The notes under the pieces are model-generated. The model saw only the letters and a program-made list of their open reading frames with translations. It was not told the DNA's origin and did no database searches. Below are positions 1-64,000 of a DNA stretch of 64,000 nt, in pieces (positions within the stretch are counted from its first letter, which is position 1; every line of letters starts with the position of its first letter). The translations under genes were made by a program, and so were the position numbers. This stretch comes from Candidatus Bathyarchaeota archaeon (GTDB lineage: Archaea > Thermoproteota > Bathyarchaeia > Bathyarchaeales > Bathycorpusculaceae). The stretch is taken from the NCBI GenBank assembly GCA_963770935.1, contig CAVYRJ010000008.1:192001-256000 (forward strand), in the 5' to 3' direction.

Positions 1-1327
1 TGACCTGTGTACGGTATAAGTCCCATTCGTGGCGTTTCTCTTTAAGGAAGTTCTCGAATGTTACTGGACCGAGGGTTTCACGCATCAAGTCGCTGGTCTC
101 CAGTTCGTCGAGCGCTTCTTTGAGGTTCTCAGGCAAGGAGACTATGCCGCGTTCTTTGCGTTCTTCATAGGTCATGTGGTAAACATTGAGTTCAACTGGG
201 TCGCCTGGGTCAATCTTGTTTTTTATGCCATCTAAGCCGGTTGCCAGTAGCACTGCGAATTGTAAATATGGGTTGCCTGCACCGTCTGGGCATCGGATTT
301 CGCATCTTGCAGCGTTCTTTCTACCACCGAAGTTGGGTACACGGATGAGCGGGCTGCGGTTTTTGTGTGCCCATGCAAGGTAAACTGGAGCTTCGTACCC
401 GGGGACTAAACGTTTGTAGCTGTTTGGCCACGAGTTGAGGACGGCCGCCATTTTACGTCCGTGTGCGAGTTGTCCACCGATGTAGTTTCTGGCTAGATCG
501 GAGAGGTAGCCGTTTTTGGCGTCGTCTGCATAGAAGAGGTTTTGTGTGTTGTCTTTGTTCCAGAGGCTCATGTGACAGTGCATGCCGCTTCCGTTGATGC
601 CTTGGAAGGGTTTAGGCATGTAAGTTGTAACGTAGCCTGCGCGCGCTGCAACAACTTTGCCGCACATTCTCATGGTTATAGCGCGGTCAGCGGTAACTAA
701 TGCTTCCCCATATTTGAAGTCAATTTCGTTCTGTCCTAACGCGACTTCGTGGTGGCTAATTTCAATTTCTATGCCGAAAGCTTCAGCTGTATCTGCGATC
801 TCTCGGCGAAGATCGTCGGTAAGGTCACTGGGGTGGAAATCGAAATATCCAGCTAGGTCAATTGGTGTTGGTAAACCGCCGGTTTCGCTTTCTTTGACTA
901 TGAAGAACTCTAATTCAGGTGCACAGATGAAGGTGTAACCTGCTTTAGAGGCTTTTTCAACTGCTCGCTCTAAAATGTATCTTGGATCACCTTCGAAACG
1001 TTTGTTTTGCGGGGTGTAAACATCACAGATCAATCTGCAGGAGGATTTTTCTTTTGGCCTCCACGGTAAAATGGCGAACGTGGTTGGGTCAGGGTAAAGA
1101 ACCATGTCTGATTCTTCGATAGGTCTGTAGCCGGTGATTGATGAACCGTCGAAGGATTGGCCGTTTTCAAAGATGCTTTCGATGTTTTTGGAGCTTACGG
1201 CTAAGTTTTTGAGCATACCGTTTATGTCTGTGAATTGTAGTCTAACAAATTTGATGTCGTTTTCTTGGATTTGTTGGACTACTTTTGTAACTTGTTCTTT
1301 CCACGCGGGGTTTTTAAAATTTTTCAT
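1..1327 (-). CDS. glnA: Glutamine synthetase type I (3' end runs off the window)
   Basis: Not in the ORF track; translated by hand from ATG 1327: MKNFKNPAWKEQV...IKFVRLQFTDINGMLK...GQSFDGSSITGYRPIEESDM; also HHEVALGQNEI and GINGSGMHCH; the frame at the window edge (LKEKRHEWDLYRTQV) matches the start frame. Confidence 0.95.
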   Translation of the reverse strand, partial: MKNFKNPAWKEQVTKVVQQIQENDIKFVRLQFTDINGMLKNLAVSSKNIESIFENGQSFDGSSITGYRPIEESDMVLYPDPTTFAILPWRPKEKSSCRLICDVYTPQNKRFEGDPRYILERAVEKASKAGYTFICAPELEFFIVKESETGGLPTPIDLAGYFDFHPSDLTDDLRREIADTAEAFGIEIEISHHEVALGQNEIDFKYGEALVTADRAITMRMCGKVVAARAGYVTTYMPKPFQGINGSGMHCHMSLWNKDNTQNLFYADDAKNGYLSDLARNYIGGQLAHGRKMAAVLNSWPNSYKRLVPGYEAPVYLAWAHKNRSPLIRVPNFGGRKNAARCEIRCPDGAGNPYLQFAVLLATGLDGIKNKIDPGDPVELNVYHMTYEERKERGIVSLPENLKEALDELETSDLMRETLGPVTFENFLKEKRHEWDLYRTQV

Positions 1328-1546
1328 TTTCTAGTTTTCTCTCCTTGAAAGACTTGGCTTTTGCTCTCCATATGTTATGGAAATCAGATTAAACGTAAAC
1401 ATATTTAAGTTTATCGCTTCAAAGTTATCGATAAATGTCCAGTATCTTAACGAATTATTGAAATAGTGTTCCAAGCCTGTTTGCTTTCGGCGTGGAAAAA
1501 AATGCTCAAAACCCCTTCTCAACTAGTCAAATAATCAAAAAAACCT

Positions 1547-2023
1547 TCAATAGCGCTCTCTACGCAGAAAATCGCCCACATCAGAAACGTTTCTAACCGC
1601 AATTTGATTGTTCCCTTCGTCATCGTTCAGGTTTTCAACAATTCTGCCAAAACCTAAACATTCGCCAAACTCGTTAAGAACCAAAGCATTAGTATTTTTC
1701 TTACTTGCACCTTGAACACGCATAATGCTTTTCCCCAAAATATCTCTGCCACAAATAAAAAGCCAAGCCGCCTTCCTATCAACGACAACTCGGTTAGCAC
1801 CCATCTTGGCAAGCATAACGAGTAAATTAAAGCTTGGAAAAAACTTTCCTTCCTTAGCTTTCCCCAAATAAACTCCAACGTAAAAGAAATCCGGCCGAAC
1901 CAACAGCTTCAATACTGGATTCACAAGGTAATATCGTCCATTCTTCTCAACTATCAAATCCAAGTTCAAGGCAATTTGGACTCCTAATTGAACTGCAAAG
2001 TTTGTTATTGGTTTCGGGTTCAA
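1547..2023 (-). CDS. NIP7-like / PUA-domain RNA-binding protein (partner of the upstream m5C methyltransferase)
   Basis: VVVDRKAAWLFICGRDI, VLNEFGECLGFG, DVGDFLRRE are PUA/NIP7-like; TTG at 2023 overlaps the upstream TGA (ORF track extends to 2053). Confidence 0.7.
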   Translation of the reverse strand: MNPKPITNFAVQLGVQIALNLDLIVEKNGRYYLVNPVLKLLVRPDFFYVGVYLGKAKEGKFFPSFNLLVMLAKMGANRVVVDRKAAWLFICGRDILGKSIMRVQGASKKNTNALVLNEFGECLGFGRIVENLNDDEGNNQIAVRNVSDVGDFLRRERY

Positions 2024-2913
2024 GGCTTGGGACTCCGTTTTTTTAGTTTGCAAACGAAAAACCCTTGGGTTTCACCGGGCCATAGCCGTCTGCATCGCTT
2101 TATCGTTGGGTCTAGCTGTTTGCCGAATATGTTGGTTATTCCTTTTTCTCCATAGCAATAGGTTTCTTCAATTTGCAGGTTTAGATTTTTTATAGCCCAA
2201 TCGATGTTCAATTCGTCTTCTTCAGGTTCAAGCGAACATGTGGAATAAACAATTTCGCCCTCATCACTTACGCATTCAGCTGTTTTAGAGAGAATTTCCC
2301 GTTGAAGATCCGCATTGCGCTCCACATCTTTTAGGGTTCGGTTTTTAAACCAGTCCCGGTCTGATGCAAAGTTGCCCGAGCAAGGAGCATCCACTATTAT
2401 CCTATCAAACTTGACGTTTAAATTCGCCGCCTGCCTTGCATCCAACAAGTAAACTACTGTGTTGCTAACGTGGCAGCGTTCCAAATGGTTACTCAACGCA
2501 TTCAACCGCCTTTTATCCACATCCAAAGCTATGATGCCGCCAGTATTATCCATCAAATCTGCTAATTGCACAGTTTTGCCTCCAGGCGCCGCTGCTGCAT
2601 CGAGCACTTTTTTACCTTTTAAGTGAGTAAATAGTGAAACTGGGATTTGGGCGGCTGCTTCCTGTATTGAATATAAGCCTAGCAGGTATTCGGCGGTTGC
2701 ACCTGCGGAAACTTTCGAGTCAAGTACCCAATAACCTGAGTCGAGGAAAGGGATTTTTTGCAGGTGAACTCCTAAGTCTTCAAGTCTTGGGAGGAGTTTT
2801 TTTCCTTTTGCGTTAGTATTGTTGATACGGATGGTTTGTTTTAATGTTACCTCCCGGTATTCCCAACCCAGCCGTTTATAGCGGCTTGTAAAAAATTCTT
2901 TGCCCGACATCAA
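2020..2913 (-). CDS. RsmB/NOP2 family RNA m5C methyltransferase
   Basis: VLDAAAAPGGKT, IVDAPCSG and VYSTCSLEPEEDE motifs. Confidence 0.93.
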   Translation of the reverse strand: MMSGKEFFTSRYKRLGWEYREVTLKQTIRINNTNAKGKKLLPRLEDLGVHLQKIPFLDSGYWVLDSKVSAGATAEYLLGLYSIQEAAAQIPVSLFTHLKGKKVLDAAAAPGGKTVQLADLMDNTGGIIALDVDKRRLNALSNHLERCHVSNTVVYLLDARQAANLNVKFDRIIVDAPCSGNFASDRDWFKNRTLKDVERNADLQREILSKTAECVSDEGEIVYSTCSLEPEEDELNIDWAIKNLNLQIEETYCYGEKGITNIFGKQLDPTIKRCRRLWPGETQGFFVCKLKKRSPKP

Positions 2914-3110
2914 GCAAAAATACTAAGCCACTGATAAAAACTTTTCAAAATAAATTCTTCTGTTCAGAATGCTTTGATTTCTATCAAGAAGCTCCATTTG
3001 ACCAGATAAAGCACTGATGGCAAAATTTTTGCCTATTCCAGTGGATCAAATTTTTTTACCAGAGGATAAAGTTCATTTCCAATAGATTTTGGAAAAAGTT
3101 TGGTTTAGCG

Positions 3111-5993
3111 TTATTCGATGTAGATTGCAGGTTGATAGGGCAGTGCCATCGCTGCACGGTTCTTGGGGTCAATGCGGTTATTATCGTCCTCGCTGAAAAC
3201 AGATACTTCTGCGTTGAAACGTTGCCTAAAAAAACCTGCTGTAGAAGCCAAAATCGACAGTTCGTCCATTGCTTTGATTTTTTGCATGTTGACTTTGCGT
3301 TCGCCAGAAACCTTTGTTAAAGATTTAATAATTCTTGGAACCATGCCTGCAATATTTTTCATATACGGCTTTAGATCTTTGTCCGCAGCGAAATCCTTCA
3401 TTAGCTCACTGATTTTTGTTTCGCCGGCAATTGTTTTTTCAAGGATTTTTAGGTAAACTTTCCATTTCGATGGTGCCGCAGTGTAGTAGCAGATGCGTTT
3501 TGGCGTTATCTTCGTAGCTTTTATGATGTTTGTTGTGTCGTTGATTATATCGGTGATTAGAGTTTCTTGTTCCTCAGCGGCAATATCAATCTTGCTTATG
3601 TCAAAGACTGGCCATTTTGCAACGCTTATGAATCCTTCTTCTCCAGTTTGGCTCCAAAGCTCCTCACAGAGAAAAGGCGCGAAAGGCGAAAGCATCTTTA
3701 ACCATACTTTCACCGCATCACTCAGAGCTTTGGCCTCTGTGTTGCCTTTCCGTTGAATATACCAGCGCAGATCATTCCAAGTCTCAAACAACGCAACCTG
3801 CAATGCAGTTCGGGTTTTAAGTTCATCTAAGTTTGCTGTGACTTCTTTTATTCGACATTGAAGCTTACTAGTAAGCCACCGTTCCAAGGCTGTGTTTTCT
3901 TGGTTTTTGGCAGAGGCAATTATGCCGCTTGCAAATCCAACTAAAGCTTCAAACTTGGTTTGGAGGTCACTTACGTTTTCAGCGCGCCAATCAGGATCAT
4001 CCATGCCCTCAGCACCCAACAACAAACCACATCTTGTTGCGTCGGCGCCATATTTTTCGACAGCTCCCTTCACGGTTATGAAATTGCCTTTGCTTTTGTG
4101 CATTCCTTGTCCTTCGATCATAAGCATGCCGTTAACGCCGATGGCTTTAGGCCAATGTTCTGGTGGAAAGAGCGCGGCATGATGGAAGATACAGAATGAG
4201 AGATGATTTGGTACGAGTTCTTTAGCGGAATTCCTCAAATCAAATGGGTACCAGTACAGGAATTCAGATCGCATTGCATTGAGCAAGGTAGCACTTAATC
4301 CAGTAGTGATTCCAAGTTCAGTTGCATCGCCTTTACCATAGAAAAGAAAATCGAAAACTTCAGGTGTCAACGCTTCAGCGTTAACGTTATTCTGTTTTAT
4401 GTGTTTGTTTACGGTATAGAATGCCATATAGACCGTTGAGTCACTTAATGTTTCGATTATCCAGCCTTTCCCCCAGGGCAGCGGGGTTCCAAAACCAGTT
4501 GTTCTTGCACAAGCCCACTCGCGAAGCCAATCTATAACTGTGTAGAAATTTTGCTTTGCTGAATTGGGATAAATTGTCATTTGAGCGACGACTTGTTTGG
4601 CTTTCTCCTTCCATTGTGGCTCTGAATAGTTTAGGAACCATTGATCAGAGAGGATTTTTACTAAACACTGCGTCATGCACCGGCAAACGACAGGTTCAGC
4701 TAAATCGTACATGGAATCTGCAGCGCCAAGTTTGCGGAAATCAGTTATCAATATGTCTTTGGCTTCGCGGACAGTTTTTCCTGCATATGGTCCGCAGTTT
4801 GCCTTCAGGATGCCACTATGGAATTCTTTTTTGTACAGTTCTTTTGTGGCTTGTTCACCTTTGGGGTCGTTTTGGTCTTTTATGCCCATTTTCTCGACTA
4901 TTTCAACTGCTGGAAACTCACCAAAGCCCTCGACTTTAATGATCGAAATTGGCTTAATTTGCAGTACTGCAGCTGGATCCATGTCGAACTGTGCAAGGAC
5001 TTCTGGTTTTTGCTGCAGATCGCGCAGTGCTAGCCAATCGTATGGTGCGTGGGCTGGAACGCTGTAAACAACGCCTGTGGCGGTTTTGGGGTCAACAAAC
5101 CAGCCGGGTAAAATTGGAAACTTTAGTTTTGTGATAGGATTCTCAAACCATTTGCCAATGAGTTCTTTGCCTTGGAAGTTGCGCTTTACTTCAACTTTTC
5201 TTTCCTGCTCTTTTAGCTTCTCTGATGCTTCTTGGCTAATTATCCAGTTTTCGCCATTAACGGTTGCTTCCACATAGGTAACGTCAGGGTTAATCCATAT
5301 GTTAGTTACACCATAGATTGTTTCAGGGCGGAAAGTTGCCGCGGGCAGAAACGTTTTTTCATCTAGCTTATACTTTATCAATGTATATTCTTCTGCGGTG
5401 ACGCCTTCGCCGCTTTGACGGTCATGGTCACCTGTGGGGCTCTTATCTTTGGGACACCAAACTACTGGGTGCGTACCACGTGTAACATAACCTTTTTCTT
5501 TAAGGTTCTTGTATTGCCACTCGATGAATTTTTGGTAAGTGGGCATCACTGTTGTGAATTCACGTCGCCAATCCACTGAGAAACCGATGCTTTTAGCGGC
5601 TAAGCGACCTTCGTTAGTGTAGTATTGAGCCATATAGATCGGGTCAACGAATTTCTTGAGTTCTTCTTCAGGCACCCCATCGACCTCTCTTAGGACTTTA
5701 ATATATGCTTCATCACCCCGAGCCACACGTTGGCTTGCTCCAAGCAGCGGTTGACCAGTCCAGTGCCAACCCCAAGGCCAAAGCACATTATAACCCTGCA
5801 TACGCTTAAACCGAGCATAAGCATCCACACGAGAAGCGGAGAAAGCATGCCCAACATGAAGTGGACCATTCATGTACGGATATGGAAAAGTCACCATCTT
5901 TTTCTGCCTGTTCGGATCAGGGTCAGCCTCGAAAACATGGGCGTTTTCCCATTTGGCTTGCCATTTCTGCTCGAATTGCTTGGTTTGGCTCAT
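3111..5993 (-). CDS. leuS: Leucine--tRNA ligase, archaeal type
   Basis: TFPYPYMNGPLHVGH (HIGH), GMHKSKGN (KMSKS-like), ATFRPET editing domain, 960 aa. Confidence 0.97.
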   Translation of the reverse strand: MSQTKQFEQKWQAKWENAHVFEADPDPNRQKKMVTFPYPYMNGPLHVGHAFSASRVDAYARFKRMQGYNVLWPWGWHWTGQPLLGASQRVARGDEAYIKVLREVDGVPEEELKKFVDPIYMAQYYTNEGRLAAKSIGFSVDWRREFTTVMPTYQKFIEWQYKNLKEKGYVTRGTHPVVWCPKDKSPTGDHDRQSGEGVTAEEYTLIKYKLDEKTFLPAATFRPETIYGVTNIWINPDVTYVEATVNGENWIISQEASEKLKEQERKVEVKRNFQGKELIGKWFENPITKLKFPILPGWFVDPKTATGVVYSVPAHAPYDWLALRDLQQKPEVLAQFDMDPAAVLQIKPISIIKVEGFGEFPAVEIVEKMGIKDQNDPKGEQATKELYKKEFHSGILKANCGPYAGKTVREAKDILITDFRKLGAADSMYDLAEPVVCRCMTQCLVKILSDQWFLNYSEPQWKEKAKQVVAQMTIYPNSAKQNFYTVIDWLREWACARTTGFGTPLPWGKGWIIETLSDSTVYMAFYTVNKHIKQNNVNAEALTPEVFDFLFYGKGDATELGITTGLSATLLNAMRSEFLYWYPFDLRNSAKELVPNHLSFCIFHHAALFPPEHWPKAIGVNGMLMIEGQGMHKSKGNFITVKGAVEKYGADATRCGLLLGAEGMDDPDWRAENVSDLQTKFEALVGFASGIIASAKNQENTALERWLTSKLQCRIKEVTANLDELKTRTALQVALFETWNDLRWYIQRKGNTEAKALSDAVKVWLKMLSPFAPFLCEELWSQTGEEGFISVAKWPVFDISKIDIAAEEQETLITDIINDTTNIIKATKITPKRICYYTAAPSKWKVYLKILEKTIAGETKISELMKDFAADKDLKPYMKNIAGMVPRIIKSLTKVSGERKVNMQKIKAMDELSILASTAGFFRQRFNAEVSVFSEDDNNRIDPKNRAAMALPYQPAIYIE

Positions 5994-6100
5994 GAAACCT
6001 TCTGATTAAAGCTTTAGCTATTAAGAGTTTTTCTTGCGTGCATGGTCAAGTGACCTAAAAATACAAATACAAAGACAAACAAAAGGTGCATCGATCACAC

Positions 6101-7099
6101 ATGTCCACCGACGAGGAGTTAATGCAGGAAGTTCAGACCTTTCTAGTTGAGCGCTCAAAAAAGGCCATTTTCTTGGCGAGGGAAGCTATCTTTAAAGAAC
6201 AAATTAAGTACACGCCCCTCCTTGAAGCCCTCACTTATTTTATGCAGGAAGTATGGACAAATGCAGCTCCTCACCCAACTCTTTTGTCCTTAACCTGTGA
6301 AGCAGTCGGGGGAAACCCTGATGCAATAATTGAAATAAGTGCAGCAATGGTGCTGTTGACTGGTGCAGCAGATATCCACGATGACATTATCGACCAATCA
6401 ATAACAAAAGATTCTAAACCTACAGTTTACGGCAAATACGGCAAAGACATTGCAGTCATAGCAGGAGATGTATTGTGGTTCAAAGGCATAATGATGTTAA
6501 ACGAGGCGTGTGAATCGTTCCAAAAAAATAAAAGATATGAAATTCTTGAGATAGCAAAGCAATCCTTCTTTGATATTGGTAGTGCAGAAGCCAACGAAGC
6601 AAATCAAAGAAGAAACCTTGATCTGCAACCTCAGAAATCTCTAGAAATTATTAGAATGAAGGCTTCAGTTGCGGGGGCAGCGGCCAAGATTGGTGCTATT
6701 GTTGGAGGTGGAACCGAGGAAGAAGTTAAAAGCCTAGGCGACTTTGGAGATAACTTGGGATTTCTGATGACTATCCGTGACGAATTTGTAGATGTTTTTG
6801 AGGCAGATGAGTTGAAGAACAGGTTTACTAATGAGTGTTTGCCGCTTCCTATTTTGTACGCTTTCCAAAACATAGTCTTAAAAAGACAAATTTTGGATAT
6901 ACTTAAACAGGCAGACATTAAAGAATCTGATTCAGAAAAAATTGCGGAACTAGTCATTAACTCCCCTCAATTACATAAGCTTACAGGTATCATGAAATCA
7001 TCAATGAAAATAGCTACCGAGAGTTTAACAAATATGAAAAAGAACAAAAATATATTTAATCAATTATTGAAGTCTGCGCTACAAGATTTGCCTTCTTAA
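6101..7099 (+). CDS. Isoprenyl diphosphate synthase-fold (polyprenyl synthetase family) protein A with degenerate motifs; candidate ComQ-like peptide Trp-prenyltransferase
   Basis: First Asp-rich motif IHDDIID and AVIAGD intact; no GKRxR, no RR after DDxxD (QSITKDSKPT), GQxxD replaced by AEANE, second motif RDEFVD. ATG at 6101 preferred over GTG 6086. Confidence 0.85.
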   Translation: MSTDEELMQEVQTFLVERSKKAIFLAREAIFKEQIKYTPLLEALTYFMQEVWTNAAPHPTLLSLTCEAVGGNPDAIIEISAAMVLLTGAADIHDDIIDQSITKDSKPTVYGKYGKDIAVIAGDVLWFKGIMMLNEACESFQKNKRYEILEIAKQSFFDIGSAEANEANQRRNLDLQPQKSLEIIRMKASVAGAAAKIGAIVGGGTEEEVKSLGDFGDNLGFLMTIRDEFVDVFEADELKNRFTNECLPLPILYAFQNIVLKRQILDILKQADIKESDSEKIAELVINSPQLHKLTGIMKSSMKIATESLTNMKKNKNIFNQLLKSALQDLPS

Positions 7100-7100
7100 A

Positions 7101-7119
7101 ATAAATAAAGAAAAAAAAG
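7101..7119 (-). terminator. Oligo(T) archaeal terminator for the minus-strand micro-peptide gene
   Basis: Minus strand reads TTTTTTTTCTTTATTTAT a few nt after the peptide stop at 7128. Confidence 0.5.
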
Positions 7120-7127
7120 TTAAGAAT

Positions 7128-7169
7128 TTACCACCAGTACATTCTTACAGGTCTAATTGGTTTTTTCGT
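7128..7169 (-). CDS. Micro-peptide A, (M)KKPIRPVRMYWW, 13 aa; candidate precursor with ACG at the start position
   Basis: Minus strand: CAGGAGG AAAGGAAT ACG AAA AAA CCA ATT AGA CCT GTA AGA ATG TAC TGG TGG TAA. Strong SD 8 nt before ACG, upstream TATA-like box, downstream T-run; resembles peptide B. Confidence 0.55.
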   Translation of the reverse strand, partial: TKKPIRPVRMYWW

Positions 7170-7176
7170 ATTCCTT

Positions 7177-7222
7177 TCCTCCTGTATTGTTGTTGAACGT
7201 ATAAACTTTAAAAGGTTTGCGG
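7177..7222 (-). promoter_or_regulatory. BRE/TATA-like promoter and SD of micro-peptide A
   Basis: Minus strand CCGCAAACCTTTTAAAG (TATA ~7206-7213), then about 25 nt to ACAGGAGG. Confidence 0.5.
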
Positions 7223-7340
7223 TAACTAGCCTCTATGTCAAGACATTTATCAATATTAGCAATCTTGTTTATTACTACTCAAAGCTTATCTTAACCGAAA
7301 TCTCAAATACTTTCTAACTGAACTCGCACGATAGAATTTA

Positions 7341-8666
7341 GTGTTAATCATGGGTAAAACTGGAAAACTCACAATGGATTTGCGCCTAACTCTAGGAAGT
7401 GCCTTTTTAATCGTAAATGCGCTCGTTTGGTATAGTGTTGCAACTAATATTTTGCCATCTATAATAATGAAAGACTCACAAAGTCTATTGTTATGGAGTT
7501 TTCATTTTGTTGCACTAATTATTTCAATTTTTATCGGTATCCTGTTGACTAAAAAAATTGGCACCCGATTCTTGCTTTTGATATGGACGAGTATTGGAAT
7601 TTTTTCTCCTCTAACTTTGTTTGCTATCGATAGTGAAGGTATTCCGCCCTTAGCTATGGTACTTTTCGGTGTATCTCTTGGGTTGGGTATACCGAGTTGC
7701 ATGGCTTACTTTTCTAGATCTACTCAGGCTAACAATCGGGGAAAATTCGCCGGTTTGATAATGCTATTAATTGGCATATTTAGTGTTTTACTGATTGTAT
7801 TAAGTGCAAATAAAATAGAGCCAACAGCCATTATTTTGATGATCTGGCGAACATTTGGGCTGCTATTTTTTCTTGTCCCAAATATAAAGCAACCTATAAT
7901 ACCTGATAAGCACTCAGTATCATTTTCTTTTGTTCTGAAACAAAGGTCCTTCATCTTATACTTGATTCCATGGCTGATGTTTTCTTTAGTTGGTTATCTA
8001 AGTGTGCCTGTGCAGGAAAGCGTTTTAGCGCAACAAGAAATTAATATTCTCAGGCTTGCCGAAAGTATTATTGGAAGTGTTTTTTCCGTAATTACTGGAT
8101 TGCTGATAGGTGTTGTGGGCAGGAAACGTATTGCAATTATTGCATTTGTTTTGGTTGGGATCGAGTTTGCGATTTTAGGAATGTATCCAGACCAAATGGC
8201 AGGATGGATGATCTATACAGTACTTAACGGGGCAGCATGGGGAACGTTCTATGTTCTGTTTGTAATGTCAATTTGGGGAGATTTGAGCCAAAATACTTCG
8301 ATAGAAAAGTACTATGCCCTTGGAATCATTCCGTTCTTTATATCCAAGTATTTGTCGCTAGTGCTAGGAGAAAATGTAGCTGCTGCAGTTTCTGTAAACA
8401 CTTTATTTTCATTCACTGCGTTTTTCCTTTTTCTAGCTGTTTTGCCCTTGGTTTATGCGCCTGAGACTTTGCCTGAAAAAGTCATGAAGGATAGGGATCT
8501 TAAAAGTTACATCGAGAACGCAAAAAAGAAAGCCCAAAAAGATGCTGATAAAGCAGCTAATAACAAAGAGAAAAAATTGAAAAAAGTGTCCGAGGAGAAA
8601 ACTCAAGATGCCAAACCTGATAAGGCCTATGAAGAAGCAAAAAGACTTGCAGAAAAATACTACTAA
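7341..8666 (+). CDS. MFS-type transporter A with charged C-terminal tail
   Basis: About 12 hydrophobic segments, GRKR loop motif, APETLPEK after the last helix, tail YEEAKRLAEKYY. Confidence 0.85.
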   Translation: MLIMGKTGKLTMDLRLTLGSAFLIVNALVWYSVATNILPSIIMKDSQSLLLWSFHFVALIISIFIGILLTKKIGTRFLLLIWTSIGIFSPLTLFAIDSEGIPPLAMVLFGVSLGLGIPSCMAYFSRSTQANNRGKFAGLIMLLIGIFSVLLIVLSANKIEPTAIILMIWRTFGLLFFLVPNIKQPIIPDKHSVSFSFVLKQRSFILYLIPWLMFSLVGYLSVPVQESVLAQQEINILRLAESIIGSVFSVITGLLIGVVGRKRIAIIAFVLVGIEFAILGMYPDQMAGWMIYTVLNGAAWGTFYVLFVMSIWGDLSQNTSIEKYYALGIIPFFISKYLSLVLGENVAAAVSVNTLFSFTAFFLFLAVLPLVYAPETLPEKVMKDRDLKSYIENAKKKAQKDADKAANNKEKKLKKVSEEKTQDAKPDKAYEEAKRLAEKYY

Positions 8667-8870
8667 AACGTGGATGATGATTTCACGGAGATTTGTTGGG
8701 GCAAAATAGAATTGAACATGTACCTGCGGCTGTTTGGATTTAATCAATAATCTTTCTTCTTAATGATGAATCCCCAGCTAAAGCTAAATAATCAAGTATT
8801 TTTGTTGTATTGCTGTTCTACTGTTGTTTTGTTGGATAACTATCTCAAAACCGAATGTTTTGGTGTGTAC

Positions 8871-8917
8871 TTATATATTACGAGTCACGACTTGTTTCAT
8901 AAGGGTAAGAGGTGAAA
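8871..8917 (+). promoter_or_regulatory. TATA box and SD of micro-peptide B
   Basis: TTATATAT at 8871-8878; GAGGTGA at 8909-8915, 5 nt before ATG 8921. Confidence 0.6.
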
Positions 8918-8920
8918 TAC

Positions 8921-8974
8921 ATGAAACAAAAACAAGCAATCCGAGCTAAACCCATAAATTGGGGTGGATGGTAA
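8921..8974 (+). CDS. Micro-peptide B, MKQKQAIRAKPINWGGW, 17 aa; candidate ComX-like precursor
   Basis: Canonical archaeal SD GAGGTGA, ATG, own TATA box; lies directly upstream of prenyltransferase B; Trp at -4 and -1. Confidence 0.75.
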   Translation: MKQKQAIRAKPINWGGW

Positions 8975-9078
8975 AAAAATCCAGTGCTGAAAAGAAACTT
9001 TCTCACACCAAATTTTGATTTTGAATCTTAATTTTAAAATCTTAACTTACAAATAGTGAAGGTTCTGATTTTACCTGT

Positions 9079-10086
9079 ATGCCAACTAGCTCCCTTACCC
9101 AGAATGCGTTATGCATAATTCAAGGTAAGGGTCATTCTGCGATATCTCAAGCTTGCCAAAAAATATTCCAAAAACAATATGATAGAGGAATAATGCGTGA
9201 AGCATTACACTATTATGCGAAAATGGTTCTTCCAAATGTTCTGCCGATTTTTCCAGCTCTAGGTTACTTATCTAGCAAAGCCGTGGGCATGGTCCCCGAA
9301 AACTACAACTCGGTAGCAAGGGCTATGGTGCTTATAACATCCTCAGGAGATATCCACGATGACATCGTTGACAATTCAAGGAAAAAGTTTGGACGAAAAA
9401 CGGTTTTTGGCAAATTCGGGAAAGATATTGCTATTTTGGCAGGCGATGTATTGCTTATTCAGGGAACAGCAGACCTTCAAAGCGAATGCTACAACCTGTC
9501 AAGCAGGCACAGAAAGGCCATAGTGGATTTGGTTGCTGCCTCGATGTTCGAAATCGTGACAGCTGAAGCACTAGAGATTTCCTTGTGTGATAAAGTTAAT
9601 GCGTCTCCAGAGGAGTATTTTGAGGTCATCAGAATGAAAGGTAGTGTTGGAGAGCTTCATTGCAAAATCGGTGCAATAATCGGTGGCGGAAGTCAAGAAG
9701 CGATCGATGACTTAGGACATTATGGCAGGGTAATCGGGATCTTGTCGACTCTGAAAGAGGAATTTGTTGATATGACAATGTTGGAAGAGTTTAAGCACCG
9801 AATCAAGTACGAATTACCGCCATATCCCATGCTTTGTGCCATGAAGAATAAAGCTCTGAAAAAAAAAATTGTTGGCATCACCGAGGGGCCCAAGTTTTTA
9901 GAGAATGATTTGCAGGCAATTGAGGAAATGGTACTAGGTTCGATAGAAGTAAAAAGGCTCATAGCCGAATTTAGGGACTTAGGCAGAAAAGAATTGACTA
10001 CAAACTTGTTGTTAAAAGAAAATAAAAGAGCAAGTGAGTTGTCGTTTATACTTGAGGCTTTGACAGTTGAATTGTCGCTTGTTTAG
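9079..10086 (+). CDS. Isoprenyl diphosphate synthase-fold protein B (paralogue of A) with degenerate motifs; candidate ComQ-like prenyltransferase
   Basis: IHDDIVD and AILAGD intact; NSRKKFGRKT instead of RRG, AEALE instead of GQxxD, second motif LKEEFVD, no GKRxR. Confidence 0.85.
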   Translation: MPTSSLTQNALCIIQGKGHSAISQACQKIFQKQYDRGIMREALHYYAKMVLPNVLPIFPALGYLSSKAVGMVPENYNSVARAMVLITSSGDIHDDIVDNSRKKFGRKTVFGKFGKDIAILAGDVLLIQGTADLQSECYNLSSRHRKAIVDLVAASMFEIVTAEALEISLCDKVNASPEEYFEVIRMKGSVGELHCKIGAIIGGGSQEAIDDLGHYGRVIGILSTLKEEFVDMTMLEEFKHRIKYELPPYPMLCAMKNKALKKKIVGITEGPKFLENDLQAIEEMVLGSIEVKRLIAEFRDLGRKELTTNLLLKENKRASELSFILEALTVELSLV

Positions 10087-10188
10087 CTATTTATCTTGAA
10101 TATGGATTCAATCACTGATGTATTATTTCTTAATGTTTAATAATACTTACACTTATCGTTATCCTGTGCACCCAAAACGCTAAGAATA

Positions 10189-11536
10189 ATCGGTAAAAAA
10201 ATATCGTCAATCTCAAAAGAAACGTTAGTAAGCACTTTTTTAGTAGCGAACGCTTTTGTTTGGTATCTTTGCGGATTCGGGTATTTGCAAGACATAACAA
10301 GTACGAATTTTAGCGGTAATTCACTACTATTAATGGTTAGCGGCAATTTCGTCAGCTTGGTTTTATCTGCCTTTGCTTCTTCCCTTTTAACAAGCAAATT
10401 CAAGCATAGATTAAATTTTCTCAAATATTGGAGTATTGCAGGTGCATCACTTTCAATCATTTTCGCTATCATAAACCTGCAAGAGCTTACAAATATAATA
10501 GCAATTGCAATCATAATTGGTTCGTACTTCGGTATAGGAATGCCCGTTTGCATGGGCTACTACGCAAATTCAACTAAGCCTCAAAACCGAGCAAAACTAA
10601 GTGGAATCATAATACTTTTTATAGGAATAGGTTATCCAGCTATCTCTATAATTGGAAACAATGCACCGCTCTTTTTAGCCGCCACTTTGGCGGTATGGCG
10701 AATCTCGAGTTTATTTCTTATTCGATATATTAAGCCCGCTGAGCAACAAGAAGAGTCAAAACAGAGGGTTACTTACCGGTCAATAATTACAAACAAGAGT
10801 TTTGTTCTCTATGCTCTCCCATGGCTAATGTTTTCTCTCATAAACGACCTGACAATGCAGTTGAATACTAGCTGACTTTAGTAGCAGTACATTTCCCCAG
10901 GCTTTTGGAAATAACTTTCTGCTTATAGAAATGGTCTTAGCTGGGGCTTCAGCAATTATTTGTGGGCTTTTAGCTGATAGGAAAGGTCGAAAACGATTGG
11001 CATTGATCGGCTTTGTACTTTTAGGCGTTGGGTATGCTTCTTTAGGGATTTTTACCGGCAACTACCTTGCAGCCTGGTTTTATGTATGTGTTGACGGTAT
11101 CGCGTGGGGTGCTTTTTCAATGTTGTTTTTAGTAACTCTCTGGGGGGATATTGCTCAGGGAAAAAGCGCTGAGAAATATTATGTTCTTGGAGTCCTTCCA
11201 TATTTGTTTTCAAACCTAGCTCGCGTTTTAGCTGGAACTTACATATCAGCTAATATGATAGAGGGAACGGCTTTCTCGTTTGCCAGCTTCTTTCTATTCA
11301 TTGCAATACTGCCTATAGCATTTGCTCCAGAGACCTTGTCTGAAAAAATAATAAAGAAACTAGACCTCAATAGCTATGTCAACCAAGCATTGGAGAAAGC
11401 AAAGAAAAAGAATGCAAAAAATGTGGAGCCAGGTCAAAGAGTTGTATCACAGAATGAAATGACAAGCAATGATGAAGCCGATGATACGTCAAAAGAGTAC
11501 GAAGAAGCAAAGAAGTTGGCGGAAAAATACTATTAA
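10189..11536 (+). CDS. MFS-type transporter B (paralogue of A); +1 frameshift at ~10873; no canonical start codon
   Basis: ORFs 10285-10875 and 10931-11536 join; frame is open upstream to IIGKKISSISKETLVSTFLVANAFVWY, matching IMGK...SAFLIVNALVWY of A; tail YEEAKKLAEKYY. Confidence 0.8.
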
Positions 11537-11561
11537 GTCGGACGTTTGTTGATATGGTTTC

Positions 11562-12693
11562 ATGTTCTTTCACGTGATACTTACCAGTGACTGCAATTTG
11601 CAGTGCAAGTACTGTTTTGGCGAGAGCCTTGATGACTTTGACGAAGAATTCGGCGACGATATAGAAGTCGACTACGATTTGCCACGCAACCTCAGCTATG
11701 ATTTAGAGCCTCTGAACAAGTTCTGCCGACAAGACCCTAATTGTGTTTTGACCTTCTATGGTGGAGAACCCCTGCTGCAGATGGATAAACTTAGGCAAAT
11801 TATGAATAAAGTGACCCCTAAACATTATATGATGCAAACAAACGGTTTACTTCTTGACAAACTTGAACCAAAATATGTTAACCGTTTCCACACTATCCTT
11901 GTCTCGATTGATGGGCAAGAAGACCTGACGGATGCTTATCGAGGAGCAGGAACTTACCGGAAAGTCATCGAGAACCTAAAATTAATCAAGAAAAACGGAT
12001 TTAAGGGAGAATTAATTGCTCGCATGACCATAATGGAGCAAACCGACATAGAAAAACAAGTCAAATATCTCTTGAACAACCCGGATTTTTCGTTTACCTC
12101 GATTCATTGGCAACTTAACGCTGGTTTCTGGGGCAATGACTATCAAAGGCGCAACTTTGAGGAGTGGACCAAAACCAGCTACATTCCAGGGGTTGAAAGG
12201 CTGGTGCATTTTTGGGTTGACCAAATCCAAGATAAGGGCACTGTGCTTAAACTATACCCAATTTTGGGCATAGCAAACTCGCTTTTGCATGAAGAGAAAA
12301 AATGCCTGATGCGTTGCGGAGGCGGCTGGATAAACTACGCTATCCAAACTGACGGCTACATTATTCCTTGCCCAACCATGTGGGGGATGAAGGAATACTA
12401 TCTTGGGCATATAAAAGATGCCGACCCTCTAAAACTTGAGACGAATTTTCGTAGACGAGAAACCTTGTGTGGACTGCAAAAATCTGGATATTTGCGGGGG
12501 AAGATGCCTATACACTAATATAACCAAAAGATGGAGCGATGATGCTTACAATAAAGTTTGCAACACGGTGGAACAATTAATCAAAGCAGTAGAATGCGAA
12601 GTCCCACGCATCCGAAGGTTGATCAGTAAGGGAAAAGTTGGGATAGATGACTTTGATTATGTAAAATATAATGGTGCTGAAATCATACCTTAG
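11562..12693 (+). CDS. Radical SAM/SPASM protein, resembling the AF0577 (TIGR04084) putative peptide-modifying family; frameshift at ~12435
   Basis: CNLQCKYC, FYGGEP, CGGG...DGYIIPCP, and in the second frame CVDCKNLDICGGRC...C; ends YNGAEIIP. Confidence 0.88.
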
Positions 12694-12854
12694 AGTTGTT
12701 TGTATACAACATTTTTTTTCTCTTTCCCATTGAATTGTTTATTCGATGTTTTGTCTGATTTCTGCCCGATGGATTTCTTTAGTGTCAATCTGAATGGAAT
12801 TGACGGGCTGGTCAAAATTTATTATGAGTCCTTTGGAATTGGTATTCGAATTCT

Positions 12855-13448
12855 TTATTTTGAAAGCAGGAAAAGTCCGACTTCACCGAAAAGGTTGGGC
12901 AAAACCGAAACCTCCTTGTCCTTAGAGATGAAAACCGCTTTTTCGATACATATCCCACTTTTTTTGCAATATTCTTTGAAGTCAGCGATGCTTAGAAAGT
13001 GTAAGTTAGGAGTATCATACCACTCATAAGGCAGAGATGGGGTAACTGGGACTTTTCCGCGGAAGAAAATCTGGAAGCGATCAGTGATATAGCAAAAATT
13101 TGGGAAACCAACGATTACTTTTTTGCCGACACGCAAGGCCTCTTTTATCGCAAAATCAGGTTTCTTGACTTGTTGTAATGTTTGGTTTAGGATAACGTAG
13201 TCTACGCTTTTGTCAGCGTATTCGGTTAATCCAGTGTCGATGTCTTGCTGGAACACGCTTAAGCCTGCTGCTACGCAGTTGTGGATGGCTTGTTCGCTGA
13301 GTTCCACGCCTTGTGCATGCACTTGCTTGTTGCGGATCAGCAAATTGAGAAGTTCGCCGTCGCCGCATCCCAAATCCAAAACGGATGCTCCGCTGCTAAT
13401 CCAGCTTGAAATGACTTTGTGCTCAATTACATGGGTTTGCTTTGTCAT
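12855..13448 (-). CDS. metW: Methionine biosynthesis protein MetW
   Basis: [29 protein letters not shown]; overlaps metX stop. Confidence 0.93.
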
Positions 13449-14585
13449 GTACGACCGCCATTTTTGTTTCCATTGGATACAGCTGTCAAAAAGCCCCCGA
13501 TAAGTTGCGTTTCCTGCTCTGTTTCCAACAGGAAAGAGTCATGGCCATAAGTGCTGTTTATTTCGCAGTAGCTTGCCTCTACGCCTGCTAGTTTGCATGC
13601 TTTAACGATTTCTTGGCTTTGGTAGGCTGGGTAGAGCCAGTCAGACTTGAAAGCCAGAACGAGAACTTTTGCCTTTAATCCTTTAAAGACATTGCCTAAA
13701 GCATGGCCGTTGAGAACGTTAAAGTTGTCGATGGCTTTAGTGATGTAGAGATAACTGTTGGCATCGAACCGTTTGACAAAGTTGTCTCCTCTGTAGCGAA
13801 GGTACCCTTCGACTTCGAAGTCTGCGCTGAACTTGAAAGGTTCCTTATCAGCTCTGGTTTTTCTGCCAAACTTTTCAGTCATTGAAGTGTCGCTCATATA
13901 AGTAATGTGTCCAATCATTCGGGCAACGGCTAAACCTTTTGAGGGAGGTTTTGAACCGTAATATTCGCCATTTTTCCAGTCAGGATCTGACATCACAGCT
14001 TGTCGCCCAACCTCGTTGAATGCTATTTGCTGAGGGGTATGTTTCAGCGCCGTTGCAATTGGAATTGCTGAACATATCCATTCGGGATATGAAACCATCC
14101 ATTGCAGCACTTGCATTCCACCCATGGAACCGCCGATAACCGCCAATAACTTCTTGATACCCAAGTGATCAATGAGTTGTTTTTGTGCTTCAACCATGTC
14201 GCCGACGCTAACAAGTGGGAAACTTAGACCGTAAGGCTTTCCTGTTTTATGATCAATTGAAGATGGACCTGTCGAGCCCTTGCAGCCTCCGATAACGTTG
14301 CTGCATATTACAAAGTACTTGTCTGTGTCAATGCCTTTGCCTTGACCTATTAGGTTTCCCCACCAGCCATCGGGTCCAGCAGCATGGGCGTCTCCGCTGA
14401 GTGCATGAAGAACAAGAATTGCGTTTGATTTTTGCGCATTCAATTTGCCGTATGTTTCGTAGGCAAGCGTAATTGGACCTAATTTTTCACCCGATTCCAA
14501 CGTTAACTCATCAGGGGGTTGGGCGAAAGTATAAGTTTTGTGTTTGGCTGGTTTTTTCGTTGGTTATTAGCTTGTTTGCCTCCAT
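13445..14585 (-). CDS. metX: Homoserine O-acetyltransferase; frameshift near the 5' end (A-run ~14555)
   Basis: [20 protein letters not shown]; upstream [19 protein letters not shown] connects to ATG 14585 only through a frameshift. Confidence 0.93.
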
Positions 14586-14605
14586 AAAGAAAAAAGTTGT
14601 TTGTT

Positions 14606-15925
<1,320 letters not shown>

Positions 15926-15945
15926 TTAGCGGAACAATAAAATGC

Positions 15946-15975
15946 ATAACGGCGTTATATGGGTTCTTGCAAGAA
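15946..15975. promoter_or_regulatory. Two palindromes in the divergent metY / HTH-CBS promoter
   Basis: ATAACG-G-CGTTAT (15946-15958) and TTCTTGCAAGAA (15964-15975). Confidence 0.4.
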
Positions 15976-16019
15976 ATATTCCAAAAAGAATATTAGCCCA
16001 TCAGACCAACTACTAAAAC

Positions 16020-16574
16020 ATGTTCCCGCCAATAGAAGACATCGCCAAACGCCGAAGACAACTAGGTCTAAAACAGTCACAGCTAGCCAAAATGGCAGAA
16101 GTCAGCCAATCCCTAATCGCCAAACTCGAAGCTGGAACCATCGACTCATCCTACACCAAAGTAAAAACAATTTTCGATGTGCTAGAACGCATAGAATTTA
16201 AAACCAAAGTTCAAGCAGAAAAACTAGTTCACAGCGAAGTTTTTAGTGTCCAAAAAAAGGACCCAATTTCCGAAGTGGTAAAAGTAATGAAGGAACATGG
16301 CTATTCACAAATCCCGGTTTTTGATGGAAAACAATCTGTGGGCAGCATCTCAGAGAAGACTATTTTGCGACAAATTCTTTCAGGAAAAGACTTGGAGCAA
16401 ATCTCCAAATTGCCAACTGAAGACATCATGGAGGAAGCGTTTCCACAGATAAATGAAGATGCACCGTTGTCATTGATTACTAGTCTTTTGCAGACTTACT
16501 CAGCTGTTTTAGTGTCTAAAAAAGGCGTTGTGATAGGCATCATTACGAAGGCAGACTTGCTGAGAATGCTTTAG
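16020..16574 (+). CDS. XRE-type HTH plus CBS-pair transcriptional regulator
   Basis: LKQSQLAKMAEVSQSLIAKLEAG HTH; YSQIPV and GIITKADL CBS motifs. Confidence 0.9.
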   Translation: MFPPIEDIAKRRRQLGLKQSQLAKMAEVSQSLIAKLEAGTIDSSYTKVKTIFDVLERIEFKTKVQAEKLVHSEVFSVQKKDPISEVVKVMKEHGYSQIPVFDGKQSVGSISEKTILRQILSGKDLEQISKLPTEDIMEEAFPQINEDAPLSLITSLLQTYSAVLVSKKGVVIGIITKADLLRML

Positions 16575-17172
16575 ATTACTATTCTTCGCAGCTAAACTAC
16601 TCATGGTGTTTAAGCATCTTATTGGTTCTATGATTGGCTCTGTTTTTTTTAATAAATGAGGGATGTGCACAATTATTTTTTTTCTTAGAGCGTTTGATTG
16701 GGTATGATTGTTTCTGGGCATCCAGAATTCAAAGGTGAAAACAAAAAAGTTGGAGCAAGAAGATGATGGAGAATTTGCCGGCTAAAGGTCGAAGGGTTGG
16801 TGGAGTATTTGTTGTTTGATGAAGAAAACCAGTTGAATTGATATAGTGCAGAGCTTGTTTTGGGTTGATTTTCTTTTTTGGGGCTTGTTGCGTCAGCAGG
16901 TTGCGTCTGGATTCGTCACAAAACGTCTTAGAACGTCACAGAAAGGCTATAAAAGGCGGGTTGTTCTAATTACTAGCCATGAACGGCTAGCTGCGCAAAT
17001 AAGCCTAAGGATATTTTTTGTTGGTTTTCTGTGTCTTTTAGAAACGACTGTTTTGTTTACAACAATGCTGAAATGGTTCACAGCTTAAAAAAACAAAAAG
17101 GAGTTAACTAGATTTAGAAATATGCCCCCCCTCAACAAATGAAAATCATTACGCCTTCTCAACAATTTGGTG

Positions 17173-17544
17173 TCAAATGTAGTATTCAGGTTTTGGACTT
17201 TCAGACTCTACATCATATTTATTGCAAAAAGTCGAGCAGAGTTTACAAAAATCAAAGGTTACCTCGCCAACACCTATCTCTTTAATCACAATTTTTCTTG
17301 CTGTTTCAATTGCCATGGCTTGAATTTTAGGCAAATATTGCTCGACATGGTCGATCCCTTTGTAGGCACGTTTTGAACTTAGGTATTGGCTTACAGCAGC
17401 TTGAGTGGTGCCTAGTTTTTTAGCTGCTTCTGTTTGTGTAAGATGATGTTTCTGTACTAGTTCTTTGGCAAGAATTGACCTATATATTGGTAGGATGTAT
17501 TTGCCAACAATTTCGCATTGGGGATCCATCTTTATCGATTGCAT
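17173..17544 (-). CDS. Small archaeal HTH transcriptional regulator with Cys motif
   Basis: PQCEIV...LPIYRSILAKEL, TQTEAAKKLGTTQAAVSQYL, FCKLC. Confidence 0.85.
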   Translation of the reverse strand: MQSIKMDPQCEIVGKYILPIYRSILAKELVQKHHLTQTEAAKKLGTTQAAVSQYLSSKRAYKGIDHVEQYLPKIQAMAIETARKIVIKEIGVGEVTFDFCKLCSTFCNKYDVESESPKPEYYI

Positions 17545-17678
17545 ATAACACTCTTATACTAATAAATTCTTTCCGAAACATAGGTCGATTTTGCTTGCCT
17601 AAGCTTATGTCCAGATTGAGAACATCGAAGACGGCTATGCAGTTGTATCAAATGTAGTATTCAGGTTTTGGACTTTCA
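17173..17678. repeat. 31-bp perfect direct repeat (17173-17203 and 17648-17678)
   Basis: TCAAATGTAGTATTCAGGTTTTGGACTTTCA in both places; it is the 3' end (ESPKPEYYI*) of the HTH gene. Confidence 0.9.
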
Positions 17679-17806
17679 AACTGCTTACTTTTGCCATAAG
17701 ATAATAATGGAAAATAACAAAATTTAACTAACAGAAACGGGTTCTTTTGGAGTAGCACCAATCAGAGAATAGTTGTAATTCTCAATTGTTTACGAGATGA
17801 ACCCGT

Positions 17807-18536
17807 TTGGAAAACAAAAAAGCATCAGAAGCAAACAATAATTGCCAAGTACGGGTTCTTAGGAATGGCCCATACCTTGTTTCTGGAAACACCCCTTTGC
17901 TTCCAGCGACAATAATATGCGATCATGAAGGCATACCTGCTGATTGGGAAATAGGCAATAAACTAAAAACTACACAAACATACATTTTATGCCGCTGCGG
18001 ACAATCCAAGAGCAAGCCTTTCTGCGATGGAACACATGCAAAAGTGAATTTTATCGGAACCGAAACTAGCGATAACGAACCCTTTGATTTAATGGCTAAA
18101 GAAATTGAAGGTCCCACATTAAAACTAAAAGACGCTGAAATTCTATGCGCTTCTGCCAGATTTTGCCACCGGGGAGGAGACATTTGGCAACAAATTCCCC
18201 TATCAGACGACCCCCAGCTAAAACAAAACGCCACGAGAAATGCATGCGATTGCCCTTCCGGTCGGCTTGTAATCATCGATAAGAAAAATGGACAAAACAA
18301 TTGAGCCGTTGTTTGATAAATCAATCGGGTTAATAGAGGACCCCGCAAAGGGGGTTGATGGTCCACTTTGGGTTCGCGGTGCAATCCCCATATATTCGTC
18401 CGAGGGCAAACTCTACGAGGTTAGGAACCGCGTGACTCTTTGTCGTTGCGGAAAATCAACCAACAAGCCGTTTTGCGATAGCAGCCATTATCCAGAAGAA
18501 GACCGTGAGGTGATTGAAAATGAGCAAAAATATTAA
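17807..18536 (+). CDS. CDGSH iron-sulfur protein (two CDGSH domains flanking a ferredoxin-like domain); frameshift ~18292
   Basis: LCRCGQSKSKPFCDGTH, CASARFC...CPSGRL, LCRCGKSTNKPFCDSSH. Confidence 0.88.
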
Positions 18537-18855
18537 ACAGAAATCCAAACAAACTAAAGGCGATGTTGACGACGATTTAAAATCTAAGGAGAAAGCGTTT
18601 GTTCTCTTCTATGCTTCATGGTGTCCCTATTCTCAGCGGTTCCTGCCGATTTTTGAAGAATACGCAAAGAGCAACCCAAAAGAATGCATAACCGTAATGA
18701 TAGATGACAAGCCAGATGTATGCGAAAAATACGAAATAGAATACTACCCAACAGTGCTTCTCTTAAAAAAAGGAGCAGTAAAGAAGAGGCTTGATGCCAC
18801 GCCAGGATTAGGGTTAACTAAAAAGCAACTTAAAGAACTTACAGCTAACCCATAA
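18520..18855 (+). CDS. Thioredoxin-fold protein with CxxS site
   Basis: FYASWCPYS, YEIEYYPT; SD GAGGTGA before ATG 18520. Confidence 0.85.
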   Translation: MSKNIKQKSKQTKGDVDDDLKSKEKAFVLFYASWCPYSQRFLPIFEEYAKSNPKECITVMIDDKPDVCEKYEIEYYPTVLLLKKGAVKKRLDATPGLGLTKKQLKELTANP

Positions 18856-18885
18856 AAGCCTTTTTCTGTTGTTTTTTTTCCGCAT

Positions 18886-19236
18886 TTAACGCTTTGTTGT
18901 CTCAGGCACGGAGGTTTTGGCATATATAATGTTGCTGATTGAGTTTTGGTCGTTTTTTAAATCGTAGTTTTCGCATGCCCCCACTTTATCACTTTTTTCC
19001 TTACTCTGTTTTAGCTTGCACACGTGAATCAGCCTAAAACTCAGCTTTCTCAAGTTTTCTCCTGAGCGGAACCAAACATTGTATTGTCCCTGTTTTTCCT
19101 TGCTAATAGCGACTATGTCAGTCTGGAAATCGCCTGTTTTGTGGACGTACTCCTTGATTGTGCTGGTTTGCGGCACTATTATTTTGAGTTTTATTGTGTC
19201 ATATTTACAATCCCAGCAAATATTCGTATTATTCAT
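18886..19236 (-). CDS. Hypothetical protein (Cys-containing)
   Basis: 116-aa ATG ORF filling an otherwise empty gap, CWDC motif; no family recognised. Confidence 0.5.
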   Translation of the reverse strand: MNNTNICWDCKYDTIKLKIIVPQTSTIKEYVHKTGDFQTDIVAISKEKQGQYNVWFRSGENLRKLSFRLIHVCKLKQSKEKSDKVGACENYDLKNDQNSISNIIYAKTSVPETTKR

Positions 19237-19574
19237 GATACCTTACCGCTTTCTGGTTTAGGGCGATACCACAAATATCGTTTTTTGAAAAACTTAATTT
19301 ACTTACTTGTTAACCCTAGTTCACAAGTTAACACAAAGAAACGTGCTAACTTGTCAACTCGTCTTCGCTAAAACCAGTTCTCAACTTAACAAGAACGTAA
19401 AAACAACTTCCTAACATTTTTTCATTGTTTGGGCAGTAATTGCTGGTACTCGGTGTTGATGGCTACATGCTGTTTCAGATTAAAAGGTCACCCAATAAGA
19501 CAACTCTTTAATTGATGCCATATTTCTATTTAAATTGGTTAATCTTTTTTAGAAGCGCCTGTTTGTTTCTGGAT

Positions 19575-20819
19575 ATGACAACAGCGATGTTTTGGAGCCG
19601 AAAAATCCTTACCAACGGCTTAACAGTGCTGCTTTATCCGCGGCAATCATCAAACACTACCCAGTTATCCATCGCTGTAGAATATGGTTCTAACCATGAA
19701 TCTAAAGAGATTGCTGGAACAGCCCATTTCCTTGAACATATGCTTGCGGGAGGTTCAGATAAACGAATCAAGATGTCCAGAAGCATTGAGAATTCCGGCG
19801 GAATCTTGGATTTCTATACAGACCATGAGCACATGATGAGTAGGATTGATATTTTGCCGGGCGAATTAACCGAAGCGTCCGCCGTTATTTCAGAGTTGCT
19901 TTTTGGCACGGATTTTGAGGAAGAAAAATTCAGTCAAGAACGCAAAATAATACTCAACGAATTAGCCGAGGCACTTGATGACCCCATTGAGAGAATTGAA
20001 GAGTTACTCTTGAAGAGTTTGTTTAAAAAGCATCCAGTGAATCGCCCAGTTGGAGGCTTTCCGAAAACCGTGAAACAATTAACGTTAGACCAACTGATTA
20101 AGGCGCATAAAACGAATTATAATCCCCAAAACATGATTCTGATTTTGACGGGCAGTTTCTCCGAAGAGAACACTGAGGTTGTTTTAAAAAATTTCAGGGA
20201 TAGAAACTTTGAGAAAGCGTTTTCAAAAAAGGCATTTCCAGTTGAAGCTTCTAATCCTAAGCCGCTGGTTATCGAGAAAAGGGCAGGAATCGCTCAAACA
20301 TACCTGAATATGGGTGTACGAACTGTTAATTCAAGTCACCATGATTCGCCCACGTTAGATTTGATAAGTGCCCTACTTAGCGGGGGCACCAGTTCACGGT
20401 TATTCATCGAAATGCGAGAAAAGCACGCTTTAACCTATGACATCAACTCTGACCATAACAAGGGTGTGGATTTCGGCTACTTCAGCATCAAGTGTGCAGT
20501 TAAGGATAAAAATTTGGAAAAGGCTAAACGGGTAATTCTTAAAGAATTAACAAAGCTAAAAACTGAAAAAGTTCCATTGAATGAGCTTGAAAAGACTAAA
20601 AACTTGATTATGGGTGCAAGTCTCAGAGGAATGGATGATCCACAGGAGTGCTCCGAAATTATTGCTTACATGGAAATGCAATTCAAGAGTGGAAAAGCGT
20701 TGGTTGACCACCTTTCCAAAATTGAAGCAGTGACAACTGATAACATAATAGAAACAGCAAATGTGTATCTTCAAGAAGATTACTTATCAACAGTCGTTGT
20801 AAAACCAAAAATGACCTGA
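19575..20819 (+). CDS. M16 family (insulinase/pitrilysin-like) zinc peptidase
   Basis: GTAHFLEHM inverted zincin motif, ERKIILNE, SSRLFIEMREKHALTY. Confidence 0.92.
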   Translation: MTTAMFWSRKILTNGLTVLLYPRQSSNTTQLSIAVEYGSNHESKEIAGTAHFLEHMLAGGSDKRIKMSRSIENSGGILDFYTDHEHMMSRIDILPGELTEASAVISELLFGTDFEEEKFSQERKIILNELAEALDDPIERIEELLLKSLFKKHPVNRPVGGFPKTVKQLTLDQLIKAHKTNYNPQNMILILTGSFSEENTEVVLKNFRDRNFEKAFSKKAFPVEASNPKPLVIEKRAGIAQTYLNMGVRTVNSSHHDSPTLDLISALLSGGTSSRLFIEMREKHALTYDINSDHNKGVDFGYFSIKCAVKDKNLEKAKRVILKELTKLKTEKVPLNELEKTKNLIMGASLRGMDDPQECSEIIAYMEMQFKSGKALVDHLSKIEAVTTDNIIETANVYLQEDYLSTVVVKPKMT

Positions 20820-20862
20820 TCCGGCAGAAAATCATGAAGGTTTCCTAAAATTGTTGGCAGGT

Positions 20863-20990
20863 GCCGTTTGACAGGCTCCTTGCCGCCGTAATTAGGATAC
20901 CAAGGAGATACCTTTGGGAGCCTTAGCCCATTTTACATAACAGGAAAACACAGCCTTAATTCAGCTGCAGATTAATCTGTCAAACGACTT
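20863..20990 (-). ncRNA. Candidate structured RNA (multi-stem), strand tentative
   Basis: Closing stem CGTTTGACAG (20865-20874)/CTGTCAAACG (20977-20986); internal CTCCTTG/CAAGGAG and CAGCC/AGCTG stems; G-U wobbles favour the minus strand. Confidence 0.3.
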
Positions 20991-21206
20991 GATGTTGCTC
21001 AGCAAATACCTAATTATTCAATTTAATAGAGAATAAGAATTAGTGGGAGCGCTCAAACAACCACAACCTGAAAACAAGTTATCGAGGCTTTCCTATCTTC
21101 CCGCAAAGACTAATGTGCTATAAAAAATGTTCAGATTATCTGTTGTTCATGTTTGTAACCACAAGTTTTCATATAGTATTGTTCCTATTAATGACAGGTT
21201 GATTAC

Positions 21207-21353
21207 GTGATTTCTTGTTATAGAGTTAACTGTCCAAAATGCGGTAAAGAATTGGTCAAAGCAGATAAAAAATTAGAGAACACTGTTTTTTATGTAGCAC
21301 GTTTTACGTGCGATTCGTGTGGCACGTGTTTCAAGTTTTCTTCGGAATTTTAA
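21207..21353 (+). CDS. Small CPxCG zinc-finger protein, 48 aa (below the ORF-track cutoff)
   Basis: MISCYRVNCPKCGKELVKADKKLENTVFYVARFTCDSCGTCFKFSSEF; two CxxC knuckles; AGGTTGA SD-like before GTG. Confidence 0.75.
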   Translation: MISCYRVNCPKCGKELVKADKKLENTVFYVARFTCDSCGTCFKFSSEF

Positions 21354-21751
21354 TTAATGGCTTGTAAGTCACATTTTTTCTGAGAACTATCAAGATAAAT
21401 ATTGCCCGAGTTCAATCGATAGCATCAAAAATAAGAGCAGTCTCTTGAAACTAAGCGGCGGCGATTTGTTTGGTAGTTCTCTTGACTACCTGTATAAGAT
21501 AGATCACTCGTGGCAAGTCAAATGCCCAAATAGTAGCGGAATAATGAAATCAAAAACAGGAATTTTGCTTTCATCACCAAATTAACAAAAAATATGCAAA
21601 AAATATCATAACTCTCCTCAAGGAACAAGGCGTTCCTCCAAAAGAATAGCTATAAAATATGCTCAAAAGAGCTACTAAGGGTTATGGACTAATTCAAGTG
21701 CTTTATATAAGGGTCCTACAGTTTCTCAGAGCAACATAGGAGCGCAAAGAC

Positions 21752-22066
21752 ATGCAATTGGAAGAGATGAAAAAAGAAATCGAAAACCTCGTAATCGCAA
21801 AAGGATTTTATAACAAGCCAGAAGACATTCCAAAAAAACTGCTTTTTGCCTTCATAGAACTAGGTGAAGCAAGCGATGCTTGGAAAAAAGGGTTGTCCCA
21901 AGAGAAAATCGCTGAAGAATTAATTGACGTAATCTTCTATGTCTTGGATGCAAGCCGCCTGGCATGTCCGAAGATTAATATGGATGAAGTTTTCAAGAAA
22001 AAATTAGAAAAAAACCTCAACCGACCCTTCCAGTATGGTGAGGGACACCGAAACAAACAGGCTTAA
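21752..22066 (+). CDS. MazG-like nucleotide pyrophosphohydrolase
   Basis: IELGEASDAW...AEELIDVIFY; TTTATATAA TATA box at ~21702. Confidence 0.85.
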   Translation: MQLEEMKKEIENLVIAKGFYNKPEDIPKKLLFAFIELGEASDAWKKGLSQEKIAEELIDVIFYVLDASRLACPKINMDEVFKKKLEKNLNRPFQYGEGHRNKQA

Positions 22067-22131
22067 ACAAGACAAAAATTTTTAACTAACGCTTTTATAT
22101 AAAACCAAGAATTAATGTCTGTTGAAACAAA

Positions 22132-22557
22132 GTGGAATTCACCTGCCCAAATAACGTGCACTTCGAGTGCAGCAAATGCGGATTATGTTGTGGCGACACA
22201 AAAGAAAAAACTCGGCGCATTCTCCTTCTGGAAACTGAAGCCAAGGAAATATCAAATGGAACTGGATTGCCCAAACAGGAATTCACAAGCCAAATCACGG
22301 GAAAAACGCCTTACTACTATGAAATGAAAAAAAACATTGAAGGCAAATGTTGCTTTTTGAAGGATAATCGATGCAGTATTTACGGTTTAAGACCTTTAAT
22401 CTGCCGGTTCTATCCTTTTGAACTAAAATTTGAGCTAGATAAAGACCAGCATATTTTTGATTTTACGTTTGAATGCCCTGGAATAAGTAAGGGCAAAATG
22501 ATGGCGAGAAAAGATTTTGAAGTTTTGTTTTTGCTGGCTAAAGAAAGGTTACCTTAA
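22132..22557 (+). CDS. YkgJ-family CxxCxxCC cysteine-cluster protein
   Basis: FECSKCGLCC, CCFL..NRCSIY..RPLICRFYPF, CPG. Confidence 0.88.
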   Translation: MEFTCPNNVHFECSKCGLCCGDTKEKTRRILLLETEAKEISNGTGLPKQEFTSQITGKTPYYYEMKKNIEGKCCFLKDNRCSIYGLRPLICRFYPFELKFELDKDQHIFDFTFECPGISKGKMMARKDFEVLFLLAKERLP

Positions 22558-23018
22558 AGTTGTCTCATAACATCTGATTGCTCTAAGGTGACTCCGCAAT
22601 AGTGGCACTTTAACAGTAACGGCTCCTCAGCCTTAAGGTAAAATTTTGAGACCACAGGTTCATCGCTATTGCTTATGCAACATGGGTTAACACATTTAAC
22701 GATGCCTTCCATAATTTGGGGCAACTTTACCTCCAGCTTTTCCACAACAACATAATCATGAATAATGTTTATTGATGCGTGAGGAGCAACTAGAGCAATC
22801 CTGTTAACTTCCTGTGAATCAAGCGCTTTTCCCTCTATTTTTACTATATCCTTAACTCCGAAACGTCTACTTGGAACGTTAATGGCTATCGTCATCACTT
22901 TTTTTTCTTTGCCAGTTATGCCTAAAATTTTTATTACATCTAAAGCGTACCCTCCGCGGATGTGGTCGATGACCGTCCCGTTTTTGATTTTGGATACTCT
23001 AAGCTCCTTGTTAGTCAT
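22554..23018 (-). CDS. pyrI: Aspartate carbamoyltransferase regulatory chain
   Basis: LRVSKIKNGTVIDHI, KDIVKIE, CVNPCCIS...CHYCG. Confidence 0.96.
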   Translation of the reverse strand: MTNKELRVSKIKNGTVIDHIRGGYALDVIKILGITGKEKKVMTIAINVPSRRFGVKDIVKIEGKALDSQEVNRIALVAPHASINIIHDYVVVEKLEVKLPQIMEGIVKCVNPCCISNSDEPVVSKFYLKAEEPLLLKCHYCGVTLEQSDVMRQL

Positions 23019-23161
23019 ACAATTTCATCTCATCAAGCTATACCATAGCAACAATTAAGATTTTACTCAGAAAAGTCACAAAAAAAACCTTACGACTTTG
23101 AAAATCGCATGTCTGTTTCTTATCTTTTTTCCATCTAAAAAACAAGTATGAGGTTTTGGTA

Positions 23162-24725
23162 TCACTCTGAATGCGATCCCGCCTTAATTTTGTGAATTAC
23201 GCTGATTACCAGTTTTCCATGAGGGGTCTTCACTAAACCCATCCGCAAATGAATCGGCATCTTCTCCTGATTTTTCCTGACTTGAACTGTATGAAGATCC
23301 ACTTGCTCGGTTTTTTGGAGTTTATCCATGAGCTCTTTCTTTTCCAATTCTGGAATTTCCAGAACCTCCCAAAGGTTCATGTTCAGGAATTCGTCGCATG
23401 GATACCCGAACAACTCGCATGTGGCAAGGTTTGCATAGACAAATTCTCCTTTCAAGTTCGCCAAAAAGATGGCTTCGCTTAGATTATCTAAAATCATCGC
23501 CCTAAAGAGCAAGCCCTCTTCGATTTTTCGACGTTCCATAATTTCCCCAGTCAGTTTCTGGTTTGCTTGCGCGTACTCTGCCGTGCGCAGCGCTACAACC
23601 TCCTCAAGCCGCTGGTTGTAACTGTTCAACTCCTGCTCCAATTCCTTGCGTTTAGTGATGTTTTCAAAAATTGCAACGAAATAGTCTTTTTTTGGACCAT
23701 AAACTGAAATATTAAGCCAAATGTTAAGCGGCCTAAAGAAAAGCTCAAATCGTTCTGCTTTTCCAGTTTTTGCAACTCTGCCATAAATTTCAAATATTTC
23801 AGGGTTCGCTTCTTTTGTTCCCGGAATAGCCTCAGAAACCTTTCTGCCAACCACAGATTCACGTTTCAAACCAGTTAGTTTCTCAAAGGTCTCGTTAATT
23901 TCCAAGTACATAAAATCTGCAGGTTCATATTTTTCGTCGAAAATCATCTTGCAGTACGCATAGCCGTTAATCATGTTATCAAATAGGGACCTGTATTTTT
24001 CTTCGCTTTCTTTAAGTGCTTCTTCAGCTTGCTTTTTTTCATCAATGTTTACAACGTAGATTCTGATTCTCGGTCCAATAGGCATGTAAGAAAACTGTTG
24101 CAGGTACCAGTTCTTATCAAGATGTATTTCTCTTCCAAAAGAATACTCTGCTGCAATTTTACTTTTGAAGACGCGAGAAACATTTTCCCAATCCACGAAG
24201 AAAGGTTGGTTTAAACCTTTTTTTTCAAGGTTTGGGAAAATTTTGTTGGCGGCTGGATTTGTGTAAGTTATTTTTCCGTCAAAGTCAACTTCAACAATTG
24301 GGTTTGGATCGAAGGATGGGAATGATGCTAATCGGATGTATCTTTCTTCGACTAGTTTGCGGTCAGTTATGTCGTGTCCAGAAAATATTGTGCCTTTGAA
24401 CCTTGCCTTTTTCATCTTTAATGGGCAGGTTAACCCAATCTACAATGCGTTCTTGACCGCTTTTGGTCAAAACCTGTTTATCAGCGTGCCCTCTTCGATA
24501 AGTTCCATCCAGCAATTGATGAAAAGTAAGCCTCATCTCATCTCGGATTCTTTCAGGAATAAAAACGTCAAACCAGTTCTTGCCTACAACCTCGTTTTTT
24601 AAGTACTCCAGTAACTCGCAGCCTTTTTGGTTAATATCTGCAACTATTTCGTCGCTTCTAACAAAAACTGTTATTACATCTTCCAAGTTGAGGTCGATGT
24701 TTTCTATTTTCGTTTTTTCAGACAT
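23162..24725 (-). CDS. Multi-PAS-domain protein without output domain; frameshift ~24400
   Basis: Two overlapping ORFs join (GKNWFD, FPSFDPNPIVEVD, KYRSLFDNM, NITKRK, ILDNLSEAIF); no HisKA/HATPase motifs. Confidence 0.8.
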
Positions 24726-26902
24726 TAAAAATTCTCCTTTTCAATTAAAGGGTAACTGTTAGGAGTCTCGGAAAAGACGGCAGGCATGTACATTCGTTCT
24801 ATGTACTGTTGCATCATCCTGCATGCATTGAAAACTGGGTTAACGGTTTTGATTGCTTCTTTGGCGACTTGAATCCAGCGGTGTGGAATTCCTTTGCGGT
24901 CACGGTCGTAATATAGAGGCACTATATTATTTTCCAGCAGACTATATAATGATTCAGCGTCGGCTCTGTCTTCCTCCTCAGGATTCCCACCCTTAAAACC
25001 GTCAATTGCCCAACCATTCAAGCCGTTGAATGCTTCATCCCACCATCCATCGCGAACACTCAAGTTAATTACCCCATTCATTGAAGCTTTCATACCGCTT
25101 GTCCCACATGCTTCTTGCAAACGTCTAGGCGTATTTAGCCAAACATCAACCCCCCGGACTAAATCTCTGGCGAGGTTCATATCGTAGTCTTCCACGAAGA
25201 CTATTCTCCCTTGAAACCGCTTATCCAACGCCACATTGTAAACAACTTTGAGAAGTTCTTTTGACGCGTAATCGGCTGGATGAGATTTCCCGCCAAAAAT
25301 TATCTGCACAGGTCGTAGTGGGTCAGTGACTATTTTTCTGAGCCGTTCGCTATCAGATAAAATTAGGTAGGGACGCTTGTACTGGGTAAATCGACGTGTA
25401 AAAGCAATAGTTAAAGCATACGGGTCAAGTAAAGCGCCCATTGCAAGCACCTGCTGGGTAGAAATTCCATCTCTGACTAAACGCAATTGAGCGCGGTCTT
25501 GGATCGCGTTGATAAGCCGACTTTTCATTATTTGGTGCACATTCCAAAACTGCTCATCTGGAATATCGGGCGCACATTTCCAATACTGCTCATCATTCTC
25601 GCTTGGTAATGTTTCATTTTTAATCTGTTTTTTGCAAAGTTCTGAAATTTCTGCAGCTCGCCAACTCTGCGAGTGAACACCGTTAGTTATGCTTAAAATT
25701 GGAATTTCGTCTAAGACTTTTCCGGGGTAGAGAACGCTCCACATATTGCGAGCTACCTGACCGTGAAGTTTGCTTACGGCGTTGGCTTGACCAGCTAACC
25801 TCAGTGCAAAAGCCGTTAAACTAAATTTTTCTAGACCTAAACCTTCGTAAATTCCAAGTTTCAAGAAGCTCTCTCGGTCAATTCCTAAGGTTTCCCAAAA
25901 GTTTTGCGAGTAACGATCCATTAGTTGATATGGGAAAACGTGTTGACCTGCTGAAACAGGCGTGTGAGTCGTAAAAACAGAGGTTCTTCGCACTTTTTGC
26001 AAAGCTTCATTTAGGGGGGTTCCTTTGGCGCGTTCTTCTCTGAGTCTCTCAAGCATCATGAACGCAGTGTGGTCTTCATTTGCATGCCAGACGACTGGTT
26101 TTATATGCAGCTCCCGAAGGGTTCGCACTCCGCCTATGCCCAACACGATAAGTTGCCGAAGTCTCTCCTCTTGGTCGGCGGTATAGAGTCTTGCTGAAAG
26201 CCCCCTATCCTCTGCACGGTTATCACTGAGGTTTGTGTCGAGCAAATACAGGTTCACCCTTCCAACACGGACCTGCCAGACTTGGAGGAAAATTTGGTGG
26301 TCCCCGAGCGGAACAGGAATCAAAGGACCACAGCCCATGGGCCAAGCGCATGGTGAAATTGGTGCTTCGCTAAAATCTAGCTGTGTGTAGGCTTCTTCTT
26401 GCCAGCCTTCGGCAGAGACGTGTTGGCGGAAATAGCCTTGGGGATACATGAACCCTACGGCAACCAAAGGTAATCCACTGTCAGAGGATTGTTTACAGAT
26501 ATCACCTGCTAATACTCCTAAACCGCCCGCGTAGATGGGAAGAGAATTGTGGATAGCGTATTCAGCGGAAAAATATGCAATTTGCCCATCAAAGTTGTCG
26601 GGAACTTTTTTTCCGCACCAATCCTTCTTACTTAACATGTAATTATCAAATTTCAAAATCACTGAGTCGTATAGTTCAAGGAAAGCTGGGTCTCTTGCCG
26701 CAGCTTCTAGTTTGTCGGGGTTGATGTCACGGAGTTGTTTAACCGGGTTATGGCCACTTGCTCTCCAAAGTTCATAGTCAAGAGAACGAAAAACCTGTCG
26801 TCCATCTTCATCCCAACTCCACCAAAGGTTATTTGCAAGCTCAGCTAGTCTTCCAATCCGTTTGGGAACTAATTGAACAATTTCTCCTTCTGGAAATTCC
26901 AT
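24725..26902 (-). CDS. glgP: Alpha-glucan (glycogen) phosphorylase
   Basis: AYFSAEY, YAGGLGVLAGD, FTTHTPV, EACGTSGMKA. Confidence 0.96.
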   Translation of the reverse strand: MEFPEGEIVQLVPKRIGRLAELANNLWWSWDEDGRQVFRSLDYELWRASGHNPVKQLRDINPDKLEAAARDPAFLELYDSVILKFDNYMLSKKDWCGKKVPDNFDGQIAYFSAEYAIHNSLPIYAGGLGVLAGDICKQSSDSGLPLVAVGFMYPQGYFRQHVSAEGWQEEAYTQLDFSEAPISPCAWPMGCGPLIPVPLGDHQIFLQVWQVRVGRVNLYLLDTNLSDNRAEDRGLSARLYTADQEERLRQLIVLGIGGVRTLRELHIKPVVWHANEDHTAFMMLERLREERAKGTPLNEALQKVRRTSVFTTHTPVSAGQHVFPYQLMDRYSQNFWETLGIDRESFLKLGIYEGLGLEKFSLTAFALRLAGQANAVSKLHGQVARNMWSVLYPGKVLDEIPILSITNGVHSQSWRAAEISELCKKQIKNETLPSENDEQYWKCAPDIPDEQFWNVHQIMKSRLINAIQDRAQLRLVRDGISTQQVLAMGALLDPYALTIAFTRRFTQYKRPYLILSDSERLRKIVTDPLRPVQIIFGGKSHPADYASKELLKVVYNVALDKRFQGRIVFVEDYDMNLARDLVRGVDVWLNTPRRLQEACGTSGMKASMNGVINLSVRDGWWDEAFNGLNGWAIDGFKGGNPEEEDRADAESLYSLLENNIVPLYYDRDRKGIPHRWIQVAKEAIKTVNPVFNACRMMQQYIERMYMPAVFSETPNSYPLIEKENF

Positions 26903-27059
26903 TTAGCTCGTTCCTTTGGTTTTAGTTTTGGCTAACTCATTGTCTTCCCCATTTAGGGCTAAGCAAAACTTTAATCGGCAAAATTCTTGCATTGCAACTT
27001 TTTCATTAACCATTAAGTATTTTTTATTATTTATAGTTTAATATTGGCTAAAAAAACAA

Positions 27060-27172
27060 CCCAGAATAATTATTACTCAAGAGGAGAAAGACAGACAATT
27101 GAGGCTTTAATTATTGGAGAAGAACTGTTATTCGCTAAGTGCTTAAGAAACGAAAAGAAAGCGTGGCTTCCA
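27060..27172 (+). pseudogene. Remnant 1 of a Cas1-like C-terminus
   Basis: PRI (frameshift) RGERQTIEALIIGEELLFAKCLRNEKKAWLP; 19/30 aa identical to remnant 2; no start codon. Confidence 0.55.
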
Positions 27173-27216
27173 ATGACTGCTTTTGAAGAGAATTATAAAA
27201 AAATCTATTTGCTCGC

Positions 27217-27485
27217 TCACTGAGTAGTAATGGTGCCTGGTGGAATTGTCTGAGGTTCGAATACTTGTACAGTTGGATTGACTTCAATACCTCCAATGCG
27301 AGGAGTTCTCAGATGCTCCAGCACTCTGTTCCATGTTAGCAATCTTATACCAGAATTGGAATAGAGTTCATGTCTGGCAGTTCTAGCTTTCTCATAGAGA
27401 ATTAATGCCCTTTCTGGCAAGATGTGCGATTGCAGAATCCTTCTTTCGTCTGTGCTTATTATTATTCCACCTAAACGACTTCTTT
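27217..27485 (-). pseudogene. 3' gene fragment of unknown family (possibly nuclease-like)
   Basis: Frame open upstream of the listed ORF: KRSRLGGIIISTDERRILQSHILPERAL...GIRLLTWNRVLEHL; begins after a stop with no start. Confidence 0.35.
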
Positions 27486-27599
27486 TTCATCTGTAATATT
27501 GAAAGTATTTCGAAAATCCGTACTTCCTTTAGCTTCAAGATAAAAGCAGAAGTTTTCAGAGTAAATGATGCATAAAACGTGTAAAGATCATTTAGAGAA

Positions 27600-27768
27600 T
27601 GATTTACTAATAGGCTGAGGAATATTTTATTTCCATGGTTGCATGCCGAGAATAAAGGTCGGCAGTCAGCAGAACATTGAGACGTTGATTAGTGAAGAGG
27701 CTCTTTTGTTTGCAAAATATCTGAGAAATGAACGGAAAGACTGGATTCCGAGACTATCACAAATATAG
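27600..27768 (+). pseudogene. Remnant 2 of a Cas1-like C-terminus
   Basis: EEYFISMV (frameshift) MPRIKVGSQQNIETLISEEALLFAKYLRNERKDWIPRLSQI* (27643-27768); fits the Cas1 C-terminal I..EA..LAKYL...W.P pattern as I recall it from archaeal solo Cas1. Confidence 0.6.
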
Positions 27769-27843
27769 CTTAACCCTGATGCAACATTATTACTTCAAGA
27801 GTTACCTGCTTCTCAGCGCCTTCTGTATTTTTTTATAATCATG

Positions 27844-29481
27844 CTACAGGTTATCAACAACTGCAACTAATATTTTTTCGATTATTCCCCTTAGTTTTTC
27901 AATTTCCTCATTTGTAACTTCCCACTCTTTTTTACCATGAATAATATCATTCCGCTTGTTCCTTGTTGTTTTAAGCAATTTCCATTCATTTATAGACAGA
28001 GATATTCTTAGTTCTTCGGTTGTCGCTGAGAAAACTTCCATTATTGGGGGGTCATTCAGCATGTTGATTTTGTCTTTGATTATTTCACTTTTTTTTCCTG
28101 AAAAATTGAGGGATTGAAGCTTTTTTTGAATTAACTTGATTTCTAAATCGTTAAAATGCTTATGTTGAGCAGACCTTAATACTACGAGTTCAATAGCAGT
28201 CCAAAGGTCAAGCAATCTATCAATATTGTTACCCTCACCTACAGTTCTCGATACCCAATGTAATGCTAGAAGGACGTTTTTCTCAAATTGAGTCAGAGAA
28301 GAATACTCCTTAACGAAAATCTTCTCAAAAAGATTCTTTGTTGGCTTGAAGTATTCACTAGGGTCACTTTGAATCACTAGAAAATTGCCTAACAATTCTC
28401 GAGTATCAAAAATGCATGCGCTTTCTCTATTTATCTCTCTGCAGTAAGCCATTGGTGAAATGTTAATTCGAGAATAATGCTTAAAGAAATCATAAGTTGA
28501 AAAAATTTTCTGGTTTCCTTCATTTATCACTGTGAACGTCAAATCGTTCCGAAAAACCATCCAATTTATTGCTCTTTGAATTTTAGAATATCCTGATTTC
28601 AATGCATCAAAATGATTTGTAGATTTAACGACAACTCTTGCCCGTAAAAAGTTGGACCCCCAATCAGGTTCTCGTTGGCACATACGACTTTTTCGAATTA
28701 TTTGGTCATCCTTTGTATCAAAAATGGAGCGGAATTCCACTCCCGCAAATTGAAAAACCCCTTCAAGTATGAGATGCTTAATTGGAACGATTACCACAAA
28801 ATCTCTTTCTGTTAAATTTATTTTAACTTGAGGCGGTGCTTGAAATTTCAGTTCTGTTTTCTTTGTAATGAAGTAAAGTGAATCAAAAGGGTCAAATTGA
28901 ATAAACTCGAGGTTTACTTGCTCGGTGGTCAAACTTCTGGGCGCAGTTTCACATTCAAAATTAGCTATGTCATCGCCATGGGTTATCCTATTTATTAAAC
29001 CTTTGTAAATTGCTTGGTGAGTTGTATTATCATAGATTGTTAATGGGTCTCTAGTGTCAATAGATTCGAATTCTTCATTTGAACTAGGCTTTATAAAGAA
29101 GATTGCCTTCGCAGAAGGCACGCCTGGACCAGGAGATTGCACCAACGTGACAATAATATCGTTTGTCAGAATTCTATCGCCAATCTTAACGTAAACCGAC
29201 CTTAAAGGTGGGTTTGTTGGAGGTGCATTATTCCCATGCGGTAAATTGTCTGAGTACAAGAAAACATAATTACCATATCCATCAGACCCCCTCTTGAAGT
29301 GTTGGACATAGTCGAAAAAAATTGAATCGTTTTCCGATGATATCGCTTGATTATTGGAACCGTTAAGCAATTTTACTGTTGTGGTTAATTTTCCTTCCTT
29401 CATCTGGTGACTTATCTCAGTAATATGAAAACCGCTTTCAAGTAATCTTTTCAACTCATCGGTTGTTACACTAGAACTCAT
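27844..29481 (-). CDS. Large protein with C-terminal HEPN (ApeA-like) domain; candidate defence RNase
   Basis: RLLDLWTAIE helix and RNKRNDIIHG (RxxxxH) motif; AT-rich sequence. Confidence 0.7.
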   Translation of the reverse strand: MSSSVTTDELKRLLESGFHITEISHQMKEGKLTTTVKLLNGSNNQAISSENDSIFFDYVQHFKRGSDGYGNYVFLYSDNLPHGNNAPPTNPPLRSVYVKIGDRILTNDIIVTLVQSPGPGVPSAKAIFFIKPSSNEEFESIDTRDPLTIYDNTTHQAIYKGLINRITHGDDIANFECETAPRSLTTEQVNLEFIQFDPFDSLYFITKKTELKFQAPPQVKINLTERDFVVIVPIKHLILEGVFQFAGVEFRSIFDTKDDQIIRKSRMCQREPDWGSNFLRARVVVKSTNHFDALKSGYSKIQRAINWMVFRNDLTFTVINEGNQKIFSTYDFFKHYSRINISPMAYCREINRESACIFDTRELLGNFLVIQSDPSEYFKPTKNLFEKIFVKEYSSLTQFEKNVLLALHWVSRTVGEGNNIDRLLDLWTAIELVVLRSAQHKHFNDLEIKLIQKKLQSLNFSGKKSEIIKDKINMLNDPPIMEVFSATTEELRISLSINEWKLLKTTRNKRNDIIHGKKEWEVTNEEIEKLRGIIEKILVAVVDNL

Positions 29482-29565
29482 GTTACCGCACTTCATTTTT
29501 CATAGTCGAAACTCATATTTATAATTAAGAGACTTGGAGCGTATGCTGGTCTTTTCATTTTGTGT

Positions 29566-29675
29566 GTTTGACAAACTCACAGGTAGACTGACAGGTTGAC
29601 AGAGAAATTGACTGACAGACATTAGGCACTCTTTGTTTTGTGTTGTTGTGTTGTGTCGTGTTGTGTTGTTGTGGG
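29566..29675. repeat. Cluster of (AC)TGACAG-like repeats followed by a GTGTT/TTGTG microsatellite
   Basis: ACTCACAGGT 29575, ACTGACAGGT 29587, TGACAG 29597, ACTGACAG 29611; TGTTGTTGTGTTGTGTCGTGTTGTGTTGTTGTG 29641-29673. Confidence 0.7.
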
Positions 29676-29716
29676 TGTGAGAAAGTGCAAATTTAAAGCA
29701 TTGGCGTTTGCTAATT

Positions 29717-30826
29717 TCATCTGCGTTTTATATGGTATTGTTCGATAACATCCTTTGCTTTTTCTCTTTTTTCGCGATGTGCTTCGAGGAATCGGTTAAG
29801 TTTTTCCGCCATGTCTTTCTTGCATTCGCCACAGAGCATTTCGCCTCCTCGGCATTTGCGTTCGCGTTCAGCAAGTTTGGCATTGTCTTCTTCAAAGAGG
29901 AAGAAGTAGTATTGGAATATACTACAGACTGTAGGGTCAGCGCCGCTTTTGCGCTGTTCTGCAGCGGTGCCTTTGCCTCCTGTGAAAGCGTTCCAGATTT
30001 TCTTTTTCACAACGTCGGGTGGATCCACTGTGAATATGCTTGTTTCTGGCATTGAGGCGCTCATTTTTCCACCTGCGGCTAAGCCTGGAAGGAAACGGCA
30101 ATGGATCTGTGCGGGTTTATAGTAGCCTAGTTTTTGGGCTATGTCGCGCGTTACTCGCCAGTAAGGATCTTGGTCGATGGCTGCTGGGATGAGCGCAGGA
30201 ACATTTTCGCCTGTTAGTTTTTTGTGTATGAAGCATGGTGCGGCTTGGATTGCTGGCCAGTAGACCCAACCGATGTTGGTGCTGTCTTGGAAGCCAAAGG
30301 TGCTGCGGGCAGTTGAGTATGTTATGCGTTTGGCGACTTCAAGGGTTATGTCATAGAGAAGGTCAATGTCTTTTGTGTCGTAGATTATGAACGTGTCTTG
30401 GGGCTTGAAGCCCAAAGCGATGAGGTCCAATGCGTTTTCGTAGGACCATTTTGCAGTGTCTTTAAGGTCTGCGTTGTCGCTGATTAGGTATTTTTCGTCA
30501 TCTGTTATTTGGAAATAGAGTCGCGTTTTGAATTTTTGTTGAATATGAAGGGTAAATATCCAAGGAACAATATGCCCGATGTGCACGGGGCCGCTGGGTC
30601 CTCTGCCAGTGTAGAGTACAAATTTGGTGCCTTTATCATACAAATCAAGCACGGTGTCTAGGTCGCGGTGGCTAAAGAATATCTTCCGTTCCAATTGTAA
30701 ATGGAGTTTGTCTGTGTGGTCTTCTACACGCTTGAGAAGTTCGGGTGTGAGTGGTTGGGTGCCGAATTCTTTTATGAGTCGTTCATAGTCAACTTTGCCT
30801 TTAACTTCCCACGGTGTAACTACCAT
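29717..30826 (-). CDS. trpS: Tryptophan--tRNA ligase, archaeal/eukaryotic type
   Basis: VTPWEV, LYTGRGPSGPVHIGH, AIDQDPYWR, KMSAS. Confidence 0.97.
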   Translation of the reverse strand: MVVTPWEVKGKVDYERLIKEFGTQPLTPELLKRVEDHTDKLHLQLERKIFFSHRDLDTVLDLYDKGTKFVLYTGRGPSGPVHIGHIVPWIFTLHIQQKFKTRLYFQITDDEKYLISDNADLKDTAKWSYENALDLIALGFKPQDTFIIYDTKDIDLLYDITLEVAKRITYSTARSTFGFQDSTNIGWVYWPAIQAAPCFIHKKLTGENVPALIPAAIDQDPYWRVTRDIAQKLGYYKPAQIHCRFLPGLAAGGKMSASMPETSIFTVDPPDVVKKKIWNAFTGGKGTAAEQRKSGADPTVCSIFQYYFFLFEEDNAKLAERERKCRGGEMLCGECKKDMAEKLNRFLEAHREKREKAKDVIEQYHIKRR

Positions 30827-31445
30827 TTCATTGTTGTTTTCTTCACCGTTAGATGCAACCGTAATGCTTCACCAGTGCCCTTTTATCAAGAAACAGCGAC
30901 TTGTCATATATGTTTTTCACTGAGGCAAATATTGTGTTATTTCCCAGAGCGAGCGTTAGTTCAATATTAAGAATGTCACTTGATCAATAGATTCGGCGGA
31001 ATTTTCCAAGAATTAGCCCAAAAAGGAAGAGTTAAGCGAATCAAGCCAAGCGCCAAATGGATAAGGCCTAAAAGGCAGGTGGGCAACGGCCTTCTCCTTA
31101 TTTAGCAGCCGGATTCGCTCAACTGTGTTGGCTATCCCTTGCATTCCATCTAACGGGTAACTTGTCTCAAAAATATAAAAGATTGTGGTTACATTGTGAA
31201 ACCACAACCGCTAAATCGCTGGATTTTTAGTTCAAGAATAAGGCATACAAAAACCATTAAACTCAAATTCAGACTTTAAACTTCAGATATTATGTTTTAT
31301 GCACATCAGTCATGGTAATCGATATTGGTTATTCAGATTTTAGAAAAATCATGTAACCTGAAGAGGTCTCTTGTTATTTGCTTTTTTTGGAAAAGCAATA
31401 TAGCTTAGAACAATAACCGTTCAATGTTTGGGATGAAAATCTGAG

Positions 31446-32109
31446 ATGTTGGTTGCTGGTGTTGACGAAGCTGGACGTGGATGTGTTATTGGACCCTTGG
31501 TGGTTGCTGGCGTCGCAATAAAAGCTGAGAATTTGCCTTTGTTAATTGAGTTAGGTGTGAAAGATTCAAAGCTTCTCACTGCAAAGAAACGTGAAGAAAT
31601 GTATCCAGAAATCGTAAAGATAACTGAAAACCAGCAACATCATAAAGGTTCTTCCATACCAAATCGACAAAGCTGTTTTGAGCTCCAGAACTCTCCACAA
31701 ACTGAACCGTCTTGAGGCACAGACTATGGCGAAAATAATTGAAGCCCTAAAACCCGACGAAGCATACGTTGACGCAGCGGACGTTTTGGAGCACAGGTTT
31801 GGAAATCACATACGTGAATGCCTCACCATCAAAACAAAAATCATAGCCCAACATAAAGCTGACAGAACTTTTCCAGTGGTTTCTGCGGCATCAATTATAG
31901 CTAAAGTTGAACGGGACAAGGAGATAGCTAACCTGAAAGTAGAATATGGCGATTTTGGCAGCGGATATTTAACTGATGATAAAACCATGGTTTTTCTTAA
32001 GCGATTGCTAGATGAAAACGGTGACTATCCAGATTGTGTTCGGAAGTCTTGGAAGCCTGCGCGAAAAGCTAAAAGTGAACATGGAACACTGCAGAAAAAG
32101 CTGGCTTAA
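31446..32109 (+). CDS. rnhB: Ribonuclease HII; frameshift ~31632
   Basis: GVDEAGRG, VKDSK, HKAD, VSAASIIAKVERD, GSGY split over two frames. Confidence 0.93.
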
Positions 32110-32210
32110 AATTTGATTATTGTGTTTTGTAGTGTCTAAAAAGATACAATTTATAAACATGAACAACATACTTCACTATTAATAAACGGGTTTTAGACGG
32201 CGGTAACTCG

Positions 32211-33902
32211 ATGAGCGAAAAAGACGTAACTAAGTTCCTCCAGATTTTAGGTTTATCTAAAAGAGAAATTCAAGTCTACATGTTTCTGGCCAAAAGCGGT
32301 GTCCAATCAACCAGTTTCGTAGCAAAAAGGCTCAAGATGGAACGTGTCCAAGCTTACCGTACCTTCAAGAAGCTGCAAGAAAAAGGGTTCATCGAAGCCA
32401 CTTTGGAGCGACCGACTAGGTTCACAATTGTTCCTTTTGAAACTTTAGTTGACAATTTTATTAATACTAAAAAGAATGAGGTCGTCAACCTCAATGATCA
32501 GAAACAGGATCTCTTAACCGCTTGGCTATCGATTAGTGCTCCAGAATCAGAATACCCCGTCGCTAAATTCTCAATCATCACAGGCAAGAAAAAGATTCAC
32601 TCAAAAATGCTCAACATGATTGAGGAGTCAAAAAAGGAAGTGATCGTTTTAACTACTGCGTTGGGTTTAATTCAGGAAGACATTGCAGGAATCTTCGACG
32701 CGGCATTTGTCCCATCGGAAGAGCATAATGTGCAAACCCAAATAATTACTGAAATTGCCCCAGAGAACCTCAAAGTAGTAGAAAGAATAGAGCGAAATAT
32801 TGTTGAAGATAAACTCAACATAAAACTTCGCCATGTGAACATGAGCTCCAAGTTTTTCCCACGCTTTTTAATTAAAGATGAAGAAGAGGCCATCCTTTAC
32901 GCGCCCTTCGGCAACGAAGCCTCGGTTCTAAACTTGGAGGATGAAGGTTTATGGATAAACGATAAAATGTTCATTTCTGTTTTGAAGGCATTTTTTGTGC
33001 AGATGTGGCACAGCGGAGTTGATGCTTCAAGACGTATCGACGAGTTAAAGAGCGGTATACCTATCGGCGAAACCCTTGTCATTAAAAGCGTTGAAGAAGC
33101 ATGGAATAAAGTAACCAAAATTCTTGATTCAGCCAAAAAAGATATCGTAATAATCACGTCGTCGCAGAGCATCAACCGACTTGCCGAAGACGACCCTATA
33201 GTAAAATATTTTAAAAAAGGCTTAAACACCCGAATAATGGCATCCATTGATTTGGATAATTTGGAACCAGCCCAAAAACTTGCAAAAGAATACGAAGTTA
33301 AACATGTACCCATCAGCTATCTAACAATGATGTTAGTTGATGACAAGCACCTGTTCATGTTCAAAATGCCTCCGCTTAGCGATTTTGGTACAGAATCAGC
33401 TTTCTACTTAGCAGACACTTTCTATTCCAGCGACCCCAGCCAAATTGAAAGAGTAAGCGAAATGCTAAGTGACATCTGGAAACGCGGCATCGACATAACA
33501 GAAATTAGCAGTCAAGCAGGAACAAAGCTTCCAACCGTGGAGATTGCGACAACTGAGACAGTTGCTGAGACTGTTAGTAAAATGCTGGAGAACAATGTTA
33601 CTTCTGTGTTAATCACAGAGCGCCACAAACCCATCGGTGTTATCAACGACCGAGAACTACTTCGAGAAATTGTTGATGCACGAAGGAATCCAATTAAGAC
33701 ACTTGCAAAAGACATCAACTACACGCCCCTTATCATTCTGAAGGGGGACGAATCGATCATTACCGCCATGAAAATTATAGGTGAAAAAGGTTTCAAGCGC
33801 GCAGCCATGGTTAAAAATGGACATTTAATCGGCATGTTAACAGAAGAGGCAGCTAAAAAGGCAGCCTTACAAATGAAGCCTACTGTTTCAAAAGTTACTT
33901 AG
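32211..33902 (+). CDS. TrmB-family regulator with tandem effector domains and C-terminal CBS pair
   Basis: LGLSKREIQVY...RVQAYRTFKKLQEKGFI HTH; FLIKDEEE and MLVDDKH PLD-like repeats; IGVINDRE and IGMLTE CBS. Confidence 0.85.
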   Translation: MSEKDVTKFLQILGLSKREIQVYMFLAKSGVQSTSFVAKRLKMERVQAYRTFKKLQEKGFIEATLERPTRFTIVPFETLVDNFINTKKNEVVNLNDQKQDLLTAWLSISAPESEYPVAKFSIITGKKKIHSKMLNMIEESKKEVIVLTTALGLIQEDIAGIFDAAFVPSEEHNVQTQIITEIAPENLKVVERIERNIVEDKLNIKLRHVNMSSKFFPRFLIKDEEEAILYAPFGNEASVLNLEDEGLWINDKMFISVLKAFFVQMWHSGVDASRRIDELKSGIPIGETLVIKSVEEAWNKVTKILDSAKKDIVIITSSQSINRLAEDDPIVKYFKKGLNTRIMASIDLDNLEPAQKLAKEYEVKHVPISYLTMMLVDDKHLFMFKMPPLSDFGTESAFYLADTFYSSDPSQIERVSEMLSDIWKRGIDITEISSQAGTKLPTVEIATTETVAETVSKMLENNVTSVLITERHKPIGVINDRELLREIVDARRNPIKTLAKDINYTPLIILKGDESIITAMKIIGEKGFKRAAMVKNGHLIGMLTEEAAKKAALQMKPTVSKVT

Positions 33903-33980
33903 CCCCACTTGCTTTTTCTTTTTTGGAAGGCAAACAATTATTAACAAAAATAGTTCTAGCCTTACGGCGAGGCACAGTAA

Positions 33981-34661
<681 letters not shown>

Positions 34662-34674
34662 CACGTGAAGACCC

Positions 34675-35556
34675 TTGAAGGTTGAACCTGAATGTGAATC
34701 ATGCTTGCTCTCTAGGGCACAAATACAAACCTACCAAGCCACAACAAACCTCGCCCTACGTTTCCGATGCTTAGCTGAAATCGTGAAGCTACTAAATAGG
34801 GAATTCAAACCTACATCGGTGGCGGCTGACATCGGCACCAAACGAGACCGCATAATCAGGCAACTAACAAGCAACAACGACCCCTACAAGTACAACAAAA
34901 AACTCGCCAACGAAAAAGCCCTCAAAATGCGTCCCCACGCAAAAAAATATGTGGAATCAGGAATCAACCAGAAGGAGCGATTCAAGAAAGCGTGTCTTTG
35001 CGCAATTGTTGGGAACATTATGGAGTTTGATATTCCCGGGCACAAGTTCACCTTGAAGAATTTGGCAGGGGTTCTTCGGGAAGCGGCAAAAGACCTTGTA
35101 ATCGACGACATTGACAAGGCCTATGAGTTGGCAAAGAAAGCTGAGAGTGTTTTGTTTTTGGCGGATAATGCAGGCGAAATCGTATTCGATTCTCTGTTGG
35201 TGGAGCAGCTAAAGAACATGGGATTAAAAGTCACCTATGTTGTTAAAGGTGGGCCCGTAATCAACGACGCCACGATGGAGGATGTGGAAATCTCTAACAT
35301 CGACAAACTTGCTGACGAAGTAATAACCACTGGCTGCGATGCAGTTGGTTTACAGAAAAAGGAAGCCTCCGCCGAGTTCTTAAAAGTCTACGACGCCGCC
35401 GAACTGGTTTTCGCTAAAGGCATGGGCTACGCTGAAACCCTAACTGAATACAAACTAACTAAGCCTCATTTGCTTATGTTCCGCACAAAATGTGTGCCTG
35501 TCGCAAACTATTTCTGTGTTCCACGCGATAAGAACATAGCAAAGTTGATGCTGTAA
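34675..35556 (+). CDS. DUF89/ARMT1-like damage-control phosphatase
   Basis: CESCL, DPYK, VGNIMEF, LADNAGEIVFD, INDAT, AKGMGY. Confidence 0.9.
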   Translation: MKVEPECESCLLSRAQIQTYQATTNLALRFRCLAEIVKLLNREFKPTSVAADIGTKRDRIIRQLTSNNDPYKYNKKLANEKALKMRPHAKKYVESGINQKERFKKACLCAIVGNIMEFDIPGHKFTLKNLAGVLREAAKDLVIDDIDKAYELAKKAESVLFLADNAGEIVFDSLLVEQLKNMGLKVTYVVKGGPVINDATMEDVEISNIDKLADEVITTGCDAVGLQKKEASAEFLKVYDAAELVFAKGMGYAETLTEYKLTKPHLLMFRTKCVPVANYFCVPRDKNIAKLML

Positions 35557-35557
35557 A

Positions 35558-37616
35558 ATGGATTTGCCCATCATTACTTTTTCTAAAGAGGCACTTTCAC
35601 GTTTTGGTGAGGTTATAGAGAAAGAGTGGCTGATAGCTAACGGTTTGGGAAGTTACGCTTCCTCGTCTGTGGCTGGAATTAATACCCGAAAGTATCATGG
35701 GTTGTTTGTTGCTGCGTTGGATCCACCTGGAAACCGCACTGTTTGCCTTTCAAAACTCGACGAGGACCTCTATATTGGCAATGAGGTTTATAGATTGGGC
35801 TCCAACGAGTTCCATGACGTGATTTATCCTGAAGGCTACAAATTGCTGGGGCAGTTTAAAATTGATCCGTTCCCCACATACAGCTATGACTTGGGAAACG
35901 TTCAGGTTGCCAAAACGGTTTTTATGCCCAAAAACAAGAACGCCGTCGCCATAACTTACAAACTGACAAACAAGAATAATTCATACGTTAAAGTTAGGCT
36001 TTATCCGCTTTTAACCTGTAGATACTACCATAACGTGGTTTACCAATCGAGAATCCCATTGAATTTCACCTTAAAAAGCGGGAGCAAGCAATTTCAAGCA
36101 ACTTTTCAGCGTCCCCAAGCCACAATCGTTTGCCGCATAACCGAAGGAAACTTCAAAGAGGACGTAAACTGGGTAAACCATATACACTACCGCGACGAGC
36201 GATTGCGAGGGGAAGCTGACGTTGACGATTGTTTTCAACCGGGATATTTCGAGGCACAGGTTCCTGCTGAGGGAGAAAAAGAGTTTGCGGTGACATGCGC
36301 TGTGAGCCATGAAACCCAAGAAGCACAGGAAACTTCCGATGCAGTGGGAGACGACATTAAAAGCATTAAAAACGCAGTTAACCAAGAGCTAAATCAAAAA
36401 TCTGAGATGCTAGTTAGTTTTCACCATGAACATCCAGAAGTGCCAATGAGTGATTGGCTAAACTGGATTCTGCTTGCCGCCGACTCTTTCATGGTGAAAA
36501 ACGCCGCTGGCACAAAAGCAGTCATCGCAGGTTACCATTGGTTTGAGCCATGGGGCAGAGACACCTTCATTTCGCTACCGGGGCTAACGTTGGTGACAGG
36601 CAGGTACAACGACGCCAAAGACATCCTGCAAAACTTCATCCTGCATTCCAAGAGCGGGTTGATTCCCAACTTTATATCCGACAAATCAGGCATTCCCGTC
36701 TACGACACCGTCGACGGCACATTGTGGTACATTAACGCTGTTTTGCAATACGTCAAGTACACTGGCGACTGGGGTTTTGTCCAAGATGAGTTGTGGGAGA
36801 AGTTGCAGGATATTGTTGAGAACCACCAAAGGGGCACTTTATTTGGCATCCGCGTGGATGATGACGGCTTGCTTATGCATGGTCCAAGACTCACATGGAT
36901 GGATGCCTCGGTGGGGAATGACGTGATTACGCCCCGAACAGGAAAAGCAGTGGAAATTCAAGCATTATGGTACAATGCCCTGCGAATCATGGAGTTACTT
37001 GCAAACAGATTCGAGGCACCCGAACTTATCTGAAAAATACGGTGCCATGGCAAACCAAACCAGCCGAAGCTTCACAAAATTCTGGAACCCCAAAGAAAAC
37101 TGCCTCTTCGACGTCGTTAACGAAAAAACCCTGGACGCTTCTATTCGCCCCAACCAAATATTTGCAGTTTCCCTCGACTACACCATGCTTGACAGAGTAA
37201 AAAGCCAAAAAATCGTCGAATCCGTGAATCGTGAACTTGTGACACCTTATGGATTGAGAACGCTGTCGCTTGGTGACCCCAAGTTTGTCGGCAAATGTTC
37301 AGGTGACAGCAGAAGCAGGGATTTGGCTTACCACAATGGAACGATTTGGCCTTGGCTACTGGGACCTTATGTAACTGCGTACCTAAAAGTCCACGAATAC
37401 ACCGCCAAAGCACGTCAGCAAATGCTCGAAAACCTCGTTCTACCTTTGTTCACCGTTGGAATCCACCAAGACGGCTTAGGAACAATAAACGAAATCTACG
37501 ACTGCGACCCACCAAACGAACCCAGAGGCTGCATCTCACAAGCATGGAGCATCGCGGAGCCACTACGAGCTTATATCGAGGACATTCTGCAGGTTAAACC
37601 AAAAACGCAGAAGTAA
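35558..37616 (+). CDS. Glycogen debranching enzyme (amylo-alpha-1,6-glucosidase); frameshift ~37025
   Basis: EWLIANGLGSYAS, IAGYHWFEPWGRDTFISLPG, TWMDA, YHNGTIWPW, GCISQAWS. Confidence 0.93.
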
Positions 37617-37627
37617 TTTTAATAAAA

Positions 37628-38668
37628 TTAGAGTTTTATTGCTTTTCGCAGGCTTTCGGCAGCGGTTTCAGGCGTAACCGTGTTGATGTATGTTCCTGTG
37701 CTTTTTTCGAAGCCAGCCCAAATTGCCAGTTTTGGGTAAACTTCCAGGTGCCAATGGTAGCTGTCTTTGGCCTCTGGGTTAATGGCTAGGTGGATGCCGT
37801 AGTTGTAGGGTGGGTCGTTGACGAGGTCTTTTAGGGCTTTGAGGCTTACCTTTAAGGTTTTTGTAAAAGCGCTGATCTCCGGCTTGGTGAGTTTTAAGAT
37901 GTTTGGGGCATGCCTTTTAGGAATTATCCAGAACTCCAGCGGATTAATGCTCGCATAAGGAGCCAAAACCACAAAACCCTCATCTTCAAAAACAAGCCTT
38001 GGACCCTTCGTTTCCCGCTCGATTATGTCGCAGAAAACACATTTTCCATGCTGATCATAGAATGCTTTGCTGGCTTTCTGTTCCTCAAGGATAGTTGAAG
38101 GAACCATTGGTGTTGCAATGATTTGGCTGTGCGCATGGGAAAGTGACGCGCCCGCTTCCAAGCCATAATTGCGGAAAATCGAAACGTACTCGACATACGG
38201 TTTAGCGCTTAGTTCTTTTAACCTGTCGATGTAAGCGTTTATAACCAGTTCAAGCTGGGGTAGATCCGCGTCGGCTGGGTCTTCATCATGGTTAGGCGAT
38301 TCGACAATGACCTCATGCTGTCCAATTGCATCCCACAGACTCCCGTTTTTGACGATTTGAGCAGCATCTTCGACATTTTTGGGTGGACTAAAAGCAGGAA
38401 AAATGTTTGGTATGACACGAACAAGCCAGTTTTTCGCGCGCTCACCAGACAGTGGGTCCTGGCACCTCTTTATTTCACCGTTCTCGTTAAGGTACAACAT
38501 TACGGCGGGCGGCGTCATGTTTTCTTTGCCAACGCATAGAGGACAGACTGCATTATTGGCAGTTTGCGGTTTGGGTTTGGTTAAGTCGGTGGGTCTGCGG
38601 CTTCGTTCTGTCGCGATTACGACCCAGCGGTTAAGCAGGTAATCTTTTCTAAGTTCGTTGTAGGGCAT
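37628..38668 (-). CDS. galT: Galactose-1-phosphate uridylyltransferase (GalT family)
   Basis: ELRKD..RWVVIATERSRRP, CPLC, GASLSHAHSQ, YHWHLE. Confidence 0.9.
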   Translation of the reverse strand: MPYNELRKDYLLNRWVVIATERSRRPTDLTKPKPQTANNAVCPLCVGKENMTPPAVMLYLNENGEIKRCQDPLSGERAKNWLVRVIPNIFPAFSPPKNVEDAAQIVKNGSLWDAIGQHEVIVESPNHDEDPADADLPQLELVINAYIDRLKELSAKPYVEYVSIFRNYGLEAGASLSHAHSQIIATPMVPSTILEEQKASKAFYDQHGKCVFCDIIERETKGPRLVFEDEGFVVLAPYASINPLEFWIIPKRHAPNILKLTKPEISAFTKTLKVSLKALKDLVNDPPYNYGIHLAINPEAKDSYHWHLEVYPKLAIWAGFEKSTGTYINTVTPETAAESLRKAIKL

Positions 38669-38821
38669 TTGGAGCACTTGAAAACAGAAAGAGCGCTGCA
38701 ACATTTTAGTATTTCTAAGAAGTGCTGGAGTCCAAAATTGTGGAAGCTTAAGGTGAATGGTTGGAAGGTTTTATATCCCTTACATACAATATGGAGAAGC
38801 TGGTTTTAGATCGCTGAGAAC

Positions 38822-40433
38822 ATGATAAACCCATCGAGTTCACTGCATTTGGAAATGTTAAGGGCAGCTTTAACTAAGTGGCGAGTAGCCTTTCTGGTTT
38901 TTGCCTTAGCATACCTTGCCATCTTATTGGTGAGCTTGATGAATTTGCCGATGCAGTGGGATGAGGTCAACCACCTCAACGGCGCCTTATACTTGAACTC
39001 GGGACTCTTTAGCAAGTTCATATCATAATGCTTTTTACCCCCCTCTCTTCGACACCCTAACCGCTCTATCCTTCAAAGCTTTTGGCATAAGCCTACTCTC
39101 CGCCAGATTGGTGCCAGCCTTGTTCTCCATTCTTTCACTCTGGGCGGTGTTTGAACTTGCTCACAGCATGTATGGCGGAAAAACCGCTCTGCTCTCCACA
39201 ATTTTGCTGGGGATAATGCCGGGTTTCTTTTGGCTTAGCCGCATGTCATTGCTGGAAACGATGCTTCTCTTCTTTGTCACGGTGGCGCTCCTCTTCTTTT
39301 TCCGTTGGCTCCAAAACAAGCAAGATAAGTATTTAGTTTTGGCTGGTTTAGCGGTAGGTTTAGGATTCTTAACTAAATATCAAGCTATTGTGGCTGGCGT
39401 AATAATGATTACTAGCATTTTGTTTTTGGCTCGAGGCCAGCTTATTCGGGCATTTTCAAGGTTTTCGCTTCTAATTGCTACGGCTGTTTTGGTGGTTGTT
39501 CCCTGGATTGTTGTTGCCTATCAGGTGTATGCATCGAAAATATTTAGCCAATGGCTTTACGCCCTGCAAGTTGGTAACCCCGAAAAATCAGTATATAGCG
39601 ACCGATTCCCCTCACCCATATTCTATTTAATAGAGGTAGTTTGGCCTTACAACAATTTCCACCCCATATCCATATTCCTCTACGTCTTAGGGTTGGTGGG
39701 CTTAGGCGCTATGGTTTGGCGGCATAACAAAAGCGACAAGTTCGCCGTCATATGGTTTGCAGCCATCCTTATCTTTTTCTCTCTTATAGATAATAAGGAG
39801 TGGCGCTATGTACTGCCGTTGTTTCCAACATTGGCAATTTCAGCCTCAGTCTTGATTCTGTTTCTCTATGGCAAGATTGATGCGGCATGGAAGAAGAGAG
39901 TCAACCTTGACAAGAAGAAATCTGCAAAGTTCGCCGCTGGCTTATTCATTGTCTTAGTTGCAGGAGCGATGGCATATAGTATATACGACGCTTACTCCAT
40001 AGCCTCAACATTCAATATCCAAATTGAACTTGAACCAGCAACAGTCTATGCCATGAGCAGCATGCAGAACAATGAGTCGATTATGGTTCTTGCACCCTTC
40101 AACTTTTTCAGCCAAGACATGATAAAATTCTACCTATGGAAAAACGGCAACAATCAAATCCAGACCTACCAGTATCCAGTGCTGCCTACGGACACATACA
40201 TGCCCATTTTCAACATTACAGAATTAATCAGAGAATGCAAACAATACCACGTAAAGTACGTCTTCACCTACGAACAGGGAGGAATTGTCCCATACTATAA
40301 CACAACATTGAACCCGCAACAAATCTACGAGCAACTTTACGCTTCAGGAAACTTTAGCAAAATATCAGACGAAGCCACATTTGGTGCAAATCCTAGAAGA
40401 ATCTTCATTTTAACCTTCATCGGTAAGATTTAA
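38822..40433 (+). CDS. GT-C fold membrane glycosyltransferase (family 39/ArnT-like); frameshift ~39022
   Basis: QWDEVNH, YPPLF..ARL, GLGFLTKY, KEWRYVLP, many TM helices. Confidence 0.85.
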
Positions 40434-40656
40434 ACCTGTAAAAAAAATCTACATAACCCTGAGAGTTGTAGACTTAATTGCGCTCTTTTTTGTCTCAGGA
40501 AATCAGCATTATCTACATGTTTCAAAGTATGAGGCGTAATAAGTCTTTCCAACAAGACCTTCACCTTGTTAACCCCTATGTTTCGCATAGAAGCACTTTG
40601 TTGTAGGCAAAGCACAGTCACAACTTCTAAAAAAGTTGTTTAACGCCTCAATATGA

Positions 40657-41253
40657 TTGAAGGTTAAAAACGTGAAAATCGCTATAATCGGAAAAGGCAA
40701 CGTTGGCACCGCACTCTGCAACGGCTTAAGCAAAGCTGGACACGAAACAAAATTTGGTCACCGCGACCCAGCAGAACCAGTTGCTGAAGCCGCAAAATGG
40801 GGAGAAGTAATTATCCTCGCAGTGCCACACGATAACGCCAACGACGCCAGAGAAGCAATAAAACCGTACGCTGATGGAAAAACAGTAATTGATGTAATGA
40901 ACGCCATAGGCGAAAACATGGAGTTGGGAATTAGTTGCACAACTTCATCTGCGGAGGAAACTCAGAAGAAACTGCCCAAAGCTAAAGTTGTAAAAGCATT
41001 TAACACCGTGTTTGCACAAAACCAAAGCACAGCAAAAGTTGGCGGCGAACAGTTAACTGCTTTCATAGCGGGAGATGATTTGAAAGCTAAACAAACGGTA
41101 GCACAGTTAACCCGGGATATCGGTTTTGACCCAGTTGACTGTGGACCACTAAAGGCTGCTCGCAATCTTGAAGCTATGGCAATTTTGATAATCAACTTGG
41201 CATACACTTATGGGATGGGCAACAAGATAGGCTACAAACTGGTAAAAGCCTAA
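40657..41253 (+). CDS. F420/NADP oxidoreductase-family dinucleotide-binding enzyme
   Basis: IAIIGKGNVG, ILAVP, VVKAFNT, GFDPVDCGPL. Confidence 0.85.
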   Translation: MKVKNVKIAIIGKGNVGTALCNGLSKAGHETKFGHRDPAEPVAEAAKWGEVIILAVPHDNANDAREAIKPYADGKTVIDVMNAIGENMELGISCTTSSAEETQKKLPKAKVVKAFNTVFAQNQSTAKVGGEQLTAFIAGDDLKAKQTVAQLTRDIGFDPVDCGPLKAARNLEAMAILIINLAYTYGMGNKIGYKLVKA

Positions 41254-41505
41254 TTCATTTAAAAAATCAACCAAAAAATCGCTTTCTAATAAGTAATTGT
41301 TGCTGCAACCTCTTCATTACCCGCAGTTGCAACAATCACGAACAACCACCTAAAGCCCAAAAAACCAACACAAAATTTTTCCCCACTTTTAAACACACGA
41401 GTTTTGAACTCTTCACAACAAAAGAAAAACTTGGTTTTGCAAACAATCTTACGTTTTGTAGACCCATAAAGTTTGCGAGTTATTGGAAAAATTGGTTAGT
41501 CGTGA

Positions 41506-42454
41506 CTATCGCCGTTTTTTAAATGCAAAAAGAAACAGCACTCCAACTATAGCGATCGCTGTAATTATGCCTGCTTCTGCAAGCAAGAAGTAAAAGTTAG
41601 CCACAGATTTAGTCGGCAGCGTTGACGGCGAAGTAGCTCGGAGTTTCTACCGGACTTTCTTGTTGCGGCGGTTCAGTATTGTCTTTTTTAGAGGGTTGTG
41701 GAGCAACATTAGGTGTTTCCTTTGGTTTCTCCGCAAGTGTTCCATGTGATACAGTCGAATCTTCTGGGGGAGCTGCAGTTCCTAAGCTTACGGTAACTCT
41801 ATAAGGGGTAGAAATTAAGCCTGCATTATCTCTAAATTGAACATAAACGGTTTTGTACCCATTCCCTTCTGTAAATGTCCAAAGCTTAGAAGTGGAGTAG
41901 TCTTCCCAATTACCCCAGGTAAAGTCAAAGAAGCGCATTTGAGCCACGCCAGAAGTAGCATCCTGAGCTGAGAGAGTCAATATTACCGAGGCATCAATTG
42001 TTGAGGTTGCGCCTCCATTAACCGTTATTGCACCTGTTGGAGCAGTAGTGTCAACTGCAAATAATGTAGTGGGGGAAGAGACGATGTTGCCGTAAGTATC
42101 GTTTGTATAGACAACTAAATTATGTCTTCCGTCGGGCAAAGTGGGTAGAGTTGTATTACCCGTGATGGTTGCGTTTGTTTGTCCGTTTAGGCTATAGCCG
42201 ATCCAGCTGGCAGATCCATCAATAATGAAAGTTAAAGGAATAGTATTATTTGCTGTATATGTCTTGTTTTGAGGAGACAGAATTATGTTGGACGACAATT
42301 GAGTCTCAAATTGAAACGTTAGCAGATACGGGTCCATATTTTTTGAATTTTCGCTTTCTATTGTGTCCGCCTTAACTGAATGAATAATAAATGTCGATGA
42401 AAACATGCTTGTTAACAACAATAATATGAATATTCCACAAGCTAATGTTTTCAT
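41506..42454 (-). CDS. Secreted Ig-like surface protein with C-terminal membrane anchor; frameshift ~41635
   Basis: Signal peptide, YSLNG/VDTTAP/VYVQFRDNAG; shifted frame gives ...AGIITAIAIVGVLFLFAFKKRR*. Confidence 0.75.
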
Positions 42455-42675
42455 CTATATTTTCACTTACTCCTAGGAACCTGCAACATTTGGCTTGAGC
42501 AAAGACTAAGATTCTGCAGGGTTAAAAAGGAATCAACGGATAGAACGCCGCGAAATGTATTAGGCATTTCTTTTCATACCTTGAACTCTTGTATTTGAGT
42601 AGCACTAATAAGATTTGTGCATTATCGGGTGAACAAATTTTTTTCTGCAGCTTGTGGGGCTTAAATTGAAACTAA

Positions 42676-42712
42676 AAAATGGAAAAAAGGGAAATTTGTT
42701 TTTTCCTTTTGA
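42676..42712 (-). terminator. Hairpin plus oligo(T) terminator
   Basis: Minus strand AAAAGGAAAAAACAAATTTCCCTTTTTTCCATTTTTT right after the stop at 42727. Confidence 0.55.
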
Positions 42713-42726
42713 TTGAATTGACCGTC

Positions 42727-45501
42727 TTATGGTCGTTTTCTTAAAGCTAAGACTATTACGACTGTCGCTATTACGATTGCAGCAATAATGCCAATCGACA
42801 TGGGCATAAAGTACATGTCAGCAAGCGTTAGGGGTTGGGTCGTTGTTGGCGTAGCAGTAGCATCTGGCGCTTCCTCTACAGTTAGGAATGTTGATGAGGA
42901 TGATCCATAGTATGCTTTGGAACCTGCGAAAGTTGCGAGTATTTGGTAATCACCTGATACCTCTGGAACGAACGAGAGTCCGTAGTTGCCGTTTATGTCA
43001 CTTGTTGTTTTACCGAGAGTAACATAGTTGCCGTTTGGATCAATAGCATTTAACTCTACTTCGACGCCTTTGGCATTTGTGGGCTCACCTTGCCCCATAA
43101 ACTTGTATTCCATCCATTCTTGCATGTCTTCATCAGAAATCGCTGGTGTATCCTTCAGAGTAAATTGCATCAAATTGTTAACATTGCGTCTGCCCGTGGG
43201 TGTTTGATCAGTGACTGTTCCTTCTATTACTACGCTGCTTCCGTGAACTGAAATCTTTGGTGATGCTGTGACTGTGGTAGCGCTTGGACCTTTACCGAAA
43301 GCGTATACTTGGCCGTCGTACAAGTTCCATGCTGTTAAGATGCCGTCTGCGAATTTAATGCCTGAACCCCAGAAGAGTATCTTCCAGATTAGTTCACCTG
43401 TAGTTATGTTGAAGCATTTCAAGCCAGGTGTGCGCCATAGGGGCGAAGAAGGCGAGTGTTCACTGACACTGGTGTAGAGTTTTCCATCGCAAACAGAGAA
43501 TCCTCGTGCTAAGTCATTGCCATAGGGGGAATCTGTGCCTTCGGCTGGAGAGGTGACTTGCCATATGACTTTTCCAGTCCTCGCTTCGTAAGCCGTATTG
43601 ACTCCAGAGTGTTGACCGCCTGTTATGATCATGTCATCGTAGAACAATGTTTGGAAGCCGTAGTAGCTAAATTGGGGCTCAGCTAAGCGGTCGCCTTGCC
43701 AAAGCTTCTGTCCTGTTTTCATATCGTAAACAATGGGGTTTATCAGCTCTGTTTCACTGCTAAAGACGAATACTTCTTGCTCTGGAAACACACCTACAAA
43801 GCCTATAGGTTGGTACCATTCCGTTGATGAAAATGGCGGGGTAAATGTTGTCTCCCAAAGTTTTTGACCTTCTTTTCCTCGTTCCAGACTAACACCCATT
43901 GCCCAGCCCTGAACAATCCCTTGTTCGTTGTTTTGGCCTGTTGTTCCAAAGATTATGTATTCGCCTTCACGGACCGCCCAGATAGATGCCGTTTCATTAA
44001 GTATAGAGTTTCTTGGACGAATTATGTTTGGCATAGAAACATTCAATGACCACATTAGATTTCCGTCATGTATGATGTCTGCACCGACAGCACCGAAATA
44101 TGATTCATAGGCGCCAGAGCCGGAGCCTCCTGAGGGACGCCATTGCCAAGCGCCTGTTCCATTTTGACTAGCAACCATGGTTCCTGCAGATGAGTTCCAG
44201 ATTGTCAGATAATAGTTGGGAGTTGTGGTGGTTCCTCTGTTGACGGCGTTGTAGTACAGTATGTCTCCGTTTTTAGCGTAGACGTTTGTGCCAGTGGCAG
44301 AGACGTTGGCTATATAGCAAATTGTTTTTCCTGTGTACGCATCAAGTAATTCTCTAAGAGTCCCAGTGACTACCGACGATCTATTTACGACAACGTTTTC
44401 TGCTAATCGCCGCGGTAAGGTCCCGGGGCCTAAGTATTCTACTTTAGCTACACGCAGTGATTCTGGCAATACTATGTTGGATGTTTTCCATAGGTATAGA
44501 TTGAGTCCGTGCTCGTTACCAGTGTCATACCAGTAGATCTGGCCAAAGCTTGGCTTGGTTCCGTTTGGATCATAGAATAGCTGTTCGCCTGTATACAGAT
44601 CCCAAATCGCATAGCCCCCGCTGGTATCATGTACTGTTTTTATTGGAGTAACATGTATTTTACCATCAAGTATAGGGTCTGCACTGTAGCCAACTGCTTG
44701 GTAGCCACCATAGCGATTGCCTAATGAGCCAAATCGTTCATCACCGATTGTTCCTGAAGGATAATGTTGGCGTGTCCACAGTATGTGAGGCGATTCCGGT
44801 GCTGTCCCGTAACCATAGTTTGAGGTTACGCCACCTGCACCACCTTGAGGCCATACGTTTGCGGCGCCGCCCAGCCAGTTTGCAGCAAGCTCAAACCACG
44901 TATTAGCTGCACCAGTGATGGGGCGCATCCAGTAATCAGTTGGTAGAGGAGGATTAGGCCATTGGGATACAGGTTCCGATTTTACGGTGAAGTTTGCTGG
45001 CATGCTTGTGGAGGGTTTGTGATAGTAGGCTCCTGCTGGCATTGTCCTGAAACCAGTAGATCCATATGGAATCGGCGCAGTTCGGTTTTTCCAGTTCCCA
45101 GGAAAATCAGCTATCAACAGAATAAACTCCAACTTCAGTAGGCGTATACATGTAATATCCGGCACCCACTGGATCAGTTCGTCCCATCGTGAATGTTTCG
45201 TTGGTTCCGTCAGGTTTTGTGATTGTCAGCTTTATGCCATCATATCCTTCTCTTCGTCCTCCGGTTCCACTAATTGGATCATCGTTGGCTGGCATTGGCA
45301 TACGATCAATAAAGTAGACAATAGACATTGCTTGGCCCACACCTGAAACTGGCGTAGGAGAGACGTAAATATTGGTCACGTAATTCGTTACAGGTAGCTG
45401 AGCATTGATTGTTGGCAAAGCAACAAATGAAGCAGCAATAGCAAACGATTAGAAATAACGAAATCAAATAATTTTTAGTCTTCTTTTTTAGCAAATTTCA
45501 T
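42727..45501 (-). CDS. Large surface PQQ-like beta-propeller protein with C-terminal TM anchor; 2-3 frameshifts (~45110, ~45445, ~45490)
   Basis: Three overlapping ORFs: signal peptide, ITKPDG, PLPTDYWMRPI, TG..W repeats, FGKGPSATTV, TM + RKRP. Confidence 0.85.
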
Positions 45502-46202
45502 TTTTTTTCTTTCCCATAATTTTACGCTGACAAGGCAAGCTTTTGAGTGTTTGCTTTGTCAACAAAAAGACGTTATCTGTGCTAGAATATATATTAAATT
45601 AATTGATTGTGCGTGTTTAGTTACGAGCCATGGATTTTATTTTACTTTTAGTTTCAAAAAAAGTTATTGTCCATTCACCATTTTCGAATTTTGTGAATTT
45701 TGCTTTTGGTTTTTATTTCTTTTAGTACGATTGTTGCTACTGGTGCTAAGGAAGCGAGTTGCAGCAGAACAACAACGATAACTTTGTTACCTTGTTGATT
45801 TAAGCTGTTTTTCAAAAAGGTGCTCGTCATTTACTTTTTTGAAAATCACCGGGAGCCTCAGTTGCAACTTTTAAGAAAAACCAAAAATCATCACCTAAAA
45901 AAGCAATGCAAATCTTCTAAGAACCGCCAAATTTAGGTTCACTTCAAATATCCTGAAAAACAGCTAAATACACACAATTGTTTTTGACACCACAACGGTG
46001 GCTACATAATGATTTTGACATGTAATAGTTATCGTTCATTTAAGAAAATGCACAATAACTTCTCCACATTTGAAGATTGAAAAGAAAGAAAATGGAAATT
46101 TGCGAGGGTGACATGGCTATTTTTATGCGAAAAGTTTAAGGGTAAATGTTTGTTTTAGGTTGCGAGTATTCTATCTTTGAGGTTTGTGGTTTGAGCACCA
46201 AA

Positions 46203-46742
46203 ATGGAAACAATCGAAGAACGGAAAGCGGAAGTTCTAATAAAACTTAGAAAATACAAGCTTATCGAGAAAGAAAAGTTTGAAGGCGCATACGCCTACAT
46301 CATCGATATTCCACAGGATAAAGAGAAAGCAATTGTTTGGTGCATCCTAGGCGAAGCCACCGTCGGCATCGCAGCCATGAACACTCTCTACAAGATTATG
46401 AAGGAAAAAGACCTCGACCGGGCCATTGTAGTCACCGAAGGACGCTACACCCACGCCGTCAAACTAGGCGCCAAGAAGAAGAAGGTGGAGTTACTTCCCA
46501 AATCGTTCCCTGTGTTTGACATCTTCGAGCATGCACTGGTCCCATTCCACGAAATCCTAACTGAAAAAGAAAAGAATGCACTATTGACACAGTTCAAAGT
46601 TAAACCCTACCAGATGCCGCAGATAAAATCAGGCGACCCAGCGGTCAAAGCGATAGGTGCCAAACCAGGCGACGTGCTAAAAATCACAAGAAAAAGCACA
46701 ACAGCAGGCGAACACGTAACATACAGGTACGTAGTAGAATAA
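46203..46742 (+). CDS. rpo5: RNA polymerase subunit Rpo5 (H) with extra ~100-aa N-terminal domain
   Basis: C-terminal [15 protein letters not shown]...[10 protein letters not shown]...[19 protein letters not shown]. Confidence 0.93.
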
Positions 46743-46755
46743 AAAAATAAAATTT

Positions 46756-47313
46756 TTATTTTGCAATCATGATTTCTGTTGATTTCACGATTGCAGACAC
46801 TTCATCGCCTACTTTTATATCTAATTCTTCAATCGCTTCTTTTGTTATGACTGCTGTAATAGTTACTGGCATCTTGATTTCAACTTTAACTTTCCCGGTT
46901 ATGACGCCTTTTTCAACCGCTACAACTTTTCCTTTAAATTGGTTTCGTGCACTTAACTTCAAACCTTTCACCTCCAAACTGACCTGACCAGATAAAACCT
47001 TATCCAAATAATTCTCCGCTTGCTTATACTCCCCGAGCAAATTCTTGCCCAAATCAGTCAGTTTTGCGCCGCCTCCGCCAGATTTTCCGCCCTTGTAGGT
47101 TTCCACAATCTGTTCCTCCATAACGGTTTGGATTTCCTGTATGTAGTTCCAAACGTAGCGGTAAGACATCCCTAGTGTTTCTGCAGCTTTAGAAATCGAG
47201 TTTTCTTTGTCTATGGCTTCTAGAATTTCTGCTCCGCCCTTGCCGATTAAGGGTTTTCCTTTGTATTCTATCCAGGCTTTGCATGAGAGTGTGTGTTTTT
47301 TATTTGTTAACAA
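46756..47313 (-). CDS. modE: ModE-family regulator (wHTH + TOBE)
   Basis: SISKAAETLGMSYRYVW, GGKSGGGAKLT, SARNQFKG, AVITKEAIEEL. Confidence 0.9.
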   Translation of the reverse strand: MLTNKKHTLSCKAWIEYKGKPLIGKGGAEILEAIDKENSISKAAETLGMSYRYVWNYIQEIQTVMEEQIVETYKGGKSGGGGAKLTDLGKNLLGEYKQAENYLDKVLSGQVSLEVKGLKLSARNQFKGKVVAVEKGVITGKVKVEIKMPVTITAVITKEAIEELDIKVGDEVSAIVKSTEIMIAK

Positions 47314-47339
47314 TTTGTCTAAAACTATTTGCGATAAGG

Positions 47340-47376
47340 TTTATAAGGTTAATGATATGTATCTCAAAACATATCG
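47340..47376 (+). promoter_or_regulatory. tup promoter TATA box and ModE-type operator
   Basis: TTTATAAG (47340-47347) followed by perfect inverted repeat GATATGT-N8-ACATATC (47354-47375), similar to the ModE consensus CGNTATATA-N6-TATATANCG. Confidence 0.7.
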
Positions 47377-47385
47377 GTGTTTAAA

Positions 47386-48399
47386 ATGCAAACATGGCAA
47401 AAACTAATTGTAGTAGCAGCCCTCGCAACCATAATCGTAATCGCAGGCACAATGGTCTACTTCAACCAAGTGGCAAAAAAACGCCTAATAATATCTACAA
47501 CCACAAGCCTCTATGACACAGGATTACTCGACCAGCTAGAAAAAGAGTATGAAAGTAAACATTCATCAGTAGACATAAATATAATATCTGCAGGAACCGG
47601 AATAGCAATACAACATGCCCAAAATGGAGATGCTGACCTTATCCTCGTGCATGCACCGGCACAAGAGTTAACTTTCCTTGAGCAAGGCTGGGGACTCAAT
47701 CGCAAAATAATAGCTTACAACTACTTCACAGTCGTGGGACCAGACAACGATCCTGCAAGCATAGAAGGCAAAACAACAAACGCAGCCTTAAGAAGCATCG
47801 CAAACTTCGGCGGGAACCTAACTGACCAATCAGGGCAAACCAAAATATTCGTCTCCAGAGGAGACAACTCCGGAACACACAGTAAAGAGCAAAGCCTATG
47901 GAAAGCAGCAGGCTACAACTATACAGAAATCTCAGCGCAACCTTGGTATGCAAGCGTTGGGCAAGGCATGGGCGCAACTTTAACGGTAGCTGACGAAAAG
48001 GATGCTTACACATTGTCAGACATAGGAACGTTCCTTAAGTTTGAGAAAGACGCCACCATATCTTCAGTTGCTCTCTTAACAGAGGAAAAATCTCTTCTCA
48101 ACGTCTACAGTGCAATGGCAGTAAACCAAACGGTACCAGCCAACCAAACTATTCACGACAAGATAAATTACGTTGACGCGATGGATTTTATAAAATTCTT
48201 AGCCTCGCCTGAAACTCAACAGTTCATCGAAGACTACGGCAAAGCAGACTATGGACAAAGCCTATTCTATGGTGCAGTGCAACCATTAAAAAACAATGCG
48301 CCCCAACCAATTGTTGGGTGGATACAAAGCGCCGCGTTCTTTGACAGTTCCGAATGTCCTCCACAATACAGAAACGGCTACTCAGAGCTCTACACTTAG
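47386..48399 (+). CDS. tupA: Tungstate ABC transporter substrate-binding protein
   Basis: STTTSLYDTGLL (TTTS), GTGIAI, SRGDNSGTH, GQGMG, YTLSD. Confidence 0.92.
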   Translation: MQTWQKLIVVAALATIIVIAGTMVYFNQVAKKRLIISTTTSLYDTGLLDQLEKEYESKHSSVDINIISAGTGIAIQHAQNGDADLILVHAPAQELTFLEQGWGLNRKIIAYNYFTVVGPDNDPASIEGKTTNAALRSIANFGGNLTDQSGQTKIFVSRGDNSGTHSKEQSLWKAAGYNYTEISAQPWYASVGQGMGATLTVADEKDAYTLSDIGTFLKFEKDATISSVALLTEEKSLLNVYSAMAVNQTVPANQTIHDKINYVDAMDFIKFLASPETQQFIEDYGKADYGQSLFYGAVQPLKNNAPQPIVGWIQSAAFFDSSECPPQYRNGYSELYT

Positions 48400-48411
48400 A
48401 GGACAATAATA

Positions 48412-49131
48412 TTGGTTGACATAGTCAGTGGAATGGCCGAAGCTGGGCGGTTAATATTAGAAGGCGACCCAACGCTTTATGGAATCGTCTTCCGCTCTCT
48501 CCTTTTTTCTGGAGTAGCAGTAATTTTAGCTGCACTTTGGGGAACACCCATTGCTATGGTAATAAGCCTAAAAATTTTCAAAGGAAAAACAATCGTTAAA
48601 GGCTTCTTTACTTCATTGATTGGTATACCAACGGTTGTATTAGGTTTAGTATTGTTTCTTCTTTTCTCGAGAAGTGGTCCTCTGGGTTTTCTAGGGCTAC
48701 TCTACTCTCCAAGTGGCATAATAATTGGCGAAGCTATACTTGTAACACCTATACTAATCAGCATAATGATAACATCTATAGAAGCAGTCGATCCAGAAAT
48801 AATGAACCTAGCAAAAACATTAGGTGCTTCAGAATCGCAAGCAGCAATCGCAGTTTTGAAAGAAGCTCTTAACGGTGTTTTACTGTCAAACATTGCGAGC
48901 TTCAACCGAGCAATCGCCGAGTTAGGGGTAGCGTTGATGGTAGGTGGAAACATTGCTGATTTAACTGATGTTTTAACCACGGCTATTTCGAGATATACTC
49001 AAATTGGCGATTTTGGTTATGCCATAGCTTTAGGAATATTTTTAATGGCAATAATTTTCTTGATAAACACGCTCATAATTGTGGCTCGAAAAGCAAAGTG
49101 GTTGTACACAATATGGAGAGTCCCACAGTAA
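48412..49131 (+). CDS. tupB: Tungstate ABC transporter permease
   Basis: PTVVLGL, LFSRSGPLG, RAIAELG, VGGNI. Confidence 0.9.
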   Translation: MVDIVSGMAEAGRLILEGDPTLYGIVFRSLLFSGVAVILAALWGTPIAMVISLKIFKGKTIVKGFFTSLIGIPTVVLGLVLFLLFSRSGPLGFLGLLYSPSGIIIGEAILVTPILISIMITSIEAVDPEIMNLAKTLGASESQAAIAVLKEALNGVLLSNIASFNRAIAELGVALMVGGNIADLTDVLTTAISRYTQIGDFGYAIALGIFLMAIIFLINTLIIVARKAKWLYTIWRVPQ

Positions 49132-49147
49132 TTTCGGAGCTTAAAGA

Positions 49148-50209
49148 ATGGCAACAATTGTTGAATTGAAAAATGTAACAAAAGCCTACGCAAACAAAAC
49201 TGTACTAGATAACGTTAGCCTGCAAGTCAACCAAGGAGAAATATTGGCGTTAATTGGACCGAACGGTTCAGGCAAATCAACTATACTAAAAATTATGGCT
49301 TTTCTTGAAAACATCTCAAACGGTGAAGTAAAATTCGAAAACGAAAACCTTAGCGCTAAAAATGCTGAAAAACTTCGGATGCAAAGCACTCTTGTATTTC
49401 AAAAAACAACTCTATTTGACTCTTCAGTGTATGATAATGTTGTTTATGGGTTGAAAATTAGAAAAGTTCCAAAAAATACGCATCGTGAAGCAGTAAAAGT
49501 CGCATTAAGGATAGTAAAGTTGGAGGGTTTTGAGAATCGTCCTGCAAGAAAGCTTTCAGGTGGGGAACAACAAAGAGTAGCAATAGCTCGAGCTTTAGTT
49601 TTAAAGACGAAACTTTTGCTTTTAGATGAGCCAACAGCAAACTTGGATCCAAAGAACGCGCAGATAATTGAGGATGTTATATCGACAGTAAATCATGAGT
49701 TAAAAACTACGATTGTGATGGCAACACATAACATGTTCCAAGCGAAAGCCCTGCCTACGCGCATTGCGCTAATAGAGGATGGTAAAATCACTGAAGTTGG
49801 TCTACCCGCTGATGTTTTCGGCAAGCTTTCTCGTAACCTTTCAAGTTTTGCAGCTGTTGAAAACAGGTTCTCTGGAAAAGCTCAATTGACAGCAGAGGGT
49901 ACAGCGCTTGTGGACATTGGCAATGGTGTTTTGGTTGAAGTTACCGCTCAAAAACAAGGCGAAATATCCATCTTTATCAGCCCACAAGATATAATATTAT
50001 GTAAAACCACCATCCACTCCAGCGCCAGAAATGAATTCAAAGGAGAAATAGTTGAAGTTGCCGATTCGGATTCAGTTGTTAAGCTTAAGGTGGATGTTGG
50101 CAAGGTTTTTGCTGTTCAAATAACTAAGAAATCTTTCAAGGAAATGGAACTTAATTTAGGCTCAGATGTTTATATTGCATTTAAGGCTTCAAGTGTTAAT
50201 GTTTTTTAG
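49148..50209 (+). CDS. tupC: Tungstate ABC transporter ATPase with TOBE domain
   Basis: GPNGSGKST, LSGGEQQR, LLDEPT, SARNEFKG. Confidence 0.9.
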   Translation: MATIVELKNVTKAYANKTVLDNVSLQVNQGEILALIGPNGSGKSTILKIMAFLENISNGEVKFENENLSAKNAEKLRMQSTLVFQKTTLFDSSVYDNVVYGLKIRKVPKNTHREAVKVALRIVKLEGFENRPARKLSGGEQQRVAIARALVLKTKLLLLDEPTANLDPKNAQIIEDVISTVNHELKTTIVMATHNMFQAKALPTRIALIEDGKITEVGLPADVFGKLSRNLSSFAAVENRFSGKAQLTAEGTALVDIGNGVLVEVTAQKQGEISIFISPQDIILCKTTIHSSARNEFKGEIVEVADSDSVVKLKVDVGKVFAVQITKKSFKEMELNLGSDVYIAFKASSVNVF

Positions 50210-50211
50210 GT

Positions 50212-50430
50212 TCAAGATTTCAGCTCAGGTTTCAATTCACCGAGAATAACAATTGCTTCACCAAGCGGCATCCCCAACCGCTGCGCAAGTTCAATAGCGG
50301 AAATATCCGATTTCTGCGGCAATATGCTGTTGCGGGTGTATGCTTTGTGAGTTGGATACATTACGGAGGCATGGACGGCTTCTACAAGTAAATGCCAAAG
50401 TTTCTCTTTAGTGTATTCATCCAAGTTCAT
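50212..50430 (-). CDS. Small hypothetical protein (HTH-like C-terminus)
   Basis: MNLDEYTKEKLW...SAIELAQRLGMPLGEA. Confidence 0.6.
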   Translation of the reverse strand: MNLDEYTKEKLWHLLVEAVHASVMYPTHKAYTRNSILPQKSDISAIELAQRLGMPLGEAIVILGELKPELKS

Positions 50431-50479
50431 AGGTAACAACCATTTGATATACTGAAATGGGTTATTAGTCTACCGCAAG

Positions 50480-50870
50480 CTACGGTAGACGTCGTTATAA
50501 ACGCTGGAAAGGAAGACGTACCCAAAGCTGTCAAACAACTAATTAAGCTGGTTCTGATTTTGTGATTGAAGCAGCAGGAACCAAAGCGACAGTTGAGCAG
50601 ACACCTTTTTGGTGCGGAAAGCGGGCAAAGTCGCGTTAGTGGGAGAGTCTGAAGGTTATTTGAATTTGGGAGATGCTGAAGAAGCCCAGTTCCTCACGAT
50701 TTACCTTTCACCCGTTGAGTATCCAGAGGCAGTTGAGCTAATTGCGCGAAAACTCGTGGACGTAAAAGGACTAATAACGCACAGGTTCAAACTTGCCGAG
50801 TTTGAGAAGGCATTGAAGACGGCGGATAATCAATCGGAAAACCTCTGAAAGTAGTTATAACACAACAAAT
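50480..50870 (+). pseudogene. C-terminal fragment of a zinc-dependent (MDR) dehydrogenase
   Basis: VDVVINAGKED / DFVIEAAG / VRKAGKVALVG / LITHRFKL / KVVI; the catalytic N-terminal part is absent. Confidence 0.7.
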
Positions 50871-50958
50871 AGTCCTCAAGATGGTTAACCACAAGGTATA
50901 TTTCTGTTAGAGAAGTGTTAACCCCAAACCACCCTATGTATAACGGAGCTTAACAGTT

Positions 50959-51633
50959 TTGGCAATAGAAGCGGTAATTTTCGATTTAGATGGAACACTC
51001 GCCCATTTCAACTTAGACTACAAGGCTTTGCGATCTGAAGTCAGAACCTACCTGATGAGCAAGCGCGTTCCTGCATCTGTTCTCGACGTTAACGAGAGCA
51101 TATTTGAGATGTTAAAAAAAGCCGAGATTTTTGTTAAAAATAATTCGAAATCCCCGGAAGCTTTTGTCGAAGTTCGCACACAAGCGTTAGGTATTGCCGA
51201 GAAATACGAGATGGAAGCCGCCACAACCACGAACCTGCTTGCTGGAGCAGTTGAAACACTCAAAGAATTGCAGAAGATGAACCTGAAATTGGGTTTATGC
51301 ACAACCAGCAGCGATAAAGCAGCAAACTATATTCTGCAACGATTCAAAATTGACAGTTTCTTCAAAGTTGTTGTTCCACGAGACAAAGTGAAATATGTAA
51401 AGCCCCATACGGAACAATTTGAGGTAGCGCTTAAAACACTAGGTGTTCACGCGAAAACCGCGCTAATAGTTGGTGACAGCATTGTTGACATGCAGAGCGC
51501 TAAAGAACTAAAAGCCATAGCTATCGGGTTGCCCACCGGCTTAACCACAACAGAGCAATTGATGAGTAACGGAGCAAACTACATCATAACCTCATTAACT
51601 GACTTGCCACTTCTAGTAAAGAAAATAAAATAA
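50959..51633 (+). CDS. HAD-family hydrolase (phosphoglycolate phosphatase-like)
   Basis: IFDLDGT, KP, VGDSIVD. Confidence 0.9.
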   Translation: MAIEAVIFDLDGTLAHFNLDYKALRSEVRTYLMSKRVPASVLDVNESIFEMLKKAEIFVKNNSKSPEAFVEVRTQALGIAEKYEMEAATTTNLLAGAVETLKELQKMNLKLGLCTTSSDKAANYILQRFKIDSFFKVVVPRDKVKYVKPHTEQFEVALKTLGVHAKTALIVGDSIVDMQSAKELKAIAIGLPTGLTTTEQLMSNGANYIITSLTDLPLLVKKIK

Positions 51634-51635
51634 GA

Positions 51636-54600
51636 TTAAGCAGCAGTCACAACGCCATCTTTACAGACGAGTTTTCGCTCTCGCACCAGCCGCTTGAACA
51701 CTTCAGAGAACACTGCGTTGGCTCCATCGCCTGAATGATTTATCCCAAATACTTTTGCGGTTTCTGCAATCAGCGAATCATCGCTTATACCTAAAGCATA
51801 CTGAGCAACTATTGTCATAGCTGATTCAACCTCTTCAGGTGCAATGTAATCGGCTTTGCGCTTTGATTCTGGAAAACCCTGAATTGGCACTCGAATAGGC
51901 GTTTCGCTAAGTCCAATTGGCCACAGAAAACTGCCTTTGATAATCACTTTCTGCATCTTAATCAGGTTGTTTAATGCCTCCCTTACAGCGTGAGCGATTT
52001 TTGGAGTTACCCGTTTTATCCCCCAGGCAGCCGCTAACCGTTCAACTGAATAGTCAAAGTGCACTGGACCTTCGTTTTGAACCAGTTCTGCGAGGAGTTT
52101 GGTTTGGTTTTCTCGGTTTTCTGGAAAATGGAACTCGTTTTTTTGTTTAGAGTCATATTTAGATTTGGCTGTGGCGACCTTGATGTAGGGATTGTAGGTT
52201 GCTTTAAGTGGGTAGACTTTGTAGGGAACCCCGATTTTCTCGATGCCTGCAAATGTGTTTTTCCGGACATCTGTTTGAGATGCTGAGCCTTCTTTGATGT
52301 CTATGATGGGTTTTTGGGCGTCTTTCTCAAGTTGAATTTTTTGGGCTTGTTCAAGGGTTTCTTTTAGACGCCTGATTTCTGAGTCACGTCTTGCAACCCA
52401 TGCTGGTGACCATATGCGGTGCATGCGCCAGCCCAGTTGCCGCAGGACTTGTTCGCGAAGTCTGTCCCTATCACGGGCGCTGCTGCTTGACTTGTATGTG
52501 GCGCCATCGCATTCTACACCAAGAAGGAAATTTCCAGTGTTAACGGGGTCAACAACTCCGATGTCAATTCTACAACCGCTACAACCTACTTCTGGAACGA
52601 CCTCATAGCCCAGTTTTTTGATTTCCGCTGCTACATCTTGGTCTAAGGATGAATCAAAAGCGCCTTCCTTTGATTTAGTCGGTAAGGTTTCAGGTCCAAG
52701 CTCAGCATAATCAAGATAGGTGCGCAGTGTTTGTACTCCCAGTGCTTGAGTGTCTTTATCAATATCAGAACCTTTAATGGAAGTTATCATCACGACTTTC
52801 TCTCGAGCGCGTGTAACGGCAACGTTTAGGCGCCGTTCGCCGCCTGGTTTGTTTAAGGGTCCAAAGTTCATTGTCATTTGTCCCTGCTGGTCAAAGCCGT
52901 AGCCAACACTAAAAAAAATGACGTCGCGTTCGTCTCCTTGCACGTTCTCAAGGTTCTTTACGAAGAAGCCTTCTAAACGGTCTTCTTTAAAGAAGAGTTC
53001 GAAGTCAGGTTGTTCTTTTCTTCGGCGATCGATAGCTTCTTCAATGGCATCCATCTGTGCAATGCTAAAGGTTACGACACCCAATGTTTTCTTGGGATAG
53101 TTTTTGAAATGCTCAAACACAAGGTCGACGACTTTTTCTGCTTCTTTTAGGTTGTTTCTTGCTCCGCCTCGGTCATAAATTCCGTCTGGCACATGGACGA
53201 GTTTTACGCCTAAACTGTCATTTTCTGCTTTTGCAGCTGGGAACGTTATCATGGTGTCATCGTAGAAGCGGTGATTGGAGAACGCGATGAGCTCTTCGTG
53301 TTTGCTGCGGTAGTGCCACCTCAGCGTTTTTACTGGCAAGCCTATGCCTAAACATTCGTCTAATATACTGTCGAAAACTTCTATGTCGTCATCGCTAAGT
53401 TCATCCCAGTCGACATCGCCGATTAAGTTTTTCTGGAAGAAGCTGGTAGGCGGCAGCTGCTTGTTATCGCCTGCAACAACAAGCGTTTTGCCCCGGTAGA
53501 TAGCACCTATGGCGTCTTCGGGAACAAGCTGCGATGCCTCATCGAAAAGAACTAAGTCAAACTTGCTATCTGGAGGCAAAAACTGGCTAACGGAGATGGG
53601 GCTCATCAACAGGCAAGGCTTTAGTTTGACAAGTAGATTTGGAATCTTTTGCATCAGCGTACGAATCGGCATAAGGCGCCTTTTCTTTGCAGCCTCTTTG
53701 AGCAAAATGTTTGCTTCGGTGTCGGCTGCTTGTATCAGGATATCTTGGGGTTTTCTTGCTATTCGCTGATTCAATAACCATACTGGATGTGAGGTAGATT
53801 AATTCTTGGTCGAGTTTTCGGAAGTCAGCGATTAACTGCTCATGGTTCTCGCGGCGGAATCTGCCCAATTTCTGGTCTTCGTTATATAGATTGTTTATCC
53901 ATTCCTGGTAAACACTCTTCCGGAAAACCTCACCCAAGTCGGCTGCTGAAATATGCTGTTCAACTAAACGGCTAAAGAACTGATCTAGATTTCGTAGATT
54001 GAAGCGATTCTTAACGTCTCTAAAGTCGATCCAAACCTGCAAATCATCCACCCGGTCGCGGAGTACTTGGATTCGCTCGATTATTACTTTGATTTCTAAT
54101 TCCTTTAGATTTTGGTTTCGGTATTTCATCTCAGTTTCGAAACGCTTTTCAAAATCCGCCAGAACCTTAAGCGAACTCTCGTTTTGCTGCTGTTAGTTCT
54201 GAGTTGGATGGCGCTGCAACCGGTCCTTGAGCGGCAATGTCTGCAAAAGCTTGGGGTACAGGGATGTCGCGAAATGCGGCTTGCACTTTTTTGCTCCATT
54301 CAAGCACAAAGACAATGTCTTGCCAATTGGTTTCTAATTCGTTGAAGCGACTGCCAAATTTGGTTTGCAACTGGACTCTTTCGCCTACAATCCGGGTTTC
54401 CTGTTTTCGTATATCTTCAGCGTTTTTGAGGTCTTGTATGAGTTGTTTGAAGTTTTGGGGTTCTTGCTTGCAGGTTGCTAAGGTGTCTCTTGTTAGTGCG
54501 CAGAGGAGGTTTTGCTGTTTTTCTAGGTCGTTTGCCCATTCCTCAAGCGTTGAAAGCGCAGTTTGTGTAATTGGCTTATCGGATTTTGGAATAGTTGGTG

Positions 54601-57305
54601 GAATTAATGATTCTAATTCCTTGCTTTGTTGCTCCCATCGATCAACAGATTCTTGCATTTCCAAACCCAAATTCTTAATCATAGGCGATGGGCTTGTTGA
54701 ACTGGTGAGCAATTTTAGAAGAGATTCAGGAATTTGGGTTCCCCATGACAACTTTTTAATTTCGTCGATTAGCGCTATGGCTTTTTCTGCGCCTTGGAAG
54801 TCCGTTCGGGTCTTGTGGTAATAGCGACCCATTAAAGTGCGAACAGATTCAACTGAATCCTCAATCTTCGCTTTCAGTTTTTTGACTTTCCGAGCGTCGA
54901 TAAGGTCTTGTTGTATTGTTTTTGGGACTTTACCTTCGTTTGTTATCCGAGCAATAGCTTTTTGGTCGTTGCGGTACGTTGAATTGAAGATTTTCAAACC
55001 ACTCTGGTATTCTCCACTGTACCTTTCAATTATTCCGTCCAAGTCTAACTCGTAGATGCCGTCGCTATAGGTTTCTTCTATCCTGCTCTTTGTCAAGTTG
55101 TATTCTAGATAGAGCTGCTTTGCCTTGGAAACGGTTTCTTGGACTTGCTCAAGGTATTTAGCGTCAAACCATTCTGGCTCTGGCTTATCATCAGCAAAGC
55201 ACAGCAGTGCTATCCGGGATAAACTGCTTTAGCTGTGTAACCGTCAAGTCGCCGCCGTCTAAACCTAGTAGCTGAGCGAGTACTTGAGAGGTTTCACGCC
55301 ACTTTCGGGAAGCCAATTGAGTATTTCGGGAAAAAGCCAAGAATTTTTCACGTTTCCCCAGCAATTCGCCTTCTTCTACGTTGATTTGCTGGAAGCAGGT
55401 TACCCAATGCTGATACTGCCTGCTGCAACTCGGCTGACCTGTTTAAGTCCAGAGCGAACAATGATGGTTGGTAGCGTTCCATGAGGTTGGCGCGAGTGCT
55501 TCTTTATCCAGATGCTGGTTTGAAGGTAGTTTTGTGCTTCGTTTAGGAGTTTGTCAAGGTTTGTGTTTGTTAACCAGTTACTTTCGGGCTTAGGACTCTC
55601 AAAGAGGAGTCTGCTGACGTCAAGGAGCCATTGTATTCGCGCAAACGTTTCAGGTGGAAACACACCCAGTTTGGCGGAAAATTCTTCGGTTTCCAGCTGC
55701 AAACTACGTAATTTTTCATTAATTTTAACAAGCGTTGTGAGGAGTTCGCTTCGGATTTCAAGGTTGTATTTGTCAGCGCGGTAGCCTAACCAAGGAAAAT
55801 CGGGCTCCTCGATTACCTGCCAAACTTTGCTTAGCTGCGAAACCAGTTCCTCAAGCTCACGCATCTTTTGCGGAGTCAACGTTCCCAACTCCGTTAATCC
55901 CACGGATACAAACGGAACGCGCTCGAGGCTTGAGATTATGCTTAGAACGTCATAGACGCTTCTCTGCAGGTACGGACGCTTATCATGCAACGCGGTGACG
56001 TAGCCGTTTAAGGCTTCACGGTATTCTGCCAGCCGCTCAAACTCATGTGCCGAGGGTAATTTGCGCGGAACAAGGTTTTCGTCGAGGCTGCGTTTGAGTT
56101 CCGCCACGACTTGCTGCTTGTTGGCTTTGCTACTGTGAAGTTCAAGGCAGAAATGCGCCAAACCCACCTGGCTAAGCCGTTTATAAACAACTTCCAATGC
56201 CGCCATCTTGTCACTGACAAAGAGCACGCTTTTGCCGTTAGCGATGCATTCGGCAATGATGTTTGCAATCGTCTGGCTTTTGCCTGTGCCGGGGGGACCT
56301 TTCATGACAAAGCTTTGTCCACGCAGGGCGTATTCGATGGAGACCCGTTGGCTGCTGTCAGCGTCGAGGACCTGGTAGGTTTTGGCTGGTGCCTCAATCT
56401 TGTCAACGTCTTTCTCGTCGGGCAAACCGTTCAAAATCAAGTTGTCTTCTTTGATGCCTGCTATTGCTTTGATTATAGGATGTTGGGTAACCAGAGCAGC
56501 GTTAGATTCTAAATCTTTGTAGATAACAAGTTTCTGGAAGGAAAAAAGCCCCAAATCAACCGATGGCTCAGTCTTCCAGCCCATTTCCGCCACTGCAGCC
56601 TCAACCAGCTTAAAGTAGTCAGCTAACTTTGATTCTTCCCACTCCTCAGGCAACGACGGCAACTCGATTTTGTAGTCATTCTTCAGTTTAGCCTGCAACG
56701 CAGGGTTTAAGACAGCTTCATCTTCAACAGGAGGCACAGCGATGCTGTAGGGTTGTCTAATGGAATCGCGTCTCAACTCCAAAGGCACAAGAATTAGGGG
56801 CGACTGGACATTTTCTTTTGTTTCCAAATCCACCCAGTTAAGCGTCCCAAAAGCCGCATGCAAAATGCGGACACCCCGTTCCATGTAATCCAGCAAGGGA
56901 ACGACTTTGCAGATTTTTTAGAACACGTTCAAGGTCCATGTGATTTAAACTGCCGCTAACCAACTGATTTGCTGTAGGGCGTTTTATTTCATCAGGGGTG
57001 GTGGCTGGTATGAGGGCAGATTTTGCCGTTTTGGGTTCGGTTTTGGTTTTGCCCTTGCCTTTGGCTATTGTTTTTTCGAGTTTTTCTGGGTTTTTGGTTT
57101 CTTCTTGAGGTTGCCAGAATTCTAACTGATTCTTTTTTATGACGAGTGCGTCGAAGATTTTTTGTTGGTCAGGTTGGGTGATTTGGAGGCTTCCACGTTT
57201 GCCTTTGTGGAAGTAGAGCAGGTTGTTTTTTCTTGAGAGGTCAATTAACCTAGATTTCCAGTCTTCAACACGCTTCATGGGTGAGGAGGAAATAGTTTCA
57301 GTCAT
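51636..57305 (-). CDS. Very large DUF4011 - SF1 helicase - Vsr-like nuclease - DUF3320 protein; about 5 frameshifts
   Basis: WKSRLIDLSRKNNLL, GPPGTGKSQTI, LMSPISVSQ, FDEASQ, GDNKQLPPT, WHYRS, VQGDERD, RRLNVAVTRAR, ECDGATY...ARDRDRLR..LGW; chained overlapping ORFs. Confidence 0.9.
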
Positions 57306-57423
57306 GTAAAGGCATATCCCCAAGCGATTCGGTAGGATTATTGTGTGTAGGGTTGTTTAATACTTACGGTACTTTAACTTGGTTTCAAACATTCAGTTAG
57401 CCCATTTCTTGGAGCAAAAAGAG

Positions 57424-58045
57424 TCAGTTGATTCTACATGCTTGGTCTATTGCATCCAAAACTACCTGTTTAACGTTCCCGATGCCTACTTTTCTTATTT
57501 CAAGAATCTTAAGGCCCATCCCTGACTTCTCAATATCTTCTCTGCATTTTTCCGCGTCTTCGCAGGTATCCAAAATTACCGCGCCCTTAATACCGCTGAA
57601 CATGCCTGTAAACGCTGCCTCGTCAACTCCTTCTTTTAGCATTTGTTCTTTAGCGTACTTAAAGAACCCAATCATGCCTGGACCCATGAACATGAGGTTG
57701 TGGTCAGGGTCAGCCTCTAACGATTTGCCTTTGCCGCCTAATTGGCAGTCGATACAGTTCACCGCATCTACCTTCACTATGCCATATTCTTGCGATAACT
57801 TTTTCATTTCGTTGTCTTGCCCAAGACACAGGTCACCGTAAACGAGCACGACTTTGCCCTTGAATCTTTTAAGGGTTTGTTCTAGAACTTTACGCAGATT
57901 TTTCTCAAGTGCCGTGTAGTCGATGTGGAAAAACTTACTCACAAAAACCAGTTCAGCATCAAGTTCACCTTGCTTGACTAAAATGCTCGAGTTCTTCTCT
58001 TAACACACTACAGGAAACCAGACAAACCTTGGGTTTTTCAAACAA
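57424..58045 (-). CDS. DUF1638-like protein; frameshift ~57980
   Basis: KVCLVSCSVLREEL / FFHID / LVYGDLC / AVNCIDC. Confidence 0.7.
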
Positions 58046-58168
58046 ACTTTCAGCTTCTTAATAATCATAGTTACCAATTTACCAATAAAGTTTTGCGATA
58101 GTGAAAAAATGGTTTTAGTCTTAAAAATTTTAAACTTTATTTAATCGCACAAACACGCACTGGTCACT

Positions 58169-58567
58169 CTATGGTTTAAAGCAGTATCGTTGCCATTGCG
58201 GCCATTGCTGCGTTGTTGTGCAGGTGCCAAAGTCTAAAGTTAATTCCATGCCTATCTTCAGTTGCCCCTGAGTTACATCCTGAATCATTCCAGGGATTCT
58301 TAAGCCGTTTTCAAATTCTATAATGCCAACGGAATAGGGCGTCAAGGCTTGGAACTGCGCAGGTGCGATGCTGATAACTGTGTAAGTAAGCAGTTTGCCT
58401 TTGCCGGAAACGTTGATCCACTCGAATTCTTGGGAATAGCAGTTGTCGCATAGGGGTCTTGGTGGCAAATGGATTTTTCCGCATTTTAGGCATTTTCCAG
58501 CCTTCAGCTTGCCCTGCTGAAGAAACTTGTAGAACTGCTCAATTGTGAAAGGCTCATGAGTAATCAT
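58169..58567 (-). CDS. DUF35 Zn-ribbon/OB-fold protein
   Basis: CLKCG..HLPPRPLCDNC, GKGKLLTYTV; overlaps the thiolase stop. Confidence 0.92.
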   Translation of the reverse strand: MITHEPFTIEQFYKFLQQGKLKAGKCLKCGKIHLPPRPLCDNCYSQEFEWINVSGKGKLLTYTVISIAPAQFQALTPYSVGIIEFENGLRIPGMIQDVTQGQLKIGMELTLDFGTCTTTQQWPQWQRYCFKP

Positions 58568-59742
58568 TGTTGTGCGCTCCTGTAGAGGTGAACTACTGAT
58601 GTAGCGCCTGAACCGCCTACGTTTTGGGTTAAGCCTATTTTAGCGTCTTTAACTTGACGTTTCCCCGCTTGATTGGTAAGTTGCAGATAGATTTCGTAAG
58701 CTTGAGCCGTTCCTGTTGCACCAACTGGGTGACCTTTAGCTTTTAAGCCCCCGCTTGTGTTTACTGGAACTCTGCCTCCAAGACGGGTTTCGCCGCTTTC
58801 GATTAATTTACCGCCCTCGCCTTTCTTGCAAAATCCGAGGTCTTCGTATGCCATGAGTTCCGCGAATGTGAAACAGTCGTGAACTTCAGCCAAGTTTACC
58901 TGTTGTGGTGTCACTTGAGCCATTTCATAGGCTGTTTTCGCCGCTATCTTTGTTGCGTTTAGTGAGGTGAAGCTTTCTCGTTCGTATAATCCGATGGTGT
59001 CACTGGCTTGTCCGCTACCAACAATATGGACTGGTTGGTCAGTGAATTTGCTTGCCAACTCGGGTTTGGTTAAGATTATGCAGCTTGCGCCGTCAGTTAT
59101 GAGTGAGCAATCGTAGAGTTTAAGAGGCCAAGCTACGTAACGGGAAGCCATAACGGTTTCCAAGGTGATTTCTTTTTGCATATGGGCCTTCGGGTTGAGA
59201 CTGCCATGGTAATGGTTTTTGACCGCTACCAAGGCAATCTGCTTCTCCGTAGTGCCGTAAGTGTGCATGTGGGCAGTCGCCATCAACGCAAACAACCCTG
59301 GGAAAGTGATGCCATGAAACTGTTCAAAAGGATAATCGGATGCCATAGCCAAGTACTCGGTAACTTCAGCTGTAGTGCGATGCGTCATCTTCTCTACACC
59401 GCCTACTACCACCACATCTGCTAGCCCAGACATGACCGCGTAAATGCCTGAACGTAAAGCAACGCCGGAAGAACCACACGCTGCCTCTGTGCGCGTTGCT
59501 GGAATTCCGACAAGACCAGCCCAATCCGCAATTGCGCTACCAGTGTGCCCTTGATGTTCGTAGGCTTCACCCATGTGCCCGATAAAGAGGGCTTTAATGT
59601 CGCGTTTCGGTTCCAATTTGGGGCAGCGACTGAACGCTTCACTTGCCGCCTCGCTGAAAATTTCTCTTGCAAGTAGACCATCACGTTTGCCGAATTTGGA
59701 CATGCCTGCGCTGATTATACTGACGAGCGGTTTCCCATTCAA
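58564..59742 (-). CDS. Archaeal thiolase (acetyl-CoA acetyltransferase)
   Basis: EAACGSSG, GVEKM, EVHDCF, SGGLKAKGHPVGATG; probable TTG start 59742. Confidence 0.93.
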   Translation of the reverse strand: MNGKPLVSIISAGMSKFGKRDGLLAREIFSEAASEAFSRCPKLEPKRDIKALFIGHMGEAYEHQGHTGSAIADWAGLVGIPATRTEAACGSSGVALRSGIYAVMSGLADVVVVGGVEKMTHRTTAEVTEYLAMASDYPFEQFHGITFPGLFALMATAHMHTYGTTEKQIALVAVKNHYHGSLNPKAHMQKEITLETVMASRYVAWPLKLYDCSLITDGASCIILTKPELASKFTDQPVHIVGSGQASDTIGLYERESFTSLNATKIAAKTAYEMAQVTPQQVNLAEVHDCFTFAELMAYEDLGFCKKGEGGKLIESGETRLGGRVPVNTSGGLKAKGHPVGATGTAQAYEIYLQLTNQAGKRQVKDAKIGLTQNVGGSGATSVVHLYRSAQQ

Positions 59743-59967
59743 ACCATTATGCCTCTTTATGATGCCTATACATTGATGCCAACCCAGAATAAAAACCCAC
59801 ATCGTATTTTTGACTCTTAGAAAGTCAACCCTTTCCAAATAATTCGATATAGAGTGATGACCTATGCCACAATCACATTTCATTAAAAATTATCTTAAAC
59901 AATGGATAGCAAGTAAAACTGTGCATTTGTTGAGACCCCCTTAAGGGGTAATAGTCAACTCCGAACG

Positions 59968-60940
59968 CTAGAGTCCTGCGACATAGATGCGTAAAGCAAA
60001 AATGGGCACCACAACAACTAACCCAAATAGAGCAGCAGTTACCGTCATCACCCGTAAAGCCTTCGGAATGTCTTCAGGTGAAATCCCATGGTCATCACCA
60101 AGGGTGTAGTAACCTTGTTTTTCAAGTTGTATGTTTAAGGCTCCTGCCATGGCGGAGATGGTGTAGCCCGCGTTTGGGCTTGCAGTTTTGTGTTTGTCAC
60201 GTTGGAGAATGCGATAGGACTCTCGCCAGTCTTCACGCAGAATAAACGATGCTGCAACCATCAAGTAAGCAGTCAACCTAGCGGGAACGTAGTTAGTTAT
60301 CGTATCCATTTTAGCTGAGAACCAGCCAATATTCTTGAATTCAGCGTTCTTGTAGCCAACCATCGAATCCAAAGTGTTGATTACACGATAAGCAAAAGCA
60401 CCTGGAACTCCAAACAACGCAAAAAAGAAGAACGGAGCGGTTATGCCATCAGTGGTGCTTTCAGCGATGGATTCGACGGATGCTGAAATAATTTGGCGTT
60501 CATTAAGGGTGTTTGGGTCACGTCGGACAATGTAGGGCAACCATTTCCTCGCAGCAGCTAAATCGTTCCGTTTCAATGCTTTAGCAATGGGTTTTGTATA
60601 TTGTCCCATGCCTGAAATGGCGAACGTTGCTTTGAACAGGATTGCACCTATAACAATGTAGAGGATATTCTCCGTATGGAAGAGTTCTGAGCCAGAAAAG
60701 CAGTGCAAAAACGGGGAGCGCAACAATCAGAATTATAACCAATGCCATTAAGACGCCGTTTGCTTTTTCCACTTTTGGATTTGGGTTTTTGGCTTTGCGC
60801 TTCAGGTAGGTGATTATTTTTCCGATGCCTATAGTTGGGTGAATTCTATCAGGGTACTCGCCCAAGAACAAATCAATCAAAAAGGCTAATGTGAAGATGA
60901 GAGCGGAATCGACAAACAAAGAAACGTCAAACCAAAACAT
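59968..60940 (-). CDS. cbiB: Adenosylcobinamide-phosphate synthase; frameshift ~60680
   Basis: DLFLGEYP..HP, ESIAESTTDG, YRVINTLDSMVGY, SPNAG. Confidence 0.93.
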
Positions 60941-60943
60941 AGG

Positions 60944-62080
60944 TCACGACTCAGATTGCTTTACTAACTGTCTGAATGCGTTAATCATCCGCTCATTTTC
61001 CTGGTGTGTTTTTACGGCAACCCGAATGTAAAACTCATCGAGCCCCATAAAGGAGGTGCAATCGCGAATCAGAATACCTTGCTTTAGCATTTTGCTCTTT
61101 AACTCGGCTGCCGTGAAGCCTGACTTGCGAACGTCGATGAAAAAAAAGTTGGCGTCAGGTGCAATAAATTTGAATCCGACAAATTTTCCAAATTCCCCAA
61201 TTAACCATGCCTTCTCTTTTTGGATAAGCTCAACGGTAACTCGCAAGTGTTTTTCATCATTTAATGCAGCAACCGCAGCAGCCTGTGCTATACAGTTAAC
61301 ATTCCAAGGAATCTTGGCGCTTGAAAGCACATTTATGATTTCGGGGTTAGCAAGCCCATAGCCAACTCGCAAGCCAGTTAAGCCAAAAATTTTTGTAAAA
61401 GACCGCAAGATGAACAAGTTGGGATATTTGTTAATTTTGTTGATCATTGAAAGAGATTTTTCGTTGTCAACAAACTCCAGAAAGTCTTCGTCGAGGAAAA
61501 CAAGCGTATCCTGCGCCAGCGTTGTCTCAATTATTTCTTCCAAGATTTCTTGGGAAATGAGCATACTGGTCGGGTTGTTGGGGTTACAAAGGAAAACAAG
61601 TTTGGCACCAGCCATCTCACGTTTGAACACTTCTGGCTCAATCATGAAGGTTTTGCCCAGCTTGACGAATTTTGTTATTTCTCCAGTTTTGCATACAGCA
61701 CTAGCGTATTCGCCAAATGTCGGCGCTGGCATAACCGTCCTGTCACCTTTTTTCACGAAAACCTCAGCGAATAGGTACATAAGTTCGGTGGAGCCATTGC
61801 CCACTATTATATTGCCCTTATTCATGCCAAAATGACTTGCAATAACTTGCCTTAGCTCGTTGGAGTTTGAGTCTGGATAAGCCGCAATTTGGTTGAAGGC
61901 TCCTCTGGCAGCATCAAGCGCTTTTTTTGACGGACCCAACGGATTGACGCTGGAACTAAAATCCAAAATGTTTTGCGGTAAAAGCCCACTTTCTTCTGCG
62001 GCACCTAAAACCTCTGCGCCGTGAACACAGGGCTTAAGATTTTTAACGTTATCCCTAATTAGGCTCTTGATGGGCTTCAT
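60944..62080 (-). CDS. cobD: L-threonine-O-3-phosphate decarboxylase (HisC-like PLP enzyme)
   Basis: HGA...DFSSSVNPLGP, GNGSTE, CNPNNPT, RSFTKIFGLTGLRVG, IRDC; upstream of cbiB. Confidence 0.85.
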   Translation of the reverse strand: MKPIKSLIRDNVKNLKPCVHGAEVLGAAEESGLLPQNILDFSSSVNPLGPSKKALDAARGAFNQIAAYPDSNSNELRQVIASHFGMNKGNIIVGNGSTELMYLFAEVFVKKGDRTVMPAPTFGEYASAVCKTGEITKFVKLGKTFMIEPEVFKREMAGAKLVFLCNPNNPTSMLISQEILEEIIETTLAQDTLVFLDEDFLEFVDNEKSLSMINKINKYPNLFILRSFTKIFGLTGLRVGYGLANPEIINVLSSAKIPWNVNCIAQAAAVAALNDEKHLRVTVELIQKEKAWLIGEFGKFVGFKFIAPDANFFFIDVRKSGFTAAELKSKMLKQGILIRDCTSFMGLDEFYIRVAVKTHQENERMINAFRQLVKQSES

Positions 62081-62235
62081 TTGGCTTATTCCTTCGCTAC
62101 GCCGCGAAATTCCATGGTTTCTCTTTAACGTAAATCATATAAATGTTTGGTCGGATGTTCCATCCTAAAGACTTATCAGTAAAAGGGTTTTTGAGAAAGC
62201 AAAACAATGATACAATGAAAACGAGGAGATTTTTG

Positions 62236-62418
62236 TTGAGCGACAAGTTAGACAAACACAAAATTCAAGAATTAAGAGAAATGGTAAAAGAAAAAGCTCC
62301 AGATCAACCAGTTGAGAAGGTTCTAGCAGTCTTTTGCGAACGCCACGGACTCACATCCGGAACATGCAGGTACTACTACAACCTTTTAGTTGAAAACGGC
62401 GATATTAAAGAAAAATAA
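62236..62418 (+). CDS. Small hypothetical protein
   Basis: SD GAGGAG before TTG; MSDKLDKHKIQELREMVKEK...FCERHG...CRYYY. Confidence 0.6.
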   Translation: MSDKLDKHKIQELREMVKEKAPDQPVEKVLAVFCERHGLTSGTCRYYYNLLVENGDIKEK

Positions 62419-62459
62419 GTTTAAGTTTAAACCCTCAATTACTCTACAAGGGCTCACAG

Positions 62460-63257
62460 TTGAATGAACTTATCTTCATAGGTTTAGGCTTAAACGACGA
62501 GAAAGGTATCACGGTCAAAGGCTTAGAAGAAACCAAGAGTGCGGACGCGGTTTTCATGGAAACATACACAAGCCTCATGCCTGACTTTAGCCTGCAGCGA
62601 TTTGAGACTTTGTGCGGCAAAAAAATTCAAGTGGTATCCAGATTTGACTTGGAAGAAGAGAACGGAACCCTAATACTCCAAGCCGCCAAAGTTGGCAAGA
62701 CCGTGCTTCTTGTTCCAGGTGACCCTTTCATCGCTACAACTCATGTCACCTTGCGGATCGATGCGAAAAAACAGGGGATAAAAACGCGAATAATTCATGG
62801 AACTTCTATTATGTCAGCAATAATCAGCTTATCGGGTTTGCATAATTACAAATTCGGAAAAACCGTTACTGTGCCATTTCCCGAAAACTTTTCTGAAACT
62901 CCCTATAACGTTATTGTTCAAAACAAGAAACTTGGTTTACATACGCTTTGCCTGTTAGATTTAAAGGCTAAAGAAAAACTCTTCCTATCAATTAACCAAG
63001 CCCTCAAGATGCTAAGGGAAGTTGAAGAAAAAAAGAAGCTGGGCGTGATTTCACAAGATACGGTTGCGGTTGGAATAGCAAGAGCAGGAGGTAATAATGC
63101 CACCATAAAAGCCGATTTCGTTAAAGACTTGGAAAATTTTGATTTCGGGGAACCGCCTTTCAGTCTGATTTTTCCAGGGGACTTGCATTTTATGGAGGTT
63201 GATTCGTTGATTGCTTTTGGGGGTGCGCCAACCAGTTTTAGGAGGCTAGACAAATAA
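62460..63257 (+). CDS. dph5: Diphthine synthase
   Basis: FIGLGL, ETYTS, GDPFIATTH, GLHNYKFGKTVT, GLHTLCLLD. Confidence 0.96.
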   Translation: MNELIFIGLGLNDEKGITVKGLEETKSADAVFMETYTSLMPDFSLQRFETLCGKKIQVVSRFDLEEENGTLILQAAKVGKTVLLVPGDPFIATTHVTLRIDAKKQGIKTRIIHGTSIMSAIISLSGLHNYKFGKTVTVPFPENFSETPYNVIVQNKKLGLHTLCLLDLKAKEKLFLSINQALKMLREVEEKKKLGVISQDTVAVGIARAGGNNATIKADFVKDLENFDFGEPPFSLIFPGDLHFMEVDSLIAFGGAPTSFRRLDK

Positions 63258-63539
63258 GCCTCGAAACATTGACATGCGAAGTACATTTCGATGGCTGAAA
63301 GAGTTTTTAAGGAAATTAAGCGAACCCAAACCCCAATTAACCTAACAGAGGAGTCGGTGGCGCATGTTTTAGGGTGGGCAGCTGATTACTTGGAGGATGC
63401 AAAGTATTATAAGGCTCAAGGCAACCTTGAAACAAGTTTAACCTCAGTAGCTTACTGCGAAGGGCTACTTGATGCTTTAAGATTATTGGGCGCAGTGAAC
63501 TTTGAATGGCCAACAAACCAAGAAAAAAAATTGTCTTAG
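63254..63539 (+). CDS. DUF357 family protein (5' end disturbed)
   Basis: YLEDAKYY...SVAYCEGLLDALRLLG; SD AGGAGG then ATA AGC CTC GAA, frameshift ~63275. Confidence 0.85.
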
Positions 63540-63964
63540 CATCAGGCGTTTTTGACCTGCTTCATCTTGGTCACGTGAGGTTTTTGGAAGATGCCAAAAG
63601 GGCAGGCGGAAAAAACGCAAAACTAATCGTCATTGTTGCAAGGGACAGCACAATAGAAAAAACTAAGGGCAGAAAACCAATTATGACTGAGGACCAACGT
63701 TGTGCCCTGGTTGAATCGCTTAGGGTAGTTGATGAAGCTGTTCTTGGTTATGAAGGTCTTGAAATCGGCGAAGTTATAGAAAAAATTAAGCCGGATTTTA
63801 TCGCGTTGGGCTATGACCAAACGGAGATGGAGAGGGAAGTCAAAGAGTACATTGAAGCCCATAAACTGCCTGTTTCGGTTGTGAGGATTGGCAAGTATGG
63901 GGAGAATGCTTTAGATAGCTCGTCTAAGATTAAACAGAAAATAATCGACAAACTCGGCAAATAA
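63506..63964 (+). CDS. ribL: Archaeal FAD synthase (cytidylyltransferase family)
   Basis: SGVFDLLHLGH, VARD, KPDFIALGYDQ, SSSKI. Confidence 0.88.
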   Translation: MANKPRKKIVLASGVFDLLHLGHVRFLEDAKRAGGKNAKLIVIVARDSTIEKTKGRKPIMTEDQRCALVESLRVVDEAVLGYEGLEIGEVIEKIKPDFIALGYDQTEMEREVKEYIEAHKLPVSVVRIGKYGENALDSSSKIKQKIIDKLGK

Positions 63965-64000
63965 CGGTTGCACATTTATGGGTTGCGAGAAATACAAGCC

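What the first reader, a model, noticed from the sequence alone, without database searches (positions are those of the whole stretch)
6101..12693. Candidate archaeal prenylated-peptide (ComQ/ComX-like) system: IDS-fold enzyme + Trp-terminal micro-peptide + MFS transporter, present twice
Seen: two modules with the same three parts. Module A is enzyme 6101-7099, peptide (M)KKPIRPVRMYWW at 7169-7128 and MFS 7341-8666. Module B is peptide MKQKQAIRAKPINWGGW at 8921-8974, enzyme 9079-10086 and MFS 10189-11536. Each peptide has its own TATA box and SD. Established: Bacillus ComQ is an isoprenyl-diphosphate-synthase homologue with an intact first Asp-rich motif and a degenerate second one; it prenylates a Trp near the C-terminus of the small ComX precursor to make a quorum-sensing pheromone. 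Inference: these modules make and export Trp-prenylated peptides (signals or RiPP natural products). I know of no described archaeal ComQX-type system, and gene callers would miss the 13-17 aa precursors.
Basis: partly seen in the sequence, partly recalled or inferred. Interest (0 to 1): 0.93.

Follow-up and report, generated by a model that had tools for sequence, protein, structure and literature searches.

The report
Archaeal prenyl-enzyme, micro-peptide, exporter cassette
Across Bathyarchaeia, a diverged isoprenoid-synthase-like enzyme sits beside an unannotated gene for a 12-22-residue basic peptide, usually with tryptophan near its end, and a transporter gene, which fits a small lipid-tagged exported peptide of a kind so far shown only in bacteria.

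Summary
Both modules are in the window, with three corrections. Peptide A starts with ACG, not ATG. MFS B has no canonical start and a frame break. The 11562-12693 tail is a housekeeping-like radical SAM gene, not part of the system.

The window comes from a Bathyarchaeia genome. I collected 113 non-redundant homologous enzyme genes. Of the 107 with enough flank, 88 have a basic micro-ORF with a Shine-Dalgarno-like (SD) 4-mer upstream, just past the enzyme's stop on the opposite strand. The controls were 10 of 107 on the same strand and 2 of 21 canonical isoprenyl diphosphate synthase (IDS) genes. 102 of 113 have the MFS gene alongside. 56% of these micro-ORFs carry Trp in the last four residues, against 7% for same-rule micro-ORFs genome-wide.

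The enzymes keep the first aspartate-rich motif (FARM) and the donor-site lysine. They have lost the residues that canonical synthases use for isopentenyl diphosphate (IPP).

My best reading (about 0.5) is a trans-IDS-derived peptide prenyltransferase acting on a leaderless micro-precursor, with MFS export. Three things count against it:
- About 15% of the peptides lack Trp.
- The ComQ-family signature (Asn-Asp pseudo-second motif and an upstream Gln) is absent.
- There is no kinase partner and no biochemistry.

I rate it a new variant of a known kind, not found in the literature I searched.

The parts
6101..7099 (+). Enzyme A: diverged trans-isoprenyl-diphosphate-synthase-fold protein, 332 aa. 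The first aspartate-rich motif is intact and the IPP-site residues are lost.
   Evidence: PF00348 at 87.6 bits. The best NCBIfam equivalog scores 104 bits against a cut-off of 468. The AlphaFold model has pLDDT 93 and its best fold match is GGPP synthase 1wy0.
7128..7169 (-). Peptide A gene: 13 codons plus stop, first codon ACG. It converges on enzyme A, with a 28-bp gap between the two stops.
   Evidence: In 9 orthologous loci the same position holds ATG in 3 and ACG in 6, behind the same upstream sequence.
7178..7182 (-). Shine-Dalgarno-like GGAGG, 8 nt before the ACG of peptide A.
7206..7215 (-). TATA-like box CCTTTTAAAG of peptide A. The CTTTTAA core is kept in all 9 orthologous loci.
   Evidence: Its promoter role is inferred.
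7111..7118 (-). Run of eight T just after the stop of peptide A, an oligo-T terminator-like signal.
   Evidence: Its role is inferred from general knowledge of archaeal termination.
7341..8666 (+). MFS A: intact major-facilitator transporter, transcribed divergently from peptide A.
   Evidence: PF07690 at E 2e-07, below Pfam's cut-off. The relative in L101 scores 43.6 bits, above the cut-off. 102 of 113 enzyme genes have a relative within 1.5 kb.
8921..8974 (+). Peptide B gene: 17 codons plus stop, ATG start, 104 bp upstream of enzyme B on the same strand.
   Evidence: Orthologues sit in the same position in L043 and L045.
8909..8915 (+). Shine-Dalgarno-like GAGGTGA before peptide B.
9079..10086 (+). 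Enzyme B: a second member of the same family, 37.7% identical to enzyme A by tblastn (34% in alignment A1) and from a different clade.
   Evidence: PF00348 at 70.8 bits. Identity; clade.
10144..11536 (+). MFS B: relative of MFS A with no canonical start codon before 10285 and a frame change near 10865-10886. It is either a pseudogene or an assembly indel.

Best explanation
Each module is a three-gene cassette for a ribosomally made, enzymatically lipidated peptide.

**Proposed mechanism.**
1. The micro-gene is its own tiny transcription unit (TATA-like box, SD, 12-22 codons, oligo-T run). It encodes a leaderless peptide with a Lys/Arg-rich front, a Pro-(Ile/Val/Leu/Met)-Arg core and a short hydrophobic end that usually holds Trp as the last or second-to-last residue.
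2. The neighbouring enzyme descends from a trans-isoprenyl diphosphate synthase. It still binds an allylic prenyl diphosphate at its intact first aspartate-rich motif. It has lost the basic residues that hold IPP, so it no longer elongates chains.
3. Instead it transfers the prenyl group to the peptide, most likely to the indole of the near-terminal Trp. All characterised bacterial enzymes of this derived type do this.
4. The MFS protein exports the cationic lipopeptide.

**Shown here:** the genes, their conserved linkage, the motif losses and the fold.

**Inferred:** donor binding, transfer to the peptide, Trp as the acceptor, export, and any biological role. A membrane-active or antagonistic peptide and a signal are both possible.
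For: 1. **Linkage across a class.** 88 of 107 enzyme genes have the convergent basic micro-ORF, against 10 of 107 on the other strand and 2 of 21 canonical IDS genes. The median gap between the two stop codons is 14 bp over 87 pairs. 102 of 113 have the MFS gene within 1.5 kb. The cluster analysis found the enzyme in 106 loci and the MFS in 99.
2. **The peptides are coding.**
   - The ORF and an SD-like element recur.
   - 32 of 93 picked peptide genes have a 5-mer of GGAGGTGA upstream, against 16% of same-rule micro-ORFs genome-wide.
   - With pairs chosen by enzyme identity of 65-99.5%, the synonymous share of differing codons is 0.35 in the annotated frame and 0.09-0.24 in the other five (18 pairs, 31 left out for unequal length).
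3. **Trp enrichment.** 77 of 137 micro-ORFs have Trp in the last four residues, against 7% background. Among 77 picked Trp peptides the last Trp is terminal in 28 and penultimate in 43, and Gly precedes the Trp in 23 (the pick favoured Trp). The review PMC13290415 (sections 2.4, 3.4 and 4.1, read as passages) reports that PalQ prefers terminal Trp and is helped by Gly before it. StheQ modifies the Trp second from the end (preprint Results).
4. **Enzyme changes**.
   - The first motif DxxDDxxD is invariant in 31 of 31 sequences, and the Lys of the canonical K-T motif is kept in at least 90% of them.
   - Compared with the genome's own GGPP synthase, GGKRxRP is gone, only the first Arg of the Arg-Arg-Gly after the first motif survives (as an invariant Lys), Phe-Gln before the second motif is gone, and the Gly-Lys loop is deleted.
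   - Both enzymes score far below every NCBIfam synthase cut-off.
5. **Paralogue status.** A separate canonical synthase exists in the genome at 214 bits, so these enzymes are extra copies.
6. **Co-inheritance.** Peptide type tracks enzyme clade on the tree.
7. **Protease neighbour.** In 10 loci of the clades with an upstream or displaced peptide, a trypsin-like protease gene (PF00089, E 7.7e-11) lies next to the enzyme.
Against: 1. By eye, about 13 of roughly 85 convincing convergent peptides have no Trp in the last four residues. They end in Tyr/Phe-containing or Leu-Pro-type tails, and some have no aromatic residue at all. They lie in one 24-row clade (SH-aLRT 97, quick tree).
2. The ComQ-family marks named in the preprint and the review are absent. 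These are Asn at the first position of the second motif and Gln one helical turn upstream. This family has Asp, Glu, Ala or Ser at the first and a variable residue at the second. Some members even keep an intact DDxxD second motif.
3. By sequence and fold the nearest solved structures are ordinary GGPP synthases (1wy0, 144 bits, TM 0.82). The indole prenyltransferase Ord1 is no closer (about 100 bits, TM 0.72).
4. 21 of 111 enzymes on the tree had no peptide picked. Several are the upstream partner of a tandem enzyme pair.
5. Peptide sequences evolve fast. With pairs chosen by enzyme identity of 50-97%, differing codons split 182 synonymous to 587 non-synonymous.
6. Peptide A and 5 of its 8 orthologues start with ACG, which is not a known efficient archaeal start.
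7. There is no expression data, no enzyme-peptide model and no biochemistry.
Confidence: 0.5

Rival explanations
1. The micro-peptide is real but is not the enzyme's substrate. The enzyme prenylates a small molecule, for example free tryptophan or indole as Ord1 does, or some other acceptor, and the MFS exports that product. The basic peptide acts separately, for instance as a small partner or regulator of the transporter or the enzyme, or as an unmodified cationic membrane-active peptide.
For: Some peptides lack Trp or any aromatic residue, yet the cassette is otherwise kept. Ord1, a solved relative with the same fold, acts on free Trp (review PMC13290415 section 2.4; preprint Results). It matches the family profile at about 100 bits and ranks 4th by fold. 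Peptide and MFS share a divergent promoter region.
Against: The Trp enrichment near the C-terminus (56% against 7%) and the 14-bp median spacing to the enzyme gene have no ready explanation. All characterised peptide-linked enzymes of this derived type sit next to their substrate gene (papers read). The peptides are too hydrophilic to be membrane subunits (35.6% Lys plus Arg).
Confidence: 0.22
2. The micro-ORF is a regulatory leader or arrest peptide. Its translation, which is sensitive to Trp codons or to a ligand, would control the enzyme-MFS genes. For upstream copies such as peptide B this would work as a classic leader. For convergent copies such as peptide A it would work through antisense read-through into the enzyme gene.
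For: Peptide B and its relatives lie about 100 bp upstream of the enzyme on the same strand. Trp codons near the end recall trp and tna leaders (recalled). The convergent copies nearly touch the enzyme's stop, and some overlap it.
Against: The class-wide position is convergent, with nothing downstream to control (88 of 107). Peptide A is followed at once by a T8 run, so read-through is not expected. The spacer after peptide B and the region after peptide A fold no better than shuffles, with z-scores of -0.57 and +1.45. About 15% of the peptides have no Trp codon in the last four positions.
Confidence: 0.1
3. The enzymes are ordinary, if diverged, chain-elongating prenyl diphosphate synthases. 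On this reading the neighbouring short frames are not functional genes. Their Lys-rich reading would be a by-product of the T-rich terminator of the enzyme gene on the other strand.
For: PF00348 scores above its cut-off. The nearest structures are GGPP synthases. Some members keep DDxxD at the second motif. AAA Lys codons on one strand are T runs on the other, at about the place where the enzyme's terminator should be. Public resources name the family only 'polyprenyl synthetase'.
Against: The IPP-site residues are lost family-wide. The family scores 70-105 bits against equivalog cut-offs of 275-600. A terminator does not explain the conserved SD, the start and stop, the Pro-x-Arg core or the Trp end. 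It also does not explain the higher synonymous share in the annotated frame, the copies upstream of the enzyme, or the absence of such ORFs at 21 canonical IDS genes, where 2 hits looked unlike the peptides.
Confidence: 0.1

Closest known systems
ComQ/ComX of Bacillus, and StheQ/StheX of Sphaerobacter (the ComQ family of trans-IDS-like Trp prenyltransferases)
   Same: The enzyme has the trans-IDS fold with an intact first aspartate-rich motif and no role for IPP. A small gene beside it encodes a peptide with Trp one to a few residues from the C-terminus. The cassette is strongly polymorphic between close relatives.
   Different: - This system is archaeal.
- It lacks the Asn-Asp pseudo-second motif and the Gln one turn upstream.
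- The precursor has 12-22 residues and no leader, against 69 for StheX (preprint) and about 55 for ComX (recalled).
- No ComP/ComA-type kinase or regulator recurs nearby.
- An MFS gene is part of the unit.
- About 15% of the peptides lack Trp.
PalQ/PalX of Paenibacillus alvei (PMC10853753)
   Same: PalQ is a distant IDS-superfamily enzyme that prenylates a C-terminal Trp, and Gly before the Trp helps (review PMC13290415). Many peptides here end in Gly-Trp or Gly-Gly-Trp.
   Different: PalX has a nitrile-hydratase-type leader domain, and the cluster holds a histidine kinase. Neither is present here. In 49 of 77 picked Trp peptides here the last Trp is followed by one to three residues, whereas extensions beyond the Trp abolish PalQ activity (review).
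Minimal microcin C operon mccABC (PMC4010828, introduction passages)
   Same: The architecture matches: a tiny leaderless precursor gene (7-13 codons there), one enzyme that modifies the peptide's C-terminal end, and an MFS exporter.
   Different: The enzyme family and chemistry are unrelated (MccB is an adenylating enzyme). That system is bacterial, and the genes are co-directional.
Ord1, an all-alpha indole prenyltransferase (PDB 9V4G-J)
   Same: Same fold and a similar degree of similarity to the family (about 100 bits; rank 4, TM 0.72, 23% identity). It is an IDS-derived enzyme that prenylates an indole.
   Different: It acts on free tryptophan, and it keeps the conserved polar residue before the second motif that this family lacks.
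Canonical archaeal GGPP synthase (for example 1wy0, or the genome's own copy at G000:C14)
   Same: Best sequence and fold match. Both share the first aspartate-rich motif and the Lys that corresponds to the canonical K-T motif.
   Different: The GGKRxRP motif, the second Arg of Arg-Arg-Gly, Phe-Gln and the Gly-Lys loop are lost. The family is patchy among relatives: present in 18 of 24 genomes of the genus and 6 of 16 genomes of other families of the order, by my count at E<=1e-40. It is linked to the peptide and the MFS gene.

Membership tests
ComQ family / ComQXPA-type system | trans-IDS all-alpha fold | tested here: met
   PF00348. Model with pLDDT 93, TM 0.82 to 1wy0.
ComQ family / ComQXPA-type system | Intact first aspartate-rich motif DDxxD | tested here: met
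   D94, D95 and D98 are invariant in 31 of 31 sequences.
ComQ family / ComQXPA-type system | Pseudo-second motif with Asn at its first position (NDxxx, per the preprint Introduction) | tested here: not met
   The position holds Asp, Glu, Ala or Ser followed by Glu or Asp, then x-x-Asp. No Asn appears in the 31 aligned sequences.
ComQ family / ComQXPA-type system | Gln one helical turn before the second motif (Q212 of StheQ; called conserved in the review) | tested here: not met
   The aligned position is Thr, Ser, Ile, Gly or another variable residue. A basic residue usually directly precedes the motif instead.
ComQ family / ComQXPA-type system | Adjacent small gene whose product has Trp near the C-terminus | tested here: met
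   77 of 137 adjacent micro-ORFs, against 7% background. About 15% of convincing peptides lack it.
ComQ family / ComQXPA-type system | Precursor with a leader that is cleaved off (about 55-70 residues) | tested here: not met
   The peptides are 12-22 residues, median 15.
ComQ family / ComQXPA-type system | Linked histidine kinase and response regulator (ComP/ComA) | tested here: not met
   The 16 most recurrent neighbour clusters in 106 loci are the enzyme, MFS, rSAM, PadR, LeuRS, amidohydrolase, ParA/MinD, ABC, trypsin-like, ERCC4, DUF998 and five others (one with no Pfam match, four not scanned). No kinase appeared among the ten representatives scanned. Flanks were only 3-6 kb.
ComQ family / ComQXPA-type system | Prenyl transfer to the Trp of the peptide | not testable with these tools
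   This needs an enzyme assay. The co-folding tool asks for chains of 30 residues or more, so it was not used.
Chain-elongating trans-IDS (GGPP/FPP synthases) | Score above a curated equivalog cut-off | tested here: not met
   The best score is 104 bits against 468 (IdsA). All 16 and 15 listed models are far below cut-off.
Chain-elongating trans-IDS (GGPP/FPP synthases) | IPP-site residues: GGKRxR, Arg-Arg after the first motif, Phe-Gln before the second, and the Gly-Lys loop (their roles are recalled) | tested here: not met
   All are present in the genome's own canonical copy and absent or replaced in the family.
Chain-elongating trans-IDS (GGPP/FPP synthases) | Second aspartate-rich motif DDxxD | tested here: inconclusive
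   Most members have DExxD, EExxD or EDxxD. A minority (for example the sequences from L027, L035, L039, L047 and L010) have DDxxD.
PalQ-type C-terminal Trp prenyltransferase system | Acceptor Trp as the very last residue, NHLP-type leader, kinase neighbour | tested here: not met
   The last Trp is terminal in 28 of 77 picked Trp peptides. There is no leader and no kinase. Sequence kinship to PalQ could not be tested because no PalQ sequence was at hand.
Microcin C-like mccABC | MccB-type adenylating enzyme | tested here: not met
   The enzyme is PF00348. Only the three-gene architecture is alike.

The most novel reading that the evidence does not exclude
Bathyarchaeia, a widespread uncultured archaeal class, encode a large and fast-diversifying family of leaderless, gene-encoded cationic peptides. 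An independently evolved IDS-derived transferase would lipidate these with an isoprenoid, plausibly a long one such as geranylgeranyl because small residues precede the first motif. The products would be pumped out by a dedicated MFS. This would be the first prenylated ribosomal peptide system in Archaea. Different cassette types occupy the same chromosomal slot in species of one genus, as expected for antagonism or kin recognition.
Probability: 0.35. Interest if true: 0.9.

Novelty: new variant of a known kind. Interest (0 to 1): 0.78.

Why it matters
IDS-derived tryptophan prenyltransferases for peptides have so far been characterised only in bacteria. They were known from Firmicutes, and an August 2026 preprint described its Chloroflexi example as the first beyond that phylum. 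Three literature searches found no archaeal case.

This cassette would give:
1. The first candidate prenylated ribosomal peptide of Archaea, in a class with no pure cultures, where secreted molecules are essentially unknown.
2. A set of about 90 natural enzyme-peptide pairs with very short, leaderless substrates, which suits peptide lipidation biocatalysis.
3. A case where gene callers miss the key gene. The peptides are 12-22 codons, and some start with ACG, ATA or TTG.
4. A directly testable question: synthetic 13-17-mers plus one soluble enzyme.

If the enzyme turns out not to touch the peptide, the conserved micro-gene still needs an explanation.

Tried and rejected
**Radical SAM gene as part of the system: rejected.** TIGR04084 is over its cut-off in 33 of 41 genomes. 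Nine of these lack a family-level enzyme hit (G005, G018, G027, G028, G029, G033, G034, G037, G038). In G025, G026, G031 and G040 it lies on another contig or about 200 kb from the enzyme. It is also 74-87% identical within the genus, while the enzyme and MFS are only 30-58%.

**Expression.** No RNA holder was listed. Only three small-share DNA runs came back, and read laying was not used.

**Attenuator or terminator structures.** RNA folds of 8965-9085 (+) and 7060-7175 (-) are no better than shuffles, with z-scores of -0.57 and +1.45. The repeat search of the two intergenic regions gave only short AT-rich pairs.

**Fold search.** It does not separate an ordinary synthase from an indole prenyltransferase.

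**First micro-ORF rule.** The first rule (at least 30% Lys plus Arg, narrow SD window) missed peptides already seen by eye. It found 55 of 106 enzyme genes with a hit. I replaced it with the looser rule.

**Synonymous versus non-synonymous counts.**
- The one search set was chosen by peptide identity and is therefore biased (104 synonymous, 121 non-synonymous).
- The one search set was chosen by enzyme identity of 50-97%. It gave 182 to 587, which alone does not show constraint.
- The frame control is the result I rely on.

**Other tools.**
- The Atlas search only returned 'polyprenyl synthetase' clusters from Bathyarchaeota.
- The representative search gave family size only: 516 clusters at E<=1e-30, which may include some canonical synthases.
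- Co-folding of enzyme and peptide was not attempted, because complex prediction asks for chains of 30 residues or more and the peptides have 12-22.
- A tree with ComQ, PalQ or StheQ was not made because none of their sequences was available from a tool.

**Supplements are closed.** I did not see Figures S3, S5 and S6 and Table S1 of PMC10853753, Figure S1 of the preprint, or the node lists of the review's similarity network. Any of these could show archaeal members.

Full report
**What is in the window.**
- Enzyme A (6101-7099) and enzyme B (9079-10086) are both Pfam polyprenyl_synt proteins, at 87.6 and 70.8 bits. They score far below every curated NCBIfam synthase cut-off, the best being 104 bits against 468.
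- Peptide B (8921-8974) is an ATG-started 17-codon ORF behind GAGGTGA.
- Peptide A (7169..7128, - strand) reads as the finder wrote, but its first codon is ACG. It has GGAGG 8 nt upstream, a TATA-like CCTTTTAAAG 37 nt upstream and a T8 run after its stop.
- MFS A (7341-8666) is intact.
- MFS B has no ATG, GTG or TTG before 10285, and its frame changes near 10865-10886.
- The rest of the finder's range (11562-12693) is a TIGR04084 radical SAM/SPASM gene, also split by a frame change.
- LeuRS genes in sister assemblies are split in the same way. The breaks may therefore be assembly indels, and I cannot tell.

**Where it comes from.** The window is G000:C8:192001-256000. The genome has one canonical synthase (214 bits, contig C14) besides the two copies here. 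Relatives of enzyme A at E<=1e-40 occur in 18 of 24 other genomes of the genus and in 6 of 16 genomes from other families of the order (my count from the table). A pattern scan of species-representative genomes confirmed 232 loci. Nearly all of the 80 kept are labelled Candidatus Bathyarchaeota or Bathyarchaeia. The exceptions are three labelled Thermoproteota and four labelled Baldrarchaeota, Nanoarchaeia, Caldiserica and Anaerolineales, which may be binning errors. A profile search of 1.84 billion representatives gave 516 clusters at E<=1e-30. The ESM Atlas names the family only 'polyprenyl synthetase'.

**The micro-ORF is conserved.** A first look at 1.5-kb flanks already showed short frames with a basic front and a Trp-rich end next to most homologues. 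I then held 111 loci with 113 non-redundant enzyme genes.

I used a rule that does not ask for Trp. Of 107 enzyme genes with 200 bp on both sides:
- 88 have a basic, SD-led micro-ORF downstream on the opposite strand, against 10 downstream on the same strand.
- 33 have one upstream on the same strand, against 17 upstream on the opposite strand.

At 21 canonical synthase genes from the same genomes, 2 have a downstream opposite-strand hit. Neither resembles the peptides, and no micro-ORF there has Trp in its last four residues. The median distance between the enzyme's stop and the peptide's stop is 14 bp.

Of the 137 micro-ORFs in the two favoured positions, 77 have Trp in the last four residues, against 268 of 3808 genome-wide.

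The 91 distinct picked peptides (the pick favoured Trp) have these properties:
- They are 12-22 residues long, median 15, with net charge +3 to +8.
- 63 carry a Pro-x-Arg core.
- Among the 77 with Trp in the last four residues, the last Trp is terminal in 28 and penultimate in 43.
- Gly is the commonest residue before the Trp (23 of 77).

**Are they coding?**
- The ORF, its SD-like element and its stop recur across the class.
- In peptide A's own clade the same upstream sequence leads to ATG in 3 loci and to ACG in 6, at the same position.
- With pairs chosen by enzyme identity (65-99.5%, 18 pairs, 31 left out for unequal length), the synonymous share of differing codons is 0.35 in the annotated frame and 0.09-0.24 in the other five. 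At 55-65% identity it is 0.28 against 0.04-0.26.
- The peptides still change quickly, at 182 synonymous to 587 non-synonymous over a wider set. What is kept is the pattern rather than the sequence.

**The enzyme.** The alignment of 31 members has an invariant DxxDDxxD first motif, an invariant Lys and Thr after it, and a nearly invariant last Asp of the second motif.

Set against the genome's own GGPP synthase, the family differs as follows. That these residues hold IPP in canonical enzymes is recalled knowledge.
- GGKRWRP is lost.
- Only the first basic residue of Arg-Arg-Gly is kept, as Lys.
- Phe-Gln before the second motif is lost.
- The Gly-Lys loop is replaced by a six-residue deletion.
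- The second motif is mostly Asp-Glu or Glu-Glu followed by x-x-Asp.

The AlphaFold model is confident (pLDDT 93). Its best fold and profile matches are ordinary GGPP synthases (1wy0). The indole prenyltransferase Ord1 is among the top hits but no closer.

**What is known.** I read the following:
- PMC10853753 (abstract and the first part of the Results section).
- Review PMC13290415 (section 2.4 in full, other sections as passages).
- Preprint 10.64898/2026.08.29.745113 (abstract, Introduction, first part of Results, Discussion).
- PMC4010828 (passages).

IDS-derived Trp prenyltransferases (ComQ, PalQ, the P domain of ChrPC, StheQ) and the free-Trp enzyme Ord1 are all bacterial in these texts. 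The preprint says its Chloroflexi case extends ComQ-like systems beyond Firmicutes. Their marks are an intact first motif, a pseudo-second motif beginning with Asn-Asp, and a Gln one turn upstream. This family keeps the first mark and lacks the other two. I therefore do not file it in the ComQ family. It looks like a separate derivation with the same logic.

PalQ's preference for terminal Trp with Gly before it, and StheQ's use of the penultimate Trp, match the commonest peptide ends here. The three-gene layout of tiny leaderless precursor, one modifying enzyme and MFS exporter matches the minimal microcin C operon.

Searches for an archaeal case found none.

**Neighbours and what does not belong.** Clustering of all ORFs of at least 110 residues gave the following counts over the 106 loci where the enzyme cluster was found:
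- MFS in 99.
- Radical SAM in 54.
- A PadR-type regulator in 43.
- LeuRS in 32.
- Amidohydrolase in 25.
- ParA/MinD in 18.
- A trypsin-like protease in 10.

No kinase appeared among the recurrent neighbours. The usual order is PadR or LeuRS, then enzyme, convergent peptide, MFS, and then radical SAM or ParA/MinD.

The radical SAM gene is near-universal and single-copy in the order, including nine genomes without the cassette, and it lies far from the cassette in four others. It is much better conserved than the cassette. Its adjacency is therefore synteny, not function.

**Problems for the prenylated-Trp reading.**
- One 24-row enzyme clade holds peptides with no Trp. They end in Tyr/Phe-containing or Leu-Pro-type tails, though Trp-ended peptides occur inside the same clade.
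- Twenty-one of 111 enzymes had no peptide picked. Several are the first gene of a tandem enzyme pair (L027, L132).
- Some members keep DDxxD at the second motif.
- ACG, ATA and TTG starts are common. The 137 rule hits had 73 ATG, 20 TTG, 17 ATA, 16 ACG and 11 GTG.
- No RNA data were available, and no co-fold could be run.

**Verdict.** The most likely mechanism is peptide prenylation by an IDS-derived transferase followed by MFS export (confidence about 0.5). The ComQXPA label, the quorum-sensing role and the universality of Trp are not supported. I rate it a new variant of a known kind, with high interest because it is cheap to test.

Noticed in passing
window 7167-7169 (-); L024, L025, L026, L059, L060; L037, L038: ACG stands exactly where orthologous micro-genes have ATG, in 6 of 9 loci of peptide A's clade. 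ATA does the same in another clade. Either these archaea initiate at near-cognate codons behind a strong SD, or these copies are poorly translated.
   Followed up: partly
window 10144-11536 and 11562-12693: MFS B lacks a canonical start and has a frame change near 10865-10886. The radical SAM gene has a frame change near 12430-12460. LeuRS is split in several sister assemblies (L024, L025, L033). These could be assembly indels or real decay.
   Followed up: partly
window 3111-13448, compared with L024-L050: Within one genus, LeuRS and the radical SAM gene are 74-87% identical, while the enzyme and MFS between them are 30-58% identical and belong to several distant clades of the family tree. 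This makes the cassette a hypervariable slot between conserved genes. The window and G012 carry two cassettes there.
   Followed up: partly
upstream of the peptide genes, for example window 7185-7200 (-): A conserved element of the form GTT(C/G)(A/T)ACA, 2-4 bases, then ATACA lies between the TATA-like box and the SD. In L039 and L032 a second copy faces the MFS gene, giving an inverted pair around a shared TATA region. A PadR-type regulator gene neighbours the enzyme in 43 of 106 loci and is a candidate binder.
   Followed up: no
L027, L084, L089, L092, L132: Two family enzymes stand in tandem before a single convergent peptide and MFS. In L027 and L132 the upstream partner belongs to a deep, peptide-less group (a 16-row set, SH-aLRT 92) and has a C-terminal extension. 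This could be a heterodimer or two successive modifications.
   Followed up: no
L031, L033, L042, L043, L045, L050, L085, L088, L114, L122: A trypsin-like serine protease gene (PF00089) lies next to the enzyme. In the arrangement with the peptide upstream, the order is protease, peptide, enzyme, MFS on one strand. A protease that cuts after Lys or Arg could trim the basic front of the peptide.
   Followed up: no
C-termini of the MFS proteins, for example window 8430-8666 and 11300-11536: The transporters share a cytoplasmic tail beginning Y-A-P-E-T-L-P-E-K. In the genus it carries a long charged extension ending in Lys-Tyr-Tyr. 33 of 82 full-length relatives end in Tyr-Tyr.
   Followed up: no
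window 12855-14500 (-): A MetW-like ORF and a homoserine O-acetyltransferase-like ORF follow the radical SAM gene. I named them from the translations and from recall only, and did not scan them.
   Followed up: no

Follow-up and report, generated by a model that had tools for sequence, protein, structure and literature searches.

A micro-gene on the minus strand, directly past the gene for enzyme A, is on comparative sequence grounds a real conserved gene of Bathyarchaeia, and the codon at its start position is ACG. The DNA analyzed is a 64,000-nucleotide stretch of a Candidatus Bathyarchaeota genome, referred to here as the window. The best explanation of the observations as a whole, which we regard as probable on balance, is that the micro-gene specifies an ACG-started, leaderless precursor peptide that would be prenylated on tryptophan by enzyme A and exported by an MFS transporter.

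The micro-gene and its conservation

On the minus strand, a predicted promoter composed of a BRE-like element (ACCGCAAACC, 7223-7214) and a TATA box (TTTTAAAG, 7213-7206), both assigned by position and conservation, precedes the Shine-Dalgarno (SD) sequence AGGAGG (7183-7178), which is part of a conserved AATACAGGAGGAAAGGA block. An 8-nt spacer (AAAGGAAT, 7177-7170) separates the SD from ACG (7169-7167). The micro-ORF, (ACG)KKPIRPVRMYWW followed by a stop codon, occupies 7169-7128; its 12 codons after ACG (7166-7131) read K K P I R P V R M Y W W, and the stop is TAA (7130-7128). The predicted product, a putative leaderless precursor designated peptide A, is a basic peptide of 13 residues that ends in Tyr-Trp-Trp. 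A run of eight T residues (7118-7111) begins 9 nt past the stop and is a candidate archaeal-type oligo-T terminator; T-rich tracts are also found in relatives of the same clade. A preliminary description of this DNA had proposed such a compact unit, with the C of ACG at 7168, and reading of the minus strand bears out every part of it. With its own BRE/TATA promoter, strong SD, and oligo-T terminator, the micro-gene appears to be a real and independently transcribed gene.

The first T-run on the plus strand past the enzyme A stop codon is a T6 at 7161-7166, the complement of two Lys codons of the micro-ORF, which makes it probable that the enzyme A transcript reads through as antisense across the whole micro-ORF. 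One metatranscriptome run that contained 6% of the sampled words yielded a single 200-nt RNA contig (6830-7029) without differences. This contig lies inside enzyme A, leaves the whole micro-gene uncovered, and could be DNA carry-over.

A 13-codon frame is uninformative by itself; this one stands above chance because it is conserved. The family set was drawn from public Bathyarchaeia genomes and metagenomes, and the relatives examined (the best 80 of 170 genome relatives and the best 80 of at least 393 metagenome relatives) provided 112 distinct micro-ORF sequences. In these relatives, a convergent micro-ORF of 12 to 23 codons lies directly past the enzyme A homolog. In 53 of the 79 usable genome loci (best 80 of 170), the 165 nt that follow the enzyme gene contain, on the convergent strand, a match to a strict motif for a basic, Trp-ended micro-ORF, defined after the data were seen. 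The density of matches is 3.78 per kb in that zone and 0.049 per kb in the rest of these loci. Candidate micro-ORFs were present in 59 of 76 usable metagenome loci (best 80 of at least 393). Orthologous loci in relatives therefore hold a conserved ORF, as expected of the peptide gene that had been suspected here. Across the 112 distinct sequences, the peptides have a K/R-rich N terminus, usually with P-x-R, and their best-conserved feature is a Trp at position -2 or -1. Trp is second from the C terminus (-2) in 94 of the 112.

Nucleotide diversity at codon positions 1, 2, and 3 of the micro-ORF is 0.26, 0.12, and 0.51, respectively, and 0.45 to 0.49 in the non-coding flanks. This pattern indicates that selection acts on the peptide, and because of it we rejected the idea that the conserved block is merely a terminator or promoter element. 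Within the window's clade, the BRE/TATA elements, the SD, A-[C/T]-G, and the reading frame all align. The promoter block ACCGCAAACCTTTTAAAG is nearly invariant in 10 aligned clade sequences, and the spacing from SD to start is identical in ATG-bearing (L001 and L007) and ACG-bearing relatives.

ACG at the start position

ACG occupies the start position in 8 of the 112 distinct sequences (the window's own sequence, WIN, and L003, L004, L005, L006, L008, L096, and L135), all from separate assemblies. By a crude rule, ATG, GTG, or TTG is found at the aligned position in 104 of the 112 family members, and no non-canonical codon other than ACG was seen there among the 112 sequences. The ACG of the window aligns with the ATG of L001, L002, and L007, which belong to the same clade. 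The ACG carriers make up five deep lineages, with enzyme end branches of 0.34 to 0.45 changes per site and identities of 51 to 58%. At least four changes between ACG and canonical codons are needed on the enzyme tree, where the ACG-bearing L135 is sister to the GTG-bearing L126 with a support of 100.

Sequences with ACG offer no alternative start (ATG, GTG, or TTG) in frame. In the window, the frame is closed upstream by TAG (7235-7233), no ATG, GTG, or TTG is in frame between this stop and ACG, and the sole downstream in-frame ATG would give only MYWW. In L004, L005, and L008, an in-frame TAA lies 6 codons upstream of ACG. An SD-led canonical start (ATG, GTG, or TTG at 5 to 10 nt from the SD) is absent; the codon 8 nt from AGGAGG is ACG. 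The codon before ACG varies in the clade (AAT, ATT, AGA, GAG, or AGT), and the next one, ACG or ATG, always keeps its A and G. An ATA upstream of the SD was also considered as a start; it shares the frame in WIN, L004, L005, and L008 but is out of frame in L003 and L006, and was rejected on that ground.

The preliminary description had offered three readings of this codon: a base-call error, a silencing mutation, or a real non-AUG start. The window comes from a metagenome-assembled genome with apparent frameshifts nearby, as would suit an assembly or base-call error at 7168 and a true codon of ATG, but seven further sequences, taken from separate public assemblies and metagenomes, carry ACG too, and the chance of such an error is vanishingly small. 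With ACG recurring in 8 of 112 sequences and no alternative start in frame there, a base-call error is ruled out and a silenced allele is disfavored.

A silenced allele would mean that the peptide gene is real in relatives and that the ACG alleles are translationally silent non-producers, kept only by recent descent. Consistent with this are the ATG-bearing relatives in the same clade, the frameshifts in other cassette genes of the window, and the fact that ACG is outside the accepted archaeal starts, given as AUG, GUG, and UUG in the accessible text of PMC4705826. Recent descent is hard to reconcile with the depth of the ACG lineages, which have nevertheless kept the frame, the stop, the SD, the promoter, and the peptide. 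With neutral flanks diverged by about 0.45 to 0.5, a dead 39-nt frame would not remain open and conserved, and silent alleles do not account for the restriction of non-canonical codons at this position to ACG. The peptide is under purifying selection in the ACG lineages, and silencing of these alleles is in our judgment improbable.

Editing is a further route by which the gene might be expressed: C-to-U conversion in the mRNA would turn ACG into AUG and so provide a normal start. AUG codons are created from ACG by editing in plant organelles, and a middle position that alternates only between T and C, flanked by an invariant A and G, is what an editable site should look like. Near-cognate initiation explains the same pattern without extra machinery, and we know of no mRNA editing of the ACG-to-AUG kind in archaea, so we consider editing very improbable.

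Of the three readings first offered, a real non-AUG start agrees best with the recurrence of ACG and the absence of in-frame canonical starts, and we infer from these sequence data that translation initiates at ACG. Near-cognate initiation at ACG occurs in eukaryotes and their viruses, where the initiator tRNA reads ACG despite the mismatch at the middle position and translation is at a low level. The likeness to the micro-gene is in this pairing; the site here differs in being led by an SD and not reached by scanning. Archaeal aIF1 and aIF2 are homologs of eukaryotic initiation factors, and aIF1 discriminates against AUU, according to the accessible text of PMC4705826. We found no archaeal ACG start described in the openly accessible literature searched. 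ARAGORN identified 27 tRNAs in the genome, including an ordinary initiator-type tRNA-Met(CAT), an elongator tRNA-Met, and one tRNA-Thr(CGT); there was no sign of a special ACG-reading initiator among the 27, in a search confined to tRNAs without introns. A crude genome-wide scan of codons 3 to 12 nt after GGAGG and followed by at least 100 open codons gave no excess of ACG (0 to 6 per spacing), although the scan has low power, with ATG itself counted only 18 times at its best spacing and weakly enriched. A whole-genome search for the pattern SD-N8-ACG-AAR-AAR found only the site of the micro-gene.

Enzyme A and the surrounding cassette

Enzyme A (6086..7099, plus strand) is a trans-IDS-fold protein (PF00348) by profile match, fold model, and motifs, which also make it a putative peptide Trp prenyltransferase: it has kept the FARM and lost the IPP-site motifs. 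Its AF2 model (pLDDT 92.2, pTM 0.89) has the all-alpha trans-isoprenyl diphosphate synthase fold. The top Foldseek matches to the model are all trans-IDS-fold proteins (TM 0.64 to 0.80), led by the GGPPS 1WY0 and with Ord1 at rank 5; the profile comparison also placed 1WY0 first, and Ord1 is at rank 5 or 6 across the fold and profile comparisons. Ord1 is among the best PDB sequence matches (E of 7e-17; profile E of 8e-27), but enzyme A is no nearer to Ord1 than to true GGPP synthases by sequence and fold, and fold and profile comparisons do not separate a synthase from a prenyltransferase in this case.

The first Asp-rich motif, DIHDDIID, is kept throughout the family, with D96, H98, D99, D100, and D103 unchanged across 39 sequences. 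At the second motif, FQ..DDxxD is changed to MT(I/L)RDEF(V/I)D, in which three acidic residues (D-E-x-x-D) remain and a second metal site is possible. The family consensus there is M-T-L-R-D-E, and the pseudo-SARM begins with Asp where StheQ and ComQ have Asn. The Gln upstream of the second motif is absent: that of Ord1 aligns with Thr229 of enzyme A, and the family has Thr or Met at this position. The canonical synthase of the same genome (contig C14) has GGKRWRP, RRG, FQMQDDILD, and GKR. GGKRxRP, FQ, and GK are all missing from enzymes A and B, which carry RDEFVD or KEEFVD in their place, and the pattern runs through the family. Enzyme A thus does not show the full chain-elongation motif set (GGKRxRP, DDxxD, RRG, KT, FQxxDDxxD, and GK), nor does it reach a synthase cutoff; its best NCBIfam synthase score is 104.5 bits versus a cutoff of 468, and the cutoffs of the synthase models range from 275 to 600. 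Loss of the motif-I basic residues, FQ, and GK, all kept in the genome's own synthase, argues against chain elongation. These motifs suggest that enzyme A still binds a prenyl donor and has lost the motifs of the IPP site, in which it resembles the ComQ/PalQ/StheQ class.

The usual cassette consists of the enzyme, the micro-peptide, an MFS gene, and a radical SAM/SPASM gene and is flanked by LeuRS. In the window, MFS A (7341..8666, plus strand) is divergent from the micro-gene and is a putative exporter, with an MFS_1 match below the Pfam cutoff; of the 76 loci that extend far enough, 67 have an MFS homolog on the same strand no more than 600 nt away. The plus strand then carries the peptide B gene (MKQKQAIRAKPINWGGW, 8921..8974) upstream of enzyme B (9079..10086), a paralog of enzyme A with 37% identity, followed by MFS B (10285..11536) and a radical SAM/SPASM gene (TIGR04084; 11562..12693; 239 bits versus a cutoff of 225), the last gene of the usual cassette. 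MFS B is split into two frames (10285-10875 and 10931-11536) and is intact, with 420 to 422 amino acids, in the orthologous loci L166 and L167. The radical SAM/SPASM gene, split by a frameshift in the window (11562-12518 and 12436-12693), is one ORF of 377 to 384 amino acids in L001, L005, L007, and L008 and occurs in 36 of the 63 loci long enough to include it. Because these two genes are frameshifted, part of the window locus may be decaying or mis-assembled. No sensor kinase, response regulator, or other receiver was found among the scanned ORFs of window positions 1 to 16000, which sets the locus apart from the ComQXPA type. Our search of the openly accessible literature returned nothing on this cassette or on the function of TIGR04084.

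Peptide type tracks enzyme type. A-type enzymes pair with ..KP[IV]RP[IV]R..W[W/x] peptides, and for enzyme B orthologs at ≥45% identity, a ..IRAKP..GGW peptide lies upstream in each of the 5 loci; peptide B and its orthologs end in GGW. The enzyme B relatives were obtained by the genome search, the related-locus search with enzyme B having given no true relatives. The resemblance of peptides A and B that had been pointed out earlier also holds, as they share a basic start, IR, KP, and a Trp end. The further proposal that peptide A is the cognate substrate of enzyme A is partly sustained: the linkage of the two genes is tight and wide and their subtypes co-vary, while the role of substrate is one that we infer by analogy.

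The micro-peptide might instead be translated and not be a substrate. It could have a regulatory or accessory role, as a cis-encoded peptide, an antisense RNA, or a partner of the transporter, with enzyme A making an isoprenoid or prenylating something else. A role of this kind would fit the convergent arrangement, in which transcription of the enzyme gene probably continues, antisense, across the micro-ORF as far as the T6, and the 20- to 32-nt overlap of the enzyme and micro-ORF frames in several loci. It would also fit an enzyme that is as near to GGPP synthases as to Ord1 and is without the Gln of known Trp prenyltransferases. Isoprenoid synthesis is at odds with the family-wide loss of motifs kept by the genome's own synthase. 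Moreover, the best-conserved residue of the peptides is a Trp at -2 or -1, and Trp serves as acceptor for all enzymes of the class characterized in the accessible text of PMC13290415. A purely antisense role also gives no reason to expect the peptide and enzyme subtypes to co-vary, as they do down to the different gene position of the B type. We consider a non-substrate role unlikely, though it carries more weight than silencing or editing.

Proposed pathway and related systems

In the pathway that we favor, translation would start at ACG by near-cognate pairing with the ordinary initiator tRNA, giving MKKPIRPVRMYWW at a low rate; in the series of starts used by the gene family (ATG, TTG, GTG, and ACG), ACG would be the weakest. 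Enzyme A would bind and ionize an allylic prenyl diphosphate at the first Asp-rich motif and, with the IPP site apparently lost, would move the prenyl group onto the indole of the conserved penultimate Trp. A second modification, by the radical SAM/SPASM enzyme, would probably follow in many relatives. The divergently transcribed MFS transporter would export the cationic lipopeptide, which might act as a signal or a membrane-active agent.

The closest parallels are with bacterial peptide prenyltransferases. Enzymes of the Trp prenyltransferase class are encoded next to a peptide that has a conserved Trp at or close to its C terminus, and so is enzyme A. ComQ-ComX of Bacillus and StheQ-StheX of Sphaerobacter also combine a trans-IDS fold and a kept FARM with a neighboring small peptide gene, and the second motif, degenerate in these two systems, may be so in enzyme A as well. 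The accessible part of the StheQ report describes prenylation of StheX on the Trp second from the C terminus, like the Trp at -2 in most peptides of the present family. By this analogy, the penultimate Trp of peptide A (codon at 7136-7134), the most conserved residue of the peptide family, is the likely site of modification. The systems differ in several respects. The host here is an archaeon. The precursor has 12 to 23 residues and is leaderless, whereas the StheX peptide used consists of residues 60 to 69 of a longer protein. The gene for peptide A is convergent with the enzyme gene, and ComQ/StheQ-type peptide genes are downstream. The cassette has an MFS gene and often a radical SAM/SPASM gene but no sensor kinase, in contrast to the kinase of the ComQ type, and the pseudo-SARM is D-E-x-x-D, compared with N-D-x-x-D in ComQ and StheQ.

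PalQ-PalX of Paenibacillus alvei is similar in that a trans-IDS-like enzyme acts on a terminal Trp. According to the accessible text of PMC13290415, the characterized trans-IDS-like peptide prenyltransferases all act on Trp, PalQ favors a C-terminal GW or GGW, which recalls the GGW end of peptide B, and Ord1 and the PalQ/ChrPC clusters have in common a conserved Gln immediately before the second motif. This Gln is what the present family lacks. Most A-type peptides (77 of 112) have one residue after the Trp, an extension reported in the same accessible material to abolish PalQ activity, and PalX differs in having a long NHLP leader and a histidine kinase alongside. The indole prenyltransferase Ord1 (PDB 9V4G/9V4J) has an IRD(D/E) stretch at the second motif in common with enzyme A; it differs in acting on free tryptophan or indole and in its catalytic Gln, which is Thr in enzyme A. 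Archaeal GGPP and short-chain synthases (PDB 1WY0; NCBIfam IdsA and GGPP_syn) are the best fold and sequence matches and have the same FARM. Enzyme A falls far below every NCBIfam cutoff for these synthases and, unlike them, belongs to a family paired with a Trp micro-peptide (53 of 79 loci) and an MFS gene (67 of 76).

More tentatively, and with somewhat less confidence than we place in the pathway at this one locus, we suggest a new Bathyarchaeia class of leaderless ribosomal peptides of 12 to 23 residues. Such peptides would be lipidated on the penultimate Trp by a new trans-IDS-like branch, often acted on by radical SAM/SPASM enzymes, and exported by MFS transporters, with ACG repeatedly fixed as a genuine start.

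In well over a hundred public genomes and metagenomes, this conserved gene has escaped the gene callers. It offers a concrete, testable case of an archaeal ACG start, with built-in controls in the sister lineages that have ATG or GTG at the same position. If the proposal is true, it would give archaea a first natural ACG start, used as an evolutionary dial that throttles peptide output. Peptide tryptophan prenylation would then extend beyond the bacterial ComQ, PalQ, ChrPC, and StheQ to an abundant uncultured archaeal class. The precursors are short enough for synthesis, and the enzymes may serve as peptide-lipidation tools. Bathyarchaeia may secrete cationic lipopeptides, as signals or membrane-active agents, that are relevant to the ecology of peat and sediment.

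A conserved micro-gene downstream of enzyme A

The preliminary description placed a micro-gene on the minus strand downstream of enzyme A, and its account of the unit was correct in every detail. A TATA-like box TTTTAAAG (7213-7206) precedes a Shine-Dalgarno AGGAGG (7183-7178) that is separated by an 8-nt spacer from ACG at the start position (7169-7167, C at 7168). Twelve codons KKPIRPVRMYWW lead to the stop TAA (7130-7128), followed by a T8 run (7118-7111). The upstream in-frame stop is TAG at 7235-7233, and the open frame contains no ATG, GTG or TTG before the ACG; the sole in-frame ATG downstream would give a four-residue product.

A species-level genome collection contained 170 relatives of enzyme A. 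The best 80 of these are nearly all labelled Bathyarchaeia or Bathyarchaeota, and in most of them the enzyme gene is directly followed by a tiny opposite-strand frame that begins rich in K/R, usually contains P-[IVL]-R, and ends rich in Trp. The conserved ORF on which the preliminary description depended is therefore present in relatives: by a strict motif, set after the data had been seen, a convergent micro-ORF occurs within a 165-nt zone after the enzyme gene in 53 of 79 usable loci, at a density of 3.78 per kb versus 0.049 per kb elsewhere in the same loci, both strands counted. Several of the 26 misses are obvious variants outside the motif. A metagenome scan added at least 393 further enzyme relatives. 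Among the best 80 of them, 76 loci had a downstream zone that could be used, and 59 of these carry a micro-ORF candidate. Genomes and metagenomes together contribute 119 loci, with 112 nucleotide sequences that differ from one another and are 12 to 23 codons long (median, 16).

The window's own locus and relative loci L001 to L008 form one clade (support 100). Its members align through the BRE/TATA block ACCGCAAACCTTTTAAAG and the block AAATACAGGAGGAAAGGA as well as at the start position and along the frame. In eight rows of this clade, left after near-duplicates L006 and L096 were dropped, mean pairwise differences at codon positions 1, 2 and 3 were 0.26, 0.12 and 0.51, versus 0.45 to 0.49 in the non-coding flanks. 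This pattern argues that selection acts on the peptide and not on a DNA or RNA element.

The first plus-strand oligo-T past the enzyme A stop (7161-7166) is complementary to the two Lys codons of the micro-gene, so enzyme A transcripts probably overlap the whole micro-ORF in antisense, possibly as an extra layer of control. The enzyme and micro-gene frames themselves overlap on opposite strands by 20 to 32 nt at eight loci (L042, L045, L047, L048, L051, L061, L066, and L080). The only RNA-library trace of the locus found was a 200-nt contig from a public metatranscriptome run, which matches 6830-7029, in the 3' part of enzyme A, at every position and derives from RNA or carried-over DNA.

Reading of the ACG

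The ACG had been considered a real non-AUG start, a silencing mutation or a base-call error at 7168. The last is excluded, since ACG recurs at the aligned start position in relatives: within the clade, L001, L002, and L007 have ATG, and the window, L003, L004, L005, L006, and L008 have ACG. The peptide of L008 occurs again at metagenome locus L096. L004, L005, and L008 have an in-frame TAA six codons before the ACG, and therefore the ACG alone can open their frames. The codon preceding ACG varies (AAT, ATT, AGA, GAG, AGT), whereas the start codon never changes in its A or its G. Beyond the clade, L135 reads ACG and offers no alternative in-frame start; its sister L126 (support 100) has GTG at that position. 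L124 also reads ACG, at a position occupied by ATG in its relatives L105 and L118, but a GTG three codons upstream makes its assignment ambiguous.

Start codons of the 112 sequences were assigned by a crude rule that takes the first in-frame canonical codon with at least two K/R among the following six residues, then ACG, then the remaining near-cognates. The result was 68 ATG, 26 TTG, 10 GTG, and 8 ACG, with no further class; the canonical split is approximate because some TTG and GTG assignments lie upstream of a better-placed ATG (e.g., L012, L024, L025, L045, L079, L100, and L106) and because L050 probably lies outside the family. Weak starts are common in the family by this rule, with TTG at about a fifth and GTG at a few per cent. 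On an enzyme tree of 53 rows, built by a quick method and excluding L008 for stops in its stretch, at least four changes between ACG and canonical starts are needed.

Silence of the ACG alleles is hard to reconcile with these lineages, which are deep (enzyme identities of 51 to 58%) yet keep frame, signals, and peptide. C-to-U editing of the ACG is a remote alternative. The simplest reading is that the ordinary initiator tRNA would initiate at ACG. The tRNA set of the genome is ordinary in appearance. Archaeal start codons are given as AUG, GUG, and UUG in PMC4705826, and no archaeal ACG start was found in the searchable literature. A genome-wide scan found no ACG excess after GGAGG, with little power, as ATG itself was weakly enriched.

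Enzyme A and its candidate substrate

The AlphaFold2 model of enzyme A (6086-7099, plus strand; PF00348 polyprenyl synthetase) has a confident trans-isoprenyl-diphosphate synthase fold. GGPP synthase 1WY0 ranked first among Foldseek and HMMER matches and the indole prenyltransferase Ord1 third to sixth; no NCBIfam synthase model came near its cut-off (best, 104.5 versus 468 bits). Compared with the genome's canonical synthase on contig C14 (GGKRWRP, DDIED, RRG, KTG, FQMQDDILD, GKR), enzyme A and its paralogue enzyme B retain the KT Lys and the first Asp-rich motif, lack GGKRxRP, FQ, and GK, and have a second motif that reads RDEFVD or KEEFVD. The 80-member family shows the same pattern, and the residues of the first motif are invariant in 39 sequences. 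In such synthases the IPP site is built from the basic residues that are missing here; from their loss, enzyme A should bind and ionize a prenyl diphosphate without elongating it. ComQ, PalQ, ChrPC, and StheQ follow the same logic, with the second motif likewise repurposed (PMC13290415 and the StheQ preprint). Enzyme A thus appears to work like this class but is not filed as a member, because the hallmark Gln upstream of the second motif is Thr at the aligned position.

Trp is the acceptor for all characterized enzymes of the class, and PalQ targets a C-terminal Trp and favors GW/GGW (PMC13290415); StheQ is reported to prenylate the Trp second from the C terminus. Among the 112 peptides, Trp occupies position -2 in 94 and -1 in 24, and 77 end one residue after their last Trp. 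Their median net charge is +5, and 99 contain P-[IVLFTMA]-R. The conserved KP[IV]RP[IV]R stretch may be the recognition element in these leaderless peptides. Orthologs of enzyme B (45 to 63% identity) have a related but distinct peptide, M.xK..I[RK]AK....GGW, upstream on the same strand at 5 of 5 loci (L165 to L169). The more distant L171, L173, and L177 combine an upstream copy with a convergent one. In these three, as in L169, a single enzyme is accompanied by two micro-peptide genes, the first upstream in the same orientation and the second downstream and convergent; in L033 both copies are convergent. The subtype of the peptide and the position of its gene track enzyme subtype, as cognate enzyme-peptide pairs would. 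The preliminary interpretation, with the peptide as the cognate substrate of enzyme A, is partly supported and sharpened: the gene is real and conserved, its subtype follows that of the enzyme, and the base-call option falls.

The cassette and its proposed product

The usual cassette order is enzyme (+), micro-gene (-), MFS (+), and radical SAM/SPASM (+). Among loci with room, an MFS homolog lies within 600 nt downstream in 67 of 76, a TIGR04084-type radical SAM gene downstream in 36 of 63, and a divergent leucyl-tRNA synthetase in 16 of 68. In the window, an archaeal-type leucyl-tRNA synthetase (960 aa, minus strand) flanks the cassette, and MFS A follows at 7341-8666 (plus); its longest frame opens at GTG 7341, with ATG at 7350 (MGKTGK...). 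Most relatives have one set; the window, unusually, carries a second on the plus strand, inserted after MFS A and ahead of the radical SAM gene: peptide B (MKQKQAIRAKPINWGGW, 8921-8974), enzyme B (9079-10086, PF00348), and MFS B (10285-11536), split into two frames (10285-10875 and 10931-11536). Second enzyme copies also occur in L003, L026, L032, and L067. A frameshift near 12430 breaks the plus-strand radical SAM/SPASM gene (TIGR04084, 11562-12693) in two. These splits are either MAG indel errors or partial cassette decay. L004 has similar splits; the genes are single ORFs in L001, L005, L007, L008, L166, and L167 (MFS, 420 to 486 aa; radical SAM, 377 to 384 aa).

Within the class of the window's genome (Bathyarchaeia, 1.98 Mb), the enzyme family has a patchy distribution and was found in 38 of the 151 genomes searched. 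It occurs in 21 of 27 genomes of the window's family and 7 of 7 in f7, and it was not found among the genomes searched from f11 (0 of 9) and f30 (0 of 23). On this distribution, the system behaves as a lineage-specific accessory and not as housekeeping.

We propose that a shared region of ∼170 nt would drive divergent transcription of the micro-gene and the MFS gene, giving a micro-gene mRNA with a short Shine-Dalgarno-bearing leader and a 3' end at the T8 run. Translation from ACG would be of low efficiency, enzyme A would prenylate the penultimate Trp, the radical SAM/SPASM enzyme, where intact, would make a further change, and the MFS protein would export the cationic lipopeptide. The product may act as a signal or as a membrane-active agent; the cassette contains no receptor gene. 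No paper on this enzyme/micro-gene/MFS/radical SAM cassette was found in the searchable literature. The system appears to be a new archaeal version, one without a leader, of Trp-peptide systems like those of ComX, StheX, and PalX, and the ACG conserved at its micro-gene start position merits experimental test.

What the first reader, a model, noticed from the sequence alone, without database searches (positions are those of the whole stretch)
8871..8974. Unannotated 17-aa precursor MKQKQAIRAKPINWGGW with complete expression signals
Seen: TATA box TTATATAT (8871), SD GAGGTGA 5 nt before ATG, and the stop 104 nt before enzyme B. The peptide has a basic N-terminal half and a PINWGGW end with Trp at -4 and -1. 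Established: the modified Trp of ComX lies a few residues from the C-terminus (B. subtilis 168 mature ADPITRQWGD). Inference: the basic part is a leader and the core is about PINWGGW.
Basis: partly seen in the sequence, partly recalled or inferred. Interest (0 to 1): 0.85.

Follow-up and report, generated by a model that had tools for sequence, protein, structure and literature searches.

The report
Archaeal tryptophan-tailed peptide beside prenyltransferase
The 17-residue open reading frame is a real, conserved gene: it probably encodes the substrate peptide of the neighbouring prenyltransferase-like enzyme and its exporter, and such a tryptophan-lipidated peptide system is so far described only in bacteria.

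Summary
The ORF runs from ATG 8921 to TAA 8972-8974 and encodes MKQKQAIRAKPINWGGW. GAGGTGA lies 5 nt upstream, TTATATAT is at 8871, and 104 nt separate the stop from the next gene.

It is not a chance ORF. A peptide profile found 10 hits in 61 whole genomes, and all 10 sit directly upstream of an orthologue of the next gene. Substitutions are concentrated at third codon positions.

The next gene, PTb, has the trans-isoprenyl-diphosphate-synthase fold. It keeps the donor-binding DDxxD motif but has lost every IPP-binding motif. An MFS transporter follows 48 of 56 such genes.

Most relatives carry a second arrangement: a 10-20 aa peptide gene on the opposite strand just after the enzyme gene. 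The window's first module has one too (7128-7169, minus strand, apparently starting at ACG).

The peptides share a basic N-terminal part with an (I/V/P)(I/V)R motif and a Trp at or near the C-terminus. Only the last Trp of the finding's peptide is invariant.

Best reading: an archaeal, PalQ/ComQ-like Trp-prenylated peptide module with ultra-short precursors. It is a new branch, not a ComQ or PalQ member, because their pseudo-SARM Asn or Gln is absent. The chemistry is inferred, and no RNA data were available.

The parts
8871..8878 (+). TATA-like box TTATATAT, about 43 nt before the ATG
   Evidence: It is shared with L036 only. It occurs 2 times in the window against 1.55 expected. Its function as a promoter is inferred.
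8909..8915 (+). Shine-Dalgarno-like GAGGTGA, 5 nt before the ATG
   Evidence: AGAGGTGA plus its spacing is conserved in 7 of 7 aligned loci.
8921..8974 (+). PEP1b: 17-aa peptide gene MKQKQAIRAKPINWGGW (stop included). This is the finding.
9013..9048 (+). T-rich stretch (TTTTGATTTTG) followed by a direct repeat AATCTTAAYTT x2 between the peptide gene and PTb. Possibly a terminator plus the PTb promoter or an operator.
   Evidence: The repeat is conserved in WIN, L031, L032 and L038. Its function is inferred.
9079..10086 (+). PTb ('enzyme B'): a trans-IDS-fold prenyltransferase-like enzyme. FARM is kept and the IPP-binding motifs are lost.
   Evidence: Pfam PF00348 at 70.8 bits. Motif analysis. 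AF2 model with pLDDT 95.6. Foldseek TM about 0.8 to GGPPS.
10186..11536 (+). MFSb: MFS transporter of module B. In the window it is split by a +1 frameshift near 10874 and has no canonical start at the orthologous N-terminus.
   Evidence: Contigs of relatives lack one base at 10874.
6086..7099 (+). PTa ('enzyme A'): a paralogue of PTb (38% identity) with the same motif pattern.
7128..7169 (-). PEP2a: family-type peptide (M)KKPIRPVRMYWW, convergent with PTa and 29 nt after its stop. ACG sits where other loci have ATG, with GGAGGA 7 nt upstream.
   Evidence: The same AAT-ACG-AAA-AAA is present in the G012 orthologue (L039).
7206..7222 (-). Conserved BRE/TATA-like box CCGCAAACCTTTTAAAG upstream of PEP2a
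   Evidence: By eye, the same or a similar box stands in front of the PEP2 genes of the window, L039 (PTa-type module), L021, L014 and L020. Its function is inferred.
7341..8666 (+). MFSa: MFS transporter of module A
11562..12693 (+). Radical SAM/SPASM gene (TIGR04084 family), split by a frameshift near 12442. It is a frequent neighbour but probably not part of the module.

Best explanation
The ORF at 8921-8974 is a real gene for an ultra-short ribosomal precursor peptide. I propose this pathway:
1. The peptide is translated from its own small transcript.
2. It is recognised by the adjacent enzyme PTb, a derivative of trans-isoprenyl diphosphate synthases. PTb still binds an allylic prenyl diphosphate through its DDxxD motif and Mg2+ but can no longer bind IPP.
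3. PTb transfers the prenyl group to the indole of the invariant C-terminal Trp, which is preceded by Gly-Gly. The donor is probably C15-C20, taken from the archaeal isoprenoid pool.
4. The resulting cationic lipopeptide is exported by the adjacent MFS transporter. It would act outside the cell or at the membrane as a signal or an antagonist.

Shown:
- the gene is conserved;
- it is linked to the PT and MFS genes;
- the enzyme's motif pattern and fold are as described.

Inferred:
- prenyl transfer to the peptide;
- Trp as the acceptor residue;
- the donor chain length;
- export by the MFS;
- the biological role.

The window holds two such modules. Module A is PTa, an opposite-strand peptide gene at 7128-7169 and MFSa. 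Module B is the finding's peptide, PTb and MFSb.
For: Gene reality:
- ORF, SD and spacing are conserved in 7 of 7 aligned loci.
- Third-position excess is 96/93/197, with 105 synonymous codon-pair differences among 8 orthologues.
- The peptide HMM gave 17 distinct hits at E<0.001 among 25,670 small ORFs in 542 kb. All 17 are next to a PT gene, and 7 were not training rows.
- The whole-genome six-frame search gave 10 hits in 61 genomes, all directly upstream of a PT. Two of them (G010, G014) were not training rows.

Linkage:
- With criteria fixed beforehand (9-25 aa, at least 3 K/R in the first 10 residues, no acidic residue after position 2, Trp in the last 3 residues), 40 of 73 PT genes have such an ORF upstream on the same strand (14) or just downstream on the opposite strand (32).
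- About 2.3 of 73 would be expected from the density in G000, which is 226 such ORFs in 1.98 Mb.
- An MFS gene follows the PT in 48 of 56 cases.
- When the module sits in other genome contexts (L031-L034, L036, L038), peptide, PT and MFS occur there together and no rSAM gene was found within 18 kb.
- In 6 of 6 loci that have both peptide types, the two peptides share their last 4-5 residues (for example QAGWI/QAGWI, TFGGW/TFGGW, VVGWL/VVGWL), while these tails differ between loci.

Enzyme:
- The genome has one canonical polyprenyl synthase (214 bits) plus PTa and PTb at 88 and 71 bits.
- In 70 family sequences the FARM (DiHDDIID) is conserved.
- In the same sequences GGKRxRP, the Thr of the KT motif (the Lys is kept), the FQ of the SARM and the GK..GK motif are all gone.
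- The AF2 model has pLDDT 95.6 and the trans-IDS fold.

Precedent:
- Every trans-IDS-like peptide prenyltransferase characterised so far targets Trp.
- PalQ needs a C-terminal Trp and prefers GW/GGW ends (PMC13290415 sections 2.4 and 3.4; PMC10853753 section 2.6).
- StheQ modifies the Trp second from the C-terminus (bioRxiv 10.64898/2026.08.29.745113, abstract and passages).
Against: - There is no biochemical, transcript or peptide evidence. No RNA holder was listed.
- The family lacks the Gln next to the SARM (PalQ Q197; the equivalent Gln of Ord1) and the Asn of the ComQ pseudo-SARM. If Trp is recognised at all, it must be recognised in a different way.
- By the pre-set criteria, 33 of 73 PT genes had no such ORF. 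A post-hoc relaxed look added 8 Trp-containing peptides. It also found 3 clearly homologous small ORFs with no Trp at all: L019 MKAKKTIPVRTLPP, L071 MAKRVKKVPIRAGP and L076 MKAKKRVVPVRVIPI. Trp therefore cannot be the universal acceptor.
- Several relatives carry 1-2 residues after the Trp (GGWY, GGWG, AGWPH). PalQ would not accept that.
- In this genome MFSb is frameshifted and lacks a canonical start, so module B may be partly decayed or the assembly may be wrong.
- Related genomes are not independent, so the counts overstate the statistical support.
Confidence: 0.58

Rival explanations
1. The peptide is real and belongs to the module, but the enzyme's acceptor is not the peptide's Trp. Either another residue or terminus of the peptide is modified, or PTb prenylates a small molecule or lipid. 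In the second case the basic peptide would have a different role, for example a membrane-active peptide or a partner or regulator of the MFS transporter.
For: - Three homologous small ORFs have no Trp.
- The family-wide conserved element is the basic (I/V/P)(I/V)R motif rather than a fixed Trp position.
- The Trp-recognising Gln and Asn of known enzymes are absent.
Against: - Trp lies in the last 3 residues of 40 of 73 pre-set candidates and is invariant in the finding's own clade.
- C-terminal tails co-vary within loci.
- All characterised trans-IDS-like peptide prenyltransferases act on Trp (PMC13290415 section 2.4).
Confidence: 0.2
2. The peptide is the substrate of the downstream radical SAM/SPASM enzyme (TIGR04084 family), which would cross-link the Trp to another residue as in streptide- or darobactin-type RiPPs. 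This could happen instead of prenylation or in addition to it.
For: - The rSAM follows PT-MFS on the same strand in 24 of 43 cases with enough flank, including the window.
- Its family scores against peptide maturases such as PapB at 93 bits.
- Many rSAM/SPASM maturases act on Trp in short peptides (recalled, not tested here).
Against: - The TIGR04084-type gene is above its cut-off in 48 of 61 related genomes. That includes 11 of the 19 genomes with no PT match. It therefore behaves as a lineage-wide gene that does not depend on PT or peptide.
- Six loci with peptide, PT and MFS have no such gene within 18 kb.
- The adjacency goes together with the conserved LeuRS neighbourhood, so shared ancestry could explain it.
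Confidence: 0.08
3. The ORF is a chance ORF or a cis-regulatory upstream ORF, such as a Trp-codon leader controlling PTb, and has no functional peptide product.
For: - It has two Trp codons near its end, and a T-rich stretch follows the stop.
- There are no expression data.
Against: - Conservation is at the amino-acid level, with a third-position excess.
- The commoner family arrangement has the peptide gene on the opposite strand, convergent with PT, where it cannot act as a leader.
- There is no Rfam match, and the RNA fold z-score is only -1.41.
Confidence: 0.03
4. It is a true member of the ComQXPA quorum-sensing family, that is ComX with ComQ and a ComP/ComA-type receptor.
Against: - The pseudo-SARM NDxxx is not present (compared).
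- The precursor is 17 aa, not 55-70 aa.
- None of the 9 larger ORFs scanned between 3111 and 15904 is a histidine kinase or response regulator.
- The conserved Trp is terminal, not internal.
Confidence: 0.04

Closest known systems
PalQ/PalX of Paenibacillus alvei (PMC10853753; sections 2.1-2.7 read)
   Same: - The enzyme derives from the isoprenoid-synthase superfamily and sits next to a small precursor gene.
- The acceptor is a C-terminal Trp, and Gly before the Trp is favoured (GW/GGW; review PMC13290415). The finding's peptide ends in GGW.
   Different: - PalX is an NHLP-type precursor with a long leader, and its neighbour is a histidine kinase.
- PalQ has a conserved Gln next to a DxxxD SARM.
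- Here the precursor is 17 aa (10-20 aa across the family) and the neighbour is an MFS transporter.
- The Gln position is Thr/Ser/Leu/Ala/Ile, and the SARM reads (D/E)ExxD.
- Some relatives have 1-2 residues after the Trp.
- The host is an archaeon.
ComQ/ComX of Bacillus (ComQXPA); StheQ/StheX of Sphaerobacter (bioRxiv 10.64898/2026.08.29.745113; abstract and passages read)
   Same: - trans-IDS fold.
- FARM is retained and the second metal/IPP site is lost.
- The substrate is a Trp near the C-terminus of a peptide encoded next door.
   Different: - The ComQ family has the pseudo-SARM NDxxx, with an essential Asn (N215 in StheQ). This is absent here.
- ComX and StheX are 55-73 aa.
- The ComP/ComA partners are absent here.
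Ord1 indole prenyltransferase (PDB 9V4G-J)
   Same: It is a structural and sequence relative. phmmer gives E about 5e-9, and Foldseek ranks it 31st with TMq 0.71.
   Different: - According to the review (PMC13290415), Ord1 farnesylates free tryptophan, not a peptide.
- Its key Gln is not conserved here.
- PTb is closer to ordinary archaeal GGPP synthases (1wy0: E 1.2e-15, TMq 0.81).
Canonical archaeal GGPP synthases (e.g. PDB 1wy0; the genome's own copy on contig C14)
   Same: Same fold, same FARM, and Pfam PF00348.
   Different: All IPP-binding motifs are lost. The Pfam score is 71-88 bits against 214 bits for the housekeeping copy.

Membership tests
ComQ family (tryptophan prenyltransferase ComQ, IPR033965) / ComQXPA | trans-IDS fold with a conserved first aspartate-rich motif DDxxD | tested here: met
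   DiHDDIID is conserved in 70 of 70 family sequences. The fold was confirmed.
ComQ family (tryptophan prenyltransferase ComQ, IPR033965) / ComQXPA | Pseudo-SARM NDxxx with a functionally important Asn (StheQ N215, ComQ N186; preprint passages) | tested here: not met
   The aligned positions read (D/E)-E-F-x-D: EEFVD in PTb and DEFVD in PTa.
ComQ family (tryptophan prenyltransferase ComQ, IPR033965) / ComQXPA | Precursor of about 55-73 aa with a long leader and an internal modified Trp | tested here: not met
   The precursor is 17 aa, and the invariant Trp is the last residue.
ComQ family (tryptophan prenyltransferase ComQ, IPR033965) / ComQXPA | Adjacent ComP/ComA two-component receptor | tested here: not met
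   Pfam and NCBIfam scans of 9 larger ORFs between 3111 and 15904 show LeuRS, two PT genes, two MFS genes, an rSAM, MetW, MetX and a PLP enzyme, but no kinase or regulator. The rest of the genome was not searched.
PalQ-type C-terminal Trp prenyltransferases | Acceptor Trp at the very C-terminus, favoured by a preceding Gly | tested here: met
   The peptide ends in GGW. Of the 8 PEP1-type rows, 5 end in GGW and the others end in GGWG, GGWY and AGWY.
PalQ-type C-terminal Trp prenyltransferases | Conserved Gln adjacent to the SARM that hydrogen-bonds the indole NH (PalQ Q197) | tested here: not met
   The position aligned with the Gln of the canonical FQ is Thr in PTa and PTb, and Thr, Leu, Ala or Ile in the relatives shown.
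PalQ-type C-terminal Trp prenyltransferases | NHLP-type leader on the precursor | tested here: not met
   The precursor is 17 aa in total.
PalQ-type C-terminal Trp prenyltransferases | Mg2+-dependent prenyl transfer to Trp C3 of the peptide | not testable with these tools
   This needs an enzyme assay and MS/NMR.
RiPP biosynthetic module (generic) | A small precursor gene conserved next to a modifying enzyme and a transporter | tested here: met
Chain-elongating trans-isoprenyl diphosphate synthases | IPP-binding motifs (GGKRxRP, KT, FQxxDDxxD, GK..GK) | tested here: not met
   GGKRxRP, the FQ..DD part of the SARM, the GK..GK motif and the Thr of KT are absent in the family, while the genome's own canonical copy has them all.

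The most novel reading that the evidence does not exclude
Archaea of this class, probably Bathyarchaeia, make a previously unrecognised family of ribosomal lipopeptides. The precursors are only 10-20 residues long and have essentially no separate leader. Their C-terminal Trp would be prenylated by an independently evolved branch of trans-IDS-derived peptide prenyltransferases, and the products exported by a dedicated MFS transporter. This would be the first Trp-prenylated RiPP, and possibly a peptide pheromone, in the archaeal domain. The enzyme family is large, with about 670 clusters at 50% identity.
Probability: 0.5. Interest if true: 0.85.

Novelty: new variant of a known kind. Interest (0 to 1): 0.78.

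Why it matters
- Trp prenylation of ribosomal peptides by isoprenoid-synthase-like enzymes is known from a handful of bacterial systems: ComQ, PalQ, StheQ and ChrPC.
- Six full-text searches found no report of an archaeal system.
- If the inference holds, archaea whose biology is known mostly from metagenomes would have a gene-encoded secreted lipopeptide. It could be a signal or an antagonist and can be tested directly with a synthetic 17-mer and one recombinant enzyme.
- The enzymes lack the Trp-recognition residues of the known families. They would therefore show a second solution to peptide prenylation, and they could serve as compact tools for C-terminal lipidation.
- These genes are invisible to standard gene callers, and one of them may start at ACG.

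Tried and rejected
- The search for related loci with the single PTb protein in genome contigs returned only one unrelated locus, a Bacteroides MAG at 27% identity.
- Expression: no RNA holder was listed, so expression could not be examined.
- The three DNA runs hold only 5-8% of the sampled words. Laying them showed contigs of relatives, which helped only with the two frameshift sites.
- Rfam found no match in 6900-9200. The RNA fold of 8895-9078 is not unusual, with z = -1.41.
- Pfam scans of long or fused family representatives (P0001, P0006, P0008, P0129, P0114) gave only polyprenyl_synt, plus SQS_PSY in one. They say nothing about function.
- The Foldseek PDB search does not separate peptide prenyltransferases from ordinary synthases.
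- AmoA and McrA family searches, run for orientation, were both negative. The AmoA control rang nowhere.
- The GAGGTGA-N4-8-ATG pattern is enriched, but only 1 of the 3 other sites precedes a long ORF, so I did not use it as evidence.
- Complex prediction was not run. The tool asks for chains of 30 residues or more and the peptide has 17.
Comparison with them rests on motifs quoted from the papers.
- The papers' supplementary alignments and SSN tables were closed and might show whether archaeal sequences were already in their clusters.
- The search of earlier findings returned nothing for this genome.

Full report
**1. The observation**

- TTATATAT at 8871-8878.
- GAGGTGA at 8909-8915, then 5 nt.
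- ATG at 8921.
- 17 codons reading MKQKQAIRAKPINWGGW.
- TAA at 8972-8974.
- ATG of the next gene at 9079, 104 nt later.

The motifs alone prove little. TTATATAT occurs 2 times in the window against 1.55 expected. GAGGTGA-N4-8-ATG occurs 4 times against 0.42 expected, but only one of the other three sites precedes a long ORF.

**2. Context**

On the plus strand, the region downstream of a divergent archaeal-type LeuRS (3111-5993, minus strand) reads as follows:
- A polyprenyl_synt-like gene, PTa (6086-7099).
- An MFS transporter, MFSa (7341-8666).
- The small ORF.
- A second polyprenyl_synt-like gene, PTb (9079-10086), 38% identical to PTa.
- A second MFS gene, split into 10285-10875 and 10931-11536.
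- A radical SAM/SPASM gene of family TIGR04084 (11562-12693), also split.

The genome is 1.98 Mb in 18 contigs. It has one canonical polyprenyl synthase elsewhere (214 bits), against 88 bits for PTa and 71 bits for PTb.

The nearest ESM-Atlas clusters are polyprenyl synthetases, mostly from Candidatus Bathyarchaeota. I take that as a lead on taxonomy, not a proof.

**3. The ORF is a conserved gene**

*First look.* PTb homologues were sought in 61 related genomes. In the 30 best loci, 8 had an ATG-started ORF 87-142 nt upstream on the same strand with the same design. Examples:
- MNQKRAIKAKAPANWGGW
- MNQKRAIKAKAPVNWGGW
- MNNKKLIRAKGNIYWGGWG
- MDKKRAKPVTFGGW
- MNKKIIRAKPIQAGWY
- MNQKKAITRATPANWGGW
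- MNAKRIVQAKPATGGWY

*DNA alignment.* In a DNA alignment of 7 loci, AGAGGTGA, its spacing, the ATG and TGG-GGN-GGN-TGG-TAA are all kept, with synonymous changes in the Gly codons. The gene upstream differs from the window's.

*Codon positions.* Among 8 orthologues, pairwise differences by codon position are 96/93/197. There are 105 synonymous and 151 non-synonymous differing codon pairs.

*Profile searches.*
- A profile of 10 peptides (A2) was searched against all 25,670 small ORFs of 71 sources (542 kb). It gave 17 distinct ORFs at E<0.001, and all 17 lie beside a PT gene. Seven were not in the profile.
- The same profile searched against 61 whole genomes in six frames gave 10 hits in 10 genomes. 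Each is directly upstream of the PT place listed. Two of them (G010, G014) were not in the profile.
- In the window's own genome only 3 frames end in GGW-stop.

*Alternatives to a coding gene.* There is no Rfam match, and the RNA fold is unremarkable.

**4. A second, commoner arrangement**

The profile search also turned up small ORFs 5-120 nt downstream of the PT gene on the opposite strand, between PT and MFS. Examples:
- MKANNKVIRTGGWY
- MNNKKLTRTFGGW
- MKTKIPIRHAGWF
- MKAQKIIRGIGW
- MAKKPVRIAGWR
- MEKKRRPKPIRKAGWL

*Count with pre-set criteria.* The criteria were 9-25 aa, at least 3 K/R in the first 10 residues, no acidic residue after position 2, and Trp in the last 3 residues.
- 40 of 73 PT genes have such an ORF: 14 upstream on the same strand, 32 downstream on the opposite strand, and some both.
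- The same criteria find 226 ORFs in the 1.98 Mb genome, so about 0.03 per PT gene, or roughly 2.3 of 73, would be expected by chance.
- 33 of 73 had none.

*Post-hoc relaxed look.* Allowing acidic residues, an ACG start and a Trp further from the end added 8 more Trp-containing peptides. It also found three homologous ORFs with no Trp (L019, L071, L076).

*The window's first module.* It has one of these opposite-strand genes. On the minus strand, 7128-7169 reads (M)KKPIRPVRMYWW, 29 nt after the PTa stop. GGAGGA lies 7 nt before an ACG that stands where other loci have ATG. The G012 orthologue (L039) has the same AAT-ACG-AAA-AAA followed by KKPLGPIRGVWF. These genes share a BRE/TATA-like box, CCGCAAACCTTTTAAAG, at 7206-7222 (minus strand) in the window.

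*Where the finding's arrangement occurs.* On a FastTree of 63 PT proteins, the upstream same-strand type (the finding's type) is confined to two sub-clades of one half of the tree. PTa lies in the other half.

**5. What the peptides share**

- A basic N-terminal part with an (I/V/P)(I/V)R motif.
- A short tail that usually carries Trp at the last, second-last or third-last position.
- In the finding's own clade only M1, G16 and W17 are invariant. The Trp at -4 is Phe in L034 and missing in L035 and L037.
- In 6 of 6 loci with both peptide types, the two peptides of one locus share their last 4-5 residues, while those tails differ between loci. L039 looks the same by eye.

That last pattern fits one enzyme per locus reading the C-terminal tail, or a recent duplication within each locus.

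**6. The enzyme**

I aligned 70 family sequences with the genome's canonical synthase.
- The FARM (DiHDDIID) and the AGD motif are conserved.
- GGKRxRP is missing.
- KT is reduced to K.
- FQxxDDxxD has become (T/S/L/A/I)-x-(R/K)-(D/E)-E-F-x-D.
- The GK..GK motif is missing.

So donor binding is kept and IPP binding is lost.

The AF2 model built with 63 sequences has pLDDT 95.6. Its best PDB matches are GGPP and hexaprenyl synthases with TM about 0.8. Ord1 ranks 31st with TMq 0.71, so the fold does not discriminate between the enzyme types.

A profile of the family finds 673 representatives (50% identity clusters) at E<=1e-30 among 1.84 billion proteins, and 13,620 at E<=1e-10, which include ordinary synthases. 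Within the class, 62 of 301 sampled genomes have a match at E<=1e-25. These are concentrated in two families of the class (handles f1 and f7): 36 of 48 genomes in f1 and 12 of 12 in f7.

**7. Partners**

- An MFS gene follows the PT gene in 48 of 56 cases with at least 1.5 kb of flank.
- The TIGR04084-type rSAM follows in 24 of 43 cases with at least 2.9 kb of flank.
- That rSAM is above its cut-off in 48 of 61 related genomes, including 11 of the 19 with no PT match.
- It is missing within 18 kb of six peptide-PT-MFS loci in other genome contexts.

I therefore read the rSAM as a lineage-wide neighbour kept by synteny with LeuRS, not as a core member of the module. A second modification in some loci is not excluded.

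**8. Comparison with what is known**

*Review PMC13290415 (sections 2.4 and 3.4 read).*
- It lists ComQ, the P domain of ChrPC and PalQ as trans-IDS-like peptide prenyltransferases.
- All of them act on Trp.
- PalQ needs the Trp at the C-terminus and favours GW/GGW ends.

*PalQ paper PMC10853753 (section 2 read).* It shows loss of activity on C-terminal extension and a conserved Gln197 next to the SARM.

*StheQ preprint, bioRxiv 10.64898/2026.08.29.745113 (abstract and passages read).*
- It defines the ComQ family by FARM plus the pseudo-SARM NDxxx, with a critical Asn.
- It reports one Mg2+ site at the FARM only.
- Its substrate Trp is second from the C-terminus.

*How this family compares.*
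- Same logic: FARM kept, IPP site lost, and a small Trp-tailed peptide encoded next door.
- Neither the Asn nor the Gln is present.
- The precursors are 10-20 aa rather than 55-100 aa.
- The partner is an MFS transporter rather than a kinase.
- The host is an archaeon.

It works like these systems but is not a member of either family by the motif tests. No archaeal case turned up in six searches of the paper library. Supplementary SSN tables, which might include archaeal sequences, were closed.

**9. State of the window's copy**

- MFSb and the rSAM gene each carry a +1 frameshift. Coordinates modulo 3 show it, and orthologues are in frame.
- Contigs of 90-99% identical relatives in soil-metagenome runs lack one base at 10874 (2 contigs) and at 12442 or 12443 (1 contig each). 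These are either assembly errors or strain-specific lesions.
- MFSb also has ATA/ATC where the L032 orthologue has ATG.
- The peptide gene and PTb are intact.

**10. Verdict**

| Claim | Estimated probability |
|---|---|
| The ORF is a real conserved gene | about 0.93 |
| It is functionally tied to PT and MFS | about 0.85 |
| The enzyme prenylates its C-terminal Trp | about 0.55-0.6 |

The last figure rests on inference from motif loss and bacterial precedents, with Trp-less relatives as a caveat. PalQ is the nearer model, and the leader/core split is untested.

Noticed in passing
window 7128-7169 (minus strand): A second family-type peptide gene, (M)KKPIRPVRMYWW, lies convergent with PTa. ACG stands where relatives have ATG, 7 nt after GGAGGA. 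The same ACG context is kept in a second species (L039). This may be non-AUG initiation in an archaeon, or a dead start codon.
   Followed up: partly
window about 10874 and about 12442: MFSb and the TIGR04084 rSAM gene each carry a +1 frameshift. Contigs of close relatives in public soil-metagenome runs lack one base at exactly these places. This is either assembly error or strain-specific decay.
   Followed up: partly
window 10186-10200: MFSb has no ATG/GTG/TTG at the N-terminus defined by its orthologues: AGA-ATA-ATC-GGT here, ATG-AAA-ATA in L032 and ACA-ATC-ACT in L031. The first canonical start (TTG 10285) would remove the first transmembrane helix.
   Followed up: partly
window 9024-9048: A direct repeat AATCTTAAYTT x2, 14 nt apart, lies between the peptide gene and PTb. 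It is conserved in the four closest loci and may be a promoter or operator of PTb.
   Followed up: no
window 7206-7222 (minus strand); L039, L021, L014, L020: A conserved BRE/TATA-like box, CCG(C/A)AAA(C/T)CTTTTAA, lies about 50 nt before the opposite-strand peptide genes in the window and in four of the other loci inspected.
   Followed up: partly
L019, L071, L076 (downstream of PT, opposite strand): Homologous small ORFs with the basic KK..P(I/V)R motif but no Trp at all; two end in Pro and one in Ile (MKAKKTIPVRTLPP, MAKRVKKVPIRAGP, MKAKKRVVPVRVIPI). They are a sub-group that Trp prenylation cannot explain.
   Followed up: no
L038 (G010:C1): Here the PTb orthologue is broken by several stop codons, while the upstream peptide gene is intact and identical to that of G023.
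   Followed up: no
L034, L035, L039: LeuRS matches are split into overlapping pieces in these assemblies, which suggests frameshift errors in some of the related genomes. L039's opposite-strand peptide gene also looks frameshifted in an A-run.
   Followed up: no
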